From Coleofasciculus chthonoplastes F2-STO-03 (GTDB taxonomy: Bacteria > Cyanobacteriota > Cyanobacteriia > Cyanobacteriales > Coleofasciculaceae): a DNA stretch of 64,000 nt. A program made the position numbers and the translations under genes. The DNA lies in assembly GCA_040222015.1 (NCBI GenBank), contig JAVJWO010000041.1, positions 1 through 64,000 of the forward strand. The letters are read 5' to 3'. The notes under the pieces were generated by a model, which saw nothing but the letters and a program-made list of their open reading frames with translations, was not told the DNA's origin and ran no database searches. This document shows, in pieces, positions 1 through 64,000 of the stretch; within the stretch, counting starts at the first letter, position 1; every line of letters starts with the position of its first letter.

Positions 1-1161
1 TCAATTACTGACTTAAATTCCCTCACCTTCACACCCGATACTAACTATAACGGCAATAGCAGTTTTGTCTGGAATGCCTCCGATGGCAGCAACTATTCAA
101 CGGGAACAACAGTTAATTTAATCATCAATCCCGTTAATGATTCTCCTGTCGCTATTGCCGATAATGCCACTACACAAGAAGATACTCCAGTTAGTATTGA
201 TATCCTCAATAATGATAGTGATATCCTGGATGGCGATACTTTATATATCGATACCTTTGATATCTTCTCCACCAACGGAGGTACAATTACTCGTGATCAA
301 CGGGGAACTCCCCATGACTCAACCGACGACTATCTTCTCTATACTCCCACCTCTGGATTTAGTGGTGATGATTCCTTTAATTACACGATTACCGATGGAC
401 AAGATACGGATACCGCCACCGTCACCATTACCGTTAATTCAGTTAGCAACTTAACCCTATTTGGTACAGCGAATCATGACAGCCTGATAGGTGGAAGTGG
501 AGAGGATATCCTCCTGGGATTGATGGGTAACGATGAATTGCGCGGGGGTGCAGCGGATGACTTTCTCAGTGGTGGCGATGGGAACGATTATCTTTGGGGT
601 GATAGCGGAAACGACAAACTCATCGGTGAGTACGGCGACGATATCATCTATGGCGGTATGGGTGAGGATCGGATTCAAGGCGGTTTCGGGAATGATCAAC
701 TTTTTGGCAATGAGGGTGATGATATTCTCTCTGGTAATAGTGGGTTTAATCTAATTCGGGGTGATGGTGGAAATGATCGTCTCTACGGCGGTGATGGGAT
801 TGATTGGTTATTTGGTGATCAAGGAAATGATACGCTGATCGGCGGCGATTCCATGGATATTTTAGTCGGCGGTGCTGGGGATGATTTTCTCAGTGGTGGT
901 GCGGGAGTTGATGAACTTCATGGCGATGAAGGTGCGGATCAATTCCTGTTAAATTTGGGTGCAGGAATGGATACGATTGTTGATTTTAAAGTTAGTGAAG
1001 ATTCCTTGGCGTTGGGCTCGGGTTTGACGTTTAACCAACTGCGGATTGAGCAAGTTGAAGATTATACGTTGATTCATGACAATAACAGTGGTGCAGTGTT
1101 AGTTACCCTCCTGGGCGTTCAAGCTAGTCAAATGAGTCAGGGAGATTTTGTGATGATTTAG
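1..1161 (+). CDS. C-terminal part of a large secreted protein with cadherin-like (tandem-95) repeats and RTX calcium-binding nonapeptides; 5' end lies outside the window
   Basis: Frame +1 is open from base 1 (SITDLNSLTFTPDTNYNG...VNDSPVAIADNATTQEDTPVSIDILNND...FNYTITDG), then many GGxGxDxL repeats and a T1SS-type tail ending DFVMI. Confidence 0.9.
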   Translation, partial: SITDLNSLTFTPDTNYNGNSSFVWNASDGSNYSTGTTVNLIINPVNDSPVAIADNATTQEDTPVSIDILNNDSDILDGDTLYIDTFDIFSTNGGTITRDQRGTPHDSTDDYLLYTPTSGFSGDDSFNYTITDGQDTDTATVTITVNSVSNLTLFGTANHDSLIGGSGEDILLGLMGNDELRGGAADDFLSGGDGNDYLWGDSGNDKLIGEYGDDIIYGGMGEDRIQGGFGNDQLFGNEGDDILSGNSGFNLIRGDGGNDRLYGGDGIDWLFGDQGNDTLIGGDSMDILVGGAGDDFLSGGAGVDELHGDEGADQFLLNLGAGMDTIVDFKVSEDSLALGSGLTFNQLRIEQVEDYTLIHDNNSGAVLVTLLGVQASQMSQGDFVMI

Positions 1162-1350
1162 CGGGAAGGTGCGTTACGCTGCGCTCTCCCCTTGGTTTCA
1201 TTTCCGATCAGAGGACTCCATTCAATGATTTGTTTCTGTGTCTGTGAGGCAACCGGAGTCCGGATATCAGCGCTGGGGATCGAAAACTTCCTTAAGCCCA
1301 CTTGTTTGTCCACGACTTCAGACGTATCCTGAACCCTGGAGTCATTGTAA

Positions 1351-2664
<1,314 letters not shown>

Positions 2665-2721
2665 TCCCTATTTCCCATAACCCAACCCGCCATTCAATCC
2701 CTGTAGGGGCGCATTGACATT

Positions 2722-2991
2722 ATTGGTGTCAACTTAAGGTAGAAAACCAATACTGACAAGGTTTTAAGCTGTGTCTGTCTACTTCTTGACATTTCCACCT
2801 CATCCCCTAACCCCAACTCGGGACCCCCCTCGTTCCCCCCTACCCCCCTCGTTCCCCCCTACCCCCCTCGTTCCCCCCTACAAGAGGGGGGATGACAGAG
2901 GATGCGGGAGCTTTTTTTGCACGGGGGGATGACAGAGGATGCGGGAGCTTTTTTTGCACGGGTGAGGGGTTGAGCTTAAGTTGACACCAAT
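2722..2991. mobile_element. MITE-like element with perfect 17-bp terminal inverted repeats
   Basis: ATTGGTGTCAACTTAAG (2722-2738) and CTTAAGTTGACACCAAT (2975-2991); internal 3x19-bp (2823-2879) and 2x37-bp (2886-2959) tandem repeats; no coding capacity. Confidence 0.75.
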
Positions 2992-3220
2992 GACCGACGT
3001 GCGCCCTTTATTCAATGACGCCTTTGAACCCAAAGTTTTCAATACGTTCAGTCGATTCAAAAATAGTTCCTACCTGAATATCGGTGGGTTAAGGCGGATT
3101 GTTCATTAAAAGATGAGTACCTTAATTAAACTCCCGCCTAACCCACCCTACGACATTTAAAATAAGACTCTTTCTTTGATAGAATCTTTGGGTACCTAAA
3201 GTTGAGTATTTTCAGCGTCC

Positions 3221-4186
3221 ATGTTTACCCAAACCGTGATTAATCGAATCGCTACCCCATTCGCTATCAGTGGATTCATCTTATCCATTCTTACCAATAC
3301 CGCCACCGCCGCCACGACGCTAGACAATAATGATAGCGTTAGGGGGTTTATCCAAACCAACTCTTCCAGCTTCCGCTATCGCAACGACTTGATCCCCAAC
3401 GCCCCGATGGAAACCGCTGCTGGTGAAGAATACCGATTTAATGCCCAACAAGGAGATACCGTTCGCATCAATGTTAAGCCCGAAGACAGCAGTAGTCTCT
3501 CACCCATTTTAGTTCTGAGTTCTTCACAAACAGGAAACCAAGTCCTCTACAATGACAAAACCAATCTTTTGGTTTATCAAGTACCCATGAGTGGCGAATA
3601 TAAACTTCTGGTATTAGGTCGAAATAACACCCGAGGCAGATATACGGTGTCCATTTCAGGAATTACACCTGGACTTATTGCCGACAATCCCTCAAATCAA
3701 ACTCCAGATGAACGGAAACAATTATTACAAAATGATTTTGGATTGAGAGTCTTGGAAAACTGTCCATCGGCGACGGGTTCGTTAGTGGTTGTGTCGTTTC
3801 CGGAATCGGATCAAACCTATACCTATTGCGCCAATCCTAACCGTTTCCTCCAAACTGGACAGTATACCTACGACGCAAGTACGGAAACCTTAAAGCCGGG
3901 ACGCCCGGGAACTCAAACCGCCTCAAATCAAACGACCGATCCCCGCCAAGAAAAATTGGAAGACGAGTATGGATTAAATGTACTCGATACCTGTCCTCCA
4001 GCAACCAATTCTTTAGTCGTTATCTCCTATCCCGAAGGCGGACAAACCTATCGCTATTGTGCCGATCCTAACCGGGTTTTTTCGGCGGGTAACTATACGT
4101 ACAATGCCATTACTCAGAGTTTAGAACCTGTTAAAAAACCAGAAGCTTGTACCGTACAAGTCGGGGGTATTTGTATTGTTCGGTAA
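3221..4186 (+). CDS. Secreted protein with a PPC (pre-peptidase C-terminal)-like domain and two Cys-containing repeats
   Basis: Signal peptide ending TATA; YRFNAQQGDTVRI...PILVL...SGEYKLLV...GRYTVSI PPC pattern; duplicated GLxVLxxCPxATxSLVV...TYxYCAxPNR unit. Confidence 0.75.
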   Translation: MFTQTVINRIATPFAISGFILSILTNTATAATTLDNNDSVRGFIQTNSSSFRYRNDLIPNAPMETAAGEEYRFNAQQGDTVRINVKPEDSSSLSPILVLSSSQTGNQVLYNDKTNLLVYQVPMSGEYKLLVLGRNNTRGRYTVSISGITPGLIADNPSNQTPDERKQLLQNDFGLRVLENCPSATGSLVVVSFPESDQTYTYCANPNRFLQTGQYTYDASTETLKPGRPGTQTASNQTTDPRQEKLEDEYGLNVLDTCPPATNSLVVISYPEGGQTYRYCADPNRVFSAGNYTYNAITQSLEPVKKPEACTVQVGGICIVR

Positions 4187-4261
4187 CGGATAGCAAAAAC
4201 TGTTCTTGTTTCTAGTGCAAGAAGGCAGAAATAACGCCAGCAGCTAATATCTTCCCCAGCT

Positions 4262-4335
4262 TCCAGACGTAGCATGCTACGTCTCTACATGCTTCCTCAG
4301 CTTCCCCGGCTTCCAGACGTAGCTACGTCTCTACA
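4262..4335. repeat. Duplicated REP-like palindrome (AGACGTAGCATGCTACGTCTCTAC family)
   Basis: Two copies of ttccagacgtagc(atg)ctacgtctctacatg between convergent genes; relatives at 16157-16188 and 25890-25972. Confidence 0.6.
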
Positions 4336-4352
4336 TGACTCTCTCAGATTCC

Positions 4353-5120
4353 CTATTCCCGGTTTCCTAAGATTTCATCAGAATCGCCAATGGGTTGAAC
4401 TGAACCTGCGATCGGTTCTTGTTTAAGTTCTTCCAAATCTATGGCTTGTAATAAATAACGCCAAGCGAGAGGAAAATTATAGATTTGGGTTAAATCGGCT
4501 GAGATATCGTACCAAAGACGATTATCCCGATAAAATTCGATCCGATCCATCACCCAAGCCGTTGCTATCTTAGTTTCTAAACGCTGAGGATCAAGCCGTT
4601 CAATCACGCCTTGATGCCAAATGATTTTAGATGAATCTGTCGGATCATTAGTTGCACAATAAAGGGTGAATTGCCAACTATACTGTTTATTAACGTCTAG
4701 GGGATTGGCTGTCGTTGGTAGGCTAATCCTGACAAATCCTGGTGTTTCCGGAAGCTGGAAATTAACCTGATAGGTTCGATTTCCTTGCTGTAAATCTTCT
4801 AGAAAGAAAGCTCCTCGATTAATCATGTTACTCTGATAGGGAATATAAAACCAAAATGTGGGATATTCTTTTAATGTAAAGCCAGAAAACTTGACGCCGG
4901 AGTCGGTAATGGGTAATAACGGTGTAAACGGTTGTTCGGTCTGTTCACAAGGTCCACGAGTTCCGGCAGGTTTGCGATCATTATTCGGTCTATCCCGAAC
5001 GGGTGGATCTTGTTTAATACTTGCTAATTTTTGAATAGGATGTGCTTGAACCAGTGGTCGATGAATTGTCAATTCAAGAACTGTTATCGCCAAGATTAAA
5101 GCAAGTTTGCGTGCAATCAT
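4353..5120 (-). CDS. DUF928 domain protein (exported)
   Basis: Signal-like N-terminus from ATG 5120; AGTRGPC, TPLLP, PTFWFYIPY, YSWQFTLYC, LWYD motifs. Confidence 0.85.
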   Translation of the reverse strand: MIARKLALILAITVLELTIHRPLVQAHPIQKLASIKQDPPVRDRPNNDRKPAGTRGPCEQTEQPFTPLLPITDSGVKFSGFTLKEYPTFWFYIPYQSNMINRGAFFLEDLQQGNRTYQVNFQLPETPGFVRISLPTTANPLDVNKQYSWQFTLYCATNDPTDSSKIIWHQGVIERLDPQRLETKIATAWVMDRIEFYRDNRLWYDISADLTQIYNFPLAWRYLLQAIDLEELKQEPIAGSVQPIGDSDEILGNRE

Positions 5121-5133
5121 AGGTTTAAGGGGT

Positions 5134-7464
5134 TTAATCGGATCGCGGCGTTTTAAATGCCTGGTAAGCCACCAGACTTCCACTTGTCGCGAATACAGCT
5201 AGCGTTGCTGGAACCATGGGTAATATATTGCCAGTTTGAATGAAAATAAACCAGCTAATACCATTAATCATTATCATAGAGACTCCCACTGCTAATACCA
5301 GGCGTAATAGAGAATCCCGATAGTACCATGCGATCGCACCTCCAATAACTGACCCCATCCACACCCAAACCAAATCCCCCCATAAAGGTAAAAACGCCAG
5401 CAAGGGCCGTTCTCCCACAGCCGCATTAATAATCTGACTGACCATTTGACTATGCAGGAATAGCCCCCGCATTTCATGATTACCAGGCGTTTGGAATTCA
5501 TCTTTAATTGTGGGATCAGTTATGCCAATTAAAATAATTTTATCCTGCAAAAAATCCGGATTCACGCGATTGGCAAAAATATCACTCAGCGTTACTCGTT
5601 CTACCATGGTTTTTGGCAATTCTGGGGAACGATAATTAAGTAAGACTTGAAACCCTTCCAATCCGATACCACGCTGGTAAAATCCGGGGTTGGCATTTAA
5701 ATTTGTTAACGTCACTGAACCCAATTTCCACCGATCTTCGGAAATAAATTCAGGTGAGATTCCCTCGGCTTGCAGATAGTGTAGGGCTAATTGAAAACTC
5801 AGGGAATAGAAGGTGGAACAAGAGGATACGGCTGGCGGTTTCATGGCGATGAGATGACGCCGAACAATCCCATCTGGATCAACAACAATATCAGCAAATC
5901 CTAAGCGTTCCTTGGGGACTTCAGGGGGCGCAGCAACGCCTTCGGGGATTTGGGGAGACGGGATAACACAGATGGGAATCACGCGATCGCTCTTTTGCAG
6001 ATATTGTACCAATTCATCCCGCCCTTCCCCCTCTGGGCGATCGCGAAAGATATCTAAGCCGATGGCGCGGGGTTGATAGGTGTCCAGTTTTTGTAATAGT
6101 TTGAGCAGGGTGCGATCGTGTAGCGGATATTCACCGCCTAAATTGTTGATATCTTTAGCCGTTACCTCAACCATCAATAACCGAGGATCAAGGGATGGCG
6201 TGGGGCGCATTTCCAAGAGTTGGTCAAAGGCTTGCTGTTCCGTCGATTGCAACCAACCTAGCGATCGCACTCCCATGATTAAACTGGTTACCATGACACT
6301 CGCACCCAGTACCCATTGCCAACCTCGCCGTTTCCGCTGAACGGGTTTGGCGGTAGTGTCGTTAATCCAGTCGTTCCAGGTTGGCGGAACTTGGGTAGGA
6401 TTCTGGACAATTACGGGTAACCAACTCGCACAAGGGAATTGACTCTCTAATCCCTGTAATCGTTCTCTGGCGTCTCTGACGGCTAAATAGAAGGGTTGAC
6501 CTTGGGCAAAGGCAGTGAGAAAATACTTGAGGAACTCTTGCGCCACGCGATCGGGAACTAATTCCCGCATGACAATCATTTGCGGAATCTGGATATCATC
6601 CAGTTGTCGGGCTAAACCTAAGCCATCGCATGAGTTGAAAATAGCCAGTTTTAATCCTCGTTCTACGGCTTTTCTTAACGCATACCAGAGTTCATCAATA
6701 GTTAAACTATCGGTTTGATTAATATAAATCCGCCCGGTTTCCCCTTCGGTTTCACTATGTCCGGCAAAAAAAATGATGTCCCAATGTTTTTCCCAAAGTT
6801 GGTCGTTAATCTCGCGGCGGCTTTTTTCGACTAAAAAGGTAATATCGGTATGGGGTAAACTTTCAAGTAATTTGCGATCGCTTTCAATATCAATTCCCTG
6901 GCTATGACCAAGAATGGCTAAAATTTTTACTTTAGACGTGCGCTGATTTGAGGTGAATTGGGGAGGACGTTCAAACTGAGGATCAGTTAACGCCAGTTCC
7001 GCTTTCGGATAATGGTCAAAAAAATCCCACAAATGCCAAGGAAGTTTTTGTAAGTGCGGATCACTGGTGGATACTAGGAAGCGAATCGTATCCTGAGGAC
7101 TAAGGGCTTCCCGTAACCGTCGATCCAGGGGGCGAAACCCTTCCCCATCTAACCAGGTTCGCAAGCGATCGCCTAATTCATTGGCGGAGTCTTGACAGTC
7201 TCTCAGGCGCTGGCTTACTGAACCATCATAGATAATTTTTTTCGGTTTAATTCGATAGGGGGCGCTAATGCACCGATACTTATGCTGCCAATGAGACTGG
7301 ATGCGATCGGCAAATTCAGGCGCTGCATTTAATACCCCTTTGAGTTCAATATCTGGGGGGGATTCATCCCAACCAATGGCTAATGTGACCCGAAATCCAT
7401 GGCTTTGAAAATCACCATCAAGTTTCAAAATTACTAATTTTTTGTGGGTGGTGTCATTTGTCAT
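5134..7464 (-). CDS. CHAT (caspase/HetF-like) protease fused to a CHASE2 extracellular sensor domain
   Basis: LQKLPW, His-Cys dyad IIFFAGHS...LAIFNSCDG, SWLPV; TM helix; CHASE2 motifs AIGLDIFRD, GFADIVVDPDGIVRRH, KIILIG; three C-terminal TM helices. Confidence 0.9.
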   Translation of the reverse strand: MTNDTTHKKLVILKLDGDFQSHGFRVTLAIGWDESPPDIELKGVLNAAPEFADRIQSHWQHKYRCISAPYRIKPKKIIYDGSVSQRLRDCQDSANELGDRLRTWLDGEGFRPLDRRLREALSPQDTIRFLVSTSDPHLQKLPWHLWDFFDHYPKAELALTDPQFERPPQFTSNQRTSKVKILAILGHSQGIDIESDRKLLESLPHTDITFLVEKSRREINDQLWEKHWDIIFFAGHSETEGETGRIYINQTDSLTIDELWYALRKAVERGLKLAIFNSCDGLGLARQLDDIQIPQMIVMRELVPDRVAQEFLKYFLTAFAQGQPFYLAVRDARERLQGLESQFPCASWLPVIVQNPTQVPPTWNDWINDTTAKPVQRKRRGWQWVLGASVMVTSLIMGVRSLGWLQSTEQQAFDQLLEMRPTPSLDPRLLMVEVTAKDINNLGGEYPLHDRTLLKLLQKLDTYQPRAIGLDIFRDRPEGEGRDELVQYLQKSDRVIPICVIPSPQIPEGVAAPPEVPKERLGFADIVVDPDGIVRRHLIAMKPPAVSSCSTFYSLSFQLALHYLQAEGISPEFISEDRWKLGSVTLTNLNANPGFYQRGIGLEGFQVLLNYRSPELPKTMVERVTLSDIFANRVNPDFLQDKIILIGITDPTIKDEFQTPGNHEMRGLFLHSQMVSQIINAAVGERPLLAFLPLWGDLVWVWMGSVIGGAIAWYYRDSLLRLVLAVGVSMIMINGISWFIFIQTGNILPMVPATLAVFATSGSLVAYQAFKTPRSD

Positions 7465-7515
7465 TTGTCATTTTTCAGGGAACAGGGAATAGGGAACAGG
7501 GAATAGGGAACAGGC
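7453..7515. repeat. Heptamer short tandem repeats (STRR: TGTCATT; AACAGGG/AATAGGG)
   Basis: Visible directly; similar tracts near 9553-9587, 25715-25765, 43045-43180 and 62430-62492. Confidence 0.85.
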
Positions 7516-7652
7516 ACTAACGATAAATATAGCTATTTTGTAAAACTTAAAACTGGGGCGGGTTTAGTGTCATCAGGGTTAGGTAAGAAATGATAGTAGT
7601 CAAACGCGCCCCTACATACAACCATGCCCGAATAACGAAGCGAAGGGTCTAT

Positions 7653-8594
7653 TCAAATGATAAAGGTTTCCGTCATGCTGATATCAGCTAACGATACCCT
7701 AACTTTGAAGCATTCTCCGGGTTCTCCACTAAACTGTAATTGAATTTGCTTTGTGCTTCTGGCTTCAGCTTGCATTACGCTTTCTCCCCTGTCATCCAGA
7801 ATCATCAGTCGCAAATTTTTAGGCAGATAGGTTTGACCGTTAGTTGGATAGATTTCAACCGAAATATCGAGTTCTGATCCGGAGTTTGGTATCAAATTTA
7901 TGACTAATATGACTTGTTCATCATCATATCGTCGTCCTAATGTCAGCCGCTTACCGCGTGTAATTTTCAGATCGGATGGTTCGGATAAGTGGGTGGCTAT
8001 TTGCGTATACGTTCTAAAATTAAAAGCGAGTTCTGTTGGCGAGGAATCGAATAATGTTTCGACAGTCTGCCAACCAGCATCAAAAATATTTTGTAGCCAT
8101 TGACTAAGTTGTATTGGTTGTTGAGATGGGTTAATATGGTCTAATAAATGTTCCAGTGATCTAAGTTGACTTAGGGGGACTTCCTCGGTTTGAACGCTGG
8201 GTAAAAATCCCAGTAACTTGGCTTCAGTTAAGGCTTGATTGAATTCAACGGCTACATAACCAATCCGGTCAGACCAAACTTCTGCGGGGATATGACAGCT
8301 AGCGGCGTTGGGTAAGACGGGACGGCATTCTAATTTGCCCAGATCTTTAATCAATAAGTCGGCTGTATTAGTCAGGGTTTGCATAATTGGATTCCAACTA
8401 TCACTCGCCTGCCAGTTTGTCTGAATTTCTAGGCATTGTAGAGAGGTCTTGACCGCATAAACGGCTAACGTATTTAGGTAAACTTGTTTTGCCTTTTGGG
8501 GGCAATGCTTTTGGTGAAACTGTTGAGCGATTTGATGGGCTTCTAACGTTAGGGGTACGGTCAGCATTAGGGGTTCATTCGTGGTGTGGAACAT
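7653..8594 (-). CDS. DUF1822 family protein
   Basis: KAKQVYLNTLAVYAV, ADLLIKDLGKLECRPV, RIGYVAV, LSQWLQNIFDAGWQTVE, GECFKVRV, ETFII. Confidence 0.88.
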   Translation of the reverse strand: MFHTTNEPLMLTVPLTLEAHQIAQQFHQKHCPQKAKQVYLNTLAVYAVKTSLQCLEIQTNWQASDSWNPIMQTLTNTADLLIKDLGKLECRPVLPNAASCHIPAEVWSDRIGYVAVEFNQALTEAKLLGFLPSVQTEEVPLSQLRSLEHLLDHINPSQQPIQLSQWLQNIFDAGWQTVETLFDSSPTELAFNFRTYTQIATHLSEPSDLKITRGKRLTLGRRYDDEQVILVINLIPNSGSELDISVEIYPTNGQTYLPKNLRLMILDDRGESVMQAEARSTKQIQLQFSGEPGECFKVRVSLADISMTETFII

Positions 8595-8614
8595 TGTATT
8601 CTGTGCCTCAGGGA

Positions 8615-9265
8615 TTATGATGATAAGTATTCTCTTAACTTGGGACTAAATTTAGTTAAGCAACGCTGGTAGAAACTGCTTAAGGTTGAAATCTTAATTC
8701 CTAGTTCTTCAGAAATTTCTTTCCAGGAATAACCGGATAAAAGTTTCAAAGCTAAAAATTGGAAGTTGGCGGCAGGTTGATTTGACGTATAGGTTTGATT
8801 AAAGAGTCCTTCGGGGTCAGTTTCTAGATAGTGAATGATTTCTTGCGACAGGGAAGGCGTCAACTGCGGATTAACTTCGGCTGGATTGTTTTTCTCTAAG
8901 TCATCCAAGGTTAAACGCTTGACTCGTTTGGCATCGACTCCTTTATGCACGGTTGGCATCATAGAACGACTGGCTTCCATGAAGAATCGCTGCTTGAGCA
9001 GAAAGTTTACCCACTGTAAAACTTCAAAACTGGGATTATAGTCGTCAATCCTTTCGCAAATATAACAAAATAAACGTTGCTTGGCTTCATCATAAATATC
9101 CTCATAAAATCCGTGGAATTGTCCGGGATAGGGACGAGTCAGTTTACCTGACTGCTGAATGGCACCCAATAGCTTGGCTAAAGCTTGCTGTCGTTGTTTA
9201 CTAAGGGGAGGATGCTGCTGTGCTTCCTGTGCCAGTTGCTTTAACTGTTGGTCTATGACATTCAT
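8615..9265 (-). CDS. Sigma-70-like (ECF/HetZ-related) DNA-binding factor
   Basis: LKQLAQEAQQHPPLSKQRQQAL N-terminus, YICERIDDYNP...WVNFLL, C-terminal region-4 HTH WKEISEELGIKISTLSSFYQRCL. Confidence 0.8.
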   Translation of the reverse strand: MNVIDQQLKQLAQEAQQHPPLSKQRQQALAKLLGAIQQSGKLTRPYPGQFHGFYEDIYDEAKQRLFCYICERIDDYNPSFEVLQWVNFLLKQRFFMEASRSMMPTVHKGVDAKRVKRLTLDDLEKNNPAEVNPQLTPSLSQEIIHYLETDPEGLFNQTYTSNQPAANFQFLALKLLSGYSWKEISEELGIKISTLSSFYQRCLTKFSPKLREYLSS

Positions 9266-9328
9266 CGATAGCGGTAGGGTTGGTACATCAGTGACATGGG
9301 ATTGCGTTGATACACCGACTTCACTCTG

Positions 9329-9368
9329 TTCATAGAGGTCTCACGAACTCAAGGGCGATTTTATGCAA
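9329..9368 (-). promoter_or_regulatory. Bipartite motif copy 1, upstream of the sigma-like gene (TTGCATAAAAT-N14-TGAGACCTCTATGAA)
   Basis: Matches copy 2 at 9624-9663 with identical spacing. Confidence 0.55.
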
Positions 9369-9460
9369 GGTGGAACAAATCTTTACAAAAGTTTAACAAA
9401 AGCGGAAGGGAGAGTAGCGGCTAAGGAGCTGAGGGAGCTGGGGAAGCTGGGGGAAATTGT

Positions 9461-9521
9461 GTAGGGGCGGGTTTCACTACTATCTTTTCGGTTGCACCCA
9501 TAAGTAACTCGCACCCGCCCC
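9461..9521. repeat. ~60-bp GTAG-type REP/REPIN-like element (GTAGGGGCGGGTTT...ACCCGCCCC)
   Basis: Family members at 7555-7615 (reverse), 21924-21984, 24113-24175, 30499-30558, 37242-37300 and 46869-46930. Confidence 0.8.
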
Positions 9522-9592
9522 GACTTTACTTGCTTCTCAAGGGTAGCGAGTATGACCAATGACCAATGACCAATGACAAATGACCAATCGCT

Positions 9593-9610
9593 TATGTAAA
9601 GATTTGTAAC
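9593..9610 (-). promoter_or_regulatory. HLR1 (RpaB-binding) direct repeat
   Basis: Reverse complement reads GTTACAAA-TC-TTTACATA, a perfect match to (G/T)TTACA(T/A)(T/A)-N2-(G/T)TTACA(T/A)(T/A); an imperfect copy lies at ~9372-9399. Confidence 0.6.
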
Positions 9611-9623
9611 AAAAATCCGACTT

Positions 9624-9663
9624 TTGCATAAAATGCACCGGCTGAACTTGAGAACCTAATGAA
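9624..9663 (+). promoter_or_regulatory. Bipartite motif copy 2, upstream of the small divergent gene (TTGCATAAAAT-N14-TGAGAACCTAATGAA)
   Basis: 11/11 and 11/15 identity to the two blocks of copy 1, but only 4/14 in the spacer. Confidence 0.55.
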
Positions 9664-9685
9664 AGGTAAGATGGGGGCTAGAATC

Positions 9686-9928
9686 ATGTTGATTCGTGAG
9701 ATTGTTCAACAGGCACTAACGACACGCTATCTCACCAGCGAAGCCGAAGACCAACTGCGACGCTTACTCAGAAGTAAATACGACTCACAAGACCTCCGGG
9801 CATTCATGCAGTTACAAAATGCTGTAATGGAGGGTCAGGTGCAACAAGAGTCCCGCCCTTTTTTCGATAACTTCTTGATTTTCAGGGATGATAATACGGT
9901 AATTGTTGATTTGGCAGGAGTGAGTTGA
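9686..9928 (+). CDS. Small conserved cyanobacterial hypothetical protein
   Basis: MLIREIVQQALTTRYLTSEAEDQLRRLL...DLRAFMQLQNAVMEGQVQQESR resembles a widespread cyanobacterial small-protein family; ATG 9686 preferred. Confidence 0.75.
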   Translation: MLIREIVQQALTTRYLTSEAEDQLRRLLRSKYDSQDLRAFMQLQNAVMEGQVQQESRPFFDNFLIFRDDNTVIVDLAGVS

Positions 9929-10167
9929 TGAGAGAAGTGAGAGTTAAACTTTTAATAGTCAATAACCTTCAAAATTTAGGTAAATTGACCATTGATATAC
10001 CCTTAAATGGCTATCGTTCCAGTTCCATTATTTCGGATTTATTGAATAGTTCTCGTAATTTTATTACCCTCACGGATGTAGAAGTGTATAGTGAGAATCA
10101 GCCGTGTTTTAACCCATTTAGTGTCAATAGATTAATTTATGAAACCGCTGATCATGCCGAATACTAG
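9925..10167 (+). CDS. Hypothetical protein, possibly truncated
   Basis: 80-aa ORF overlapping the previous stop; its 3' end overlaps the convergent TPR gene. Confidence 0.4.
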   Translation: MMREVRVKLLIVNNLQNLGKLTIDIPLNGYRSSSIISDLLNSSRNFITLTDVEVYSENQPCFNPFSVNRLIYETADHAEY

Positions 10168-11191
10168 CCAAATCAGAGTCATTTTCGGCTAACTCTCGGT
10201 ATTGATCAGGATTTAGATTGAGGGTTTTTTGCAGATTTTCGATAGCTAGGTCAACATTACCCTGCAAAGCATAACAGCAAGCTTTGTTATAAAAAGCATT
10301 AGCATTGTCGGGTTTAAACTCTATCGTTTTGTCGAAACTAGCCAAGGCTTCTGGGTAGTCTCCCAATTGTAAAAGCGCATACCCTCGATTATACCAAGCC
10401 TCATATTTGTCGGGCTTAATTTTCAGGGCTTCGTTGTAACTCGCTACGGCATCTTGAAAGTATCTTAAGTTCACAAGGGCATTGCCCCGATAATACCAAG
10501 AACTGGGTTGTTGATACTTAAGTTTCAGCGCTTCATTATAACTCGCCACGGCTTCTGGAAAACGGTCAAGGCGATACAGCGCCCCTCCTCGGTTATTCCA
10601 AGCTTCGTAAGCATCGGGTTTAATTTTTAGGGCTTCGTCATAGCTAGCGATGGCTTCTTGGAACTGTTGTAAGTGTACCCAAGCATGTCCTTGATTGTAC
10701 CAAGCTTCGTATTTATCCGGCTTAATTTTTAGGGCTTCTTTATAGCTAGCGATGGCTTCGATAAAGCGTTGTAAGCTAAACAGAACATTTCCTTGGTTGT
10801 ACCAACCTTGATGCAGGTCTTGTTTAAGATTTAGAGCCTGATCATAGCTAACCTTTGCCGCTTCATATTGTTTTAAATTCACCAGCGCATTGCCCCGATT
10901 ATACCAGGCGGGATAAAAGTCGGGTTGTAATGTTACAGCCTTGTCATAGCTGGCGATCGCCTCTTGATGACGTCCCGCCTTATCCAGGGCGATTCCCCGG
11001 TTATACCACAGTTGATATAAGTCGGGTTCACGTTCTAAAACTTGGTCAACTGTCGCGATCGCTTCTTCAAACTGTCCAGACTGGATCAGTACAATACCCA
11101 GGTTATACCACGCTTCATGGGTGGTGACTTCCAAAGGACGGTTGTAGCTAACGTTTGCGGCTTGAGGGTTTTCTAGAAGGAGAGTACTCAT
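10124..11191 (-). CDS. Tetratricopeptide repeat protein
   Basis: Tandem 34-aa AWYNRG..L....EAIASYDKAL repeats; tail FYNKACCYALQG...AENDSDLASIR. Confidence 0.92.
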   Translation of the reverse strand: MSTLLLENPQAANVSYNRPLEVTTHEAWYNLGIVLIQSGQFEEAIATVDQVLEREPDLYQLWYNRGIALDKAGRHQEAIASYDKAVTLQPDFYPAWYNRGNALVNLKQYEAAKVSYDQALNLKQDLHQGWYNQGNVLFSLQRFIEAIASYKEALKIKPDKYEAWYNQGHAWVHLQQFQEAIASYDEALKIKPDAYEAWNNRGGALYRLDRFPEAVASYNEALKLKYQQPSSWYYRGNALVNLRYFQDAVASYNEALKIKPDKYEAWYNRGYALLQLGDYPEALASFDKTIEFKPDNANAFYNKACCYALQGNVDLAIENLQKTLNLNPDQYRELAENDSDLASIRHDQRFHKLIY

Positions 11192-11361
11192 CGATGTTTT
11201 TTGGCTATGAGAGGCTTTTAACCTGGGTTCACAGGTGGCTGCGTTGAGGGGGAACGTTCTCACGATTCTCGATCTCGATTGAGTGCAATACATAAAGGAG
11301 TCGGGAAAGAATCAGTGTCTAGGGTTTAGGGTTAGCAATCAGAAGCGCGATCGTTCATGGC

Positions 11362-11622
11362 TTAGGGTTGTCTCCTCACTTGTTTAATCAACGCCTTTAC
11401 TTGCCTATTCTTCCCCAACTCCCCCAAATCCGGATCAGTTTTGGAATCTGGATCAATGTTTGTACACTCAATATAAAACAGGTCAGGTACATAAAATTTG
11501 CACATTGGATCGGCATCAAGGTGAGAAAAAAGGGTATCGACTTTATCAGAGAGTGGATCGTCCACAAAGAGTTTGATCGCAACGCTGGCATCCACTACAC
11601 ATCTGAGTGGTGTGTATGTCAT
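11362..11622 (-). pseudogene. Truncated PIN/VapC toxin fused to a remnant of a TPR-gene 3' end
   Basis: VVDASVAIKLFV...FYVPDLFYIECTNI (PIN N-terminal half), then an abrupt switch to KTDPDLGELGKNRQVKALI, similar to the tail of the TPR gene at 14217-15347. Confidence 0.7.
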
Positions 11623-14180
11623 CTTGAGCGATCCTCCCGCAGCAGTGTTAGGCTATCAGGTAAGCCATGATCCGCAGGGTTAAATGTACGCCTACGCCGG
11701 ATATCTGCCAATATTTCTGCCTGAGATCGCTTTTTTTCTTCTACTGGGAAAGGTTTGCCATCATTGATAGTATAGATATCTTCTTCCGGGTCGTTTAGCA
11801 AATCAAAGGCTGGATTACTAGCGGTTGATTGCAGCCACTGATGTTCATCGATTTCCTCGTCTTCTTGCCAGTCTAGTTCATCGTCCAATGCTTCAGGTTC
11901 ATCTGAGTAGTTGAACATGAAAACAAATTTGCTTTTAGGCAAAATCAGCATTGGCAGATAGAGCGGTTGATCATCCCAGTTACGGTGTTTTTCACCTTTC
12001 TCATACAGAATAACCAGTGTCGGCACATCTGGATAATCGCGTTTGGGTTTCGTTAGCCATTCACTGGTGGCAAAACCATAGCTCGTCCATTTATCAGGTG
12101 CTTGGCGTTTCAAGTCCAATCCATCAGAGTTTTTACCCCGACGAACATTCAGTCGTCCTTTTTGAATTCCTTGAGCTTTTAATTGCTTCAGTGCTTGTTT
12201 AACTCGCTTGTCTTCCCACTTGCATCCACGAACAGGATTACTTCTCGTGTGAGACAGTATCTTAATCAAGACATCAATGTCTACTTCATAATATTCATTA
12301 TTGTCCTGATATCGAGCCAGAAGCTTATTTAGCTTTTCTGTGTCTTCCCTGACATCTGACGCTTTATAAAGCGGTGCGGCTGGAAAAATATGAGAGCCAG
12401 GGGCGAAGGCATCAATTTCGGCTGGATTCAAAACGTTAGAACGAGTTGGCTTTAGTTTGGAACCCACCCAAACGGGTTTAATCTTAATATTATTGGGATC
12501 ATCTCCAATTGCCTGACGCATTCCCTCATCAGCTTCATGAATTGCTCGGAAGTCTTCTAGAATATGCTCAGGCAAGAAAAGACGAGTCACATCTTTAAGT
12601 TCTTGGCGATAACCATACATCCGTGCGTGCTGATGTACAGTATCTATAACTTTTTGTTTAGCATCACGCCCATAGTAAGTCACCATCAACCCTTCAATGG
12701 TTACGCCTCGCCCTAGCCTGTTACCGCCGATAAGTATGTTCATACCGGGGCTATAATTTGGTTCTCTGTCTGGATTGTTAGCATTGATAATTTTTGTATC
12801 TATCACACTCCGTAATTCATATTTTAGGTCTTCAATAAGTTGAGCGATTGGTGGTAGATTAAGTGCAGTTTTACTCAACTCTTCATAAGCATCCCTTAAC
12901 CACTTCATCGCCTGGTTTTTCTTTGTAGTAGATGACTCTTCACGAATTGCTTTGTCAAGCTCTACAACAAAATCACTAATAATCTTTCCTAAATTTTTGT
13001 GAATATCCTGTTTGTAGCATATATGAGCCAGAAAAGAATATTTTTCATCCTCTGCCAATTGCATCTTGTAAATTGCCCCCAAAAAGAAGCAGCATAAAGC
13101 CTGTCTTAATCCAGCCGGAATATCCCAATTATTGCCTGGATTTATTTTTCCTGTCTGGTTTTTTAAGCGTTCTACTTCTTGGTCGTCAACTGTATAGCAA
13201 TAGGAACTATTTTCTTGAAAAAACAAATCGCCTCCCATGTAAGTTTCTCCGGGTTTGGGAAGGGCGGCACAAAAAGCTGGCTTACATGGATGATCAATAT
13301 TTTGGAGCAAAAGACTTTGAGGCGTAGCTGTAATTTGTAAATAGATATGATTGGCTACTTCTTTGCGAATTTTGCCAATTTTTTCAAAAATTGCACTATT
13401 TGGAACCGTATTTTTCCCTTTTTTTGCTTGCTTGGCTTCGTTGGTATTCAGACTAGCATTGTCAGCTTCATCATCAAATATTAAAGTGGGGACACTTCGG
13501 GCATTTGCCGACTTAAGGACTTGAAGCAAGTTATCGAGGTGATGTACATTTTTGGTGGAAACCAGAACGACGCCAGTATCCTTGATATAGGGTTCCAACT
13601 TATTTTTAGCAAAATCTTTTGGATCATTTTTCCATTTTTCCCAATCAAAGACTACAGGTCCCCCTTTAAGCTGATTATTGAAACGCACAGCCGTTTGTTT
13701 TCCCAGCCACGTATTGTCAGACGTTAATACAATGAAACAGCGAAATCCATTTTCTTGGGCAACTGCCAGCGTAGCAATGGTAGTATTAGTCTTTCCGCTT
13801 TGAACTCTACCATAGATTAGTCCAGTAGTGCCATACTGACTATAAGTACCCGCTTCTCTGTCCAGAAGATTCTCAAGCCTTTCCTTCGCTATGCAGAAAA
13901 TACCATCCTTATGACAAATCAGGGCTATGAATACTGAAAATTCAGGATACTGACTCTGTAATTTATCTAGGGCTGACGTTTCCTGACGGCTAAACGTGAA
14001 AGACCATGCCGACTTCGGTTTTTTGGAAACCTTGAATAGAATAGCGGACTTACTCTTTTTATTTTCTACTAAATATATCGATGGATGTATAAAAGAGGAA
14101 TGAGTAATTGTGAGCGGCTGCCCAGAATTCAGTAACCGCAAAAAGGCAGCGCCATAAAGGAATTCTTGATCGCTAATCAT
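11619..14180 (-). CDS. Chimeric Z1-domain / SF2 helicase-like protein with an extra N-terminal domain and antitoxin-like C-terminal fragments
   Basis: YGRVQSGKT, IFDDEADNASLN, ITATPQS, LGRGVTIEGL, DTVHQHARMYGYR; tails WLQSTASNPAFDLLNDPEEDIYTINDGKPF and LPDSLTLLREDRSR. Confidence 0.82.
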   Translation of the reverse strand: MISDQEFLYGAAFLRLLNSGQPLTITHSSFIHPSIYLVENKKSKSAILFKVSKKPKSAWSFTFSRQETSALDKLQSQYPEFSVFIALICHKDGIFCIAKERLENLLDREAGTYSQYGTTGLIYGRVQSGKTNTTIATLAVAQENGFRCFIVLTSDNTWLGKQTAVRFNNQLKGGPVVFDWEKWKNDPKDFAKNKLEPYIKDTGVVLVSTKNVHHLDNLLQVLKSANARSVPTLIFDDEADNASLNTNEAKQAKKGKNTVPNSAIFEKIGKIRKEVANHIYLQITATPQSLLLQNIDHPCKPAFCAALPKPGETYMGGDLFFQENSSYCYTVDDQEVERLKNQTGKINPGNNWDIPAGLRQALCCFFLGAIYKMQLAEDEKYSFLAHICYKQDIHKNLGKIISDFVVELDKAIREESSTTKKNQAMKWLRDAYEELSKTALNLPPIAQLIEDLKYELRSVIDTKIINANNPDREPNYSPGMNILIGGNRLGRGVTIEGLMVTYYGRDAKQKVIDTVHQHARMYGYRQELKDVTRLFLPEHILEDFRAIHEADEGMRQAIGDDPNNIKIKPVWVGSKLKPTRSNVLNPAEIDAFAPGSHIFPAAPLYKASDVREDTEKLNKLLARYQDNNEYYEVDIDVLIKILSHTRSNPVRGCKWEDKRVKQALKQLKAQGIQKGRLNVRRGKNSDGLDLKRQAPDKWTSYGFATSEWLTKPKRDYPDVPTLVILYEKGEKHRNWDDQPLYLPMLILPKSKFVFMFNYSDEPEALDDELDWQEDEEIDEHQWLQSTASNPAFDLLNDPEEDIYTINDGKPFPVEEKKRSQAEILADIRRRRTFNPADHGLPDSLTLLREDRSR

Positions 14181-14216
14181 TGATTGTTCAGATGAGTGAT
14201 CATTCTGACGTGCTTA

Positions 14217-15347
14217 TCACTTCCCCTTCCCACCTCCAATCATCTTCTGAAACCGCTTATTTTTCCGCAACCGTTCCAAATCCGGGTCAGTTTTCGCCAC
14301 GGGCAGATATTTCTGGGGATTCACCTTAATCGCCTGTTCAATATAATTCACCGCTAACGTCACCTTACCCTGGGCGGCATAACAATACCCCTTGTTATAA
14401 ATCGCGTTAACATGATCAGGATTCACTTCTAAAGCCTTGTCAAAACTTGCCATCGCCTCCCGATAGCGTCCCATCTTGACTAAAGCATAGCCGCGATTGT
14501 CCCACGCTTCATAATTTTCAGGCATACAGTCTAATGCCCGATCATAACTGGCGACAGCTTCTCGATAGCGTCCCAATCGCCGCATGATCAGTCCCCGATT
14601 ATTCCAGCAATGGGTTTCGTTGGGATCGAATTCTAAGGCTTTTTCGTAACAGAGTAATGCCTCTTTTTCACGACCCAGTTTGGAAATGACGATTCCTTTA
14701 TTAACCCAACTCCCGATATGATCCGGTTTAAGTTCTAGAGCTTTGTTAAAAGACGCGATCGCATCGTCCCGTTTCTGGAGTTGCATCAACAGACAGCCTT
14801 GGTTGTACCATATTTCTGGGTGATTGGGACTAATTTGCAGGGCTTTGTCGAAACTCTTGAGGGCGGCTTTGGGGCGTCCGAGATTTGTTAAGACGTTACC
14901 GCGATTACTCCAGGCTTTATCGTAATTGGGATTACAGGCGATCGCTTGATCGAAACTGGCGAGGGCTTCTTTGTTGCGTCCCAGAATCATTAGGGAAGTC
15001 CCGCGAGAGTTCCACGCTTCGGGATGGGCGGATTCCCGTTCGATCACTTGATCGAAACTCGCGATCGCGGCTTCATGCTTTCCCCAATCTGACAAAACTA
15101 TGCCTCGATTTAGCCATATACTCGCATCCTGGGGATTTAACACCCCCGCTTGGTCAAAACTCGCGATCGCCTCTTCATATCGCTGTAGATGTCCCAGGGT
15201 GAGTCCCAGCCCTGTCCAAGCCTCCTCATTTTCAGGGGTAAGCTTTACCGCATCCTGGAACAGGGCGACGGCGGCGTCAAAGTCTCCCCCCTGCAAACAG
15301 CGCATTCCTTGTTGAATGATGAATTTAACCGCTTTGGGATCAGTCAT
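14217..15347 (-). CDS. Tetratricopeptide repeat protein
   Basis: About ten 34-aa TPR units (AWNSRG..L..LGRNKEALASFDQAI); tail AKTDPDLERLR. Confidence 0.92.
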   Translation of the reverse strand: MTDPKAVKFIIQQGMRCLQGGDFDAAVALFQDAVKLTPENEEAWTGLGLTLGHLQRYEEAIASFDQAGVLNPQDASIWLNRGIVLSDWGKHEAAIASFDQVIERESAHPEAWNSRGTSLMILGRNKEALASFDQAIACNPNYDKAWSNRGNVLTNLGRPKAALKSFDKALQISPNHPEIWYNQGCLLMQLQKRDDAIASFNKALELKPDHIGSWVNKGIVISKLGREKEALLCYEKALEFDPNETHCWNNRGLIMRRLGRYREAVASYDRALDCMPENYEAWDNRGYALVKMGRYREAMASFDKALEVNPDHVNAIYNKGYCYAAQGKVTLAVNYIEQAIKVNPQKYLPVAKTDPDLERLRKNKRFQKMIGGGKGK

Positions 15348-15364
15348 AGAAGTAACCTGGGTGA

Positions 15365-15395
15365 TAAGCTGTTTGGCATTTAAACCTTAATGTCA
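15365..15395. mobile_element. Single end of the MITE family seen at 49591-49726
   Basis: TAAGCTGTTTGGCATTTAAACCTTAATGTCA is nearly identical to the reverse complement of 49692-49722. Confidence 0.55.
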
Positions 15396-15740
15396 GTTCT
15401 TAGGGAAACGACCTAAGCTAAGCATTTCGCGGTATCGCGTAGGTTCTTAGTCGCCCCGACGCAAGCCTCAATGGTCACAGTCGATCTCCCTCTATCTTTG
15501 CAAATCTTTACAATTTTGTATTATTTTATACCTATTCGTTAAGATAGATATACGTTTATAATAATTCTAAAAATCTGAGTCAGAGTAGTGGCAACGCCCC
15601 CAAAGGGGTTGATTCTTCTACGCCCTAGCCAATGCCGTTAGAAATTCAAAGGAATTGTTTATGGCAAATAGCGCCACTAGCCAAAGAAAAGCTAATAGTA
15701 AAACTAATAGCCGTACCCCTAAAAAAGCGAGGAAACAAGC

Positions 15741-16130
15741 ATGGCAAAAGATAAGGAAACGCAATCAACAGAGCTAGCTGTTCAAAAGCAACAAGCCGGG
15801 GGAGTTTCTCTGGTTGAACCTTCAATCCCGCTACCGGGAAATCGTCCCATAGCCACCAGTTCGCTAAAAGTGAGTGATCAAGGTTCAATCAGGGGGATGC
15901 GTCCAGTGGATACCAGCGATTTACAAGTTGTTGGTACGCTTTCATCCATGGGTATTCGCCCGATTACAGCAAGTAAGATGCAAATCAGAGATGTCATGGT
16001 TGTGTCTGGAAATCGCCCGATTTCTGTGAGTACCCTGCATCTTGAGAGCACAGAAATGATTATGGGAAACCGTCCCATCGCTTCCAATGTCATGGAAGAA
16101 GTTGATGAAATGATGGGTTATCTGGATTAA
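15741..16130 (+). CDS. Hypothetical protein with five GxRP(I/V) repeats
   Basis: RBS-like GAGGA; GNRPIATSSL, GMRPVDTSDL, GIRPITASKM, GNRPISVSTL, GNRPIASN. Confidence 0.8.
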   Translation: MAKDKETQSTELAVQKQQAGGVSLVEPSIPLPGNRPIATSSLKVSDQGSIRGMRPVDTSDLQVVGTLSSMGIRPITASKMQIRDVMVVSGNRPISVSTLHLESTEMIMGNRPIASNVMEEVDEMMGYLD

Positions 16131-16415
16131 CTGTTAGTGAAAAGCTATCGTCTAGGTTGTAGATATGTTGCATGCAACGTATCTACAATTTTGTATAGAA
16201 GTCTCTAAAAAAGGAGTCGTCAGCCCAGAGAAGGTATAACCAATTCCTACTTTAGACATAAAGCAGGGAGCAGGCTAATCTACCTGTAGATTGACGATTA
16301 TAAGAAAAAATACAGATACATTGGACATTAACGGAAAAGAAATTGTCCCAAAAATTACTCATTCTTTTTTTTAGGGGCGAATTCATAATCACCATAATTC
16401 GGAGAATTTCAAAAT

Positions 16416-16598
16416 ATGAGTACTGAAGATAGAGCTAAAGCCACTGCCAAAAACCTAGAAGGTAAGGCACAGGAAGTCATGAGTAATGTCACGGGTGATC
16501 CTGAAGATAAGGCAGAAGGTAAGGCAAAGCAAAATGAAGCTGAAGCTCGCCACGCTGTTGAAGACGTGAAAGACAAAGCAAAACAAGCCATTGACTAA
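16416..16598 (+). CDS. csbD: CsbD family general stress protein
   Basis: AKATAKNLEGKAQEVMSNVTGD..DKAEGKAKQ..AEARHAVEDVKD; GGAG RBS. Confidence 0.92.
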   Translation: MSTEDRAKATAKNLEGKAQEVMSNVTGDPEDKAEGKAKQNEAEARHAVEDVKDKAKQAID

Positions 16599-16709
16599 TT
16601 GCATTGTCAGAAATAGTAAGCAGGTTGATAGTTTTGCGCGATTGGGAACGCCAAAAAAGCCGTATCTGATTTGAGTCGGCTGATTAATTTCTACCTGCCT
16701 TACTAGAAT

Positions 16710-16745
16710 CAGAAGGTCTAGGCAGTCTTGATCTAGACCTTCTGG
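16710..16745. terminator. Hairpin / possible terminator after csbD
   Basis: CAGAAGGTCTAG...CTAGACCTTCTG inverted repeat. Confidence 0.45.
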
Positions 16746-16788
16746 TTATTTATTGAAAATCCACTAATAGTTTCATCAGGAGGTTGCT

Positions 16789-17217
16789 GTGAGTTTAGGT
16801 AAAAAAACTCGCCAGTTTTTCACGGCTTTGGCTTTAATTTTAGTCCTAGCGACCACATCGGCTTGCCAAGCCAACCAAACCAAGGCAAAAGCGCCAACGG
16901 CATTGAATCCCAGTGTCACCTATCAACAATTAGAACGAGGCGATACAGCAGCAGGTCAAGAGTTTGGTAATTGGGTGGTGCAAACGGCAAAGGGATTAAT
17001 TAGTGACGCCTACGTGCGCGATAACGATAAGTTAGGGATTGTAATTACCCCTCAAGTTCGCCCGCCAGAGGTTAAGGATTTAGCCCGCTCTTTAGTTCAA
17101 GGGTTCCACCAAAATTTTCCGAATCGAGATCTGAAGGTATTGGTATACGCCCCGGATAAAGAACTCATTGTGACAGCGAATTACAATAATCAGTCCAATC
17201 AAGTTACGTATCAATAA
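16789..17217 (+). CDS. Conserved cyanobacterial lipoprotein of unknown function
   Basis: GTG start with AGGAGG RBS; hydrophobic signal ending TSAC lipobox. Confidence 0.8.
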   Translation: MSLGKKTRQFFTALALILVLATTSACQANQTKAKAPTALNPSVTYQQLERGDTAAGQEFGNWVVQTAKGLISDAYVRDNDKLGIVITPQVRPPEVKDLARSLVQGFHQNFPNRDLKVLVYAPDKELIVTANYNNQSNQVTYQ

Positions 17218-17235
17218 AAAAGGAGATAATCAACC

Positions 17236-17757
17236 ATGGCAACAAGTGACCAGTATAAACGTCAAATCATGAAAGATTTGGCGGGTGGTAATACCGAATC
17301 TCTGGAACCTGTTCCCGAAACACCAGAACAAGAGTATCAAAACTTTGATGACTTTGCTCAACGTTCTTCGCGAGATGAACGACGCCAATTATTTGGCAGA
17401 TCCCTGCATCCCGATCGCATACCTCCCAGTCAGATGGAACCTGAACTGCGACAGGCGATCGCTCACATTAAGCCCAAGGAACGGGATGATGTGGCGCGTG
17501 AGTTTTTCAAGCAACTCAAAAAACGCGGATTGAGCGATCGCGACTTGGAAAAGCAACTGGGACTTTCAACTCATCACGCCAGTCGGATGACAGAGGATGA
17601 TGTGGCTAAACTTGCCACCTTTACCTATCATTCTCATCCGGATATCTTTCAGGACGTTTTAGCCGATCAACCTGCCATTGTCAAATTCCTCAGCAATCCC
17701 TTAGTGGGGGCGGTTATGGGGGCAATTGCCTCAAAATGGTTTGGACATCGTCGCTAA
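17236..17757 (+). CDS. Conserved hypothetical protein
   Basis: AGGAGA RBS, 173-aa ORF, operonic with the upstream lipoprotein gene. Confidence 0.8.
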   Translation: MATSDQYKRQIMKDLAGGNTESLEPVPETPEQEYQNFDDFAQRSSRDERRQLFGRSLHPDRIPPSQMEPELRQAIAHIKPKERDDVAREFFKQLKKRGLSDRDLEKQLGLSTHHASRMTEDDVAKLATFTYHSHPDIFQDVLADQPAIVKFLSNPLVGAVMGAIASKWFGHRR

Positions 17758-17790
17758 TCACTTCAATATTGGTAGTTATTCATTACTATG

Positions 17791-17814
17791 AACCTGCGTC
17801 AGCAGGTTTTTTTA
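17791..17814 (+). terminator. Rho-independent terminator
   Basis: AACCTGC-GTCA-GCAGGTT followed by a T-run. Confidence 0.75.
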
Positions 17815-17970
17815 TTACCCACCCAGGGGCTGACGAAGTTAGTTTTGCTGGTAGCGTTCCCAAACCAAGTGCATATTTTTTGTCACCCTCTCGCCAAACC
17901 TCCGAGACAGTTCTTTCCATAACTGACTGCCATATCTTTCAGATAAGCGCTACAAGATATTGCGGAGTTT

Positions 17971-18114
17971 ATGGAACCTGTTGACGAAGTGGGAGGAGAC
18001 TATTATGATATTCTTCATTACGATGATGTTGTGACTATTGGCATTGGTGATTTGGCGGGACATGGGTTAGAAAGTGGTGTGGTCATGCTGATGGCACAAA
18101 GGGCAATTAAGTAG
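17971..18114 (+). pseudogene. 47-codon fragment of a SpoIIE/RsbU-type PP2C phosphatase (SiaA-like)
   Basis: MEPVDEVGGDYYDILHYDDVVTIGIGDLAGHGLESGVVMLMAQRAIK-stop contains the VGGDYYD and D..GHG PP2C motifs; not in the ORF track. Confidence 0.8.
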
Positions 18115-18308
18115 TTAGGGACAATTGAAGTTAACGGTAAGGCTGGTCATACTCGCTTCCCTTGAGAAGCAAACTACGTTTTATGTAAGGGTTTGAGGCG
18201 TATTTAAAAAACTTAATTTAGTTAAGTTTATTTCCACCAACCCAACCCTTATAACATTATTAGACAAATTATGAAAAAAATAATAACTTTTGATTGGACA
18301 TAATGGCT

Positions 18309-18902
18309 ATGCATAAGATATTTGGAGAATTCCAAGAAAATCTACCTAATGAACAAGAGTTTTTAATTCTTGGCTTCTCACCGAGTTCCATACCCATTCA
18401 GCAACGCTGGCGCAACAATGGTTTGTCGGCTGATTTTGTCGCTGATTACTTAACTACCTTTTTCCCCGCTATTGACGAAGATCCAGACCCTGAGGGAAAG
18501 CGAGTCGAAATAAAAGGAGCGGTGAGTTATATCGCTAATGAATTACTGGAAAATGCGATGAAATTTAATGACGATAGTTCATCCTATCCAATTAAATTTG
18601 GGTTGCATATTTTAGATTTTGCGACAGAAATAACTTTAGTTTTATTGACGACTAATAGTATTCCTGAACAATCTATTGACAAGTTACAATCCTTCATTAA
18701 AGAATTACTAGAATCCGATATAGATGAACTCTATATTCGTCAGTTAGAAAAAAGTGCTGAAGATGAAACCGGGGGAGCTTCTGGACTGGGGTTATTAACC
18801 ATGAAAAATGATTATTTTGCCAAGTTAGGTTGGAAATTTGAAACCGTTCAACGAGAACCCGAGGTGGTTACGGTGACAACGATGGTGCAACTTAAGGTAT
18901 AG
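18309..18902 (+). CDS. slr1658-family regulator (SiaB-like / GHKL kinase-like)
   Basis: RWRNNGLSADFVADYLTTFFP, SYIANELLENAMKFN, SGLGLLTMKNDY. Confidence 0.88.
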   Translation: MHKIFGEFQENLPNEQEFLILGFSPSSIPIQQRWRNNGLSADFVADYLTTFFPAIDEDPDPEGKRVEIKGAVSYIANELLENAMKFNDDSSSYPIKFGLHILDFATEITLVLLTTNSIPEQSIDKLQSFIKELLESDIDELYIRQLEKSAEDETGGASGLGLLTMKNDYFAKLGWKFETVQREPEVVTVTTMVQLKV

Positions 18903-18960
18903 ACTCAAAACCTTCACTAAGTATTATCGATGATTTGTAGTTTTAGGAGCTAAATTATTC

Positions 18961-19314
18961 ATGGAAAAGAAAAACGTTCAGGGTGATAATTACCAAGTAA
19001 TCGGTGATACAGAAACAGCAACTGTATATTTTGAAGGGTCACTGCGACTGGGTGGAATGAAGGAGTACGAACCGATCATCAAAATCCTCGATGAGATGAT
19101 TCAGCAAGACTCTTCCCTGATTACGTTAAACCTGCGAGAGCTAGAATTTCTCAATAGTTCGGGAATTAGCATGTTGTCTAAATTTGTCCTGAATGTACGC
19201 AAAAAGAAGACGATCGGGATCGAAATTCAAGGCTCTGCAAAAATTCCTTGGCAAGGAAAATCGTTAAAGAATTTACAGCGATTAATGCCAGGATTAAAGT
19301 TGGAATTGGACTAA
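18961..19314 (+). CDS. slr1659-family regulator (STAS / anti-anti-sigma-like)
   Basis: GSLRL, LNLRELEFLNSSGISMLSKFV, IPWQGKSLKNLQRLMP. Confidence 0.88.
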   Translation: MEKKNVQGDNYQVIGDTETATVYFEGSLRLGGMKEYEPIIKILDEMIQQDSSLITLNLRELEFLNSSGISMLSKFVLNVRKKKTIGIEIQGSAKIPWQGKSLKNLQRLMPGLKLELD

Positions 19315-19350
19315 TTATAGTCCCGATTTATAAGATGCGTTGGTGTTCTC

Positions 19351-19542
19351 GTAGGGGCGACCCGCCGCATCCAATTAACACCACCCGACCTTTAATAAGC
19401 TCGGGTCGCCCTGCACGGGGTATCGGGAATTATCTAACACCTTGTACAAATGTAGGGGCGACTCGCCGCATCCAATTAACACCACCCAACCTTTAATTGG
19501 CTCGGGTCGCCCTGCACCGAGTATCGGGATTTATCTAACACC
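19351..19542. repeat. Tandem pair of ~101-bp GTAG-type elements; third copy at 26805-26902
   Basis: GTAGGGGCGAC..GCCGCATCCAATTAACACCACC..ACCTTTAAT..GCTCGGGTCGCCC...GTATCGGGA.TTATCTAACACC at 19351, 19452 and 26805. Confidence 0.85.
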
Positions 19543-19621
19543 GCATTTAGAAAAGGGCGAGTCGATACAAGTTAATTCTCACACTGCCTACTATGTGCAG
19601 CGACTCGCCCCTACAACCGCG

Positions 19622-19801
19622 ATAATCCCGATAATCCCGATAATCCCGATAATCCCAATAATCCCAATAATCCCAATAATCCCAATAATCCCGATAATCC
19701 CGATAATCCCGATAATCCCGATAATCCCGATAATCCCGATAATCCCGATAATCCCAATAATCCCAATAATCCCGATAATCCCGATAATCCCAATAATCCC
19801 G
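19622..19801. repeat. 9-bp tandem repeat (ATAATCCCR) x20
   Basis: Direct reading; G and A variants occur in blocks. Confidence 0.95.
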
Positions 19802-19845
19802 ACAAAGGTAACTAAACCCGCCCTTGTTGGACACCATTTTAAGGC

Positions 19846-21804
19846 TTAAAATCGTTGACCCAAACCAAACTGGACTCGGCTATCTCCTTGGTCATTAAAT
19901 CCTAAATCGGCGCGAATGATACCCACAGGGGAATTGACGCGCAATCCCGCACCGTAACCGAACCCACTTCCCGGTTTACCCCGCACCACACCCGGTTCTC
20001 CTGGTACGGTTTCACTCGAACCCAAATCCGATGCAAAGTCAGCAAAAACAACCGCGCCTACTGGATTGAAGATGGGAATCCGATACTCCGCCGACGCTAA
20101 CACATAACTGCGCCCTGTTCCGACATCCCCTGTACCGTAGCCTCGCACCGAATTTTGACCGCCGAGGTTAAAGGCGTTGTAGGGGGGTAAATCACCAATC
20201 GTGGTTCCTCCCTGAACGTTAAATGCCAAGACTTCTTGACTATTGCCATTAAAGACATCAACGGGAACGTACTGAGAGTAGTTTGCCTCCAGCCGATTCA
20301 TCAAAATACTACCATTACCAATGGGTACAGACTGTTCCGTACTCAGACGCATCACAGAACCTTGGGTGGGATTGACAGGATTGTCTCGTTTATCCCGCGT
20401 CACTCCGGCGGAGACGGTAACTAAATCATCAATTCCGTTATCACTGAAGGAGAGACGATTCCCGAATTCATCAACCGCATTCACTTCGCCGTCACTATCG
20501 CGGATACTGGTGCGGGTATAGTTGACGCCTACCGACGCATCCCATTCCTGATTCACGGGTTTGGATAAGCTGACACCACCGCCAAACTGTCCTTCACGGG
20601 GATCATCCCCATTCGCGAGATCAACATCACCATCGAATGTTTGGGATACACTACGACGCCGAAACGTATTCACGTTATATCCCGGTTGTTCTGGATTACT
20701 GGCACGATACGGTCTACCATAGTTGCCATCAAACTGGAAGTCGCGACGGCTAAACTGTATATTCAATCCCAGTTTCTGGTTCACACCACCAAGATTAAAG
20801 TCGTTATAGCTAAGAGTGCCAAAAACACCGCTATCATTGCTATATCCTGCGCCAGCATTTACCCCACGAGCTGATTTTTCAATCAGGTTATAAATAACAT
20901 CGACATTTCTCGCATCACCATTGAGGGAAATGTCCACCGTCTCAAATAATCCCAATTGGTAAAGCTGTTGCAAGTCTTGGCGGACAACCTCTACATTAAA
21001 GACTTGACCGGGTTGTAGGTTCAATTCGCGATCAATGAAATCCTCGCGAGTTCGTCCGTCTGTGGGTTCGCCTTCTTCATCGAGGAAGCGGAAATTAACA
21101 TCACTGACGACGCCTTCGGCTACTTCAACTGTAATTACCCCATCGGGTGTCGATCGCACGTCTAAAACCTGTGCCAAGATATACCCATTGTCTTCATACC
21201 ATTGTTCTAACTGTTGTAAGCCTTGACGTAGGGTAGCTGGACTAACGGGTTGACCCAATTGAGAATTGAAAATAGAATCAGCTATGTCTGGGGTAAGAAT
21301 CTGGTTACCGGAAAGTTCTAGCGATCGCGCGATAACGGGTTCAACCTGATAAACTACCTCCCAGCCAGTGGAGTTAGCGGTTGGCGTGACACTGGCGTTG
21401 GCAAATAACCCTGTATCTAAAATCCCTTGAATATCCTGATCCAATTGACTTTGACTCGTTTGACCCCCTGGACGAGTTCTAATCGTTTTTAAGACAAGCT
21501 GCTGCAATTCTTCCGACACACCAACGACTTGCACGTCTGTAGCGAGAACAACTAAATCGTTATACCGTTGAGATTGATTTAGGGTGGGAACAGATTGGGC
21601 AAATTCTGGGGTTGGCGTCGCTTCTGGAGAGGCGACAGTTCTAGGGGATGGCGTGGCTGAGGTGGCTTCTGTGGGGACAACATAGTTTCTGGTTTCCGAT
21701 GGTGGGTTAGTTGTCGGGGAATCTGGAGTCGCGATCGCTGGCTGAGTTAACTCGCTACCCACCAGCACAGCCAAAGTGGAAAAAGCAACATATCTATATA
21801 GCAT
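19846..21804 (-). CDS. bamA: Omp85/BamA-TamA family outer-membrane protein
   Basis: Signal peptide from ATG 21804, POTRA domains, LGGQNSVRGY motif, C-terminal FGLGQRF. Confidence 0.9.
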   Translation of the reverse strand: MLYRYVAFSTLAVLVGSELTQPAIATPDSPTTNPPSETRNYVVPTEATSATPSPRTVASPEATPTPEFAQSVPTLNQSQRYNDLVVLATDVQVVGVSEELQQLVLKTIRTRPGGQTSQSQLDQDIQGILDTGLFANASVTPTANSTGWEVVYQVEPVIARSLELSGNQILTPDIADSIFNSQLGQPVSPATLRQGLQQLEQWYEDNGYILAQVLDVRSTPDGVITVEVAEGVVSDVNFRFLDEEGEPTDGRTREDFIDRELNLQPGQVFNVEVVRQDLQQLYQLGLFETVDISLNGDARNVDVIYNLIEKSARGVNAGAGYSNDSGVFGTLSYNDFNLGGVNQKLGLNIQFSRRDFQFDGNYGRPYRASNPEQPGYNVNTFRRRSVSQTFDGDVDLANGDDPREGQFGGGVSLSKPVNQEWDASVGVNYTRTSIRDSDGEVNAVDEFGNRLSFSDNGIDDLVTVSAGVTRDKRDNPVNPTQGSVMRLSTEQSVPIGNGSILMNRLEANYSQYVPVDVFNGNSQEVLAFNVQGGTTIGDLPPYNAFNLGGQNSVRGYGTGDVGTGRSYVLASAEYRIPIFNPVGAVVFADFASDLGSSETVPGEPGVVRGKPGSGFGYGAGLRVNSPVGIIRADLGFNDQGDSRVQFGLGQRF

Positions 21805-22091
21805 AAAATTAGCCTCAATCGTCCGTTCGTTAGTGAAAATTGTCTTACGTTTGGTTAACCTGACCGAGGCTAAACCTGTGGAGTTCCAACCGATGTGCCA
21901 CCTTTCTATCTGACACAATCTGTGTAGGGGCGGGTTTCACTATTATCGTTTTTTACCTCACCCAGATATGAATAAACCCGCCCCGACTAAGTTGAGAGAG
22001 GTTGATCAAACATGAAAATCTAACCTCTAAAATTATCTGACCTAAAAGCGATGTATCATATCAAATTCAGGTCAAACGTTATCGCAAAAGT

Positions 22092-23885
22092 ATGCAACAG
22101 GTTGATTGGTTGATAGTTCTGCTCTACCTGATTGGCTCAATGGGCTTAGGGCTGTATCTATCTCGCAAAGCCTCAGGGAGTTTGGTGGATTTTTTCGTCT
22201 CCGGGCGATCGCTTCCTTGGTGGTTAGCGGGTACAAGTATGGCAGCGACGACGTTTTCTATTGATACACCCCTTTATATTGCTGGGGTTGTGGGTAATCG
22301 AGGCATTGCCGGAAACTGGGAATGGTGGAGTTTTGGCATCGCCCATTTGGTGATGATTTATATCTTTGCCCGATTGTGGCGACGTTCGGAAATTGTCACC
22401 GACGCGGAATTGACTGAACTGCGTTATGGCGGAAGAACAGCCGCAATTTTACGGGGAACCAAAGCATTTTTATTTGCCGTACCGATTAATTGTATTGCTA
22501 TTGGCTACGCTATGCTTGCCATGATTAAAGTGGTGGATGCCTTGGAACTTTGGCAGAGTTTGGGGATTGAACCGGGGGAAAATCTGAAAATTTTGAGTGT
22601 GGTTGGTGTTAGCATTTTGGTTTTAATTTACTCAGGTTTTGCGGGGCTTTGGGGTGTGGTAACAACCGATTTTTTCCAGTTCTTTTTAGCACTATTTGGG
22701 GCAATTGTTGTCGCGATCGCAGCGGTGAGTCATGTCGGTGGAATTCATGTCCTTGTGCCAGAAGTACAGCGGATCACTGAACAAGATATTTTATCCTTTT
22801 TCCCCATAACTGATAATTTCCGCTGGAGTGAAACGGCGGGAATTACCGCGAGTACCTTTTTTGCCTATATCTTTCTCCAGTGGTGGACATTTCGTCGGAG
22901 TGATGGCGGCGGGGAATTCGTGCAGCGTCTAGCGGCGTCTAAGGATGAAGCGGAGGCAGAAAAAGCGGCGTGGTTATTTAATATTCTCCATTATATAATC
23001 AGAACTTGGCCCTGGATACTCGTGGCGCTGGTGGCGATTGTCGTCTATCCCGATTTATCCGACCGAGAATTGGGTTATCCGAAACTGATGCTAGATTTCC
23101 TTCCCCCGGTGATGTTGGGGTTAGTGGTTACGTCTCTACTGGCTGCGTTTATGAGTACGGTATCTACATCGATTAACTGGGGCGCATCTTATTTAACCAA
23201 TGATCTGTATCAGCGCTTTATCAGACCGAATGCTCAACAGTCAGAGTTGGTATTAGCGGGGCGGATTGCTTCAGTGGTGGTGACGGCATTAGGGGCGATA
23301 GCGGCGTTCTTTTCTCAGGATGTGGCAACCGTATTTCGGTTAGTGATTGCCATTGGCACTGGTCCTGGCTTAGTCTTAATCCTACGCTGGTTTTGGTGGC
23401 GAATTAACGCCATAGCTGAACTGACGGCAATGGTGGGTGGGTTTATTGTTGGGTTAACCACCAGTATCGTCCCGATTATTCAGATTGAGGAGTTTGGTTT
23501 GCGTCTATTGGTGACGACAGTTATTACCAGTGTGTTATGGATTACAGCCATGTTAGTGACGCCGCCAGAATCGGAGGCAACTCTAGATGAATTTTATCGT
23601 CGGGTGCTTCCAGCCGGTCCCGGTTGGCAACGTCAACAGGAAAGTACGGGTTTATTACCGATTCAAAGCCTGGGACAGGATATTAAACAGGTATTTGCCG
23701 CCATTTTATTGTTGTTTGGTACGATGTTTGCGATCGGAGGATTTCTGCTGCTACAACCCCTGACGGGTTGGGTATCCCTGATCATCGCTGTGGGTGGGGC
23801 AATGTTGCTGCGTCAGCTTAATCGGAAAAAAGCTGACCGGATACCTAGACCGGGATTAGAGGATCAAGACGATAATTCCAAGTAG
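22092..23885 (+). CDS. Sodium:solute symporter (SSF) family transporter
   Basis: DFFVSGRSLPWWLAGTSMAATTF, GLWGVVTTDFFQF, LLAAFMSTVS; many TM helices. Confidence 0.92.
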   Translation: MQQVDWLIVLLYLIGSMGLGLYLSRKASGSLVDFFVSGRSLPWWLAGTSMAATTFSIDTPLYIAGVVGNRGIAGNWEWWSFGIAHLVMIYIFARLWRRSEIVTDAELTELRYGGRTAAILRGTKAFLFAVPINCIAIGYAMLAMIKVVDALELWQSLGIEPGENLKILSVVGVSILVLIYSGFAGLWGVVTTDFFQFFLALFGAIVVAIAAVSHVGGIHVLVPEVQRITEQDILSFFPITDNFRWSETAGITASTFFAYIFLQWWTFRRSDGGGEFVQRLAASKDEAEAEKAAWLFNILHYIIRTWPWILVALVAIVVYPDLSDRELGYPKLMLDFLPPVMLGLVVTSLLAAFMSTVSTSINWGASYLTNDLYQRFIRPNAQQSELVLAGRIASVVVTALGAIAAFFSQDVATVFRLVIAIGTGPGLVLILRWFWWRINAIAELTAMVGGFIVGLTTSIVPIIQIEEFGLRLLVTTVITSVLWITAMLVTPPESEATLDEFYRRVLPAGPGWQRQQESTGLLPIQSLGQDIKQVFAAILLLFGTMFAIGGFLLLQPLTGWVSLIIAVGGAMLLRQLNRKKADRIPRPGLEDQDDNSK

Positions 23886-23936
23886 TTATAAGATAGATAA
23901 CAATGGCGTTACAAATCTTTATCCAATTGGATACCT

Positions 23937-24101
23937 ATGTCTATTTTCCGTCAGTATATTGCCCCTTTTCTGATCGTCTTAGTTTTTGTCGTCGCGTTAC
24001 TCGCCGTTAGCGCTCGTATCTTTTTGCCCAATGATATGGCAGCACCTGCACCTATTGAAGATGCCAATTCAGTAAGTATGAGGGAATTGGGGATGTTTTG
24101 A
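23937..24101 (+). CDS. 54-aa single-pass membrane protein (below the ORF-track cutoff)
   Basis: MSIFRQYIAPFLIVLVFVVALLAVSARIFLPNDMAAPAPIEDANSVSMRELGMF; resembles a conserved cyanobacterial small protein. Confidence 0.75.
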   Translation: MSIFRQYIAPFLIVLVFVVALLAVSARIFLPNDMAAPAPIEDANSVSMRELGMF

Positions 24102-24315
24102 GTATTGAGTGTGTAGGGGCGGGTTTAGGGACTTCGCGCAAGCTGTTCATGATAACTGTTGTTCAAAACCCGCCCATGGCTTACGCATGGACGAGGTTTC
24201 TTACGCTTCTTATGACCCAGTTGCGCCATAGTACCCGTGCGAAACGTTATTGGTAAAACCCGCTCCTACAACCACGCACCCCCGCTCCCTTATTGCCTCA
24301 ACTCCTCTTGATCAG

Positions 24316-24807
24316 ATGCGTAAATTTTTAATACCGGGCTATCAGCTACGAGTTGGCTCTCGACTGGAAAAGGCAACCTTGTTGAAGTTTCTCCAACTGA
24401 GTTACCAAGAGCTTTTCCCGCAACAACAAGATTTTTCTCATTTAGAAGAGACAATACGGCGGTATTTTTGTCAAGACACACCGTTATGGTGGGTAGACTT
24501 AGCCAATCATGAAGGTGACGCCGCCCCATCAAATCAACCTGTCGCTGGTTTATGGCTGGGAAATGCCATTGATCAGGTGAGTGGCGATCGCCATGCCCAT
24601 GTTTTTTTACTCTACGTGATACCAGAGCATCGGCGTCAGGGTATTGGTTCGGCACTGATGTATCATGCTGAAAACTGGGCTAGAGTTCGGGGCGATCGCC
24701 AAATTGGGTTGCAAGTGTTTGAGTCAAATCCATCGGCTGTGCGCCTTTACGATAAGTTAGGGTTCCAAACCCAGTCCCTTTGGATGGTGAAACCGCTGTC
24801 TGGATAA
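24316..24807 (+). CDS. GNAT family N-acetyltransferase
   Basis: LYVIPEHRRQGIGSALM and N..AVRLYDKLGF motifs; ATG 24316 preferred. Confidence 0.9.
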   Translation: MRKFLIPGYQLRVGSRLEKATLLKFLQLSYQELFPQQQDFSHLEETIRRYFCQDTPLWWVDLANHEGDAAPSNQPVAGLWLGNAIDQVSGDRHAHVFLLYVIPEHRRQGIGSALMYHAENWARVRGDRQIGLQVFESNPSAVRLYDKLGFQTQSLWMVKPLSG

Positions 24808-24951
24808 GAGTTCTGAGTGTTGACGCTTCACTTTTTCCCAGGGCATACTTTTGAGTGCGAGAATGTTCAGATGGATAAGTTGACCAAGGAAAAATAACAA
24901 ATAACAAAGGACATAGGACAAATAACCGCTGAATAAGATATTTTTTTAAGT

Positions 24952-25710
24952 ATGTATGATAATAACGAGCTAAGATTAATCGAGGCGGCAGGTGAGCTAG
25001 ACAGCCCTCTGGATGAAATCGAGCCAATTGATGATCACTCAGAAGAGAATCAACCCGATCCAGAAGAGATGCTGGCTCTGCTAACCGCCCCAGAAACGCC
25101 CCAACGGATGCTGGCGGCGCGGGCTTTTTGTGAACTTCAAGATGAACGGGCTATTCCTCATCTGATTCATCTGTTAAACGATGTCTGTCCGTTGGTACGG
25201 GTGAGTGCGGCTTATGCCTTGGGGCGCAATCCTGCTCCAACAGCCGTAGATCCTTTAATAGAGCAACTAAACCGGGATTGGAATGGGTACGTGCGTAAAG
25301 GGGTTGTTTGGGCATTAGGCAATTGTCGCGATCGCAAAGCATTGCCCAGTTTGATTGATTCCTTATGTACAGATATCTCTGCTGTGCGTTTGTGGGCAGC
25401 AAGTTCCCTGGCACAAATGGCAAAGCTAGACTATGAGGATATCGTCGCCTGTGTTCCCCCATTAATCACCGCCTTAAAGCAAGATCCCATGGCAGCAGTA
25501 CGCAGTAACTGTGCCTGGTCATTAGGACAGCTTTGTCGAGAACTCCCCTCGAATGCTATCTATGCAGGTGCAGTTGACGGTTTAATTGAGGCTTTTGCCG
25601 AAGATGAAGATATGGGCGTGCAGGAAGATGCAAAAGCTGCCCTGTTGAGAGTGGGCGATCCCCGTGCCTTACAGATGATTGAGGAAATTGAGATAGACGG
25701 ATTGTTTTAG
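24952..25710 (+). CDS. HEAT-repeat / PBS-lyase-like protein (NblB-like)
   Basis: Repeated VRxxAAxALG units (LVRVSAAYALG, YVRKGVVWALG, AVRSNCAWSLG). Confidence 0.88.
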   Translation: MYDNNELRLIEAAGELDSPLDEIEPIDDHSEENQPDPEEMLALLTAPETPQRMLAARAFCELQDERAIPHLIHLLNDVCPLVRVSAAYALGRNPAPTAVDPLIEQLNRDWNGYVRKGVVWALGNCRDRKALPSLIDSLCTDISAVRLWAASSLAQMAKLDYEDIVACVPPLITALKQDPMAAVRSNCAWSLGQLCRELPSNAIYAGAVDGLIEAFAEDEDMGVQEDAKAALLRVGDPRALQMIEEIEIDGLF

Positions 25711-25889
25711 GGGATTTGTCATTGGTCATTTGTCATTCGTCATTTGTCATTTGTCATTTGTCATACTCGCTTCCCTTCAAAAGCAAGCTACGTCTTATGT
25801 CCTTTGTTTAAGGTGACTTGCACTCTAATCGGGGCGGGCGCGAGTGATATCAGGGTGACAACCTTCCCGTTAATGGTAAAACCCGCCTA

Positions 25890-25972
25890 CAGCTCCCAGA
25901 CGCGCCATGGCACGTCTCTACATTGCTCCCCCAGCTCCCAGACGCGCCATGGCACGTCTCTACATTGCTCCC
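25890..25972. repeat. 42-bp tandem duplication containing a REP-like palindrome
   Basis: CAGCTCCCAGACGCGCCATGGCACGTCTCTACATTGCTCCCC x2. Confidence 0.8.
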
Positions 25973-26151
25973 CCATCTTCCCCATCTCCCTCAGATCTCT
26001 ATTCCCTATTGCCTATCAACAGCTTCTCTCTACAGACTGATGAACCTCTTGTGTTCTCTTCCCAAAATAGAAAGGTGAATAACAACGCAACAATAATCCG
26101 AGTCCTGTATTCTGACAGGTTGATCGGTTTTGAAGTATAGGGAGAAAAAAT

Positions 26152-26730
26152 ATGGCTGTAGCACAATCACAATTAAGACATGCAATTGGCGTCTTTCCTA
26201 GTCGTCAACAGGCAGAAAATGCGCTCATGGAACTCAGAGATAGAGGATTTGATCTGGATCGAGTTTCCGTGATTGCTAAAGACGCCAGCCTCAATGAGAA
26301 AATTGGCGGTACGGATCTCCATAAAAGCGGTGGCAACCAAGCAGGAGAAGGCGCAAAAGCGGGTGCTGCTGCTGGCGGTACTGTAGGCGGTTTCCTAGGT
26401 TTAATTGGTGGTCTAGGCGTATTAGCAATTCCTGGAGTCGGTGTAGCTACAGAATTAGGAGTTGTTTTAGCGAATACCCTCTTAGGAGGCGTTATTGGTG
26501 GCGCTGGTGGTGGTTTAGTTGGTGCCTTGATTGGTTGGGGAATCCCCGAAGATGCTGCTAAATATTATGACGAACGAGTTTCCGTCGGCGATTATGTGGT
26601 GATTGTAGAGGGTACAGAAACCGAGATCCTAAATATGCAACCCATTTTCCAAAATCGAGGAATTCAGGATTGGGCTATCTATAATACACCTGGCGTCAAT
26701 ACCAATCCTCAAATGGGCAGCAGGGTGTAG
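26152..26730 (+). CDS. General stress protein (YflT/17M-like, glycine-zipper membrane protein)
   Basis: AIGVFPSRQQAENAL.EL, GAKAGAAAGG...LAIPGVG...GLVGALIGWGIPE..A.YY. Confidence 0.85.
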   Translation: MAVAQSQLRHAIGVFPSRQQAENALMELRDRGFDLDRVSVIAKDASLNEKIGGTDLHKSGGNQAGEGAKAGAAAGGTVGGFLGLIGGLGVLAIPGVGVATELGVVLANTLLGGVIGGAGGGLVGALIGWGIPEDAAKYYDERVSVGDYVVIVEGTETEILNMQPIFQNRGIQDWAIYNTPGVNTNPQMGSRV

Positions 26731-26768
26731 GTAGAAGGATGGGCAATGTTCATCCGATAAGATTTAAG

Positions 26769-26802
26769 AAACGGTGGGGATAAGTCCTCACCGTTTGTTT
26801 TA
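26769..26802 (+). terminator. Rho-independent terminator
   Basis: AAACGGTGGGGA-TAAG-TCCTCACCGTTT followed by GTTTT. Confidence 0.65.
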
Positions 26803-27016
26803 ATGTAGGGGCGACCAGCCGCATCCAATTAACACCACCTAACCCTTAATTTGCTCGGGTCGCCCCCCGCCCAGTATCGGGAATTATCTAACACCGTGTA
26901 CATTGGCATAATTATAGGCAACCCATTCACCAAACCCTTATTATGGAAGCATTTCAGTTAAGTGTGTTTCTTCTATCTATAACGGATGTGTAAAGCGGAA
27001 CTTGTCTAACGATTTT

Positions 27017-28522
27017 ATGTCTCCACAGACGAATGAAGACTATCTTGCCTTACTCAGGCAAGGGGTGGAGGTATGGAATGCGTGGAAAGCGCACCACCCG
27101 GATATCCGACCCAATCTCTGCTTTGCTACAGGTAAGGGCATTGCCATCCAAGGGGCAAAACTCAGTGGCGTTGATTTGAGTCGGGCAAATCTAAGTCAGG
27201 CAGATTTGAGTAAAGCGGATCTGATTGGTGCAAACCTGAGTGAAGCATATTTGAGTGAGGCATATTTGAGTGAGGCGGATTTGATTGGTGCAAACCTCAC
27301 GGCAGCCGATCTGAGAAATGCTGACTTAATTAGTGCCAATCTCATTGGTGCGAACCTGAATAACATCTATCTTAGTGGTGCTGATTTGACGAAAGCCAAC
27401 CTCAGTGGTGCTGATTTAGTGGGGGCAAAACTGATTGGCGCTAAACTGAGTGGCACCAATCTGAGTGGGGCGAATCTCAGTGGGGCGAATCTCAGTGGTG
27501 CCCACCTTGTCGGTGCAAACCTGAGGGGGACGAATCTCAAGGGTGCTAATTGTAGTCAAGCCAATCTGCGGGGCGTCAACTTACAACGCTGCAAAGCCTT
27601 CAACACCGATTTTCACCAAGCCATATTTACCGCCACCTGTCTGGAAGACTGGCACATCAATAGCGGGACAAATTTAGCCAAGGTGATTTGTGAGTATGTT
27701 TACTTACAAACCGATCAACACGAACGCCGTCCCCATCAGGGAACATTTGCCCCGGGAGAATTCACCAGGGTTTTTCAAGTTCCCTTAGAGACGGTTAATT
27801 TAATTTTCCGCAATGGTATTGATTGGCAAGCCTTCTTTGCCGCTTTCCAAGCCTGTCAAGCCCAGGATGGGAGTAACATCCTTACGATTCAATCCTTAGA
27901 AAATCGCCCTGATGGGGTATTAACTATCCGGATTGCTATTCCTATCGATGCCAATCGGTTGGAGGTTGAGCATTTCCTTAATCGCGAGTACGATGCCCAA
28001 CTTGAGGTGATTGATCAAGACTATCGTTATCAGTTACAGGTGAAATATGAGCAAGTGGCTACCTATCGTCAGCAGAGTGCCAATTTAACTGAGATTCTGC
28101 AACGGTTGGCTGAGAAAACTGTGAATCCCGGTCAAACGATTAATGTAGAGGCAAGACGGTTAGTTGAACCCCTCACGCCTTACCCGTCTAATCAGGGTGA
28201 GTCTGTGGAAAATTGCCCCTCTGGAAATTCTGCGATCGCACCCGCTTATACTTTAGAACAAAAGCAACGACTGACCGATACCGCGACCAAAATTCAAAAG
28301 TTACTCCAACAGCTCGATCAAACCTATCCCACGAATACGCCTCTGGAAAAACAACGAGTGGTTATCGAGGTGCTAGAGAGGATTGAGCAGAATCCGATAT
28401 TGAAAGCTTCAGTCGTTGAAGGCTTAAAAGGTGTGCAGACTGAGGTATTAAAAGAATTGATTGATCATCCTTTAGTCAATGTACTGCTGGCAGCGTTAGA
28501 AGAGTATCAGAAAATACAGTAA
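27017..28522 (+). CDS. Pentapeptide repeat protein with helical C-terminal domains
   Basis: LLRQGVEVWNAW, long A(N/D)LxG array, CLEDWHIN...CEYVYL, tail LKELIDHPLVNVLLAALE. Confidence 0.9.
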   Translation: MSPQTNEDYLALLRQGVEVWNAWKAHHPDIRPNLCFATGKGIAIQGAKLSGVDLSRANLSQADLSKADLIGANLSEAYLSEAYLSEADLIGANLTAADLRNADLISANLIGANLNNIYLSGADLTKANLSGADLVGAKLIGAKLSGTNLSGANLSGANLSGAHLVGANLRGTNLKGANCSQANLRGVNLQRCKAFNTDFHQAIFTATCLEDWHINSGTNLAKVICEYVYLQTDQHERRPHQGTFAPGEFTRVFQVPLETVNLIFRNGIDWQAFFAAFQACQAQDGSNILTIQSLENRPDGVLTIRIAIPIDANRLEVEHFLNREYDAQLEVIDQDYRYQLQVKYEQVATYRQQSANLTEILQRLAEKTVNPGQTINVEARRLVEPLTPYPSNQGESVENCPSGNSAIAPAYTLEQKQRLTDTATKIQKLLQQLDQTYPTNTPLEKQRVVIEVLERIEQNPILKASVVEGLKGVQTEVLKELIDHPLVNVLLAALEEYQKIQ

Positions 28523-28611
28523 GTAGTCATGCTCCGCAAACAGTGGCTCATATCGACTTTTACAGGGACTGGCATTTATGATCAATGCAGGATCACAAGC
28601 TGGTTTAAACA

Positions 28612-30402
28612 ATGCCGCGATCGCTCCAAGTTCACTCTCACTCCGTTTCCCGCGTTAAATCGTCCCTCTTGCGGAATGGCTTTCCCAGTCAGAAGCTTTT
28701 GGCTGAAGCCTTGAGTATCTCCCAATCCACCGTGAGCAACTTCCTCAACGGCAAACCCGTGGATTATATCAATTTCGTGGAACTTTGCGCTGCATTAGGA
28801 CAGGAATGGCGGGATATCGCTGATTTAGAGACTCTATCCCACGCTGCGGAGGTACGGGAAATTAGAGCTAAAGTGCTGATGAGTGGATACCCGCCTCATT
28901 TTAATCTGACAAAAACAATACAACAGGCAATTTGTCAAGCGGGTCATGACGTTTTTTTGGCACAGCAAAATACTGCCCTCGATAACTACTTAAAGCTATC
29001 CGATTACTTGCTGCTGCTATTATCCCAAACCACTGCCGTTAGCGAAATGGTACTAGAGCAAGTTCGGCTGGCTAAGGCATTACACCACATCACGCCCCAA
29101 AAACCCGCCATTTTGCCAATTTTAGTGGACGTTTGTCAGAATGGAAACGGCATCAGTACGCCCTTACCCTTCGATTTACTCGGCTATCTCCAAGGCACTC
29201 AACCCTGGCACTGGCGTTGCCATGATGATCCAACAATTCTCGCCTCAGAAATTCTCCAGGTTCTAAGCCTTGGGCGCACCACGTTACCGACGGATCATCA
29301 ATTGGCGATTTCTTGGAGTAAACTCACTCCCCAACAGCAAAATAGTACCTCTCTCTATCTGCCCCTCCCTGTCGCTGCACCGGAATTACCCGAAGGGCAA
29401 GTTGATCTTGACTCTACCTTTTACATTAATCGCCCGCCCATTGAATCGGTTTGTTATGAAACCATAACTCGACCGGGTTCTTTAATCCGAATTAAAGCCC
29501 CTCGACAAATGGGAAAAACCTCTTTGATGGCGCGAATTCTGCATCATGCTGAACAACAAGGATCTCAAACCGTAGCCTTAAGTTTACAACTGGCAAATCA
29601 GCGGATATTGGCGAATTCCCATACGTTCTTAGAATGGTTTTGTGCCAGTGTCAGTTTAGCCTTGGGGCGACTTGATCCCGATCAACTGGCAAAATATGCC
29701 CAGTTAGCGGCTATGATTGGCAGCAATCAAAGCTGTAAAGCCTATTTTGAGCAGTATTTACTTCCCCATATTTCCACCTCATTGACATTAGGATTAGATG
29801 AAGTTGATCGAGTCTTTGCCTCTCCAGAAATTGCCGATGACTTTTTCGGGTTATTACGAGCATTGCATGAGGAAGCGAAACGGCGCGAGATTTGGCAGAA
29901 ATTCCGGTTAGTGGTGGTACATTCTACGGAAGTATATGTTCCCTTGGATATGAATAAATCGCCCTTTAATGTAGGATTACCGATTGAATTGCCAGAGTTT
30001 AATCAGGAACAGGTGATGGAGTTAGCCAGACGCCATGGATTAGAATGGTCGATAGAAACGGTAGATTCTCTGGTTACCTTAGTCGGTGGACATCCTTATT
30101 TGGTGAGACTGGCACTTTATCATATTGCTCGTCAGAATATGACATTAGAGGACATCCAGAAAACCGCGCCCACGGAAGCCGGAATTTATAGCGATCACTT
30201 GCGCCGCCATTTGTGGAATTTGCAAACCTATCCGGAATTATTGGACGCGATTAAAGCTGTGGTAATGGCATCTCAGCCAGTACGTTTACCCTCGCAACAG
30301 GCGTTTAAATTAAACAGTATGGGACTGGTAAAACTATTTGGTAATGATTGCACGCCGAGGTGTAAATTGTATCAGCACTATTTTCGTGATCGCTTAGCTT
30401 AA
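28612..30402 (+). CDS. HTH + TIR-like + AAA_35 ATPase protein
   Basis: XRE-like SQKLLAEALSISQSTVSNFLNGKPV; TIR-like HDVFL...SDYLLLLLSQ..AVSEMV; Walker A APRQMGKTS, Walker B LGLDEVD, SPFNVG, GGHPYLVR. Confidence 0.85.
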   Translation: MPRSLQVHSHSVSRVKSSLLRNGFPSQKLLAEALSISQSTVSNFLNGKPVDYINFVELCAALGQEWRDIADLETLSHAAEVREIRAKVLMSGYPPHFNLTKTIQQAICQAGHDVFLAQQNTALDNYLKLSDYLLLLLSQTTAVSEMVLEQVRLAKALHHITPQKPAILPILVDVCQNGNGISTPLPFDLLGYLQGTQPWHWRCHDDPTILASEILQVLSLGRTTLPTDHQLAISWSKLTPQQQNSTSLYLPLPVAAPELPEGQVDLDSTFYINRPPIESVCYETITRPGSLIRIKAPRQMGKTSLMARILHHAEQQGSQTVALSLQLANQRILANSHTFLEWFCASVSLALGRLDPDQLAKYAQLAAMIGSNQSCKAYFEQYLLPHISTSLTLGLDEVDRVFASPEIADDFFGLLRALHEEAKRREIWQKFRLVVVHSTEVYVPLDMNKSPFNVGLPIELPEFNQEQVMELARRHGLEWSIETVDSLVTLVGGHPYLVRLALYHIARQNMTLEDIQKTAPTEAGIYSDHLRRHLWNLQTYPELLDAIKAVVMASQPVRLPSQQAFKLNSMGLVKLFGNDCTPRCKLYQHYFRDRLA

Positions 30403-30815
30403 ATGTGGGGAACAGGTGATTATAATCGCCAACCTGACTTTTTATGGCATATAAATGTTGACTCTTGGCAACGCTTTTCGGGTATGGCGCGTGAGTGTGT
30501 AGGGGCGGGTTTCACTACTATCTTTTCGATTGCACCCAAATGCGACTAAACCCGCCCCTTTCCCAGGGTTTGTCGGAGGGTTCATATCGAAGATTGGAGG
30601 GCGCACGTCGGAGGGCGCACTGACACGCCCCGTGCGCCCTTGCTTCAGTATTAAGTTATGTAAACAAGTCTTACACTCTTACAAAGGACGAATGACGAAT
30701 GACGATCACCACCGCCCGCCTTTAACTGTCCCTACCTACTTACCCAATAGGATAGTCTATACATTGGGTTAATCTGCGAGACTACCCTTTAAACCGTTGA
30801 CTTCTAATCATACTT

Positions 30816-32000
30816 ATGATGCAGTACAGACGATTTGGACGCACCGAACTACAAATGCCAGTATTTTCCTGTGGCGGGATGCGCTATCAATTTAAGTGGA
30901 AAGATATGCCCGCCTGGTTAATTCCTAAAGATAATCAACGCAACTTAGAAGCAACCATTCGTCGCTCGATTGAACTAGGCATTAATCATATTGAAACGGC
31001 GCGGGGTTATGGTACGTCAGAAATGCAATTAGGCAAAATTTTGCCAAAATTACCCCGTGAGCAATTAATTGTCCAGACAAAAATTAGTCCTAAATCAGAT
31101 GCCAAAGAATTTCGGCGTCAGTTTGAGCAATCGTTGAAATTCCTCAATCTTGACTATGTTGATTTGCTGGGAGTTCATGGCATAAACACACCTCAATTAC
31201 TCCAGGATAGCATTCGTCCTGGAGGCTGTATGGATGTAGCGCGTCAGTTACAAGCCCAAGGCAAAGTGCGGTTTATTGGCTTTTCTACCCACGGTGCTAC
31301 CGACGTAATTATCAAAACCATTGAGACGGATCAGTTTGATTATGTAAATCTGCACTGGTACTATATCAATCAATTTAATTGGTCAGCAATTCAAGCCGCT
31401 ACTCGTCATGATATGGGCGTTTTTATTATTAGTCCGTCGGATAAAGGGGGAATGCTATATAAACCGCCACAGCGATTAGTTGAACTTTGTAAACCCTTGA
31501 GTCCAATGGTATTTAATGACTTGTTTTGCCTGTCTCATCCCCAGGTGCATACCTTAAGTTTAGGTGCATCTCGCCCCAGGGATTTTGAGGAACACCTGAA
31601 GGCGGTTGAATTATTGGATCAGGTTGATCAAATATTACCCCCGATTGTGGCACGATTAGAAGCCGCCGCGATCGCACGACTCGGTGAAGATTGGTTCAAA
31701 ACCTGGCACGTCGGTTTACCCAGCCACGAGGAAACCCCTGGTGGTGTGAATATCCCCGTAATTTTGTGGCTGAGAAATTTAGCGATCGCCTATGATATGG
31801 TTGAATATGCTAAAATGCGTTACAACCTCTTAACCAATGCGGGACACTGGTTTCCGGGTGCCAAAGCCGATCAGATCAGAAAATTTAATCTCCAGGTATG
31901 TTTACACAACAGTCCCCACGCTGATACAATTCCTACTTTACTCGAAGATGCGGATCAGCGCTTAGGAGGTGCAACCGTTAAACGCTTATCCCAACAATAA
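30816..32000 (+). CDS. Aldo/keto reductase family protein
   Basis: MQYRRFGRTEL, GINHIETARGYGTSE, SLKFLNLDYVDLLGVH, GKVRFIGFSTH. Confidence 0.92.
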   Translation: MMQYRRFGRTELQMPVFSCGGMRYQFKWKDMPAWLIPKDNQRNLEATIRRSIELGINHIETARGYGTSEMQLGKILPKLPREQLIVQTKISPKSDAKEFRRQFEQSLKFLNLDYVDLLGVHGINTPQLLQDSIRPGGCMDVARQLQAQGKVRFIGFSTHGATDVIIKTIETDQFDYVNLHWYYINQFNWSAIQAATRHDMGVFIISPSDKGGMLYKPPQRLVELCKPLSPMVFNDLFCLSHPQVHTLSLGASRPRDFEEHLKAVELLDQVDQILPPIVARLEAAAIARLGEDWFKTWHVGLPSHEETPGGVNIPVILWLRNLAIAYDMVEYAKMRYNLLTNAGHWFPGAKADQIRKFNLQVCLHNSPHADTIPTLLEDADQRLGGATVKRLSQQ

Positions 32001-32199
32001 ACCGATAGCGATTCGACTTGAGTCGTAACGATTTTGGTGAGTTAAAAAACCCTTAACTGGAAACAGAAGATTCCCTAACTCATTGAGAATTGCTACATCA
32101 GTTTGTTTCGCTCCTCATTCACGCTTAACTGTTATCCCTATAACCTGTTCTCAAACTGTCTTTCTGGTAGTATTGGGGTAAAGAGGAGCAGGTGGAAAT

Positions 32200-33018
32200 T
32201 TGGAGGTGAAAAATGTGCGAGAACATATCTATCAAGAACCAGCCAGTCGTCAAGCCTTACAAACTGCCCTTATAGAAGATCGGTTTTGCTTATATTTTCA
32301 ACCAATTTTCCCTCTCCTTCATAGAGACGAGGGTCATACTCACAAGGAAATTTTAATCCGAATGGTGGGAAAAGATGGTAGGATTATCCCACCTAATTAT
32401 TTTCTTCCCTGTGCTGAAGAATCTGGGTTAATGCCATCCATTGATCGTTGGGTTCTGGAATCCTTTTTCAATGGCATTTACCACCCGAGTAAATGTATGG
32501 GCTGTTGGGCAAGGGATTATTATTGTGGGTGTATTATTGCGTTTAACCTGTCTGGTTCCAGTGTCAATGATGACAGTTTTCTCGACTTCCTAGAAAATGC
32601 CGTGATGAATCATCCGGTTCCCCCCAGCAGTTTAGTCTTTGAGATTACTGAAACGGTAGCCTTAGCCAACATAGATAAAACCCGGCAATTTATCCAGCGT
32701 TTACAAAACCTGGGTTGTCAGTTTGCTTTGGATGATTTTGGTACAGGTATGTCCAGTTTAGCCTATCTTAAGGAATTACCGTTAGATTTTGTCAAAATTG
32801 ATGGTATGTTTGTGCGGGATGTGGTGCAGAATCCTATCTCTGAAGCGATTGTTTCTGCTATTGTACAAATGGCTAAGGCGAAGCAAATTAAGACGATTGC
32901 CGAATACGTGGAAAATGTGGCAATTCTGGAACGATTGCAGGCGTTAGGTGTGGATTATGCCCAAGGGTTTTACTTAGGTAAGCCTACCCCGATTCTCAAG
33001 CGAACGCCTATTTTCTAG
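32200..33018 (+). CDS. Stand-alone EAL-domain c-di-GMP phosphodiesterase
   Basis: YFQPI, EILIR, FEITET, ALDDFGTG, VKIDG, IAEYVE, QGFYLGKP; TTG start. Confidence 0.9.
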   Translation: MEVKNVREHIYQEPASRQALQTALIEDRFCLYFQPIFPLLHRDEGHTHKEILIRMVGKDGRIIPPNYFLPCAEESGLMPSIDRWVLESFFNGIYHPSKCMGCWARDYYCGCIIAFNLSGSSVNDDSFLDFLENAVMNHPVPPSSLVFEITETVALANIDKTRQFIQRLQNLGCQFALDDFGTGMSSLAYLKELPLDFVKIDGMFVRDVVQNPISEAIVSAIVQMAKAKQIKTIAEYVENVAILERLQALGVDYAQGFYLGKPTPILKRTPIF

Positions 33019-33139
33019 ATGAAGGTAGAAGGGCAGCTTCAGTTTTTTTATTAGGGGTCATTTGCCGGATATAATAGTATTAACGTTTCAGGAGCAGATT
33101 GGTGCTTAAGTCAGTGCTATTCAGCTTAGGGTAATATTC

Positions 33140-34921
33140 ATGCAAAAACAAGCTCTAGCGATCGCATCTGTTTTATTATCTACCCTGTTGCCGATCGAGG
33201 CTTCGGCACAGAACTTTGAGGAGTTTTACATCTTTGGCGATAGTCTGTCAGATGTTGGCAACCGATTTGAACGATCTGAAGGTCTCTTCCCTCCTAGCCC
33301 TCCCTATTTTGAGGGACGTTTTACTAACGGTTTAGTCTGGGTGGAAGTTCTGGGATTGGAATTAGGACTTGATCACAATCCAGCTAATAACTTTGCCCTT
33401 GGTGGGGCAACCTCAGAGGACGTGCTAGAACAGGTTATTGAGTTTACCACCACAACCCAACCACTCGATGCTAATGGGCTTTATACCGTTTGGGGCGGTG
33501 CCAACGACTACATCGACGTAGTTCCAGGCACAAACCCAGCAGATATAGACACGACAACCACGGTCAACAACATATCCAATGCGGTGAAAACGCTGATTGC
33601 CAACGGCGCTGAAACGATTATCGTAGTCAACCTGCCAGATTTGGGAAGGACGCCTCTAGGATTAACCTCTCCCCTTGCTGCCGACGCCTTCACCGCCGCC
33701 GTTAATCAATATAACCGCAACTTAAATGCCGCTTTGCAAACATTAGCTCAAAACCGTGAAGTTCAGATCGTACCGCTCGATGTCAATCCTCTGGTTAATG
33801 AAATTCTCGCCGAGCCAGCCAGATACGGCATAACTAACGTGACCGAACCTTGCTTAAATGAGGCAACCAATACGGTTTGTCCCAACCCCGACGAGTATTT
33901 TTTTTGGGATGACATTCATCCTACTGCTGCCGTTCATGAGTTGTTTGGAGAAGCGGTTTTGGCAGTACTGATTAGTCCTCAAACCGTTATCCCCCAAGCC
34001 GACATTGCCTTAAGCGTTGCTCGCAGGCAGACTCAAACGATTGACGCTCGGCTCCAGTCCCTGCGAGGTGTCCGCGAAACTCCCCCCGAACAACGATTTG
34101 GTGCATTTGTCAACGGTGACATCAACTTCGGCGATAAAGATATCAGCAATAGCGAACCGGGCTATGATTTCACGACGACAGGGGTTACTGCTGGCGTTGA
34201 TTACCGCGTCACGGGCGACCTCGCGCTGGGAGTTGCTGTCAGTCGCCTCAGCAATGACACCGAACTTGATCATGACCTTGGCGAGGTTGAAGTTGATGGT
34301 TATGCCGTTTCTATCTATGGCAACTATAATCGGGGTAACTTTTATACGGATACCCTTGTCAGTTATGGTTGGAATGACTATGAGATAACCCGCCAAATCG
34401 AATTCGACAACCGCAGGGCTACTGCTGACCCGGACGGAAATCAACTATCGGTCGATGTGAACGGTGGTTACAATGTCAGAGCGGGCAACTTGTCTTATGG
34501 ACCAACGGTAGGAGTTCGCTATGATCGTGTGGAAATTAATGACTACACAGAGGAAGGTGCGGGTAGCCTCAACATGAAAGTCCAAGACCAAGAAGCAGAA
34601 TCGGTGGTTCTCAGTGCAGGTGTTCAGGCGGCTTATGGGTTCAACGTTGGCAACACTACAGTGACACCCAATTTCCGGGCAAGTTACGAACACCAGTTCG
34701 CCAACGACAGCCGCGAAATCGAGACGGAACTCCTCACCCAACCGGGCATTCCGATCCGGGCGACTACAGACGACCCCGATCGCGATTACGTGAGATTAGG
34801 GGCTGGAGTGGACGTGCAGTTTTCCCCGAATTTTTCCGGCGCGATCGATTACGAAACGGTCATCGGGCGCGAAGACTACACCGACCATGGGGTTAGAGCT
34901 CAACTCCGCTACCAATTTTAA
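33140..34921 (+). CDS. GDSL/SGNH esterase autotransporter (EstA-like)
   Basis: FGDSLSD, GGAND, WDDIHPT; C-terminal beta-barrel ending LRYQF. Confidence 0.9.
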   Translation: MQKQALAIASVLLSTLLPIEASAQNFEEFYIFGDSLSDVGNRFERSEGLFPPSPPYFEGRFTNGLVWVEVLGLELGLDHNPANNFALGGATSEDVLEQVIEFTTTTQPLDANGLYTVWGGANDYIDVVPGTNPADIDTTTTVNNISNAVKTLIANGAETIIVVNLPDLGRTPLGLTSPLAADAFTAAVNQYNRNLNAALQTLAQNREVQIVPLDVNPLVNEILAEPARYGITNVTEPCLNEATNTVCPNPDEYFFWDDIHPTAAVHELFGEAVLAVLISPQTVIPQADIALSVARRQTQTIDARLQSLRGVRETPPEQRFGAFVNGDINFGDKDISNSEPGYDFTTTGVTAGVDYRVTGDLALGVAVSRLSNDTELDHDLGEVEVDGYAVSIYGNYNRGNFYTDTLVSYGWNDYEITRQIEFDNRRATADPDGNQLSVDVNGGYNVRAGNLSYGPTVGVRYDRVEINDYTEEGAGSLNMKVQDQEAESVVLSAGVQAAYGFNVGNTTVTPNFRASYEHQFANDSREIETELLTQPGIPIRATTDDPDRDYVRLGAGVDVQFSPNFSGAIDYETVIGREDYTDHGVRAQLRYQF

Positions 34922-34928
34922 CGGTGTT

Positions 34929-37208
34929 CTAGGGTTTTATTGCCTGTTCTTGACTTTCGCCCTGACGTTGACGCAGTAACTTATAACGATTGGATAACAC
35001 CGTTTCTACAGAGGGCGGTAAAAACGTAAAGTGAATATAAAACGAATGATCATCACTGAGTTTATCTAACACTTTGGCATAGATATCCTCACTCACTGAG
35101 ATTAATTTATCCCCGATAAATAAATTAATCTTTATATTCGTCAAAGGCTTGATAAATTGTTCTGATTTAATCTCGCCACCTTTGGCAGAAAGTTTTACTA
35201 AAGTTCCTCGAAAAAATATATCGCTGACATGCTTGCCTTCCAAAAACGTGTAGTGTAAAGGAATCGGATCGACCAACGGCAGAAATTTTTCTTCCGGTTT
35301 AGCTAAAAACAAATAGTAAGGCTTACCAATTCCGCTCACATCATAAATTGGAATAGGTTGGGGCAATCCTTTGGGTTGAACCCGCATCTTTCCATTAATT
35401 CTCACCCCAGATCCAGCCGCATTGAGAGTAGACTGAGAAATCAGAATTTGACTGTCTGTCGTATAAGATTCGATGCGATAGGCTAAATTAACCTGAGAGC
35501 CCACTACTCCATATTTTGTCCGTTTCGAGGAGCCAATATTTCCAACTACAACGTCCCCCGTATTAATCCCAATGCCCATAGTCAACGGAGGTAAACCCAG
35601 AAGCTTCATGCGTTCGTTAACCGATGTCATTGCCAACTGCATCGCCACCGCACAAGCGATCGCGCGGCGGGCGTCATCGTCACGAAGCGTCGGCGCACCA
35701 AACAGAACTAAAATTCCATCCCCAAGAAATTCATCAATTGTTCCCTGATATTCAGTAATCACATCCGTCATCGTGGCAAAATAAAAGTTGAGAATATTCA
35801 CCACCTCTTCTGGCGTTAAACGTTCAGTTAGGGCAGTAAACCCCCTTAAATCTGACGTTAAGATGGTAATCATGCGCCGTTCGCCACCCAGTTTAGCCCC
35901 TTCCGGATTTTCTAAGACATTAGCAACAACTTCATTGGTGAGATAACGACCAAAAGTTTCGCGGATTTTAGCCACTTGATGGGCAAGATAACTCGTAATC
36001 GCAATCACTGAACCCGATAAAGCCAAAACAGGTGGAATCACGGGAATCCACCATCCGATTAAAAACGCCCCATAAGTACTACCAAATACAATACCCCCTG
36101 CGAGGATCAGTCTCAAAAATCGTTGGACAAATACCCGCCGCCTTTTCCCCTGATACCGTCCCTGCCAGGTGACAATAGCGCCTACAGTAGACCAGAAAAA
36201 AATCCATAAATTTTCTTGCAGTGGAAACCACGTTTGAATTAGGGGGCGTTCTTCTAAAGCCGCACTTAGGATTTGACTGGTAATATTGGCATGTAATTCT
36301 ACCCCAGACATCCGTTCTGGCAAAGCGAACCAACTGCTACTGTAGGGTGTGAAAATCCAGTCTTGGAAACTCTCCCCCACAAAGCCGATCAGAATAATGC
36401 GATCGCGTCCCCAATCTGGAGGGATACGATCCTCCAGAATATCATGCAATGAAATCGTTTCAAAGTGTTCCTTGCTCCCTCGATAATTTAATAAAATTTG
36501 GTAGCCACCGTCATCCGTGCGAACATAACCCCCATCGTTCTTTTTGAAGCGAGAAAACGTGCTTTTTCCTAACTGCCAAGTATTGGGTTCGCCCGGTATA
36601 GGTTGGGGGCTAATTCCTTGAGCATCCAGATAGAGAAGTGCTAGATAAAATCCGAAACTGGGAATAACGTCTCCATTGGTATCTTCAACTTGTAAGAGTG
36701 CCCGTCGGATTTTCGTATCGGCATCAAAGATGACATCATTAGCGCCCACTTGCCCTTTCGCTTTCAACGCAGGCGGGGCGGCGACAGCATCTTGGCGCTT
36801 ATCCCCAACCACTTTCTCAATCCCCACCAGATTAGGGGTTGTTTCAAAGAGGCGAACTAATTCCTGATAACCCGGTTGTACGGGTAAATCCCGATAAACA
36901 TCCAAACCAATCGCGTTAGGGTTATGGGTTTTGAGTTTAGCAATAGCTTGGGCATAAATCTGATCCGGAAGAATCGAGCGAGACAGTTGCCCAATTTTTT
37001 TCACATCCGCCTCATCAATCCCCACGATTCCAATTCGCTGATCCAAGGGTTCGGCAGGACGCCAACGCATATACTGGTCATAAGCTGCCCATTCCCAAGT
37101 TTGCAGCATCCCCATCCACCGCAGGAAAATGATCAAACCCGTAACTGTTGGGGTAATGATCCAAACGCCACGCCATTGCCAAAGCCACCGCTTAGAGAAT
37201 TTATACAT
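34929..37208 (-). CDS. CHASE2-domain adenylate/guanylate cyclase (start 37208 or 37232)
   Basis: AIGLDVYRD (CHASE2), TM helices, ILTSDLRGFT, IDEFLGDGILVLFG, GIGINTG, YGVVGSQVNLAYRIES; PilZ-like tail. Confidence 0.92.
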   Translation of the reverse strand: MYKFSKRWLWQWRGVWIITPTVTGLIIFLRWMGMLQTWEWAAYDQYMRWRPAEPLDQRIGIVGIDEADVKKIGQLSRSILPDQIYAQAIAKLKTHNPNAIGLDVYRDLPVQPGYQELVRLFETTPNLVGIEKVVGDKRQDAVAAPPALKAKGQVGANDVIFDADTKIRRALLQVEDTNGDVIPSFGFYLALLYLDAQGISPQPIPGEPNTWQLGKSTFSRFKKNDGGYVRTDDGGYQILLNYRGSKEHFETISLHDILEDRIPPDWGRDRIILIGFVGESFQDWIFTPYSSSWFALPERMSGVELHANITSQILSAALEERPLIQTWFPLQENLWIFFWSTVGAIVTWQGRYQGKRRRVFVQRFLRLILAGGIVFGSTYGAFLIGWWIPVIPPVLALSGSVIAITSYLAHQVAKIRETFGRYLTNEVVANVLENPEGAKLGGERRMITILTSDLRGFTALTERLTPEEVVNILNFYFATMTDVITEYQGTIDEFLGDGILVLFGAPTLRDDDARRAIACAVAMQLAMTSVNERMKLLGLPPLTMGIGINTGDVVVGNIGSSKRTKYGVVGSQVNLAYRIESYTTDSQILISQSTLNAAGSGVRINGKMRVQPKGLPQPIPIYDVSGIGKPYYLFLAKPEEKFLPLVDPIPLHYTFLEGKHVSDIFFRGTLVKLSAKGGEIKSEQFIKPLTNIKINLFIGDKLISVSEDIYAKVLDKLSDDHSFYIHFTFLPPSVETVLSNRYKLLRQRQGESQEQAIKP

Positions 37209-37284
37209 TTGACCCTTCACTTTGTTGGGCATGGTGCATGAGTAGGGGCGGGTTTCACTATTATCGTTTCTTGCCACCCGGATT

Positions 37285-38106
37285 TTACTCAACCCGCCCC
37301 GACTTAGGGACTTGCTCCTCAGCATCTTGAGTCTCAACCGAACAGGAGTAAACTAAACAGTCTCTTGAAATATTATCCAACTCCACCGATGTTAATAATT
37401 CTTGCATCTCATCGGCGATCGCGGAGTCATTAGGAAATTGCTGATAGAGTCGAGCTAAAATCATCAGCGTTTCTGCCCAAATCCTTTCTTGAGCATAGTT
37501 AGAGGCTTCGTCTTGGAGACGTTTTTTGATCCCTTCGGGTTCATTAACGAGTTGATCAAGAAGAGTTTTCAGTTCTTCGGCTGGGGTGATTCCCCTCTGA
37601 AGAGGTTGACGCTGAATCCACCCTCGAACAAAATGATCCTTACTGCGATCATCGGGGTTACACACTAAGGCAAATGTCCAAAGATACCGTTTTTCCGTTG
37701 CCAGAGATATGTGATCGGGAAGCTTAAGTTCTACAATACCGGATCTATGGGTTAGGGGTATCCTCGTATAATAAATTTCCTGGTTTTGCTCGTCTAAAAG
37801 TAGAAAATCGGCTGACTGGGCTTTCGTGGGGGGAACATACCAAAATAAGCTAGGGTTGGGGGATATGGTGGTAATTAGATTATTCATTGGCGTTAGCGCC
37901 GTTAATCGTATAGTTCCGGTAACACAAGATATCCCCCGTTGTCCGCCCCCGCCGGTTCTCTCAGGGGCACCAATATCTTCTCCTTCAGGAAACTTTAAAC
38001 TAATATCGAACGACTGTGCTTTGAGTCGAGGTGCGGCGAAAGCCAAGGCTAACCCGAATGTGAGAGTAACCGCACCGAGATAGGTAAAATGCTTGAAACC
38101 ACCCAT
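37285..38106 (-). CDS. DUF928 domain protein (exported)
   Basis: AGGAGAAGG RBS before ATG 38106; signal peptide; GGGQRG.C, PSLFWYVP, YLWTFALVC, GWIQR. Confidence 0.87.
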   Translation of the reverse strand: MGGFKHFTYLGAVTLTFGLALAFAAPRLKAQSFDISLKFPEGEDIGAPERTGGGGQRGISCVTGTIRLTALTPMNNLITTISPNPSLFWYVPPTKAQSADFLLLDEQNQEIYYTRIPLTHRSGIVELKLPDHISLATEKRYLWTFALVCNPDDRSKDHFVRGWIQRQPLQRGITPAEELKTLLDQLVNEPEGIKKRLQDEASNYAQERIWAETLMILARLYQQFPNDSAIADEMQELLTSVELDNISRDCLVYSCSVETQDAEEQVPKSGRVE

Positions 38107-38417
38107 GGTATAACCTTCTCCTAATCTAATTCTGAGATCTATTGCCACAGTCGCTTTAAATTCGTATATATGACGGTTACGCCAACCCTCCGTTCCGAAC
38201 GGGGTTGTTGGTCACTCAGAAAAAGCCTGTGATTCAATTTAAGTTCTCCCACCCCGGGCGAGACTGTTTTAATATACTGCTTGTCTATATTTTATGTTGG
38301 TTGGGGCGGAAGTTTGAGGGAATTGACCTCCTGGGTGTGCCTGGCATCAGACCAAAGACTAATGACTAACGAACAATGACGTGTTAGCGTTAGCCTAGCA
38401 AGCTTATTGTGTCTCCC

Positions 38418-40190
38418 ATGAAACTTGCGATCGCACAACTCAATCCCACGATTGGCGACTTAACCAGCAATGCCCAAAAAATCCTTGATGCGGCGAATCA
38501 AGCAGCGCGTCAGGGTGTCCGCCTCTTATTGACGCCGGAACTCTCCCTCTGTGGATATCCGCCGCGAGATTTACTATTAAATCCCAGTTTTATGGAGTCC
38601 ATGGCAGACTGTCTGGACAATTTAGCCCAGCAGTTACCCTCAACTCTAGCGGTTTTGGTGGGAACGGTGACAGCGAATCCTAAAGCGGAGAGTTCGGGAG
38701 GTAAACCTTTATTTAATAGTATTGCCCTGTTGGAGGGCGGTAAGGTACAGCAGGTGTTTCATAAGCGCTTGTTGCCCACCTATGATGTCTTTGATGAGAA
38801 CCGTTATTTTGAAGCTGGAGTCCAGAGTAATTCCTTTACCTTAGAGGCAGAGTCAGCTACCCCGATTAAAATTGGCGTGACGATTTGCGAGGATCTCTGG
38901 AACGATGAGGAATTTTGGGGAAAGCGCACGTATCAGTTCAATCCCATTACCGACTTAATCCAGCAGCAGGTTGACTTAATTGTGAATCTTTCCGCCTCGC
39001 CCTATAGTGTGGGCAAGCAACAACTGCGGGAAGCTATGTTGCAACATAGTGCCAAGCGTTATCAGCAACCGATTCTCTACACCAATCAGGTTGGGGGAAA
39101 TGACGACTTAATCTTTGATGGAAACAGTGTGGGATTTAACCGCGCCGGGGAAATGGTTTGTCGCGCCTCGGCTTTTGCTACCGATATTTTGGTGGTAGAG
39201 TTTGATCCACTCCAACGAGATTTACGCCAGAGTGCGATCGCACCCGCCCCAGACAGTACCAACGCTCAAATCTGGTTCGCCCTAGTTCTAGGCATCCGAG
39301 ACTATGCCCGTAAATGTGGCTTTAAACGAGTGGTGATTGGTTTGAGTGGGGGAATTGATTCATCCCTCGTCGCTGCTCTTGCCACGGAAGCCTTGGGCAG
39401 GGAGAATGTACTCGGTGTGCTTATGCCATCTCCCCATTCGTCTGAACACTCGATCGATGATGCCCTGGCGTTAGCCAAAAATTTAGGGATTAAAACCCAT
39501 ACCTTGCCCATTGGTGATTTAATGCAGGGGTATGACCAAACCTTAGAACCCCTATTTGCCGGAACTGAATTTGGCACAGCGGAGGAAAATATTCAAGCCC
39601 GGATTCGGGGAAACTTGTTAATGGCGATCGCGAATAAGTTTGACTATCTGCTAATCTCAACGGGGAATAAGTCAGAGATGGCAGTAGGATACTGTACGCT
39701 CTATGGGGATATGAACGGTGGATTAGCCGCGATCGCAGATGTTCCCAAAACCCGTGTCTATTCCCTCTGTCAATGGCTGAATTCCACGAAAGTGAAAAAA
39801 CAGGAAAGCCAAGCCACCCCAGATCAATTACCAGAGCAATTACCAGAGCAATTACCAGATACTCAACCAGAAATTATTCCGGCGAATGTCTTAGCCAAAC
39901 CTCCCAGCGCTGAACTCAAACCGGATCAAACTGACCAAGACTCGTTACCGTCTTATGACATCTTGGATGATATCTTACAACGCCTGATTCATGACCATCA
40001 ATCTGCCCCCCAAATCATCGACGCCGGACATGATCCAGAAATCGTCCATAAAGTGATGCGAATGGTAGCGCGGGCAGAATTCAAGCGCCGCCAAGCACCA
40101 CCAGGATTAAAGATTACGGATCGGGCATTTGGTACAGGTTGGCGGATGCCCATCGCCAGTCGTTGGGTGGCGGTGAAAAAATCTATCTAA
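38418..40190 (+). CDS. nadE: Glutamine-dependent NAD+ synthetase
   Basis: Nitrilase domain (PEL...GYPP, KRLLPTYDVFDE, ICEDLW) plus GLSGGIDS, ENIQARIR, TGNKSE, PSAEL. Confidence 0.97.
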   Translation: MKLAIAQLNPTIGDLTSNAQKILDAANQAARQGVRLLLTPELSLCGYPPRDLLLNPSFMESMADCLDNLAQQLPSTLAVLVGTVTANPKAESSGGKPLFNSIALLEGGKVQQVFHKRLLPTYDVFDENRYFEAGVQSNSFTLEAESATPIKIGVTICEDLWNDEEFWGKRTYQFNPITDLIQQQVDLIVNLSASPYSVGKQQLREAMLQHSAKRYQQPILYTNQVGGNDDLIFDGNSVGFNRAGEMVCRASAFATDILVVEFDPLQRDLRQSAIAPAPDSTNAQIWFALVLGIRDYARKCGFKRVVIGLSGGIDSSLVAALATEALGRENVLGVLMPSPHSSEHSIDDALALAKNLGIKTHTLPIGDLMQGYDQTLEPLFAGTEFGTAEENIQARIRGNLLMAIANKFDYLLISTGNKSEMAVGYCTLYGDMNGGLAAIADVPKTRVYSLCQWLNSTKVKKQESQATPDQLPEQLPEQLPDTQPEIIPANVLAKPPSAELKPDQTDQDSLPSYDILDDILQRLIHDHQSAPQIIDAGHDPEIVHKVMRMVARAEFKRRQAPPGLKITDRAFGTGWRMPIASRWVAVKKSI

Positions 40191-40293
40191 TGATAGAACT
40201 CAAACTTTACATGGCGATAGATGTATATCATGAAATGTATATTATACTGAGTGACGTAGCAATCTTTTTGATAACGACCAAAAACACTGAACT

Positions 40294-40992
40294 ATGCATC
40301 TCAAAACAACCTCAACATTTCTCGGATTAGCCGTTGGCAGTGCTTTAGCTCTGTCTGCCATGCCCGCTGGAGCAGCAACATTTGGCAATAATGGTATCCA
40401 ATTTGATCAAGATACCGAAGTAACATTCGACTTCACCGGCTCTAATGGTAAATTTGGGTCAATGTTTGGAGTGGTACTCGAAAGTAACCCGAATAACATC
40501 CTCCCGCCTGTACTCTTTGCCGAAAATCCTGCCTTTGATCCAGGACCCATTGGCGATTTTCAAGGCACATGCGGTGTTGTTATTCCTAACCCTTGCACAG
40601 CTACCTTTACCTTTTTGGCAGGTGAAAGCTATAGCTTGGCTCTCAAATCTCCTAACGGAACCGTCTACTCAACCGATAGCCTGAATCCTCTCGATCCGGC
40701 AAATCCTGCTACTCCCCAAACGCGCCAGTTTGTCTTTTTCCAGGATGAAACAACCCTACCACCTCTGGCAAACGAATCAGGTGAAGGATCAGTTGATCCG
40801 TTTGACAAATTCGCTATTCTTATCGAGGATAAGGGAGGTAGTCGCGACTTCAATGACTTCCGCCTCACAGCTATGGCAACTGAATCCGATTCTCCTGCAT
40901 CTATCCCTGAACCAGCCACATTAGCCGGATTAGGATTAGTAGCTGGTTCATTAACGCTGATCCGTCGTCGCCAAACGAACAAGAAGTCTTAG
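40294..40992 (+). CDS. PEP-CTERM exosortase substrate protein
   Basis: Signal peptide; ED...DFND motif; C-terminal IPEPATLAGLGLVAGSLTLIRRR. Confidence 0.92.
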   Translation: MHLKTTSTFLGLAVGSALALSAMPAGAATFGNNGIQFDQDTEVTFDFTGSNGKFGSMFGVVLESNPNNILPPVLFAENPAFDPGPIGDFQGTCGVVIPNPCTATFTFLAGESYSLALKSPNGTVYSTDSLNPLDPANPATPQTRQFVFFQDETTLPPLANESGEGSVDPFDKFAILIEDKGGSRDFNDFRLTAMATESDSPASIPEPATLAGLGLVAGSLTLIRRRQTNKKS

Positions 40993-41019
40993 TCAGATAG
41001 TCGTTGCGTTTATCGTCAG

Positions 41020-41046
41020 TAGGGGTTTGGTTACCAAACCCCTTTT
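41020..41046 (+). terminator. Hairpin / terminator (REP-like)
   Basis: AGGGGTTTGGT-T-ACCAAACCCCT followed by TTT. Confidence 0.55.
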
Positions 41047-41171
41047 GGTTCCCAAGACCCTACTATTAAATTTTATTGAGGATTATGTAATTGTTCGTCA
41101 AGAATCCATGAGAAAAAGGTGAAGATCAAAGGGAATACAGCGTAATCGCATTTCCCAAATCCCCTTTTCCC

Positions 41172-43028
41172 ATGAAGATTCTAATAGTAGATGATGATCC
41201 AGCGACAGCTTCACCCCTAATTGAAGCACTCACCGCCCATCACTACACCATTGAAGCCGCAACTAATGCCGAACATGGACTGGAACTCGTTCAAACCTCT
41301 CACTATGACTTAGCTGTCTTGGATGTTACCCCCCAAAACCTAGAGGGTATTCATCTGTGTCAAAAACTGCGCCATCAAGGTTCTCAAATGCCAATTCTCC
41401 TCGTCAGCCCCAAAGGAAGTAGCGCCGATCGCATTCGCGGATTAGAAGCAGGTGCGGATGATTATGTGATTAAACCCTATGATCTGTGCGAATTGATGGC
41501 GCGAATTCGGGCATTATTGCGGCGGCGTCACTCCACGGTATCAAAGGTGTTGACTTGGGAGAAGCTGCGGCTAGAACCGGATACGGCTGAAGTCACCTAT
41601 AAAGGCGAATTATTACACCTAACGCCTAAAGAATACGGATTGTTAGAACTATTCCTGCGTCATCCTCGACGTATTTTTAGCCGTGGTGCTATCCTCGATC
41701 ACATCTGGTCGAGTGATGAATTTCCCGGTGAGGAAGCCGTAACCACCCAAATTAAAGGGTTGCGGCAAAAACTGAAAGCTGCCGGGATAAAATTTAATGT
41801 AATTGAGACAGTATACGGCATAGGGTATCGCCTCAAAGATGCACCCACTAAGGAACAAGAGGACAAACAAGTCAGGGAAAAAGTAGCAGATGGCACGTCT
41901 GAAGCGAAAGTCATGGCGGCGGTTGCCAAAATTTGGCAAAAGTTCAAAGAAAGCCTCCCGGAAAAAATAGACGTATTTAGGCAAGTGAGTGTAACTCTGG
42001 CGACAGGAACCCTGAATCAACAACTCTGTGAGAATGCCAAAATGGAAGCCCACCGATTAGTGGGTTCATTAGGATCGTTTGGTTGTGCAGAGGGTTCTAA
42101 AATCGCCCGCGAAATTGAACAGCTTTTACAGACTCCAATCCAAACAACGCCCCAAGATGCCCATAAGCTAAAGCATTTAATTGACTCCCTGCAACAGGCG
42201 ATCGCCACCAAATCCACCCTTGATCAGGTTACACCCCCTACCAGTGATCTGCCCTCGGCTTCTACTTCCCCAGCCCGACTATTAGTCATTGATGATGATC
42301 AGATCCTCAGCCAACATATCGAAATCGAAGCAAAAGCCTGGGGATTACAGGTAGATAGCGCCCCCCATCTCCAAGCCGCCAAACGAGCGATCGCACTCCA
42401 TCCTCCCGATGTAATCTTACTGGATCTCACCTTTGCTGACACCCAAGAAAACGGCTTTGAACTCTTAGCAGAACTCGCTAACCAACACTCAGACATTCCC
42501 GTATTAATCTTTTCCAGTCAAAACCACTTAAGCAGTCGAGTCAAAGCCGCCCGTTTAGGCGCTGCTACCTTTTTACAGAAACCCATGACTCCCCCAGAAA
42601 TTTTGCAAGCGGTGACTCAAGCAATTAATCAGCAGAAATCGGGGGAAGCTAACGTCTTAGTCGTGGATGATGACCCACAAATCCTAGCCCTGCTGCGTCA
42701 TTTACTACAACCTTGGGGACTAAACGTCACCACTTTGGCACATCCCCAACGCTTCTGGGATGTCCTAGAAACTGTATCTCCCGACTTACTAATTTTAGAC
42801 GTAGAAATGCCGGAATATAGTGGCATTGAGTTATGTCAGGTTGTTCGTCATGACTTACGCTGGAGTCATTTGCCTGTATTATTTCTCTCCGCCCATACCG
42901 AAGTGCAAACGGTACAGCAAGTTTTTACAGTTGGTGCAGATGACTATATCAAAAAACCCATTGTGGAAGCTGAACTGATTACCCGTGTGCTAAATCGTCT
43001 AGAACGTCGATCCAGTAATAGCAGTTAG
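41172..43028 (+). CDS. Multi-domain response regulator (REC-wHTH-Hpt-REC-REC, RcaC-like)
   Basis: ILIVDDD...GADDYVIKP; LTPKEYGLL...IETVYGIGYRL; Hpt EAHRLVGSLGSFG; two further REC domains. Confidence 0.92.
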   Translation: MKILIVDDDPATASPLIEALTAHHYTIEAATNAEHGLELVQTSHYDLAVLDVTPQNLEGIHLCQKLRHQGSQMPILLVSPKGSSADRIRGLEAGADDYVIKPYDLCELMARIRALLRRRHSTVSKVLTWEKLRLEPDTAEVTYKGELLHLTPKEYGLLELFLRHPRRIFSRGAILDHIWSSDEFPGEEAVTTQIKGLRQKLKAAGIKFNVIETVYGIGYRLKDAPTKEQEDKQVREKVADGTSEAKVMAAVAKIWQKFKESLPEKIDVFRQVSVTLATGTLNQQLCENAKMEAHRLVGSLGSFGCAEGSKIAREIEQLLQTPIQTTPQDAHKLKHLIDSLQQAIATKSTLDQVTPPTSDLPSASTSPARLLVIDDDQILSQHIEIEAKAWGLQVDSAPHLQAAKRAIALHPPDVILLDLTFADTQENGFELLAELANQHSDIPVLIFSSQNHLSSRVKAARLGAATFLQKPMTPPEILQAVTQAINQQKSGEANVLVVDDDPQILALLRHLLQPWGLNVTTLAHPQRFWDVLETVSPDLLILDVEMPEYSGIELCQVVRHDLRWSHLPVLFLSAHTEVQTVQQVFTVGADDYIKKPIVEAELITRVLNRLERRSSNSS

Positions 43029-43178
43029 TGCAATACTGCAAGGGATAGGAAGATGGGGAAGATGAGGGAGATGGGGAAGATGGGGAGATAGGAGACAAAA
43101 TTTCTATAGCCTATTATCCTGTTCCCTATTCCCTGTTCCCTGTTCCCTAACAAATGACGAATGACAAATGACAAATGA

Positions 43179-43913
43179 CTAAGCCAAACGTTGTCCAATC
43201 GCTTTGAGGGCAAACTGTGGTAACACCATCATCCGCCGCCAGCGCCAAGGTTCTTGATAGAGTCGATACAGCCATTCCAAATGATTATTCCGCAACCAGA
43301 CAGGCGCACGGGTTTTAATCCCAGCCCAGATATCAAAGCTACCGCCAACGCCAATCCAAATCGCTTGAGGACATAAATGTCGATTTTGGGCAATCCACAA
43401 CTCTTGACGGGGAACCCCTAAACCGACCAAAATTAATGGCGGTTGTTCTTTTGCCAACCTGACTTTGAGTTGATCTTCGGCTTCTGGGGACAGATAGCCA
43501 TCTTCAATTCCGGCGATCGCGAGTTTCGGGTATTGTTCTTGCCATATCTTCGCTGCTGTTTGAGCAATACCCGGTTTACCCCCATAGAAAAAAACCGGAT
43601 AAGACTCACCCAATTCTCCCGCCTGTCGCAATAACGATTCTGCCAACTCAATTCCCGGACAACGTTGCTGTCGGATACCGTGGAGGAGTAAGTAAAGGAT
43701 GACACCCGCACCATCCGGGACAACTAATTCTGCTTGTTGGATTGAATGTGCCAAACCTGGATTACACTCCGCCTGCATCACCATTTCTGCATTCAATGTC
43801 ACCACATGACACCCTAGGTTTAGAGTAAGGCGATTACCCAGCCAGCGATCGTACTCTTGGAGTCGGTGAACAGGTAGTCCCATGACAGGGAAAGGCTTCG
43901 GTGTCTCACACAT
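43179..43913 (-). CDS. WecB/TagA/CpsF family glycosyltransferase
   Basis: VVTLNAE, PDGAGV, VGLGVPRQE, GVGGSFD, RAP...LEWLYRLYQEPWR. Confidence 0.95.
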   Translation of the reverse strand: MCETPKPFPVMGLPVHRLQEYDRWLGNRLTLNLGCHVVTLNAEMVMQAECNPGLAHSIQQAELVVPDGAGVILYLLLHGIRQQRCPGIELAESLLRQAGELGESYPVFFYGGKPGIAQTAAKIWQEQYPKLAIAGIEDGYLSPEAEDQLKVRLAKEQPPLILVGLGVPRQELWIAQNRHLCPQAIWIGVGGSFDIWAGIKTRAPVWLRNNHLEWLYRLYQEPWRWRRMMVLPQFALKAIGQRLA

Positions 43914-44384
43914 AATCAGTTTGTTGCTTATCCTCCCATCAAATTAACACTTAGGAGACTATCTGATCCGGACAATGGACGCTAGCCTCGGATTGAGCTT
44001 GAGCAAGCGGCGGCGAAAAATGAGAAGAGACGCGATACTTCGCGCCTCTGAAATCTATCTCTACTGGAATTGTCTAACTAGATGGCTCTTTTGACCCAGC
44101 GATCTGGGTAGAAGCCAAGTGGTGTGAAGGGGCATTCCCATTACCCTTGAGTCCACTTGTCTGTTACTTCTGTTATAAGAGAAAATCTGTAAAGATAGTA
44201 ACAACTTGAGTCGATCCATTGTAAAGATTTCAACAAGATTATCATTGGTCTTATGGTCTTTGTCCTTGGTCATCGGTATGTCCTGCCTCATTCTCATACT
44301 CAATCGGGGTTAACTAATTATCTGGATGCGATCGCGCTACGAATGTTAAATTAGGGCTGTTCTCGCTTATCCTTAAACCCAGAC

Positions 44385-45614
44385 ATGCTCAAACCTGAAC
44401 TTCTCGCCCCAGCGAAGAATCTGGAACGGTTAAAAGTCGCCATTGCTTATGGTGCAGATGCGGTATATCTAGGGGGACAAAACTATGGATTGCGGGCGCG
44501 TGCGGATAATTTTACGGATTCTGAGTTAGCCCACGGTGTAGCATTTGCCCATCACCATGATGCCAAAATTTACGTCACGCTGAACGCCTTTCTCCACGAT
44601 GCAGACTTTCAGGGACTCCCCGACTATTGCCAGTTTCTGGAATCTATTGGCGTTGATGGGGTAATTGTTTCCGATTTAGGCGTTATCCGAGTGGTTAAAA
44701 CGAGTTCAAATCTCCATATTCACCTTTCCACTCAAGCCTCTTGTCTCAATTCCTACAGCGCCCGTTTGTGGAAAGACATGGGAGTCAAGCGCTTAATTGT
44801 TGGTCGAGAACTCAGTATTACTGAAGCGGGTTTAATTGGAGCAAAATCCGGTATTGACGTGGAGATGTTTACCCACGGTGCAATGTGTATGGCGTATTCG
44901 GGTCATTGCACAATCTCTAATTTTACCGCAGGTCGCGACTCTAATCGGGGCGGATGTATCCAATCCTGTCGATTACCCTATCACTTACAACGTCAGGAGC
45001 AGCAAGCTGATGATTTAGTCAGCTTCATGTCGTCCAGAGATTTGTGGGGAATTTATCAGATTAGCGAGTTTTTTAGCCATAATATTTGCTCGCTAAAAAT
45101 AGAAGGACGGATGAAATCATCGTTCTATGTCGCCCTAACCTGTAAGGTTTATCGCCAATTAATTGATGCTTATGCTGCTGGGAGATTAGATGAACAGTTA
45201 CTCAGCCAAGCCGCAGCCGAACTGCAATCAATTCCTAACCGAGACTATTTTTCCGGTTCCTTAGAAACACCAGCCGATAAAGATTCAGTCTTTGGACAGT
45301 TATCGGGAATTAATACAGGAACCCACTCTTATTTAGGCATGGTTATGGATACAACGCCGCAAGAGATTATTTTACGGTTACTTGAACCGTTAGCCGTCGG
45401 GGATGAAATTGAAATTATCCCGTTTCAAGACAAACCGATACGCTGGCAAGTTAATCAGCTTTTTTCGATGACAGGTGAACGCTTAGAGTCGATGCGAAAG
45501 GACAGTCTTGTGCGCTTACCCAAACCGGATGACTCCGTGCGATCGCACAATATCACCAAATTAAATGTCGTTCGATTCACCCATTCCCCTGTAACCGTTG
45601 CTAGTAAAGTCTGA
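44385..45614 (+). CDS. trhP: Peptidase U32 family Fe-S protein, TrhP/TrhP2-like tRNA U34 hydroxylase
   Basis: PELLAPA, YGADAVYLGG, HLSTQA, RELS, HGAMCMAYSGHCTISNFTAGRDSNRGGCIQSCR (exact CX6CX15CX3C), SLKIEGRMK. Confidence 0.88.
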   Translation: MLKPELLAPAKNLERLKVAIAYGADAVYLGGQNYGLRARADNFTDSELAHGVAFAHHHDAKIYVTLNAFLHDADFQGLPDYCQFLESIGVDGVIVSDLGVIRVVKTSSNLHIHLSTQASCLNSYSARLWKDMGVKRLIVGRELSITEAGLIGAKSGIDVEMFTHGAMCMAYSGHCTISNFTAGRDSNRGGCIQSCRLPYHLQRQEQQADDLVSFMSSRDLWGIYQISEFFSHNICSLKIEGRMKSSFYVALTCKVYRQLIDAYAAGRLDEQLLSQAAAELQSIPNRDYFSGSLETPADKDSVFGQLSGINTGTHSYLGMVMDTTPQEIILRLLEPLAVGDEIEIIPFQDKPIRWQVNQLFSMTGERLESMRKDSLVRLPKPDDSVRSHNITKLNVVRFTHSPVTVASKV

Positions 45615-45646
45615 ACTAGGAATTCCCTGTTCCCTGAGAAATAACA

Positions 45647-46855
45647 ATGCAATTTAATACCTTCATTTCATCAATTAAAAATTTAGAACGCTGTGTTAAT
45701 GCGCCCCATCTACATGAAGTATTATTAGAACCGATAGTATTAGCGCGACAGGGACAATTATCAAAAGCGAAGGTACATGATTTAGCCAAAAAAGCGTGGA
45801 AAAAACAACTACGCCCGGTACTCGTCTGGGATGTGTTAATGCCAGAACGGGTAATGAGAACCCTTTGTGATCAGCTAAAGGATTGGCAACTCAGTCTTTT
45901 TGGTGCAATTCGTGTGTGTGATCCGGGCGCGGCTTATTGGCTGAAAACCCATTTTCCTCAGATACCTATCCAGTTAATTGTTGAGACAGGAAATCACAAT
46001 CTGGAGGCGTTGCAAGGATGGTGCGAGATTTTTTCGGATTCCTTGGAACGGTTAGTCTTATCGATTGAACTACCGGAAGAAAAGCTAATTGAATATTGCC
46101 AAACCTTACCCGTTCCCTGTGAATTGCTAGGTGTGGGACCCATTCTGTTATTTTACTCGCCGCGATCGCTCTTGATAAACCCGTTGCTGGAACGCCAGAA
46201 TATAGAAGCAACAGAAGACATCGATTCGCTATACCGATTCAACCCCGACTCCCCTCTCTACCTAGAAGCGACGGCGGCTTTTGCGGATAACCCTAATCGC
46301 CATTTTCCGACATTAGAAACTGCTCATGGAACGTTTATGTTTTTAGACAAATATCAGTTTATCCTGGATCAGTTAGATGGCTTACGTGAGGCGGGTTTAC
46401 ATACCGTGCGATTGGACTTACGACATCTGATTCAGGAGGACAATGTTGCTATTGATATTGATGAAATTTGTCGCCAGGTGTTAGAAAATCCGGCAAAAAT
46501 ACGGGAAACTTGGTTCCGAGAAACACGCGCTCCTTTTTTCAAAGCGAATCGTACTACCGCCTTGTTTACCCGGATGAAATCAAAACTATCTGAATACCGG
46601 AATGATGCCTGTCTAGCGGAAGTTATGGCTGGAGAAAGTGGCAAATATGTGGTTTTTTACACCTGGCGTTCCTTCGAGATTTCCCAGATTCAAGGTATGG
46701 TTTTACCCACGGGTGAAGAAATTGTTCCCCAAGACGTTATTTTTCGTACCATAAACGGCAAACCTGTTGATACCTTTGAACCGGAACAAATTTTAGTGAC
46801 TAATTGGATCAAAAAAGCTGTTCCGGGTTCTCTGCTGCTGGGTAAAATGTCTTGA
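45647..46855 (+). CDS. Second, divergent U32-family protein lacking the Cys motif (TrhP1/YrrN-like partner)
   Basis: RLVLSIEL, LFYSPRSLL, ETAHGTFMF, LDGLREAGLHTVRLD; 32 bp downstream of the first U32 gene. Confidence 0.7.
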   Translation: MQFNTFISSIKNLERCVNAPHLHEVLLEPIVLARQGQLSKAKVHDLAKKAWKKQLRPVLVWDVLMPERVMRTLCDQLKDWQLSLFGAIRVCDPGAAYWLKTHFPQIPIQLIVETGNHNLEALQGWCEIFSDSLERLVLSIELPEEKLIEYCQTLPVPCELLGVGPILLFYSPRSLLINPLLERQNIEATEDIDSLYRFNPDSPLYLEATAAFADNPNRHFPTLETAHGTFMFLDKYQFILDQLDGLREAGLHTVRLDLRHLIQEDNVAIDIDEICRQVLENPAKIRETWFRETRAPFFKANRTTALFTRMKSKLSEYRNDACLAEVMAGESGKYVVFYTWRSFEISQIQGMVLPTGEEIVPQDVIFRTINGKPVDTFEPEQILVTNWIKKAVPGSLLLGKMS

Positions 46856-47076
46856 TTAATTCAGACATGTAGGGGCGGGTTTGACAGATAACAGTTTGCC
46901 ACCAACCGATAACTTAACTAAACCCGCCCTTATAGAGTGCGATACCTTGATAAGGGCGCAAGCCTTGCGCCCCTACGTTAGGGTGTACTTCATCTGGGTC
47001 ATATTTACTAAAAAGATACTAATTTCTACTAAATTAGTAGGTTAAGATGTCAGCTATTCATAATCAACGACTGAGA

Positions 47077-47787
47077 ATGTCTAATCCATACTTTCGCTTC
47101 AAGCAATTCACCGTCTTTCACGATCGCTGTGCGATGAAGGTGGGAACGGATGGTACACTGTTAGGAGTATGGACGGATATCACAGGCGTGCAAAGCATTC
47201 TGGATATTGGCACAGGAACGGGTTTGGTTGCACTCATGTTGGCACAGCGATCGCAGGCGCACATTGATGCGGTGGAAATTGACGCAGAGGCTGGCATTCA
47301 GGCGCGGGAGAATGTGGAGAAATCACCGTGGCGCGATCGCATTCAGGTGTATCAGGGTTCTGTGCAAGATTATGCCACGACTTGCTCAAAGCGGTACGAT
47401 CTGATTGTGTCTAATCCTCCCTTTTTTGACAATGCCAGTAAAGCGTCACAAAAGGCGAGAACCGTAGCACGACATAGTGATTCTTTGAAGCAATTGGATC
47501 TATTACAAGTGGCGGAACAGCTTTTGGGTGAGAATGGCAGGCTAGCTGTAATTTACCCCACTGAGTCAGCCCAAATATTCCAAGAAAAAGCCGAATTATT
47601 TAGTTTATTTTTCCACAGGAAACTCTCTGTTAAACCGACCTTAGCCAGTCAAACTAAACGAATTATACTGGAACTGGGGAAACATCAGTTATCCTCTCAG
47701 GAAAACATCCTTACGATAGAAGCCACCAGACGGGTTTATACCCCTGAATTTATTAGCTTGATTAAAGAATTTTACCTGAAATATTAA
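47077..47787 (+). CDS. yfiC: tRNA1(Val) adenine-37 N6-methyltransferase (YfiC/TrmM/TrmN6)
   Basis: FRFKQFTVFHDRCAMKVGTDGTLLG, LDIGTGTG, IVSNPPFF, ARH, YTPEF...FYLKY; ATG 47077 preferred over 47047. Confidence 0.92.
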   Translation: MSNPYFRFKQFTVFHDRCAMKVGTDGTLLGVWTDITGVQSILDIGTGTGLVALMLAQRSQAHIDAVEIDAEAGIQARENVEKSPWRDRIQVYQGSVQDYATTCSKRYDLIVSNPPFFDNASKASQKARTVARHSDSLKQLDLLQVAEQLLGENGRLAVIYPTESAQIFQEKAELFSLFFHRKLSVKPTLASQTKRIILELGKHQLSSQENILTIEATRRVYTPEFISLIKEFYLKY

Positions 47788-47993
47788 TTTAAATATCTAT
47801 ATTTGGGATTATAAGTTAATTTGTATAACCATAGACATAAGCCTGAATGCTCTGGAAGTTAACTTCGTAGGTTGGGTTGAGGAACGAAACCCAACTAGAA
47901 CATACGAGCTGAAACCATAGTGAAGCTCGTTGCCAAGATTGAGTCTAACTTTAGGCTGATGAGAATCCTGCAAATACTAATCAAACTAGAGAT

Positions 47994-48293
47994 ATGTGGA
48001 ATAATCAAAATCCCCCAGAATTCGAGCATGACGGTGTTCCCCATCCCCACCATCCCCAACGAGATGGGGCAGATGAAAAATCTCCAGACACTGAACAGGA
48101 AAGCCTTGACCCTAATCTATCGCCAGAGCATATAAAAGCGACAACAAAATCGTTGAAGCGTATCTATATTACTCTCCTGATTATGGGTTTACTTTTAGGA
48201 GGAGTGGTATCTGTAGGGGTTGTCATCGCCCTCGATCGCATGGGATTGACAGATGCCCCAGCAGATGTGGAAGAGACTGAAATGCCGTATTAA
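47994..48293 (+). CDS. Small membrane-anchored hypothetical protein
   Basis: 99 aa; acidic/Pro N-terminus then one TM helix (IYITLLIMGLLLGGVVSVGVVIAL). Confidence 0.7.
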   Translation: MWNNQNPPEFEHDGVPHPHHPQRDGADEKSPDTEQESLDPNLSPEHIKATTKSLKRIYITLLIMGLLLGGVVSVGVVIALDRMGLTDAPADVEETEMPY

Positions 48294-48440
48294 GCCGAAT
48301 GGCGCTGAAAAGCGTGCATTTTTGGGTCGCCGAAACCCTTGATATACCGTAGGGTGGGCATTGCCCACCAGCCCAAATTTCAGTACTATTCCTATTAAGC
48401 CTGCCGCGCCTCGAATTGGATAGTTGTGCGATCGGTTAGT

Positions 48441-48788
48441 GGTGAGGAGGGCGGGTTTTGTTGTTCCGTTTTCGGTGAGGAGGGCGGGTTTTGTTGTTCC
48501 GTTTTCGGTGAGGAGCTGAATTTAGTCCCTAAACCCGCCCCTACGATTGTCCCTAAACCCGCCCCTACGATTGTCCCTAAACCCGCCCCTACGATTGTCC
48601 CTAAACCCGCCCCTACAATTGTTACTAAACCCGCCCCTACAATTGTTACTAAACCCGCCCCTACAATTGTTACTAAACCCGCCCCTACAATTGTTACTAA
48701 ACCCGCCCCTACAATTGTTGCTAAATCTGCCCCTACAATTGTTGCTAAATCTGCCCCTACAATTGTTGCTAAATCTGCCCCTACAATT
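48441..48788. repeat. Composite tandem array: 2x33-bp plus 11x24-bp REP-derived units directly upstream of cmoA
   Basis: GGTGAGGAGGGCGGGTTTTGTTGTTCCGTTTTC x2, then GT(CC/TA/TG)CTAAA(C/T)C(C/T)GCCCCTAC(G/A)ATT x11 (48525-48788). Confidence 0.92.
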
Positions 48789-48793
48789 GACTG

Positions 48794-49567
48794 ATGAATT
48801 ACGACAAACTCGATCCAGAACTTGAGCATACAAAACTTTATCTGAGTCCTGAAAAAGATGAACTCTTTGAAAAAGGAGTGTGGCCCAAGCCGTTTGTCTT
48901 TAACCAGGATGTTGTCAATGTTTTCGATAATATGATATCCCGTTCCGTTCCGCTGTACCAAGAGGTGCTAACCTGTGCCGCTCATTGGGCGAGAGAGTAT
49001 TATCAACCGGGAACACGGATTATTGATGTGGGCTGTTCTACGGGAACATTTCTGGAATTAGTGGGGCGTTTCTTAAAGCAAAAGGCTACACTCGTGGGGA
49101 TTGATAATTCTCAACCCATGCTAGAGAAAGCCAAGCAAAAATTACTTACAATCAAACAGATTCATCAAATTGAATTCATTTGTGACAAGGCAGAAAACTC
49201 TTCCTTTGAGAATAGTAGCGTTGTTGTGATTAACTACACCCTACAATTTTTGCCGCTACAGGTGCGTCAACTCTTGCTCCGAACTATCTACGAGGGATTG
49301 GTTCCAGGTGGCTTACTCTTCGTAAGCGAAAAAGTAAAGTCACCCTATCCTCAATTTCAAGAGACAATCACCCGACACTACGAAGCCTTTAAAGCTCATA
49401 ATGGTTATGCCCGTACTGAAATCGAACGGAAAAAGGAGGCGCTAGAGAATGTTTTAGTGCCGTTAACGGAAGCCCAGCAAGTGCAAATGTTGTATGATAG
49501 TGGTTTTAATAGAGTGGATTCACTAATTAAATTACATAACTTTATTTCCTGGGTGGCTCTTAAGTAA
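48794..49567 (+). CDS. cmoA: Carboxy-S-adenosyl-L-methionine synthase
   Basis: FVFNQDVVNVFDNMISRSVPLY, DVGCSTG, IDNSQPM, NYTLQF, SEK, FK..NGY...EI..KK.ALENVL, NF.S.VALK. Confidence 0.92.
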   Translation: MNYDKLDPELEHTKLYLSPEKDELFEKGVWPKPFVFNQDVVNVFDNMISRSVPLYQEVLTCAAHWAREYYQPGTRIIDVGCSTGTFLELVGRFLKQKATLVGIDNSQPMLEKAKQKLLTIKQIHQIEFICDKAENSSFENSSVVVINYTLQFLPLQVRQLLLRTIYEGLVPGGLLFVSEKVKSPYPQFQETITRHYEAFKAHNGYARTEIERKKEALENVLVPLTEAQQVQMLYDSGFNRVDSLIKLHNFISWVALK

Positions 49568-49590
49568 GAGGTGATTTATACGCCCATAAA

Positions 49591-49726
49591 CTAATAAGCT
49601 GTCATGCATTTAAATTTGGTATTAGTAGCGAGCAAGATGCAAAGCCTGCGGCATGGCTTCGCTTAACGCACTACCATCCTTGCGCCATTATTGACATTAA
49701 GGTTTAAATGCCGAACAGCTTAGTAG
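49591..49726. mobile_element. MITE-like element with imperfect 24-bp terminal inverted repeats
   Basis: CTAATAAGCTGTCATGCATTTAAA ... TTTAAATGCCGAACAGCTTAGTAG; one end recurs at 15365-15395. Confidence 0.65.
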
Positions 49727-49876
49727 GCTTGACATCAAATAAACTAGACGTTAATTTAGACTTTAGCTATAACTGAACAGTTGATTCCGATTTAGCCAGA
49801 CGCTCCCCTGGGAGCAACCATGATGCCATTGGGAACCTGATTTGTCTCATCGGTTCTATTCCGGAAAACTCTGAAC

Positions 49877-52800
49877 ATGGCTCAACTTGAAGACCTCACT
49901 CGTGGTGCAACTGTTAAAGGTATCTTACCCAATCACCATGTCACTGTCATTGACGCCAAGTGGCACGGCAGTGATGTGATTGAATTAACCTATAAAGATG
50001 CTAGTGGACAACCTCATACCGAACTCCTCTTTCGAGACCGAGAGCCGACATTAGATATCGTCACGGAAGGGCAACCTTGGAGTTTTGACGGTGATGGCGC
50101 ATTACTTCGACTCGTCTCAGAAGCCCATCGCATTCGGCTAGCTCATCTATTTGACCCACTGCTGGCTGTCCATACCTCCCTCGTCGAACCCCTCCCTCAC
50201 CAGATCACAGCCGTCTATGGGGAGATGCTCACCCGTCAGCCGCTGCGGTTCCTCTTAGCGGATGATCCGGGGGCGGGGAAAACGATTATGGCAGGGTTAT
50301 TTATCCGGGAGTTGCTGATTCGGGGGGATTTGCAACGCTGTCTGATTGTCTGTCCGGGGAGTCTGGCGGTACAGTGGCAAGATGAACTGTTTCACAAGTT
50401 TCATCTGCCCTTTGAGATTTTAACGAATGACCGCATCGAAGCGGCTCGCACGGGGAATGCTTTTGCCGAAATGTCGTTGGTTATCGTCCGGCTGGATAAG
50501 CTGAGCCGGAATGAGGATTTGCAAGCTAAGCTTGGTCAAACGGATTGGGATTTGGTGGTGGTGGATGAGGCGCATAAGATGTCAGCCTCGTTTTTTGGGG
50601 GAGAAATTAAGGAAACCAAGCGCTACAAGTTGGGTAAGCTGCTTTCAACGCTGACTCGTCACTTCCTGCTGATGACAGCGACTCCCCATAATGGTAAGGA
50701 AGAGGACTTTCAGCTTTTCTTGATGCTACTGGATGGCGATCGCTTTGAAGGGCGTTTCCGGGATGGGGTGCATGCTTGTGATACCTCGGACATGATTCGT
50801 CGCTTGGTTAAGGAAGATTTACTCAAGTTTGATGGCAAGCCTCTGTTTCCAGAACGTCTGGCACATACCGCCCAGTATTTGCTGTCTGATTTGGAAGCGG
50901 TTCTCTATAAGCAGGTGACGGATTATGTGCGAGAGGAATTCAATCGGGCTGAAGCCCTTGCCAATAATGGACGCAAAGGCACCGTTGGCTTTGCCTTGAC
51001 TATATTGCAACGTCGCCTTGCATCCTCCCCCGAAGCAATTTATCAGTCCCTGCAACGGCGGCGGGAGCGGTTACAGAAACGTCTGCGAGACGAGAAAATG
51101 CGATCGCGCGGATTGAGTTTGGAATTGGAATTTGGACTGACTATCGATTTGGAAGACTGGGACGATGATTTTGAGGAGTCTTCTACTGAGGAGCGGGAAA
51201 CGACGGAGGAAGAGGTCATTGATCTGGCGACAGCCGCTCGCACTATTACTGAACTGCAAGCCGAAATCGATCACTTGGGCGAACTGGAAAATCTAGCGCT
51301 GCGGGTGAGGCGCAGTGGCAAGGATCGTAAATGGGAGGAGCTATCGAAACTCCTGCAAGATCAGGCAGAAATGTTTGATGCTGGAGGTTATCGGCGTAAG
51401 CTGGTGATTTTTACTGAGCATCGAGATACGTTAAACTATTTGACGGAGCGCATCGGCACCCTGTTAGGTCGTCCTGAAGCCATTGTTACAATTCATGGCG
51501 GTATGAGTCGAGACTCTCGTAAACAGGCAGAAGAAGCCTTTAAGCAAGATCCAACCGTCGAAGTCTTGATTGCTACAGATGCAGCAGGTGAAGGGATTAA
51601 CCTGCAACGGGCGCATTTGATGGTGAACTATGACCTGCCTTGGAATCCCAATCGTCTGGAGCAGCGCTTTGGGCGGATTCACCGGATTGGGCAAACGGAA
51701 GTCTGTCACCTCTGGAATCTGGTGGCTGGGGAAACCCGCGAGGGGGATGTGTATCTGGCGCTGTTGCAGAAACTGGAAAAGGAGCAAAACGCGCTCGGCG
51801 GTAAGGTTTTCGATGTCTTGGGGAAAGCGATCGCGGGGAAGGAATTGCGGGAACTGCTGATCGAAGCAATTCGTTATGGCGATCGCGAGGATATCAAAGC
51901 GAAGCTTAACCAGGTGGTTGCCGATCGCCTCGATCAAGGGCGGCTACGGGAATTGCTAGAAGAACGTGCCTTGGCGCGAGACTCTATGGATGCGACGAAG
52001 GTGCAGCAAATCCGAGAGGACATGGAACGGGCAGAGGCGCGGAAACTTCAGCCCCATTTTATTGCTTCCTTTTTCTTGGCAGCTTTTCAGCGTTTGGGGG
52101 GTACGATTCGCCAACGGGAACCCAAGCGCTATGAGATTACCCATGTTCCGGCGGTGATTCGTAATCGCGATCGACAGATTAGCATAGGTGATCCGATTCT
52201 GCGGCGCTATGAGCGGGTTTGCTTTGAGAAGGAACTGATTAGCGTTCCTGGAAAACCCCTGGCGGATTTCATCTGTCCGGGTCATCCCCTCCTGGATGCT
52301 ACCCTCGATCTGACCTTAGAACGCCACCGTGATTTGCTGCGACAAGGAGCCATTTTAGTGGATCAAAATGATCCGGGTGAAGCGGTACGTGCTTTGGTTT
52401 ACTTGGAGCATTCCATCCAAGATGCTCGCACAGAACGGGAAGGTCGGCGTCGGGTTGTTTCTCGCCGGATGCAGTATGTAGAAATTGACACCACCGGACA
52501 GGCTAAGGGGGCAGGTTATGCTCCCTATCTCGACTATCGACCCCTAGAGGAAGCCGAAAAACCCCTCGTGGAATCGGTTCTGGGTTCTGTAGGGCTTCGA
52601 GATGAGATTGAAAGTCAAGCCACCAGCTATGCCATTGCCAACTTGGTTACTCCCCATCTCCAGGAGGTGGGGGAACGTAAACAGGAGTTAATTGAAAAGA
52701 CGGTTCGGGCGGTTAAGGATCGGCTAACTAAGGAAATTAACTATTGGGATCAACGGGCGGCAGATTTGCGGTTACAGGAACAAGCAGGTAAGCCCAATGC

Positions 52801-53446
52801 CAAGCTCAACTCGACAAAAGCCCAGCAACGGGCAGATGAGTTAGCCGCACGGCTGCAGAAGCGTCTGTCTGAATTGGAACAGGAACGCAAGCTGTCCCCG
52901 ATGCCGCCTGTGGTAGTTGGTGGGGCGCTGGTTGTACCTATTGGACTGTTGCAACGGCTGCAAGGCAAACGGGATTCGACTGCCACAATGTTTGCCAGAG
53001 AAACGAAGCGGGTAGAACAGTTGGCAATGGAAGCAGTGATGGCAGAGGAACGAGCATTCGGTTATCAGCCTCAGGATGTTAGTGCCAAAAAGTGTGGCTA
53101 TGACATCGAATCAGTTGTACCTGGAACCGGGCGGCTGCGGTTTATAGAAGTCAAGGGCAGAATAGAAGGAGCGGATACTGTCACGGTCACCAAAAATGAG
53201 ATCCTCACGGCTCTGAATCAGCCAGATCATTATATTTTGGCGTTGGTGCAGGTTCCCCCTAATCGAAAATTCCCGGAAGGGGATGCGTTTGTGGTTCGGG
53301 AAGCGAGGGGAGAGTATAAGCTACCAGGAAACGGCTGTGTGGTGCGTTATGTGAAGGAACCGTTTCAACGGGAGCCCGATTTTGGTGCGAGTAGCGTGAA
53401 CTACCACTGGCAGGAGTTATGGGAACGGGGGGAGGAACCGAGATGA
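49877..53446 (+). CDS. SNF2-family helicase with C-terminal DUF3883 (NOV_C) PD-(D/E)XK nuclease
   Basis: LLADDPGAGKT, VVDEAH, MTATPH, ATDAAGEGINLQ, PWNPNRLEQRFGRIHRIGQ; GYDIES...RFIEVKG. Confidence 0.93.
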   Translation: MAQLEDLTRGATVKGILPNHHVTVIDAKWHGSDVIELTYKDASGQPHTELLFRDREPTLDIVTEGQPWSFDGDGALLRLVSEAHRIRLAHLFDPLLAVHTSLVEPLPHQITAVYGEMLTRQPLRFLLADDPGAGKTIMAGLFIRELLIRGDLQRCLIVCPGSLAVQWQDELFHKFHLPFEILTNDRIEAARTGNAFAEMSLVIVRLDKLSRNEDLQAKLGQTDWDLVVVDEAHKMSASFFGGEIKETKRYKLGKLLSTLTRHFLLMTATPHNGKEEDFQLFLMLLDGDRFEGRFRDGVHACDTSDMIRRLVKEDLLKFDGKPLFPERLAHTAQYLLSDLEAVLYKQVTDYVREEFNRAEALANNGRKGTVGFALTILQRRLASSPEAIYQSLQRRRERLQKRLRDEKMRSRGLSLELEFGLTIDLEDWDDDFEESSTEERETTEEEVIDLATAARTITELQAEIDHLGELENLALRVRRSGKDRKWEELSKLLQDQAEMFDAGGYRRKLVIFTEHRDTLNYLTERIGTLLGRPEAIVTIHGGMSRDSRKQAEEAFKQDPTVEVLIATDAAGEGINLQRAHLMVNYDLPWNPNRLEQRFGRIHRIGQTEVCHLWNLVAGETREGDVYLALLQKLEKEQNALGGKVFDVLGKAIAGKELRELLIEAIRYGDREDIKAKLNQVVADRLDQGRLRELLEERALARDSMDATKVQQIREDMERAEARKLQPHFIASFFLAAFQRLGGTIRQREPKRYEITHVPAVIRNRDRQISIGDPILRRYERVCFEKELISVPGKPLADFICPGHPLLDATLDLTLERHRDLLRQGAILVDQNDPGEAVRALVYLEHSIQDARTEREGRRRVVSRRMQYVEIDTTGQAKGAGYAPYLDYRPLEEAEKPLVESVLGSVGLRDEIESQATSYAIANLVTPHLQEVGERKQELIEKTVRAVKDRLTKEINYWDQRAADLRLQEQAGKPNAKLNSTKAQQRADELAARLQKRLSELEQERKLSPMPPVVVGGALVVPIGLLQRLQGKRDSTATMFARETKRVEQLAMEAVMAEERAFGYQPQDVSAKKCGYDIESVVPGTGRLRFIEVKGRIEGADTVTVTKNEILTALNQPDHYILALVQVPPNRKFPEGDAFVVREARGEYKLPGNGCVVRYVKEPFQREPDFGASSVNYHWQELWERGEEPR

Positions 53447-54048
53447 GTTATCGAGAATTCACCTGGTCCAAGGCGAAGCAAGATTTTGGCTTAAAGACGA
53501 TTGAGGGCGATCGCTTTTTTCCGGTTCTCCCGGAAGTGCAACCCAGTTCCCTCTTGCAGGAAATGCTTCAGCGTAATATTCCTTGGGCGATCGCGGTTGG
53601 TAATGAAAAAGCTCGTTCTGAAGCGATTATTAATCCGATTCTGTTGGAGGTTCAGCAAGTCTTAGAGCGGAAAATCAGCGTTTTTTCAGGAGAAGAGTTC
53701 AATGTAGACCCCAAAGCTGGACTCAATGGCATCTGTGATTTTTTAATCAGTCAATCACCCGAGCAAATTGTGGTGGAAGCCCCGGTTTTGGTCGTGGTGG
53801 AAGCGAAAAAAGACGACTTGAAGCGAGGGATGGGACAGTGTTTGGCTGAGATGGTGGCAGCGCAGCGCTTTAACCGGGCGAATCAACAAGCAATTCCCAC
53901 GATTTATGGCAGTGTCACGACAGGAACGGCTTGGCGGTTTCTTAAGTTGGAGGACAGTATAGTAACAGTGGATTTGACGGATTATCCGGTTCCCCCGGTT
54001 GAACAGGTACTCAGTATTTTAGTCTGGATAGCCAATAACACCCGATGA
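53443..54048 (+). CDS. PD-(D/E)XK restriction-endonuclease-like protein (cyanobacterial HsdR_N/Uma2-like family)
   Basis: NEKARSEAIINPIL, GLNGICDFL, VVEAKK, GQCLAEM.AAQ.FN, GSVTTG..W.FL; ATGA overlaps with both neighbours. Confidence 0.82.
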   Translation: MSYREFTWSKAKQDFGLKTIEGDRFFPVLPEVQPSSLLQEMLQRNIPWAIAVGNEKARSEAIINPILLEVQQVLERKISVFSGEEFNVDPKAGLNGICDFLISQSPEQIVVEAPVLVVVEAKKDDLKRGMGQCLAEMVAAQRFNRANQQAIPTIYGSVTTGTAWRFLKLEDSIVTVDLTDYPVPPVEQVLSILVWIANNTR

Positions 54049-56939
54049 GAAAGAAGCTGATTGAAGTTGCCCTGCCTCTAGAAGCCATTAATGCAGAATC
54101 GGCTCGTGAAAAGTCGATTCGCCATGGGCATCCCTCAACGCTGCATCTGTGGTGGGCGAGACGACCATTGGCAGCTTGTCGAGCCGTGTTATGGGCGTCT
54201 TTGGTCGATGATCCGTCCAGTTGGGCGGATAGGTTTCCCACAGAAGAAGACCAGAAGCGGGAACGGCAGCGACTCTTTGATATTTTAGGGCGAATTACTA
54301 TCGAAACCGATAAAAAGGGGAATCAAAAGCAAGTGGTGCGCGGTTTGGTGTCCTGGGATGATATCAAAGAACCGGCAATCATTGACGAGGCACAAAAGGA
54401 AATTGCCCGATGTTTGGCGTGGGAACGGGGGGAAGAACCGCCAACGAAGCCAGAGGCGGTACGGGATTATATTGCTAAATATGCGCCGCCTGTCTATGAC
54501 CCTTTTGCTGGGGGTGGCTCGATTCCTTTGGAGGCGCAGCGCTTGGGATTAGAAGCTCATGCGAGTGATTTGAATCCGGTGGCGGTGTTGATTAATAAGG
54601 CATTAATTGAGATTCCGCCTAAGTTTAAAGATTTATCGCCTATTAATCCAGAAAATCGCCAGAAAAAGGGGATGAATGTTTGGAAAGGGGCGCAAGGATT
54701 GGCGGCGGATGTGCGCTTTTATGGGCAATGGATGCGGGATGAGGCGTTTAAGCGGATTGGGAATTTGTACCCGAAGGTGGAGTTACCAAAGGAGTATGGG
54801 GGAGGAAAAGCAACAGTAATCGCATGGTTGTGGGCAAGAACGGTGAAGTGTCCGAACCCGGCTTGTGGCTGTCAAATGCCTTTGGTGCGGAGTTTTCAGC
54901 TTTCGACGAAGAAGGGGAAAGAGGCTTGGGTTGAACCGCAAATTGACCGAGAGCAGACGCCGCCAGCGATTCGGTTTGAGGTGAAAACTGGGAAGGGAGA
55001 AGTTCCAGAAGGAACGGTGAGCCGCAAAGGTGCAGGGTGTATTGCTTGTGAAACGCCTGTGCCGTTTGACCATATTCGCAGTGAGGGCAAGGCGGGGCGG
55101 ATGAGTCAGCAGTTGATGGCGATTGTAGCTGAAGGGCAAAGTGGGCGGGTTTATCTTGCTCCTACTGAGGAACATGAAAAAATTGCCAATTCTGCTCAAC
55201 CCGAATGGAAACCAGATACCGATTTACCAGAACAAGCATTAGGTTTTCGAGTCCAGCTTTACGGTATGGTTAAACACGCCAATCTCTTCACCGATCGCCA
55301 ACTTGTTGCTCTAACCACCTTCAGCGATTTAGTCAGTGAGGCAAGGGAAAAGGCGACGCAAGATGCTATCTCTGCGGGTCTGTCTGATGATGATGTGCCG
55401 CTGAATGATGGCGGGACTGGGGCAAGAGCGTATGGAGATGCGATCGCAACTTATTTAGGATTGGGATTAAGTCGATTAAGTGATATTTGTAATGCTCTAT
55501 GCAGATGGGAAATTTCAAAAACTCAAGTTCGTAATTTATTTGGTCGTCAAGCCATTCCAATGGTTTGGGATTTTGCTGAAAATAACTTATTTGCTAATGC
55601 AGCAGGTGATTTTGCAGTTAGTTTGGGAAGCTTATTAAAAGTTGTTGAACGAATCCAACCGGGAATTCTAGGGTCAGCAAAACAAAAGGATGCAATGACA
55701 TCACTATCAACTACTCAGCGTTTCATTATTTCATCTGATCCTCCTTACTACGACAATATTGGTTACGCTGACCTCTCCGATTTCTTCTACGTCTGGCTCC
55801 GTCGCTCGCTTCAATCCATTTACTCCGATCTTTTCAGTACGCTTCTTGTTCCAAAATCTCAAGAACTCGTCGCTACGCCCTACCGCTTTGACGGTGATAA
55901 ACAAAAAGCTCAAACATTTTTTGAAGAGGGATTAGGCAAAGCCTTTAACCTAATGCATGAAGTTTCTGACACAGCTTATCCAATAACGATTTATTATGCT
56001 TTTAAACAAGCAGAGGCAGAACAAAAAGGAAAAGCTGATGCATCAGTTGCTTCTACAGGTTGGGAAACTATGCTGGAAGGCTTGATGAAAGCTGATTTCA
56101 GTATTGGCGGAACCTGGCCCATGCGAAGTGAACTAAGTAACCGCATGGTTGCTGATGATACCAACGCCCTCGCCTCCTCTATCGTCCTCGTCTGCCGCCC
56201 CCGCCCCACCGACGCACCCAAAACCACCCGCCGCCAATTCCTCACCGAACTCAAACGCCAACTCCCCAAAGCCCTGAAAACCCTGCAACAAGGCAACATC
56301 GCCCCCGTAGACCTCGCCCAAGCCAGCATCGGACCCGGTATGGCAGTCTTCTCTCAATACGCCGCCGTTCTCGAAAACGACGGTTCCCCCATGCGGGTTC
56401 GCACCGCCCTACAACTGATCAACCAAATCCTCGACGAATATCTCACCGAACAAGAAGGCGCATTTGACAGCGATACCCGCTGGGCGCTCACCTGGTTCGA
56501 GCAGTATCAATTTAACCCAGGACAGTATGGTGATGCTGAAACCCTTTCCAAAGCCAAAAATACCAGTGTTAGTGGCATGGTTGATGCGGGAATCCTAGAA
56601 GCAAAGGGCGGCAAAGTTCGCCTGCTCAAACGTGAGGAGTTGAAGTCAGACTGGAATCCCAATAGCGATAGCCGGATGCCTGATTGGGAAGTCACCCAAT
56701 ACCTCATCCACGAACTCGACCAAAAAGGCGAGATGGGGGCGGCTGAAATGTTGGCGAAATTAGGCGAAAGAGGCGAAATTGCCAGGGATTTAGCCTATCG
56801 ACTCTATAGCTTGTGCGATAGAAAAGGTTGGGCAGCCGAGGGCATTGCCTACAACAGCCTGGTTATCTCTTGGCCCGAAATTACTCGCTTGGCAAGTGAG
56901 TTTCAATCTCGACCAATTCAAGGCGACTTAGGATTTTAG
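54045..56939 (+). CDS. DUF1156 adenine-specific DNA methyltransferase with Zn ribbon
   Basis: LHLWWARRPL, DPFAGGGSIPLE (motif I), CPNPAC...CIAC, SDPPYYDNI (motif IV), TWPMRSE. Confidence 0.93.
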   Translation: MRKKLIEVALPLEAINAESAREKSIRHGHPSTLHLWWARRPLAACRAVLWASLVDDPSSWADRFPTEEDQKRERQRLFDILGRITIETDKKGNQKQVVRGLVSWDDIKEPAIIDEAQKEIARCLAWERGEEPPTKPEAVRDYIAKYAPPVYDPFAGGGSIPLEAQRLGLEAHASDLNPVAVLINKALIEIPPKFKDLSPINPENRQKKGMNVWKGAQGLAADVRFYGQWMRDEAFKRIGNLYPKVELPKEYGGGKATVIAWLWARTVKCPNPACGCQMPLVRSFQLSTKKGKEAWVEPQIDREQTPPAIRFEVKTGKGEVPEGTVSRKGAGCIACETPVPFDHIRSEGKAGRMSQQLMAIVAEGQSGRVYLAPTEEHEKIANSAQPEWKPDTDLPEQALGFRVQLYGMVKHANLFTDRQLVALTTFSDLVSEAREKATQDAISAGLSDDDVPLNDGGTGARAYGDAIATYLGLGLSRLSDICNALCRWEISKTQVRNLFGRQAIPMVWDFAENNLFANAAGDFAVSLGSLLKVVERIQPGILGSAKQKDAMTSLSTTQRFIISSDPPYYDNIGYADLSDFFYVWLRRSLQSIYSDLFSTLLVPKSQELVATPYRFDGDKQKAQTFFEEGLGKAFNLMHEVSDTAYPITIYYAFKQAEAEQKGKADASVASTGWETMLEGLMKADFSIGGTWPMRSELSNRMVADDTNALASSIVLVCRPRPTDAPKTTRRQFLTELKRQLPKALKTLQQGNIAPVDLAQASIGPGMAVFSQYAAVLENDGSPMRVRTALQLINQILDEYLTEQEGAFDSDTRWALTWFEQYQFNPGQYGDAETLSKAKNTSVSGMVDAGILEAKGGKVRLLKREELKSDWNPNSDSRMPDWEVTQYLIHELDQKGEMGAAEMLAKLGERGEIARDLAYRLYSLCDRKGWAAEGIAYNSLVISWPEITRLASEFQSRPIQGDLGF

Positions 56940-57027
56940 GTTTGAATTTGGGAATTCTAGAGGTGAAAATTAATGAAAGTACAAATCTTTTTCCCACTCT
57001 TCGAGAAGGACAAAGCCCTACATCCCC

Positions 57028-57164
57028 CAGAGGGGAGCCGGAGTGAGAGTTCAGGACTTGAATCCCCCTCACCCCCAGCCCCTCTCCCACCAGAGGAGAG
57101 GGGAGCCGGAGTTTCTAGTTCCCCTTCTCCCTCGATGGGAGAAGGGGTTAGGGGAAGAGGGTGA
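57028..57164. repeat. CCCTCTCCC...GGGAGAGGG-type hairpin cluster
   Basis: CCCTCTCCCACCAGAGGAGAGGG and CCCCTTCTCCCTCGATGGGAGAAGGGG inverted repeats. Confidence 0.65.
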
Positions 57165-57175
57165 ACAGCCTAAAG

Positions 57176-57375
57176 GCTTACCAGTATTGGTTTTTGCGTA
57201 ATGAACTTAAAATTTATACCCTGCAATCCGGTCAATATCAGCAAGTTTCTACAAGTCCCACATTGCCAATCCTCAATTAGTCGCCGAGGTACTTGAACAA
57301 AGTATCACCATTGGCAGAAGTCCCGCCTTACGAGCCTTTCGTCAGACCATTCAAACCCAAAAATCCCAACTCTAG
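57176..57375 (+). pseudogene. Frameshifted C-terminal fragment of a Uma2/DUF820 endonuclease
   Basis: AYQYWFLRNELKIYTLQSGQYQQVSTSPT, frameshift, then ANPQLVAEVLEQSITIGRSPALRAFRQTIQ-stop; resembles the Uma2 C-terminus. Confidence 0.65.
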
Positions 57376-57398
57376 CTGAAACCCCAAAACATAATAAC

Positions 57399-60300
57399 AT
57401 GGCAATTAGTAACCACGAACGAGTCGGTAGAGCCTTAAACTTACTGCGAGATGGACTCTATCCCTTCATTGAGCGAGAGATGAAAGCCAACTTTGGCGAG
57501 CGGTGGTTGAGTGCTGCCTCTGCTTGTCTTCCCGACCATTACGTGGCGCGTCGTGAGGTGAAAGATGTCCTCAAGGAAGATGTTTCTGCCTTACTGATGG
57601 TGATGTGGGAACAGTGGAATAACGTCTTCCGCAATACCCTGGGACGCTCCGAACGCAGCATCGTCAGCGAACTACGGGATACCCGTAACGACTGGGCGCA
57701 TACTAGCACCTTCTCCACCGATGACGCTTACCGCGCCCTCGACAGCATGGCTCGCCTCCTCTGTGCCATCTCAGCCACTGAAGCCGATCAAGTCGAAAAG
57801 CAGAAACAAGAACTCTTGCGGGTTCGCTTTGAAGGTCAAGCCCGTCGGGAAACTCGCCGTGCGGCTGTGGCTCCCACTGTCGGACAGCCGATGTCAGGAT
57901 TAAAACCCTGGCGCGAAATTACCACCCCTCACCCCGATGTCGCCTCAGGGCGCTACCAACAAGCTGAATTTGCCGCTGACCTGTGGCAAGTTTACCTGGA
58001 TGAAGGCTCCGATGAATACCGTGACCCCACAGAATTCTTCCGGCGTACCTACCTGACCGAGGGACTCAAGCAACTCCTGAGCGGGGCATTACTGCGCCTG
58101 AGTGGAAAAGGCGGCGATCCGGTGATTGAACTGCAAACCAACTTTGGTGGCGGTAAAACCCACGCCATGCTAGCACTGTATCATTTGTGCAATGCCTTAG
58201 CGATCGCGGATCTCCCTGGCATGGAACCCATCTTCCAAGAGACTAGCTTGACCAAACCCCCCCAAAACGTCAACGTCGCCGTCCTTGTGGGGAATAAACT
58301 CCAGCCCAGCGGTATCGCCCCCTACAAACCCGAACACAAGAGCCAAAACCGTCCTTTGATCAAAACCCTCTGGGGTGAATTAGCGTGGCAACTCGGCGGG
58401 TTAAAGGGCTATGAAATCGTTCGTAATGCCGATGAAACCTCCACCAATCCGGGTGATGCCCTCAAGGTACTCTTCAACCGCTTTTCCCCCTGTTTGATTC
58501 TGATCGATGAATGGGTTGCCTATGCTCGACAATTACACGACCGCAGCGATATTGCTGGTGGCAGTTTCGACACCCAATTCACCTTTGCTCAAACCCTGAG
58601 CGAGTCGGCTAAAAACGCCAAGCAGACTTTACTCGTTGTCAGTATTCCATCCTCTGATATTGAAATCGGAGGAGAGAGAGGCAAAGAAGCCCTTGATCGC
58701 CTCAAGAATGCGATCGGTCGCGTCGAGTCCCCTTGGCGACCCGCCAGCGCTGAAGAAAGCTTTGAGATCGTGCGACGGCGGCTGTTTCAGATCGCGGCTG
58801 ACCCCAACCTCTTTGTCCAACGGGATGCTGTGATCCGGGCTTTCTCAGAAATGTACCGCACTCAGAGACAGGAGTTTCCCGCTGAATGCAAAGAAGGCGA
58901 CTATGAGCGACGGATGCGAGACGCCTATCCGATTCATCCCGAACTCTTTGATCGCCTCTACTCCGACTGGTCTAGTCTGGATAAATTCCAGCGTACCCGT
59001 GGCGTGCTGCGCCTGATGGCAAAAGTGATTCACTCCCTCTGGGAACGCAACGACCAAAGCCTAATGATTATGCCAGCCCACGTCCCCATGGACGACTCCC
59101 AGGTGCAGTCCGAACTAACCCGCTACCTGGACGATAACTGGATTCCCGTTATTGATAAAGACGTAGACGGCCCGAACTCCCTACCCCTGGCGCTAGACCG
59201 ACAGAACCCCAATCTAGGGCGTTACTCTGCCTGTCGCCGAGTGACTCGCTCGATTTACATGGGTTCTGCCCCCACTCTACGAGCAGCCAATCGCGGACTG
59301 GAAGACCGCAGAATCAAACTCGCTTGCGTCCAGCCTGGAGAAACCGCCGCCACCTTTGGCGATGCCCTGCGCCGTCTCACCGACCAAGCCACCTACCTCT
59401 ACATCGACGGTAACCGCTACTGGGTTTCAACCCAACCCAATGTCAACCGCACCGCCCAAGAACGAGCTAATCAATACCAGAGCGATCGTTACAAGGTTTG
59501 GGAAGAAATCATCAAACGACTAAAAAATGATAAGTCGCGCAATGAGTTCAGTGCCGTCCATATTGCCCCGGAATCAACCGCAGATATTCCCGATGACCCC
59601 AGTTTGGGAGTGCGTCTTGTCGTGCTTGCTCCCCAGCATCCCTACAGCCGTCTCAGCGACGATACCTCCGCTCGCCAATGGATTGAAGATGCCCTAAACC
59701 ACAAAGGAAGCAGTCCTCGCTACTACAAAAATACCCTGCTTTTCCTGGCTCCAGACAAAGCCAAAATTGAGAACCTAGAGCGGAATGTCGCTCAATACCT
59801 CGCCTGGGAGTCGATTCTCGCTGACGACAAGAAGAAAACCCTGAATCTCGATAACTTTCAGCGGAGTCAGGCAGAAACGAAAAGGGATGGAACGAACAAA
59901 GATGTTGATAATATTCTCAACGATACCTATCAATGGCTCTTAGTGCCGATGCAACCGGATGCCCAAGGCGGTATCGAATGGAAGGAAACGCGGCTGCAAG
60001 GTCAAGACTCACCGATCGCGCGAGCAAGCAAAAAAGCTGTCCATGAAGGCGATCTCCTTGACAATTACGCCGCGACAAACCTACGCCTAGAAGCCCTAGA
60101 TAAGTTCCTCTGGCGAGAAACCAACCATATCGACTTGAAGCGCCTCTGGGAGTACCTCACCCAATACCTTTACCTGCCGCGATTGAAAGACCAAAATGTC
60201 CTCCTCGAAGCCATCCGCAATGGCGTTACATCAACGATTTGGGCGGATAACTTCGCCTATGCTGAGGGATTTGACGAAGAAACGGGAAAATATCTCGGTT

Positions 60301-60761
60301 TGCTAGCGGGAACGGGAATAACGCCTAGAATTAGTCCGCAAAGCTTGCTCGTCAAACCAGACATTGCCCAACGACAGTTCGACGCCGAACAAGCTCCGAC
60401 ATCTACAACCCCTAGTGGAAAAGGAGTGACAACAACGGGGACAGAATCGGGTGATAGCTCGCCCTCTGGTGATGAAGGAACGATTGGTAGCTCCGGCGAT
60501 GGATCGGGAGGGAGCCAAACTCCTGTACTCCGGCGGTTCTATGGTAACGTTGAAATTGACGCCATGCGGGTGAATCGAGACGCTCCCGCGATCGCGAACG
60601 AGGTAATCCAGCACCTAACCGCTTTGCACGGTGCAAAAGTCAAACTCACCCTCGAAATTGAAGCAGAAATTCCTGAAGGGGTGCCTGATGATGTCGCCCG
60701 TACCGTCATGGAGAACTGTCGGACACTTAAGTTCAACAGCCAATCTTTTGAGCAAGAGTAA
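57399..60761 (+). CDS. DUF499 AAA+ ATPase with N-terminal Swt1-like HEPN domain
   Basis: ELRDTRNDWAH (RX4H), KPWREI..PHPDV..G.YQQAEFAADL, TNFGGGKTH, LILIDEW, YPIHPELF, FQRTRGVLRLMA. Confidence 0.92.
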   Translation: MAISNHERVGRALNLLRDGLYPFIEREMKANFGERWLSAASACLPDHYVARREVKDVLKEDVSALLMVMWEQWNNVFRNTLGRSERSIVSELRDTRNDWAHTSTFSTDDAYRALDSMARLLCAISATEADQVEKQKQELLRVRFEGQARRETRRAAVAPTVGQPMSGLKPWREITTPHPDVASGRYQQAEFAADLWQVYLDEGSDEYRDPTEFFRRTYLTEGLKQLLSGALLRLSGKGGDPVIELQTNFGGGKTHAMLALYHLCNALAIADLPGMEPIFQETSLTKPPQNVNVAVLVGNKLQPSGIAPYKPEHKSQNRPLIKTLWGELAWQLGGLKGYEIVRNADETSTNPGDALKVLFNRFSPCLILIDEWVAYARQLHDRSDIAGGSFDTQFTFAQTLSESAKNAKQTLLVVSIPSSDIEIGGERGKEALDRLKNAIGRVESPWRPASAEESFEIVRRRLFQIAADPNLFVQRDAVIRAFSEMYRTQRQEFPAECKEGDYERRMRDAYPIHPELFDRLYSDWSSLDKFQRTRGVLRLMAKVIHSLWERNDQSLMIMPAHVPMDDSQVQSELTRYLDDNWIPVIDKDVDGPNSLPLALDRQNPNLGRYSACRRVTRSIYMGSAPTLRAANRGLEDRRIKLACVQPGETAATFGDALRRLTDQATYLYIDGNRYWVSTQPNVNRTAQERANQYQSDRYKVWEEIIKRLKNDKSRNEFSAVHIAPESTADIPDDPSLGVRLVVLAPQHPYSRLSDDTSARQWIEDALNHKGSSPRYYKNTLLFLAPDKAKIENLERNVAQYLAWESILADDKKKTLNLDNFQRSQAETKRDGTNKDVDNILNDTYQWLLVPMQPDAQGGIEWKETRLQGQDSPIARASKKAVHEGDLLDNYAATNLRLEALDKFLWRETNHIDLKRLWEYLTQYLYLPRLKDQNVLLEAIRNGVTSTIWADNFAYAEGFDEETGKYLGLLAGTGITPRISPQSLLVKPDIAQRQFDAEQAPTSTTPSGKGVTTTGTESGDSSPSGDEGTIGSSGDGSGGSQTPVLRRFYGNVEIDAMRVNRDAPAIANEVIQHLTALHGAKVKLTLEIEAEIPEGVPDDVARTVMENCRTLKFNSQSFEQE

Positions 60762-60774
60762 CGGATGACCACTC

Positions 60775-61764
60775 ATGACAAATCCTGATCAAACGATTGG
60801 TTATATACCCCCTGATTATCTAGAGTTCTACCCCGAAACGTTAGCACGAGAGGAAATTTTATCAGTACGTCAAGAGCGACAATCTAAATTATTTACCCCT
60901 CAAATGAGTCAGTACCGAGAAGCGGTGCAGGCGGTTCAGGACATCCAAAGTGATTGGTATGACTTCTCTGATGCTGTCGTCAAAGTGGGTCGTGCTGAGG
61001 AACTCACCGCCGCACAAAAACAGCGATTTTATCACTCGTTGCAAGCCTTTTGCCCTTGGAAAAAAGGACCCTTTGAACTGTTTGGGATTACCATTGATGC
61101 AGAGTGGCGTTCTGACTGGAAATGGGCGCGAATTTTGCCCCATATCCATTCGCTGAAAAATCGCCGGGTGGCTGATATTGGCTGTCACAATGGTTATTTT
61201 ATGTTTCGCATGGCGGATCAGGAACCGGACTGTGTAATTGGGTTTGAGCCAGTTCCTAAGCACTTTTGGAACTTTCAGCTTATCCAAAATATTGTTCAGC
61301 AACCGATGCTGACGTTTGAGTTATTGGGGGTTGAGCATATCGATTTTTATCCGAATTTCTTTGATACAATTTTTTGTCTAGGAATTCTTTACCATCATCG
61401 AGATCCGATTAATTTATTGAGCAAACTGCGACAAGCGCTAGCACCAAAAGGTGAAATTATTATTGATTGTCAAGGAATTCCTGGGGAACTTCCTGTGGCG
61501 TTAACTCCCCGTAAGCGCTATGCTCAAGCACGCGGAATTTGGTTTTTACCCACCCAATCTTGTTTAGAGAATTGGCTAGTACGGGCTGGCTTTAGTCAGA
61601 TTCACTGTTTCTTTGCTGAACCTTTGTCCGTGCAGGAACAACGCCGCACGCCTTGGGCAAATATCGATAGTTTACGCGAGTTTCTGAATCCTGATGATTT
61701 ATCGGTAACGATAGAAGGGTATCCCGCACCCTGGCGCTATTATGTAATTGCTCATAAAAGTTAA
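60775..61764 (+). CDS. cmoB: tRNA U34 carboxymethyltransferase
   Basis: PWKKGPF, IDAEWRSDWKW, DIGCHNGY, GILYHHRDP, RYAQ, TIEGYPAP.R. Confidence 0.95.
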   Translation: MTNPDQTIGYIPPDYLEFYPETLAREEILSVRQERQSKLFTPQMSQYREAVQAVQDIQSDWYDFSDAVVKVGRAEELTAAQKQRFYHSLQAFCPWKKGPFELFGITIDAEWRSDWKWARILPHIHSLKNRRVADIGCHNGYFMFRMADQEPDCVIGFEPVPKHFWNFQLIQNIVQQPMLTFELLGVEHIDFYPNFFDTIFCLGILYHHRDPINLLSKLRQALAPKGEIIIDCQGIPGELPVALTPRKRYAQARGIWFLPTQSCLENWLVRAGFSQIHCFFAEPLSVQEQRRTPWANIDSLREFLNPDDLSVTIEGYPAPWRYYVIAHKS

Positions 61765-61849
61765 ATGGAATTTTATGGGTTTTTATGAACATTAAACCAA
61801 AACTACAACTAAAAATTTAGCACACCAACTACGGAATAATCCATTTCTC

Positions 61850-62362
61850 TCAGGTTGGCAACAGCAAATCAACGTCCAACAAAAAGATAGTTTTTGATCC
61901 AGAATCTTGAGGAATTACTGCCACATGACGGGCAATATTCACCGTATCAGAACGACGATAAGATTCCGGTAAAAGCCGAATCGCTGAAAGTGGTACATCT
62001 ATTAAAATAGGCGCGTCAGCGACAGGAATACCATAGAGTTCACCCGTTTTATTTTGCATCGTTACCAGATATCCTCCCCCATTGGCAGCTTCCGGTAAAC
62101 TCTCTTTGAAAAAGCGCTGATATAAATCAATAACCGTAATTTCTTCTTCGCCAGAGTGGGTGACTCCCACCTGATTCATCCCACTCCCATGAACAGGGGC
62201 GCGATTCAAGATTTTGTATACGGATTCAATTGGTAATGCTAGATGCAAGTTTCCCAAGGTAAAAAGAATTAACTTTAATACTTGTTTCCTGTCTCGTGTC
62301 GTTTTTTCTGAAAGTACGGATTGATTTTCTTTGGATTGAGTATTCATGACATTACTGTTCAT
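61850..62362 (-). CDS. cheW: CheW (PilI-like) coupling protein
   Basis: LILFTLG..HLALPIESVYKI, ITVIDL, YGIPV, FLLDVD. Confidence 0.85.
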   Translation of the reverse strand: MNSNVMNTQSKENQSVLSEKTTRDRKQVLKLILFTLGNLHLALPIESVYKILNRAPVHGSGMNQVGVTHSGEEEITVIDLYQRFFKESLPEAANGGGYLVTMQNKTGELYGIPVADAPILIDVPLSAIRLLPESYRRSDTVNIARHVAVIPQDSGSKTIFLLDVDLLLPT

Positions 62363-62484
62363 AAGAGTTTAAAGGGGTAAACTAAAGCCATTCGAGTTCC
62401 TTTTTGCCTCTCTTTGAGCAGGGGAGGGTTAATGACAAAGGACAAATGACAAATGACTAATGACTAATGACTAATGACTAATGA

Positions 62485-64000
62485 CTAATGACTAACAAGA
62501 CTATTTTCGCGGATGATATCATTCAGCGATCCAACAAACTCTTGTTCCAAATAAGGCTTAGTAAAATACCCACTCGCCCCCAACTGCATCGCTAACCAGC
62601 GATGTTTTTGACTACTGCGAGAGGTTAACATAGCAACAGGAACGCTGGACAATTGCGGATCTTGACGCCGTTGACTGAGAAACTCAAACCCATTCATATT
62701 CGGCATCTCAATATCACAAACCACTAACTGCACCGATGCACTTTGCTGCAACTGCTCGATCGCCTCTCGCCCATCCCGTGCTTGTAATACCCGAAAACCT
62801 GCTCGTTCTAGGGTTAACGCCAGGGTTTGTCGCAACGCCACCGCATCATCGACAATCAAGATTGTCGGTACTTGCACCGTTCGGCTGAGAGTAGTTGTAT
62901 CCCCTGAACCCATCGCCGTTTCGTCGGAAGGCGCTTTCGGTACAGGCGTCGCCGTTGGCGTCGTTGATCCGTGGGCAAATTCCAACAGCGCGATGCCATC
63001 AATTACTGGAATTACACTCCCATCCCCCAAAATCGTACAGCCGTAGGTATAACTAGGGGGAGAAATTGCCGCCCCAAAGGGTTTAATCACCAATTCTTGT
63101 TCTGTAACCAGACGCTCCACTTCCACAGCAAATACCTGCTGATCCTGACGCAATACCAGCATCGGTAATTGCCATGTCTCTGGTGCAGCCACTGAACTTA
63201 ACGCCTGACCGGACAAGCTTTCCGGTAAGGGGCGCTGATAGTCCAACAGTTCCCCTAATCGATACGTTGGTATTAATTGTTCCCGCCAATGGAGAAACCG
63301 TTGCGCCCCAGATTTTTTCACTTGGTTGGCTTTGGGAATGACAATTTCTTCAATACTGTCCGAGGGTAACGCTAACACCGTCGTACCAATGAAACAGACC
63401 AATAATTTAGCGATGGTTAGGGTTAACGGTAGACGCAACGTAAACGTCGTACCGCCTCCTGGCGTCGAAGTTACAGAAATTTTACCTTTTAGCGATCGCA
63501 ACTGAGTCCGCACCACATCTAACCCCATCCCTCGTCCCGATAATTGACTCACTTGCTGGGCGGTGGAAAATCCTGGCTCAAAGATAAATCCCCACAAATG
63601 CGCCTCTGAGATTGTCGCCAATTGGTCACGGGATACTAATCCCAACTCAACCGCCCGACGTCCAATTCGCTCGGCATTTAATCCTTGACCATCATCCCGA
63701 ACTTCGATAATCGTTTGACTTCCCTTGTGATACGCCCGAATCTCCATTTGTCCCGATTCCGGTTTCCCCCGTTGATGCCGGATCTCAGCAGACTCAATTC
63801 CATGGTCAAAAGCATTTCGGAGTAAATGCAGCAACGGATCATAGAGCTTTTCTAACACCGCTTTATCAACCAAAACCCCTGTTCCAGTTAACTTCAAATT
63901 CACCAGTTTGTGATACGTGTTAGACAGTTCTCGTAATACCCTGGGAAACCGATTCAACACCTCCCCAATCGGTAACATTCGCGCCCACATCAACTCATCC
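62485..64000 (-). CDS. cheA: C-terminal part of a hybrid CheA (HATPase-CheW-REC) taxis kinase; 5' end lies outside the window
   Basis: LLHLLRNAFDHGIE, DDGQG, IFEPGFSTA...SGRGMGLDVV, GCTILGDG, CDIEMPNMNG, YFTKP. Confidence 0.95.
   Translation of the reverse strand, partial: DELMWARMLPIGEVLNRFPRVLRELSNTYHKLVNLKLTGTGVLVDKAVLEKLYDPLLHLLRNAFDHGIESAEIRHQRGKPESGQMEIRAYHKGSQTIIEVRDDGQGLNAERIGRRAVELGLVSRDQLATISEAHLWGFIFEPGFSTAQQVSQLSGRGMGLDVVRTQLRSLKGKISVTSTPGGGTTFTLRLPLTLTIAKLLVCFIGTTVLALPSDSIEEIVIPKANQVKKSGAQRFLHWREQLIPTYRLGELLDYQRPLPESLSGQALSSVAAPETWQLPMLVLRQDQQVFAVEVERLVTEQELVIKPFGAAISPPSYTYGCTILGDGSVIPVIDGIALLEFAHGSTTPTATPVPKAPSDETAMGSGDTTTLSRTVQVPTILIVDDAVALRQTLALTLERAGFRVLQARDGREAIEQLQQSASVQLVVCDIEMPNMNGFEFLSQRRQDPQLSSVPVAMLTSRSSQKHRWLAMQLGASGYFTKPYLEQEFVGSLNDIIRENSLVSH

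Follow-up and report, generated by a model that had tools for sequence, protein, structure and literature searches.

Site-specific proteolysis of membrane anti-sigma factors, as in systems of the RseA/DegS/RseP type, frees ECF sigma factors upon an envelope signal. Such regulated proteolysis is summarised in PMC10028731, which also describes the cleavage of Csx30 by the CHAT protease Csx29, freeing CASP-sigma. The closest tested system to the locus described here is that of HetZ (an ECF sigma factor), PatU3 (an anti-sigma factor) and HetF (a CHAT protease that cuts after arginine) (PMC13342950, PMC9457339). A sequence-only reading of the locus had cited the action of Csx29 on Csx30 and of HetF on PatU3 as precedents, and both are indeed in print (PMC10028731 and PMC9457339, respectively). 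Kaur et al. (eLife 2021, PMC8195603) described, in a computational catalogue without experiments, EACC2-caspases with a C-terminal CHASE2 and with a neighbouring ECF sigma factor and DUF1822, the sigma factor being the output; they proposed self-cleavage of the protease, not cleavage of DUF1822, and their main text does not mention DUF928. The same sequence-only reading had taken the route to be uncharacterised, which holds experimentally, but it had already been described computationally in that catalogue.

The window (the whole stretch of 64,000 nucleotides that was analysed) comes from a genome of Coleofasciculus, a filamentous cyanobacterium. Four co-oriented open reading frames were found on the minus strand, as had been claimed, encoding a sigma-like protein (8615..9265, 216 aa), DUF1822 (7653..8594, 313 aa), a receptor-protease with CHAT and CHASE2 domains (5134..7464, 776 aa) and DUF928 (4353..5120, 255 aa when read from Met22). 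The gap between the sigma-like and DUF1822 genes is 20 nt, exactly as had been noted before, and the spacer between the DUF1822 and protease genes is 188 nt with a repeat element in the window strain; in L005 and L008, which are sister strains, it measures 10-17 nt. A promoter-like motif, TGTAAAGA-N13-TTGCATAAAA (9359..9387, minus strand), precedes the sigma gene, its end lying 93 nt before the start codon. It is likewise conserved ahead of the sigma gene in four sister strains and in L020 and L074, and L016 and L011 carry looser versions of it. The composite pattern has a single match in the whole 7.7-Mb genome and thus no regulon was found for it. Upstream on the plus strand lies a divergent 89-aa ORF (9659..9928) that is conserved with this placement and orientation in L005-L008, L009 and L010, has two paralogues elsewhere in the genome and gave zero matches in Pfam, NCBIfam and PHROGs; whether it is part of the system is uncertain. 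Four metatranscriptome runs labelled as RNA have contigs, alike to about 96%, that map onto 5981-9402, and one of these contigs covers DUF1822 plus the sigma gene, which may be taken as a weak hint of expression only. A Z1/helicase gene with PADLOC matches is located 2.4 kb from the cassette.

The sigma-like protein stays under the curated cut-offs of all sigma models tried (Pfam, TIGR02937). It scored 21.1 bits with Pfam Sigma70_r4_2 (cut-off 25.7) and 20.7 bits with TIGR02937 (cut-off 42.9), and no Pfam match to Sigma70_r2 was obtained, region 4 alone being seen; for the paralogue L002 the Sigma70_r2 score was 23.7 bits against a cut-off of 24. Many of its 365 homologues are labelled sigma-70 family by NCBI, and a profile of 42 relatives had as its best matches among PDB sequences the ECF sigma factor RpoE (2q1z, E 0.01) and SigK (4nqw, E 0.17). 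The predicted structure (pLDDT 80.2) has two helical domains, an N-terminal one that appears sigma2-like and a C-terminal one with a helix-turn-helix that appears sigma4-like, connected by a disordered linker (residues 107-137). The top rows of a Foldseek search with this model were ECF sigma factors, the best of them weak (1or7, E 0.018, prob 0.99), and single-domain matches included the sigma2 domain 2o7g (TMt 0.67) and 5or5 (TMt 0.57). The HetZ models NF037963 and NF037964/5 were not among the matches at E up to 0.01. The protein is probably a very divergent factor resembling the ECF type, and its sigma2 is very divergent.

DUF1822 matches PF08852 over the full length and above the cut-off (233.6 bits, E 5e-69, profile positions 1-370). 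According to the model (pLDDT 83.4) it consists of an alpha/beta N domain (about 10-155), a Trp-rich helix (LSQWLQNIFDAGWQ, 163-176), a flexible linker with a segment of pLDDT below 50 (185-194) and a C domain (211-312) forming an eight-strand beta-sandwich that resembles Ig-type sandwiches. The best VIA-align matches of the N domain, all over residues about 20-160, were PD-(D/E)xK nucleases, with 2ost (Z 9.0), 1ob8 (8.2), 1gef (7.5), 2w8m (7.2), 8q5n (6.6) and 2wcw (6.6), and it is likest I-Ssp6803I, Hjc resolvases, D212 and NhoI. The N domain thus seems to have a restriction-endonuclease-like fold, with D78, E89-x-R91 and E105 as conserved residues in the alignment. The E-x-R motif carries R in place of the K of the nuclease families and differs across subfamilies, and no Pfam nuclease family matched even at E up to 1. 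Kaur et al. labelled DUF1822 a TPR protein, a description that we rejected in view of the modelled nuclease-like domain and beta-sandwich; HEAT repeats occur only as inserts within long DUF1822 forms.

The low-confidence loop of the linker contains Arg194 (motif AFNFR, codon at 8013..8015, minus strand), and 69 of the 79 aligned DUF1822 proteins have R or K in this column. By analogy with HetF, which cuts PatU3 after Arg117 (PMC9457339), Arg194 is a candidate protease site, and the conserved residue could instead be structural. The modelled N domain is unlike known anti-sigma domains and might instead act as an effector, or as a co-factor that binds DNA.

In the receptor-protease an N-terminal domain (about 1-185) is followed by CHAT (about 190-365; PF12770 at 193-341, 43.5 bits, cut-off 24), a hydrophobic helix (about 382-403) preceded by a cytoplasmic KRR cluster, CHASE2 (PF05226 at 393-709, 208.8 bits) and three more hydrophobic helices (about 689-765) C-terminal of CHASE2. 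The motifs AGHS (234-237) and NSCDG (277-281) contain the catalytic dyad, H236 (codon at 6757-6759, minus strand) and C279 (6628-6630, minus strand), which is invariant in 53/53 aligned EACC2-CHAT proteins. An HMM of residues 1-185 matches the corresponding part of every one of the 53 EACC2-CHAT neighbours used, and by architecture and context this conserved domain is probably EACC2. With the HetF model NF045509 the protein scored 25.2 bits, over the CHAT core only and against an equivalog cut-off of 1200. The longest reading frame of DUF928 (PF06051, E 6e-40, 137.4 bits, above the cut-off) runs from a GTG start at 5183 (5183..4353) and would share 50 nt with the upstream gene. Read from M22 (MIARKLALILAITVL..VQA), it has a signal-peptide-like start with a hydrophobic stretch at 22-36 and opens 13 nt past the CHAT-CHASE2 stop, and the 255-aa orthologues of L006 and L007, two sister strains, likewise start 4-13 nt past that stop. 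The intact His-Cys dyad, the TM helix with an extracellular CHASE2 and the export of DUF928, all claimed beforehand, were therefore borne out, the last two by hydropathy, and the predicted topology places the CHASE2 sensor outside and the CHAT protease inside.

The four genes were found in the same order in four Coleofasciculus assemblies and in many other genera; their linkage, as the sequence-only reading had it, is conserved and far from chance. Synteny was sampled in 40 genomes, each represented by its best PF08852 locus, and at 36 further loci. The gene immediately before DUF1822 is of the sigma family in 37/40 genomes and the one immediately after it encodes EACC2-CHAT in 21/40, the corresponding numbers for the further loci being 26/31 (plus three within 4 kb) and 30/33. 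Over all cases with enough flank, EACC2-CHAT comes next after DUF1822 in 54 of 77 (30/33, 21/40 and 3/4). The genes of the 66 adjacent sigma-DUF1822 pairs are separated by at most 60 nt in 52 cases and overlap in 18, and the two families pair by class, short sigma factors (179-367 aa) with DUF1822 of median 323 aa and long ones (385-614 aa) with DUF1822 of median 416 aa. Sigma factor and DUF1822 are thus a tightly coupled core pair and the protease is a frequent third gene. This pair also occurs with other proteases (TPR-CHAT, Peptidase_C14 or trypsin-like proteases take the third place in some loci) or without an adjacent one; 19 of the 40 sampled pairs have no EACC2-CHAT beside them, and proteolysis need therefore not be obligatory.

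At three loci (L028, L029 and L040) only the C half of DUF1822 is present, behind an HTH or TRADD-N domain, and a sigma gene is absent upstream in all three; L028 and L029 keep a protease gene as the next gene. The same picture is given by L031, which was left out of the count; this 173-aa ORF comprises just the C half. DUF928 is the next gene for 38/40 proteases with CHASE2 and for 0/12 without it, and in the window genome it also adjoins CHASE2 genes without CHAT; DUF928 goes with CHASE2 and not with the sigma/protease part.

These genes probably let a signal from outside the cell drive gene expression by way of protein cleavage. More specifically, we give about half of our confidence to the reading that the cassette is a one-operon transmembrane module in which protease-gated release controls a dedicated, divergent ECF-type sigma factor. 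DUF1822 would be a two-part adaptor, of which the N domain would hold the sigma factor (by inhibition or by retention at the membrane) and the C-terminal beta-sandwich would dock on the protease or on its N-terminal domain. CHAT would be switched on when CHASE2 senses a ligand, DUF928 serving as a periplasmic co-receptor or modulator, and would then cut the flexible linker of DUF1822, most likely after Arg194, and the freed sigma factor would transcribe its own operon from TGTAAAGA-N13-TTGCATAAAA as well as other targets. This proteolytic release is favoured by the synteny, the tight coupling and class pairing of sigma factor and DUF1822, the other proteases in third place, the C-half variants that lack a sigma gene, the conserved Arg194, the invariant dyad, the position of DUF928 after CHASE2, the tested precedents with the same logic (HetZ/PatU3/HetF, Csx29/Csx30/CASP-sigma and DdvA/DdvS) and, weakly, the metatranscriptome contigs. 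We counted against it the sub-cut-off sigma scores, the weak fold matches (best E 0.018), the nuclease-like N domain, the 19/40 pairs lacking EACC2-CHAT, the possibly structural role of the arginine, the single copy of the motif and the self-cleavage proposed by Kaur et al.

The nuclease-like N domain (Z 9.0 to 6.6), with its conserved acidic and basic residues, would also fit a conflict or programmed-death system, in which the caspase senses a stimulus and activates itself by self-cleavage, the N domain is a nuclease released or activated by the protease and the sigma factor only boosts expression. The TRADD-N domain that replaces the N domain in some relatives, the Z1/helicase gene nearby and the framing of related systems as apoptosis or immunity modules (PMC8195603) are in line with this idea, which we nevertheless consider unlikely: DUF1822 is tied closer to the sigma factor (37/40) than to any protease (21/40), the R in E-x-R and its variation by subfamily do not suit a nuclease, and neither does the lack of Pfam nuclease matches. 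Moreover, none of the four proteins matched a family in the PADLOC-DB 2.0 defence models (E up to 0.001), and an extracellular CHASE2 with a secreted partner suits environmental signalling better than the sensing of an intracellular invader.

Equally doubtful to us is the idea that DUF1822 helps the sigma factor instead of inhibiting it, as a co-factor binding DNA or RNA polymerase that offsets the degenerate sigma2, with the protease degrading DUF1822 or the sigma factor to end or tune the response. A gene that directly follows an ECF sigma gene and is coupled to it usually encodes an anti-sigma factor, which argues against such a role. PatU3 and Csx30 are examples of anti-sigma factors encoded right after an ECF sigma factor (PMC9457339, PMC10028731). 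A positive role could nevertheless account for the very divergent sigma2, of which Pfam sees no trace beside region 4, and for the nuclease-like fold that is swapped for an HTH domain in variants without sigma gene, which would hint at DNA binding; in HetZ it is the inserted domains, not sigma2, that read and open the -10 region (PMC13342950), so that outsourcing of the task of sigma2 has a precedent. That the genes are neighbours by descent and share no single pathway, CHASE2-CHAT with DUF928 forming an envelope-signalling unit and sigma-DUF1822 a separate one, we regard as very improbable. DUF928-CHASE2 pairs without CHAT or sigma factor, sigma-DUF1822 pairs without neighbouring protease and the 188-nt spacer of the window strain would agree with separate units, but EACC2-CHAT mostly comes next after DUF1822 (54/77), the spacer shrinks to 10-17 nt in the sister strains and the C half of DUF1822 stays by the protease when its N half and the sigma factor are replaced.

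Compared with known systems, protease-gated release of the sigma factor would come closest to the HetZ system, which occurs in filamentous cyanobacteria, both those that form heterocysts and others. Both have an ECF-type sigma factor, a putative one in the window, with a co-transcribed gene directly downstream (the inhibitor PatU3/PatU in the case of HetZ), and both have a membrane-anchored CHAT protease with an extracellular domain and an N-terminal, cytoplasmic protease part, HetF cutting the inhibitor after Arg. In contrast, hetF lies apart from hetZ-patU whereas the window genes are all in one operon, HetF has periplasmic TPRs in place of CHASE2, and the window sigma factor has no HetZ insertion domains. 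The window genome encodes its own HetZ-PatU on another contig (HetZ scores 665.8 bits at C130, and relatives lie at C213 and C163), and the PF08852 search of the genome did not match PatU. Homology of PatU and DUF1822 is a weak lead: hhalign gave probabilities of 0.9-4%, alignment of PatU with each of the three DUF1822 classes pairs the two C termini (P 0.011-0.065, against 0.10-0.39 for reversed PatU) and the Atlas feature score places a DUF1822 cluster at 0.85 to PatU (181 shared features).

In the type III-E CRISPR system the target of the CHAT protease (Csx29, of the TPR-CHAT type) is likewise a flexible loop, in an inhibitor with two domains that binds an ECF-like sigma factor, and cleavage of Csx30 relieves the inhibition of CASP-sigma (PMC10028731), the same logic as proposed here; the trigger, however, is the intracellular target RNA bound by Cas7-11 and not a presumed extracellular ligand, and a PDB search with the DUF1822 profile (E up to 1) did not bring up Csx30. 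DdvA of Myxococcus xanthus is also a transmembrane CHAT protein that controls an ECF sigma factor (DdvS), with proteolysis as the proposed trigger (PMC11506125), but DdvA is itself the anti-sigma factor through a zinc-binding cytoplasmic domain and has a periplasmic TPR-CHAT with an incomplete active site, whereas here the partner of the sigma factor is soluble and encoded separately, and the CHAT domain lies in the cytoplasm and has both residues of the dyad. RseA/DegS/RseP-type systems share the release of an ECF sigma factor through site-specific proteolysis upon an envelope signal; they use serine and metalloproteases where a clan CD cysteine protease is found here, and their membrane protein is the anti-sigma factor and not the protease. 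The EACC2-caspases of Kaur et al. share the layout of a constant N-terminal domain, a caspase and a variable C terminus (with CHASE2 and TM helices explicitly listed), the ECF sigma and DUF1822 neighbours and the sigma factor as final output, and differ in that DUF1822 was called TPR there and is modelled here as a nuclease-like domain with a beta-sandwich. With its ECF-like sigma gene, DUF1822 and CHASE2 C terminus, the window cassette belongs with these EACC2-caspase neighbourhoods.

The four genes picked out by the sequence-only reading were recovered as co-oriented ORFs on the minus strand (window 4353-9265): a sigma-like gene (9265..8615, 216 aa), a DUF1822 gene (8594..7653, 313 aa; Pfam E 5e-69), a gene encoding a receptor-protease with the Pfam domains CHAT and CHASE2 (7464..5134, 776 aa) and a DUF928 gene (5183..4353; Pfam E 6e-40). 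The sigma stop and the DUF1822 start are separated by 20 nt, as had been stated. In the receptor-protease, the Pfam matches have E-values of 3.5e-11 for CHAT (43.5 bits versus a cut-off of 24) and 1.3e-61 for CHASE2. The His-Cys dyad motifs reported before were found at residues 234-237 (AGHS) and 277-281 (NSCDG), and His236 and Cys279 of the CHAT domain are unchanged in 53/53 aligned relatives. In the hydropathy profile a KRR cluster and a helix (~382-403) follow the protease domain and three further helices are present at ~689-765; the positions of the cluster and the helices suggest a cytoplasmic N-terminal domain and protease and an external CHASE2 domain, in agreement with the topology predicted earlier (CHAT inside, TM helix, CHASE2 outside). 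DUF928 most likely starts at Met22, with a signal-peptide-like sequence, and its 255-aa orthologues in sister strains begin 4-13 nt past the stop of the receptor gene. The same locus was found in four named assemblies, with DUF1822 proteins that are 94-96% identical. Between DUF1822 and the protease gene the window has a spacer of 188 nt, where two sister strains, L005 and L008, have only 10-17 nt; a small mobile repeat has thus apparently entered the operon.

The linkage presupposed by the earlier interpretation was counted in two samples: 36 loci collected with one DUF1822 peptide pattern and biased to close relatives (sample A), and the top-scoring PF08852 locus per genome for the first 40 distinct genomes in a phylum-wide search (sample B). 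That search found PF08852 in 139 of the 201 Cyanobacteriota genomes, multiple copies being common, and in 60 of the 96 genera. Domains were called with custom HMMs, started from the proteins of the window and then iterated over the sampled loci; the long-sigma HMM was seeded with 12 ORFs scoring 86-125 bits on TIGR02937 (NCBIfam), and ORFs below 250 aa were excluded from the counts, which thereby leave out L031 and the broken locus L055. A sigma-family gene lies immediately 5' of DUF1822 in 37/40 loci of sample B, in 26 of the 31 full-length genes with flank of sample A (plus three within 4 kb) and in three of the four cases in the Coleofasciculus genome itself. Among 66 adjacent sigma-DUF1822 pairs the gap is at most 60 nt in 52, and 18 pairs overlap; the DUF1822 partners of short sigmas (179-367 aa) have a median length of 323 aa, and those of long sigmas (385-614 aa) one of 416 aa. 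The next gene 3' of DUF1822 encodes a CHAT protease with a conserved N-terminal domain, EACC2 by architecture and context (EACC2-CHAT), in 21/40 (B), 30/33 (A) and 3/4 (own genome). DUF928 is the next gene in 38 of the 40 EACC2-CHAT genes with CHASE2 and in none of the 12 without it (three cases with too short flanks were left out). By these counts sigma and DUF1822 form the core, the protease often joins them as a third part, and DUF928 belongs with CHASE2.

At L058 (4103-14400) two complete cassettes stand back to back with a single sigma gene between them (DUF928, CHAT-CHASE2 and DUF1822 on one strand; sigma, DUF1822, CHAT-CHASE2 and DUF928 on the other), and L055 (7938-11415) holds a decayed cassette with an in-frame TAG in DUF1822 and short fragments of CHAT, CHASE2 and DUF928. 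In a family of small genomes of the same phylum and another class (f26; 1.6-2.3 Mb, a non-photosynthetic-sized lineage), 71 of 82 genomes have one weak PF08852 match each (E 1e-4 to 1e-13), which could be a distant DUF1822 relative outside cyanobacteria proper.

The Coleofasciculus genome contains ~20 CHASE2 and ~18 DUF928 genes (tblastn), including several CHASE2-DUF928 pairs without CHAT (on contigs C67, C46, C30 and C10), and only four DUF1822 genes found by PF08852. Besides the window, these are preceded by a 610-aa protein that matches sigma weakly and followed by CHAT-CHASE2 and DUF928 (C159), preceded by a 179-aa sigma and followed by CHAT-TPR without DUF928 (C113), or preceded by a 484-aa protein without any match, with no protease (C4). 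An orphan sigma paralogue, 58% identical to that of the window, is located at C216:112926-113579 (L004 5927-6580); it has no DUF1822 or protease gene nearby, its neighbours being RRXRR, CP12-CBS and a histidine kinase. Among the 365 homologues of the window sigma in the database, many have 57-76% identity and could be orthologues of either copy. A fourth CHAT-CHASE2 protein (C134:56547-59012, L082 4548-7013; 821 aa) has no DUF1822 neighbour and matches the HMM of the N-terminal domain weakly.

The sigma-like protein stays below the curated cut-offs of Sigma70_r4_2 (Pfam; 21.1 bits versus 25.7) and TIGR02937 (20.7 bits versus 42.9). The best matches of a profile of 42 relatives to PDB sequences were the ECF factors RpoE (2q1z, E 0.01) and SigK (4nqw, E 0.17). 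Its AlphaFold model (pLDDT 80.2) has two helical domains and a disordered linker (107-137), and ECF sigma factors make up nearly all of the first Foldseek rows (1or7, E 0.018, prob 0.99), with the sigma2 domain 2o7g at TMt 0.67. We read the protein as a very divergent ECF-type sigma factor, one that passes no curated cut-off. The possibility that the 390-450-aa sigmas beside DUF1822 proteins of ~390 aa are HetZ was rejected, because their best model is TIGR02937 and HetZ and its relatives are located elsewhere in the genome. The long sigma of L041 gave no match among PDB sequences.

The DUF1822 model (pLDDT 83.4) consists of an alpha/beta N domain (~10-155), a Trp-rich helix and an eight-strand beta-sandwich (211-312), with a segment (185-194) below 50; judged from this model DUF1822 is not a TPR protein, and HEAT repeats are confined to inserts of the long forms. 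A Foldseek search with the model returned nothing beyond generic Ig-like sandwiches, and the DUF1822 profile had a single match among PDB sequences (charybdin, E 0.056). In the three relatives counted, the C half alone stands behind a different front end, i.e. an Xre-type HTH (L028 8599-9615), TRADD-like_N (L029 8032-9429) or HTH plus TRADD-like_N (L040 8455-9435, where the C half was detected only by the custom HMM). In L028 and L029 the Pfam profile is matched from position ~198 or 227 to 370, and an EACC2-CHAT gene is still next; none of the three has an upstream sigma gene. A 173-aa ORF with only the C half (L031, outside the counts under the 250-aa filter) is likewise followed by the protease gene, with no sigma-family ORF in the locus. 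These domain-swap loci indicate that the N half of DUF1822 goes with sigma and the C half with the protease.

We propose that the cassette is a protease-gated sigma switch in which DUF1822 would serve as a cleavable two-part adaptor, a proposal to which we give about an even chance. A different role for DUF1822, that of the nuclease in a conflict or effector system, is suggested by its N domain, for which a wide VIA-align search found resemblance to PD-(D/E)xK nucleases: I-Ssp6803I (2ost, Z 9.0, rmsd 3.3 over 113 residues), Hjc (1ob8, Z 8.2), 1gef (7.5), D212 (2w8m, 7.2), NhoI (8q5n, 6.6) and 2wcw (6.6), values that are little above the usual level for unexplained models, the argument being that one fold class recurs. 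Residues D78, E89-x-R91 and E105 are conserved and could represent a remnant or a modified form of the nuclease site. Set beside this, Pfam gave no nuclease family for DUF1822, even at E up to 1, and none of the four cassette genes matched PADLOC; we consider the nuclease role unlikely. Searching Atlas with the N domain returned nothing usable.

We think it equally improbable that DUF1822 is a positive co-factor of the sigma factor. That the cassette consists of two independent units would agree with the CHASE2-DUF928 pairs lacking CHAT and with the sigma-DUF1822 pairs lacking an adjacent protease; set against the adjacency counts, we regard it as very unlikely. Among the loci without an adjacent EACC2-CHAT gene, L052, L050 and L018 have a TPR-CHAT protease in the neighbourhood, L048 has a Peptidase_C14 caspase and L074 a trypsin-like protease; at others no protease was seen, only DUF4870 or an oxidoreductase.

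For the protease-gated switch, a candidate cleavage site is Arg194 of DUF1822, in the motif AFNFR at the boundary of the N and C domains, inside the low-confidence loop of the model. The column is R or K in 69 of 79 aligned DUF1822 proteins (46/54 with a CHAT neighbour versus 23/25 without), and the segment after it is very variable in length. The protease HetF cuts PatU3 after Arg117, between TNYR and SPET (PMC9457339), and a Nostoc DUF1822 (L017) has AFRSPET at the Arg194 position. The PatU3 cleavage-site motif was found in no sampled DUF1822 protein, and the looser [YF]R[ST]P in two only.

Upstream of the operon we found the motif TGTAAAGA-N13-TTGCATAAAA (9359-9387, minus strand), which ends 93 nt 5' of the sigma start codon and is common to the four sister strains, L020 and L074, with looser forms in L016 and L011. 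The motif may be an autoregulated promoter of the operon, which carries the genome's single match to the composite pattern; it yielded no regulon. Counts of 6-mers over 28 upstream regions gave AT-rich words only, and terminator and promoter consensus scans gave sites no commoner than in shuffled sequence. Four RNA-labelled metatranscriptome runs contain contigs ~96% alike over 5981-9402, one of which (1,966 nt, on 7485-9402) covers DUF1822 and the sigma gene; since such libraries can contain DNA and contigs reveal neither transcripts nor transcript ends, this hints only weakly that a close relative expresses these genes. Most of 4414-5862 has no contig in the four runs, which are uninformative on expression of DUF928 and the CHASE2 end, and the contig ends at 9402 fall on a repeat and mark no transcript start. 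The intergenic stretches 7465-7652, 9382-9588 and 4207-4413 contain short repeats of dispersed type, among them an element with GGGGCG..CGCCCC ends and runs of TTCCCTA/GGGAA and of ATGACAA; all three stretches have very high depth in the metatranscriptome contigs, which join between them.

Divergent from the sigma gene, an 89-aa ORF (9659-9928, plus strand) is conserved at the corresponding position in L005-L008, L009 and L010, and two paralogues of ~63% identity exist on C105 and C176; no family was found for it in PHROGs, Pfam or NCBIfam. Further upstream, an 853-aa Z1-domain protein (11619-14180, minus strand; PADLOC Helicase_II E 3.7e-97, also MzaC) adjoins an 86-aa ORF (11362-11622, minus strand) with a PIN-domain start by eye and no PHROGs or PADLOC family, both flanked by TPR genes. 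These surroundings may be a defence-type neighbourhood.

A full-text search for DUF1822 and DUF928 gave three papers. The relevant passages of Kaur, Iyer, Burroughs and Aravind (eLife 2021, PMC8195603) describe EACC2 as a constant N-terminal alpha+beta domain, behind which come a caspase and a variable C terminus, for instance CHASE2 with TM helices, and propose that a stimulus induces self-cleavage, the sigma factor being the final step; in Nostoc punctiforme a CHASE2 gene adjoins a DUF928 gene (PMC5587647). The statement that the route is uncharacterised thus stands in part: searches on EACC2, CHASE2, orthocaspase, CHAT and anti-sigma found no experimental study of the cassette (supplements aside), but the gene set was already published by comparative genomics in 2021. 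The window cassette is a further member of it, which limits its particular value.

The closest comparison is with HetZ, an ECF-type sigma factor that carries three domain insertions, and PatU3 (PatU in most species), which is encoded immediately 3' of hetZ, binds and inhibits HetZ and is a likely anti-sigma factor (PMC13342950). HetF, which has a TM helix, its CHAT domain in the cytoplasm and its TPRs in the periplasm, cleaves PatU3 (PMC9457339). The non-heterocystous Coleofasciculus genome has, at C130:2249-4487, its own HetZ (665.8 bits, NF037963) followed by a protein that Atlas names PatU at 0.97; a second HetZ-like gene (C213:7655-8695, 507.7 bits) and a HetZ-related protein 2 (C163:666-1838), followed by a 558-aa MshEN-domain protein, were also seen. 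The assignment of DUF1822 to the PatU family was not adopted, because the PF08852 matches in the genome (four genes) did not include PatU, the cleavage-site motif is absent and hhalign gave probabilities of 0.9-4%. The C-terminal sandwich of all three DUF1822 classes aligns to the PatU C terminus (P 0.011-0.065, versus 0.10-0.39 for reversed PatU), and the nearest non-PatU Atlas cluster is a DUF1822 cluster (0.85, 181 shared features); kinship of the two is a lead, not a finding.

A bolder joint reading, which we hold only tentatively and consider doubtful as a whole, is that DUF1822 is a new cleavable sigma tether and that HetZ-PatU-HetF is a diverged, unlinked member of one module. The nuclease-fold N domain would hold the minimal ECF-like sigma factor and the Ig-like C domain would dock on the cytoplasmic face of the caspase-like receptor; an outside ligand would act via CHASE2 with DUF928, upon which the protease would cut the Arg-containing linker and free sigma. 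If so, the developmental switch HetZ-PatU-HetF would belong to an ancient cyanobacterial module, and signalling between cyanobacterial cells and from the environment would depend on a family of caspase-gated sigma factors in which the sensors (CHASE2, TPR, kinase) can be swapped, as can the outputs (sigma, HTH, TRADD-N). Multicellular cyanobacteria have many caspase-like proteases, and to our knowledge HetF is the only one among them with a known substrate. Being widespread, and encoding the sensor, the protease, its presumed substrate and the transcription factor in a single operon, the cassette is a compact test case for how a bacterial caspase relative converts an extracellular signal into transcription; it could show the roles of CHASE2, DUF928 and DUF1822, and the Arg linker, the sigma-associated N domain and the protease-associated C domain can be defined as modules for constructs.

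The sequence-only interpretation, in which a DUF928 or ligand signal would activate CHASE2-CHAT, DUF1822 would be cleaved and sigma released, is reasonable, and a very close tested precedent now exists, the logic of HetZ-PatU3-HetF being the same as that proposed for the window cassette. Csx29-Csx30-CASP-sigma (PMC10028731) and DdvA-DdvS (PMC11506125) likewise link a CHAT protease with an ECF sigma factor and have been tested.
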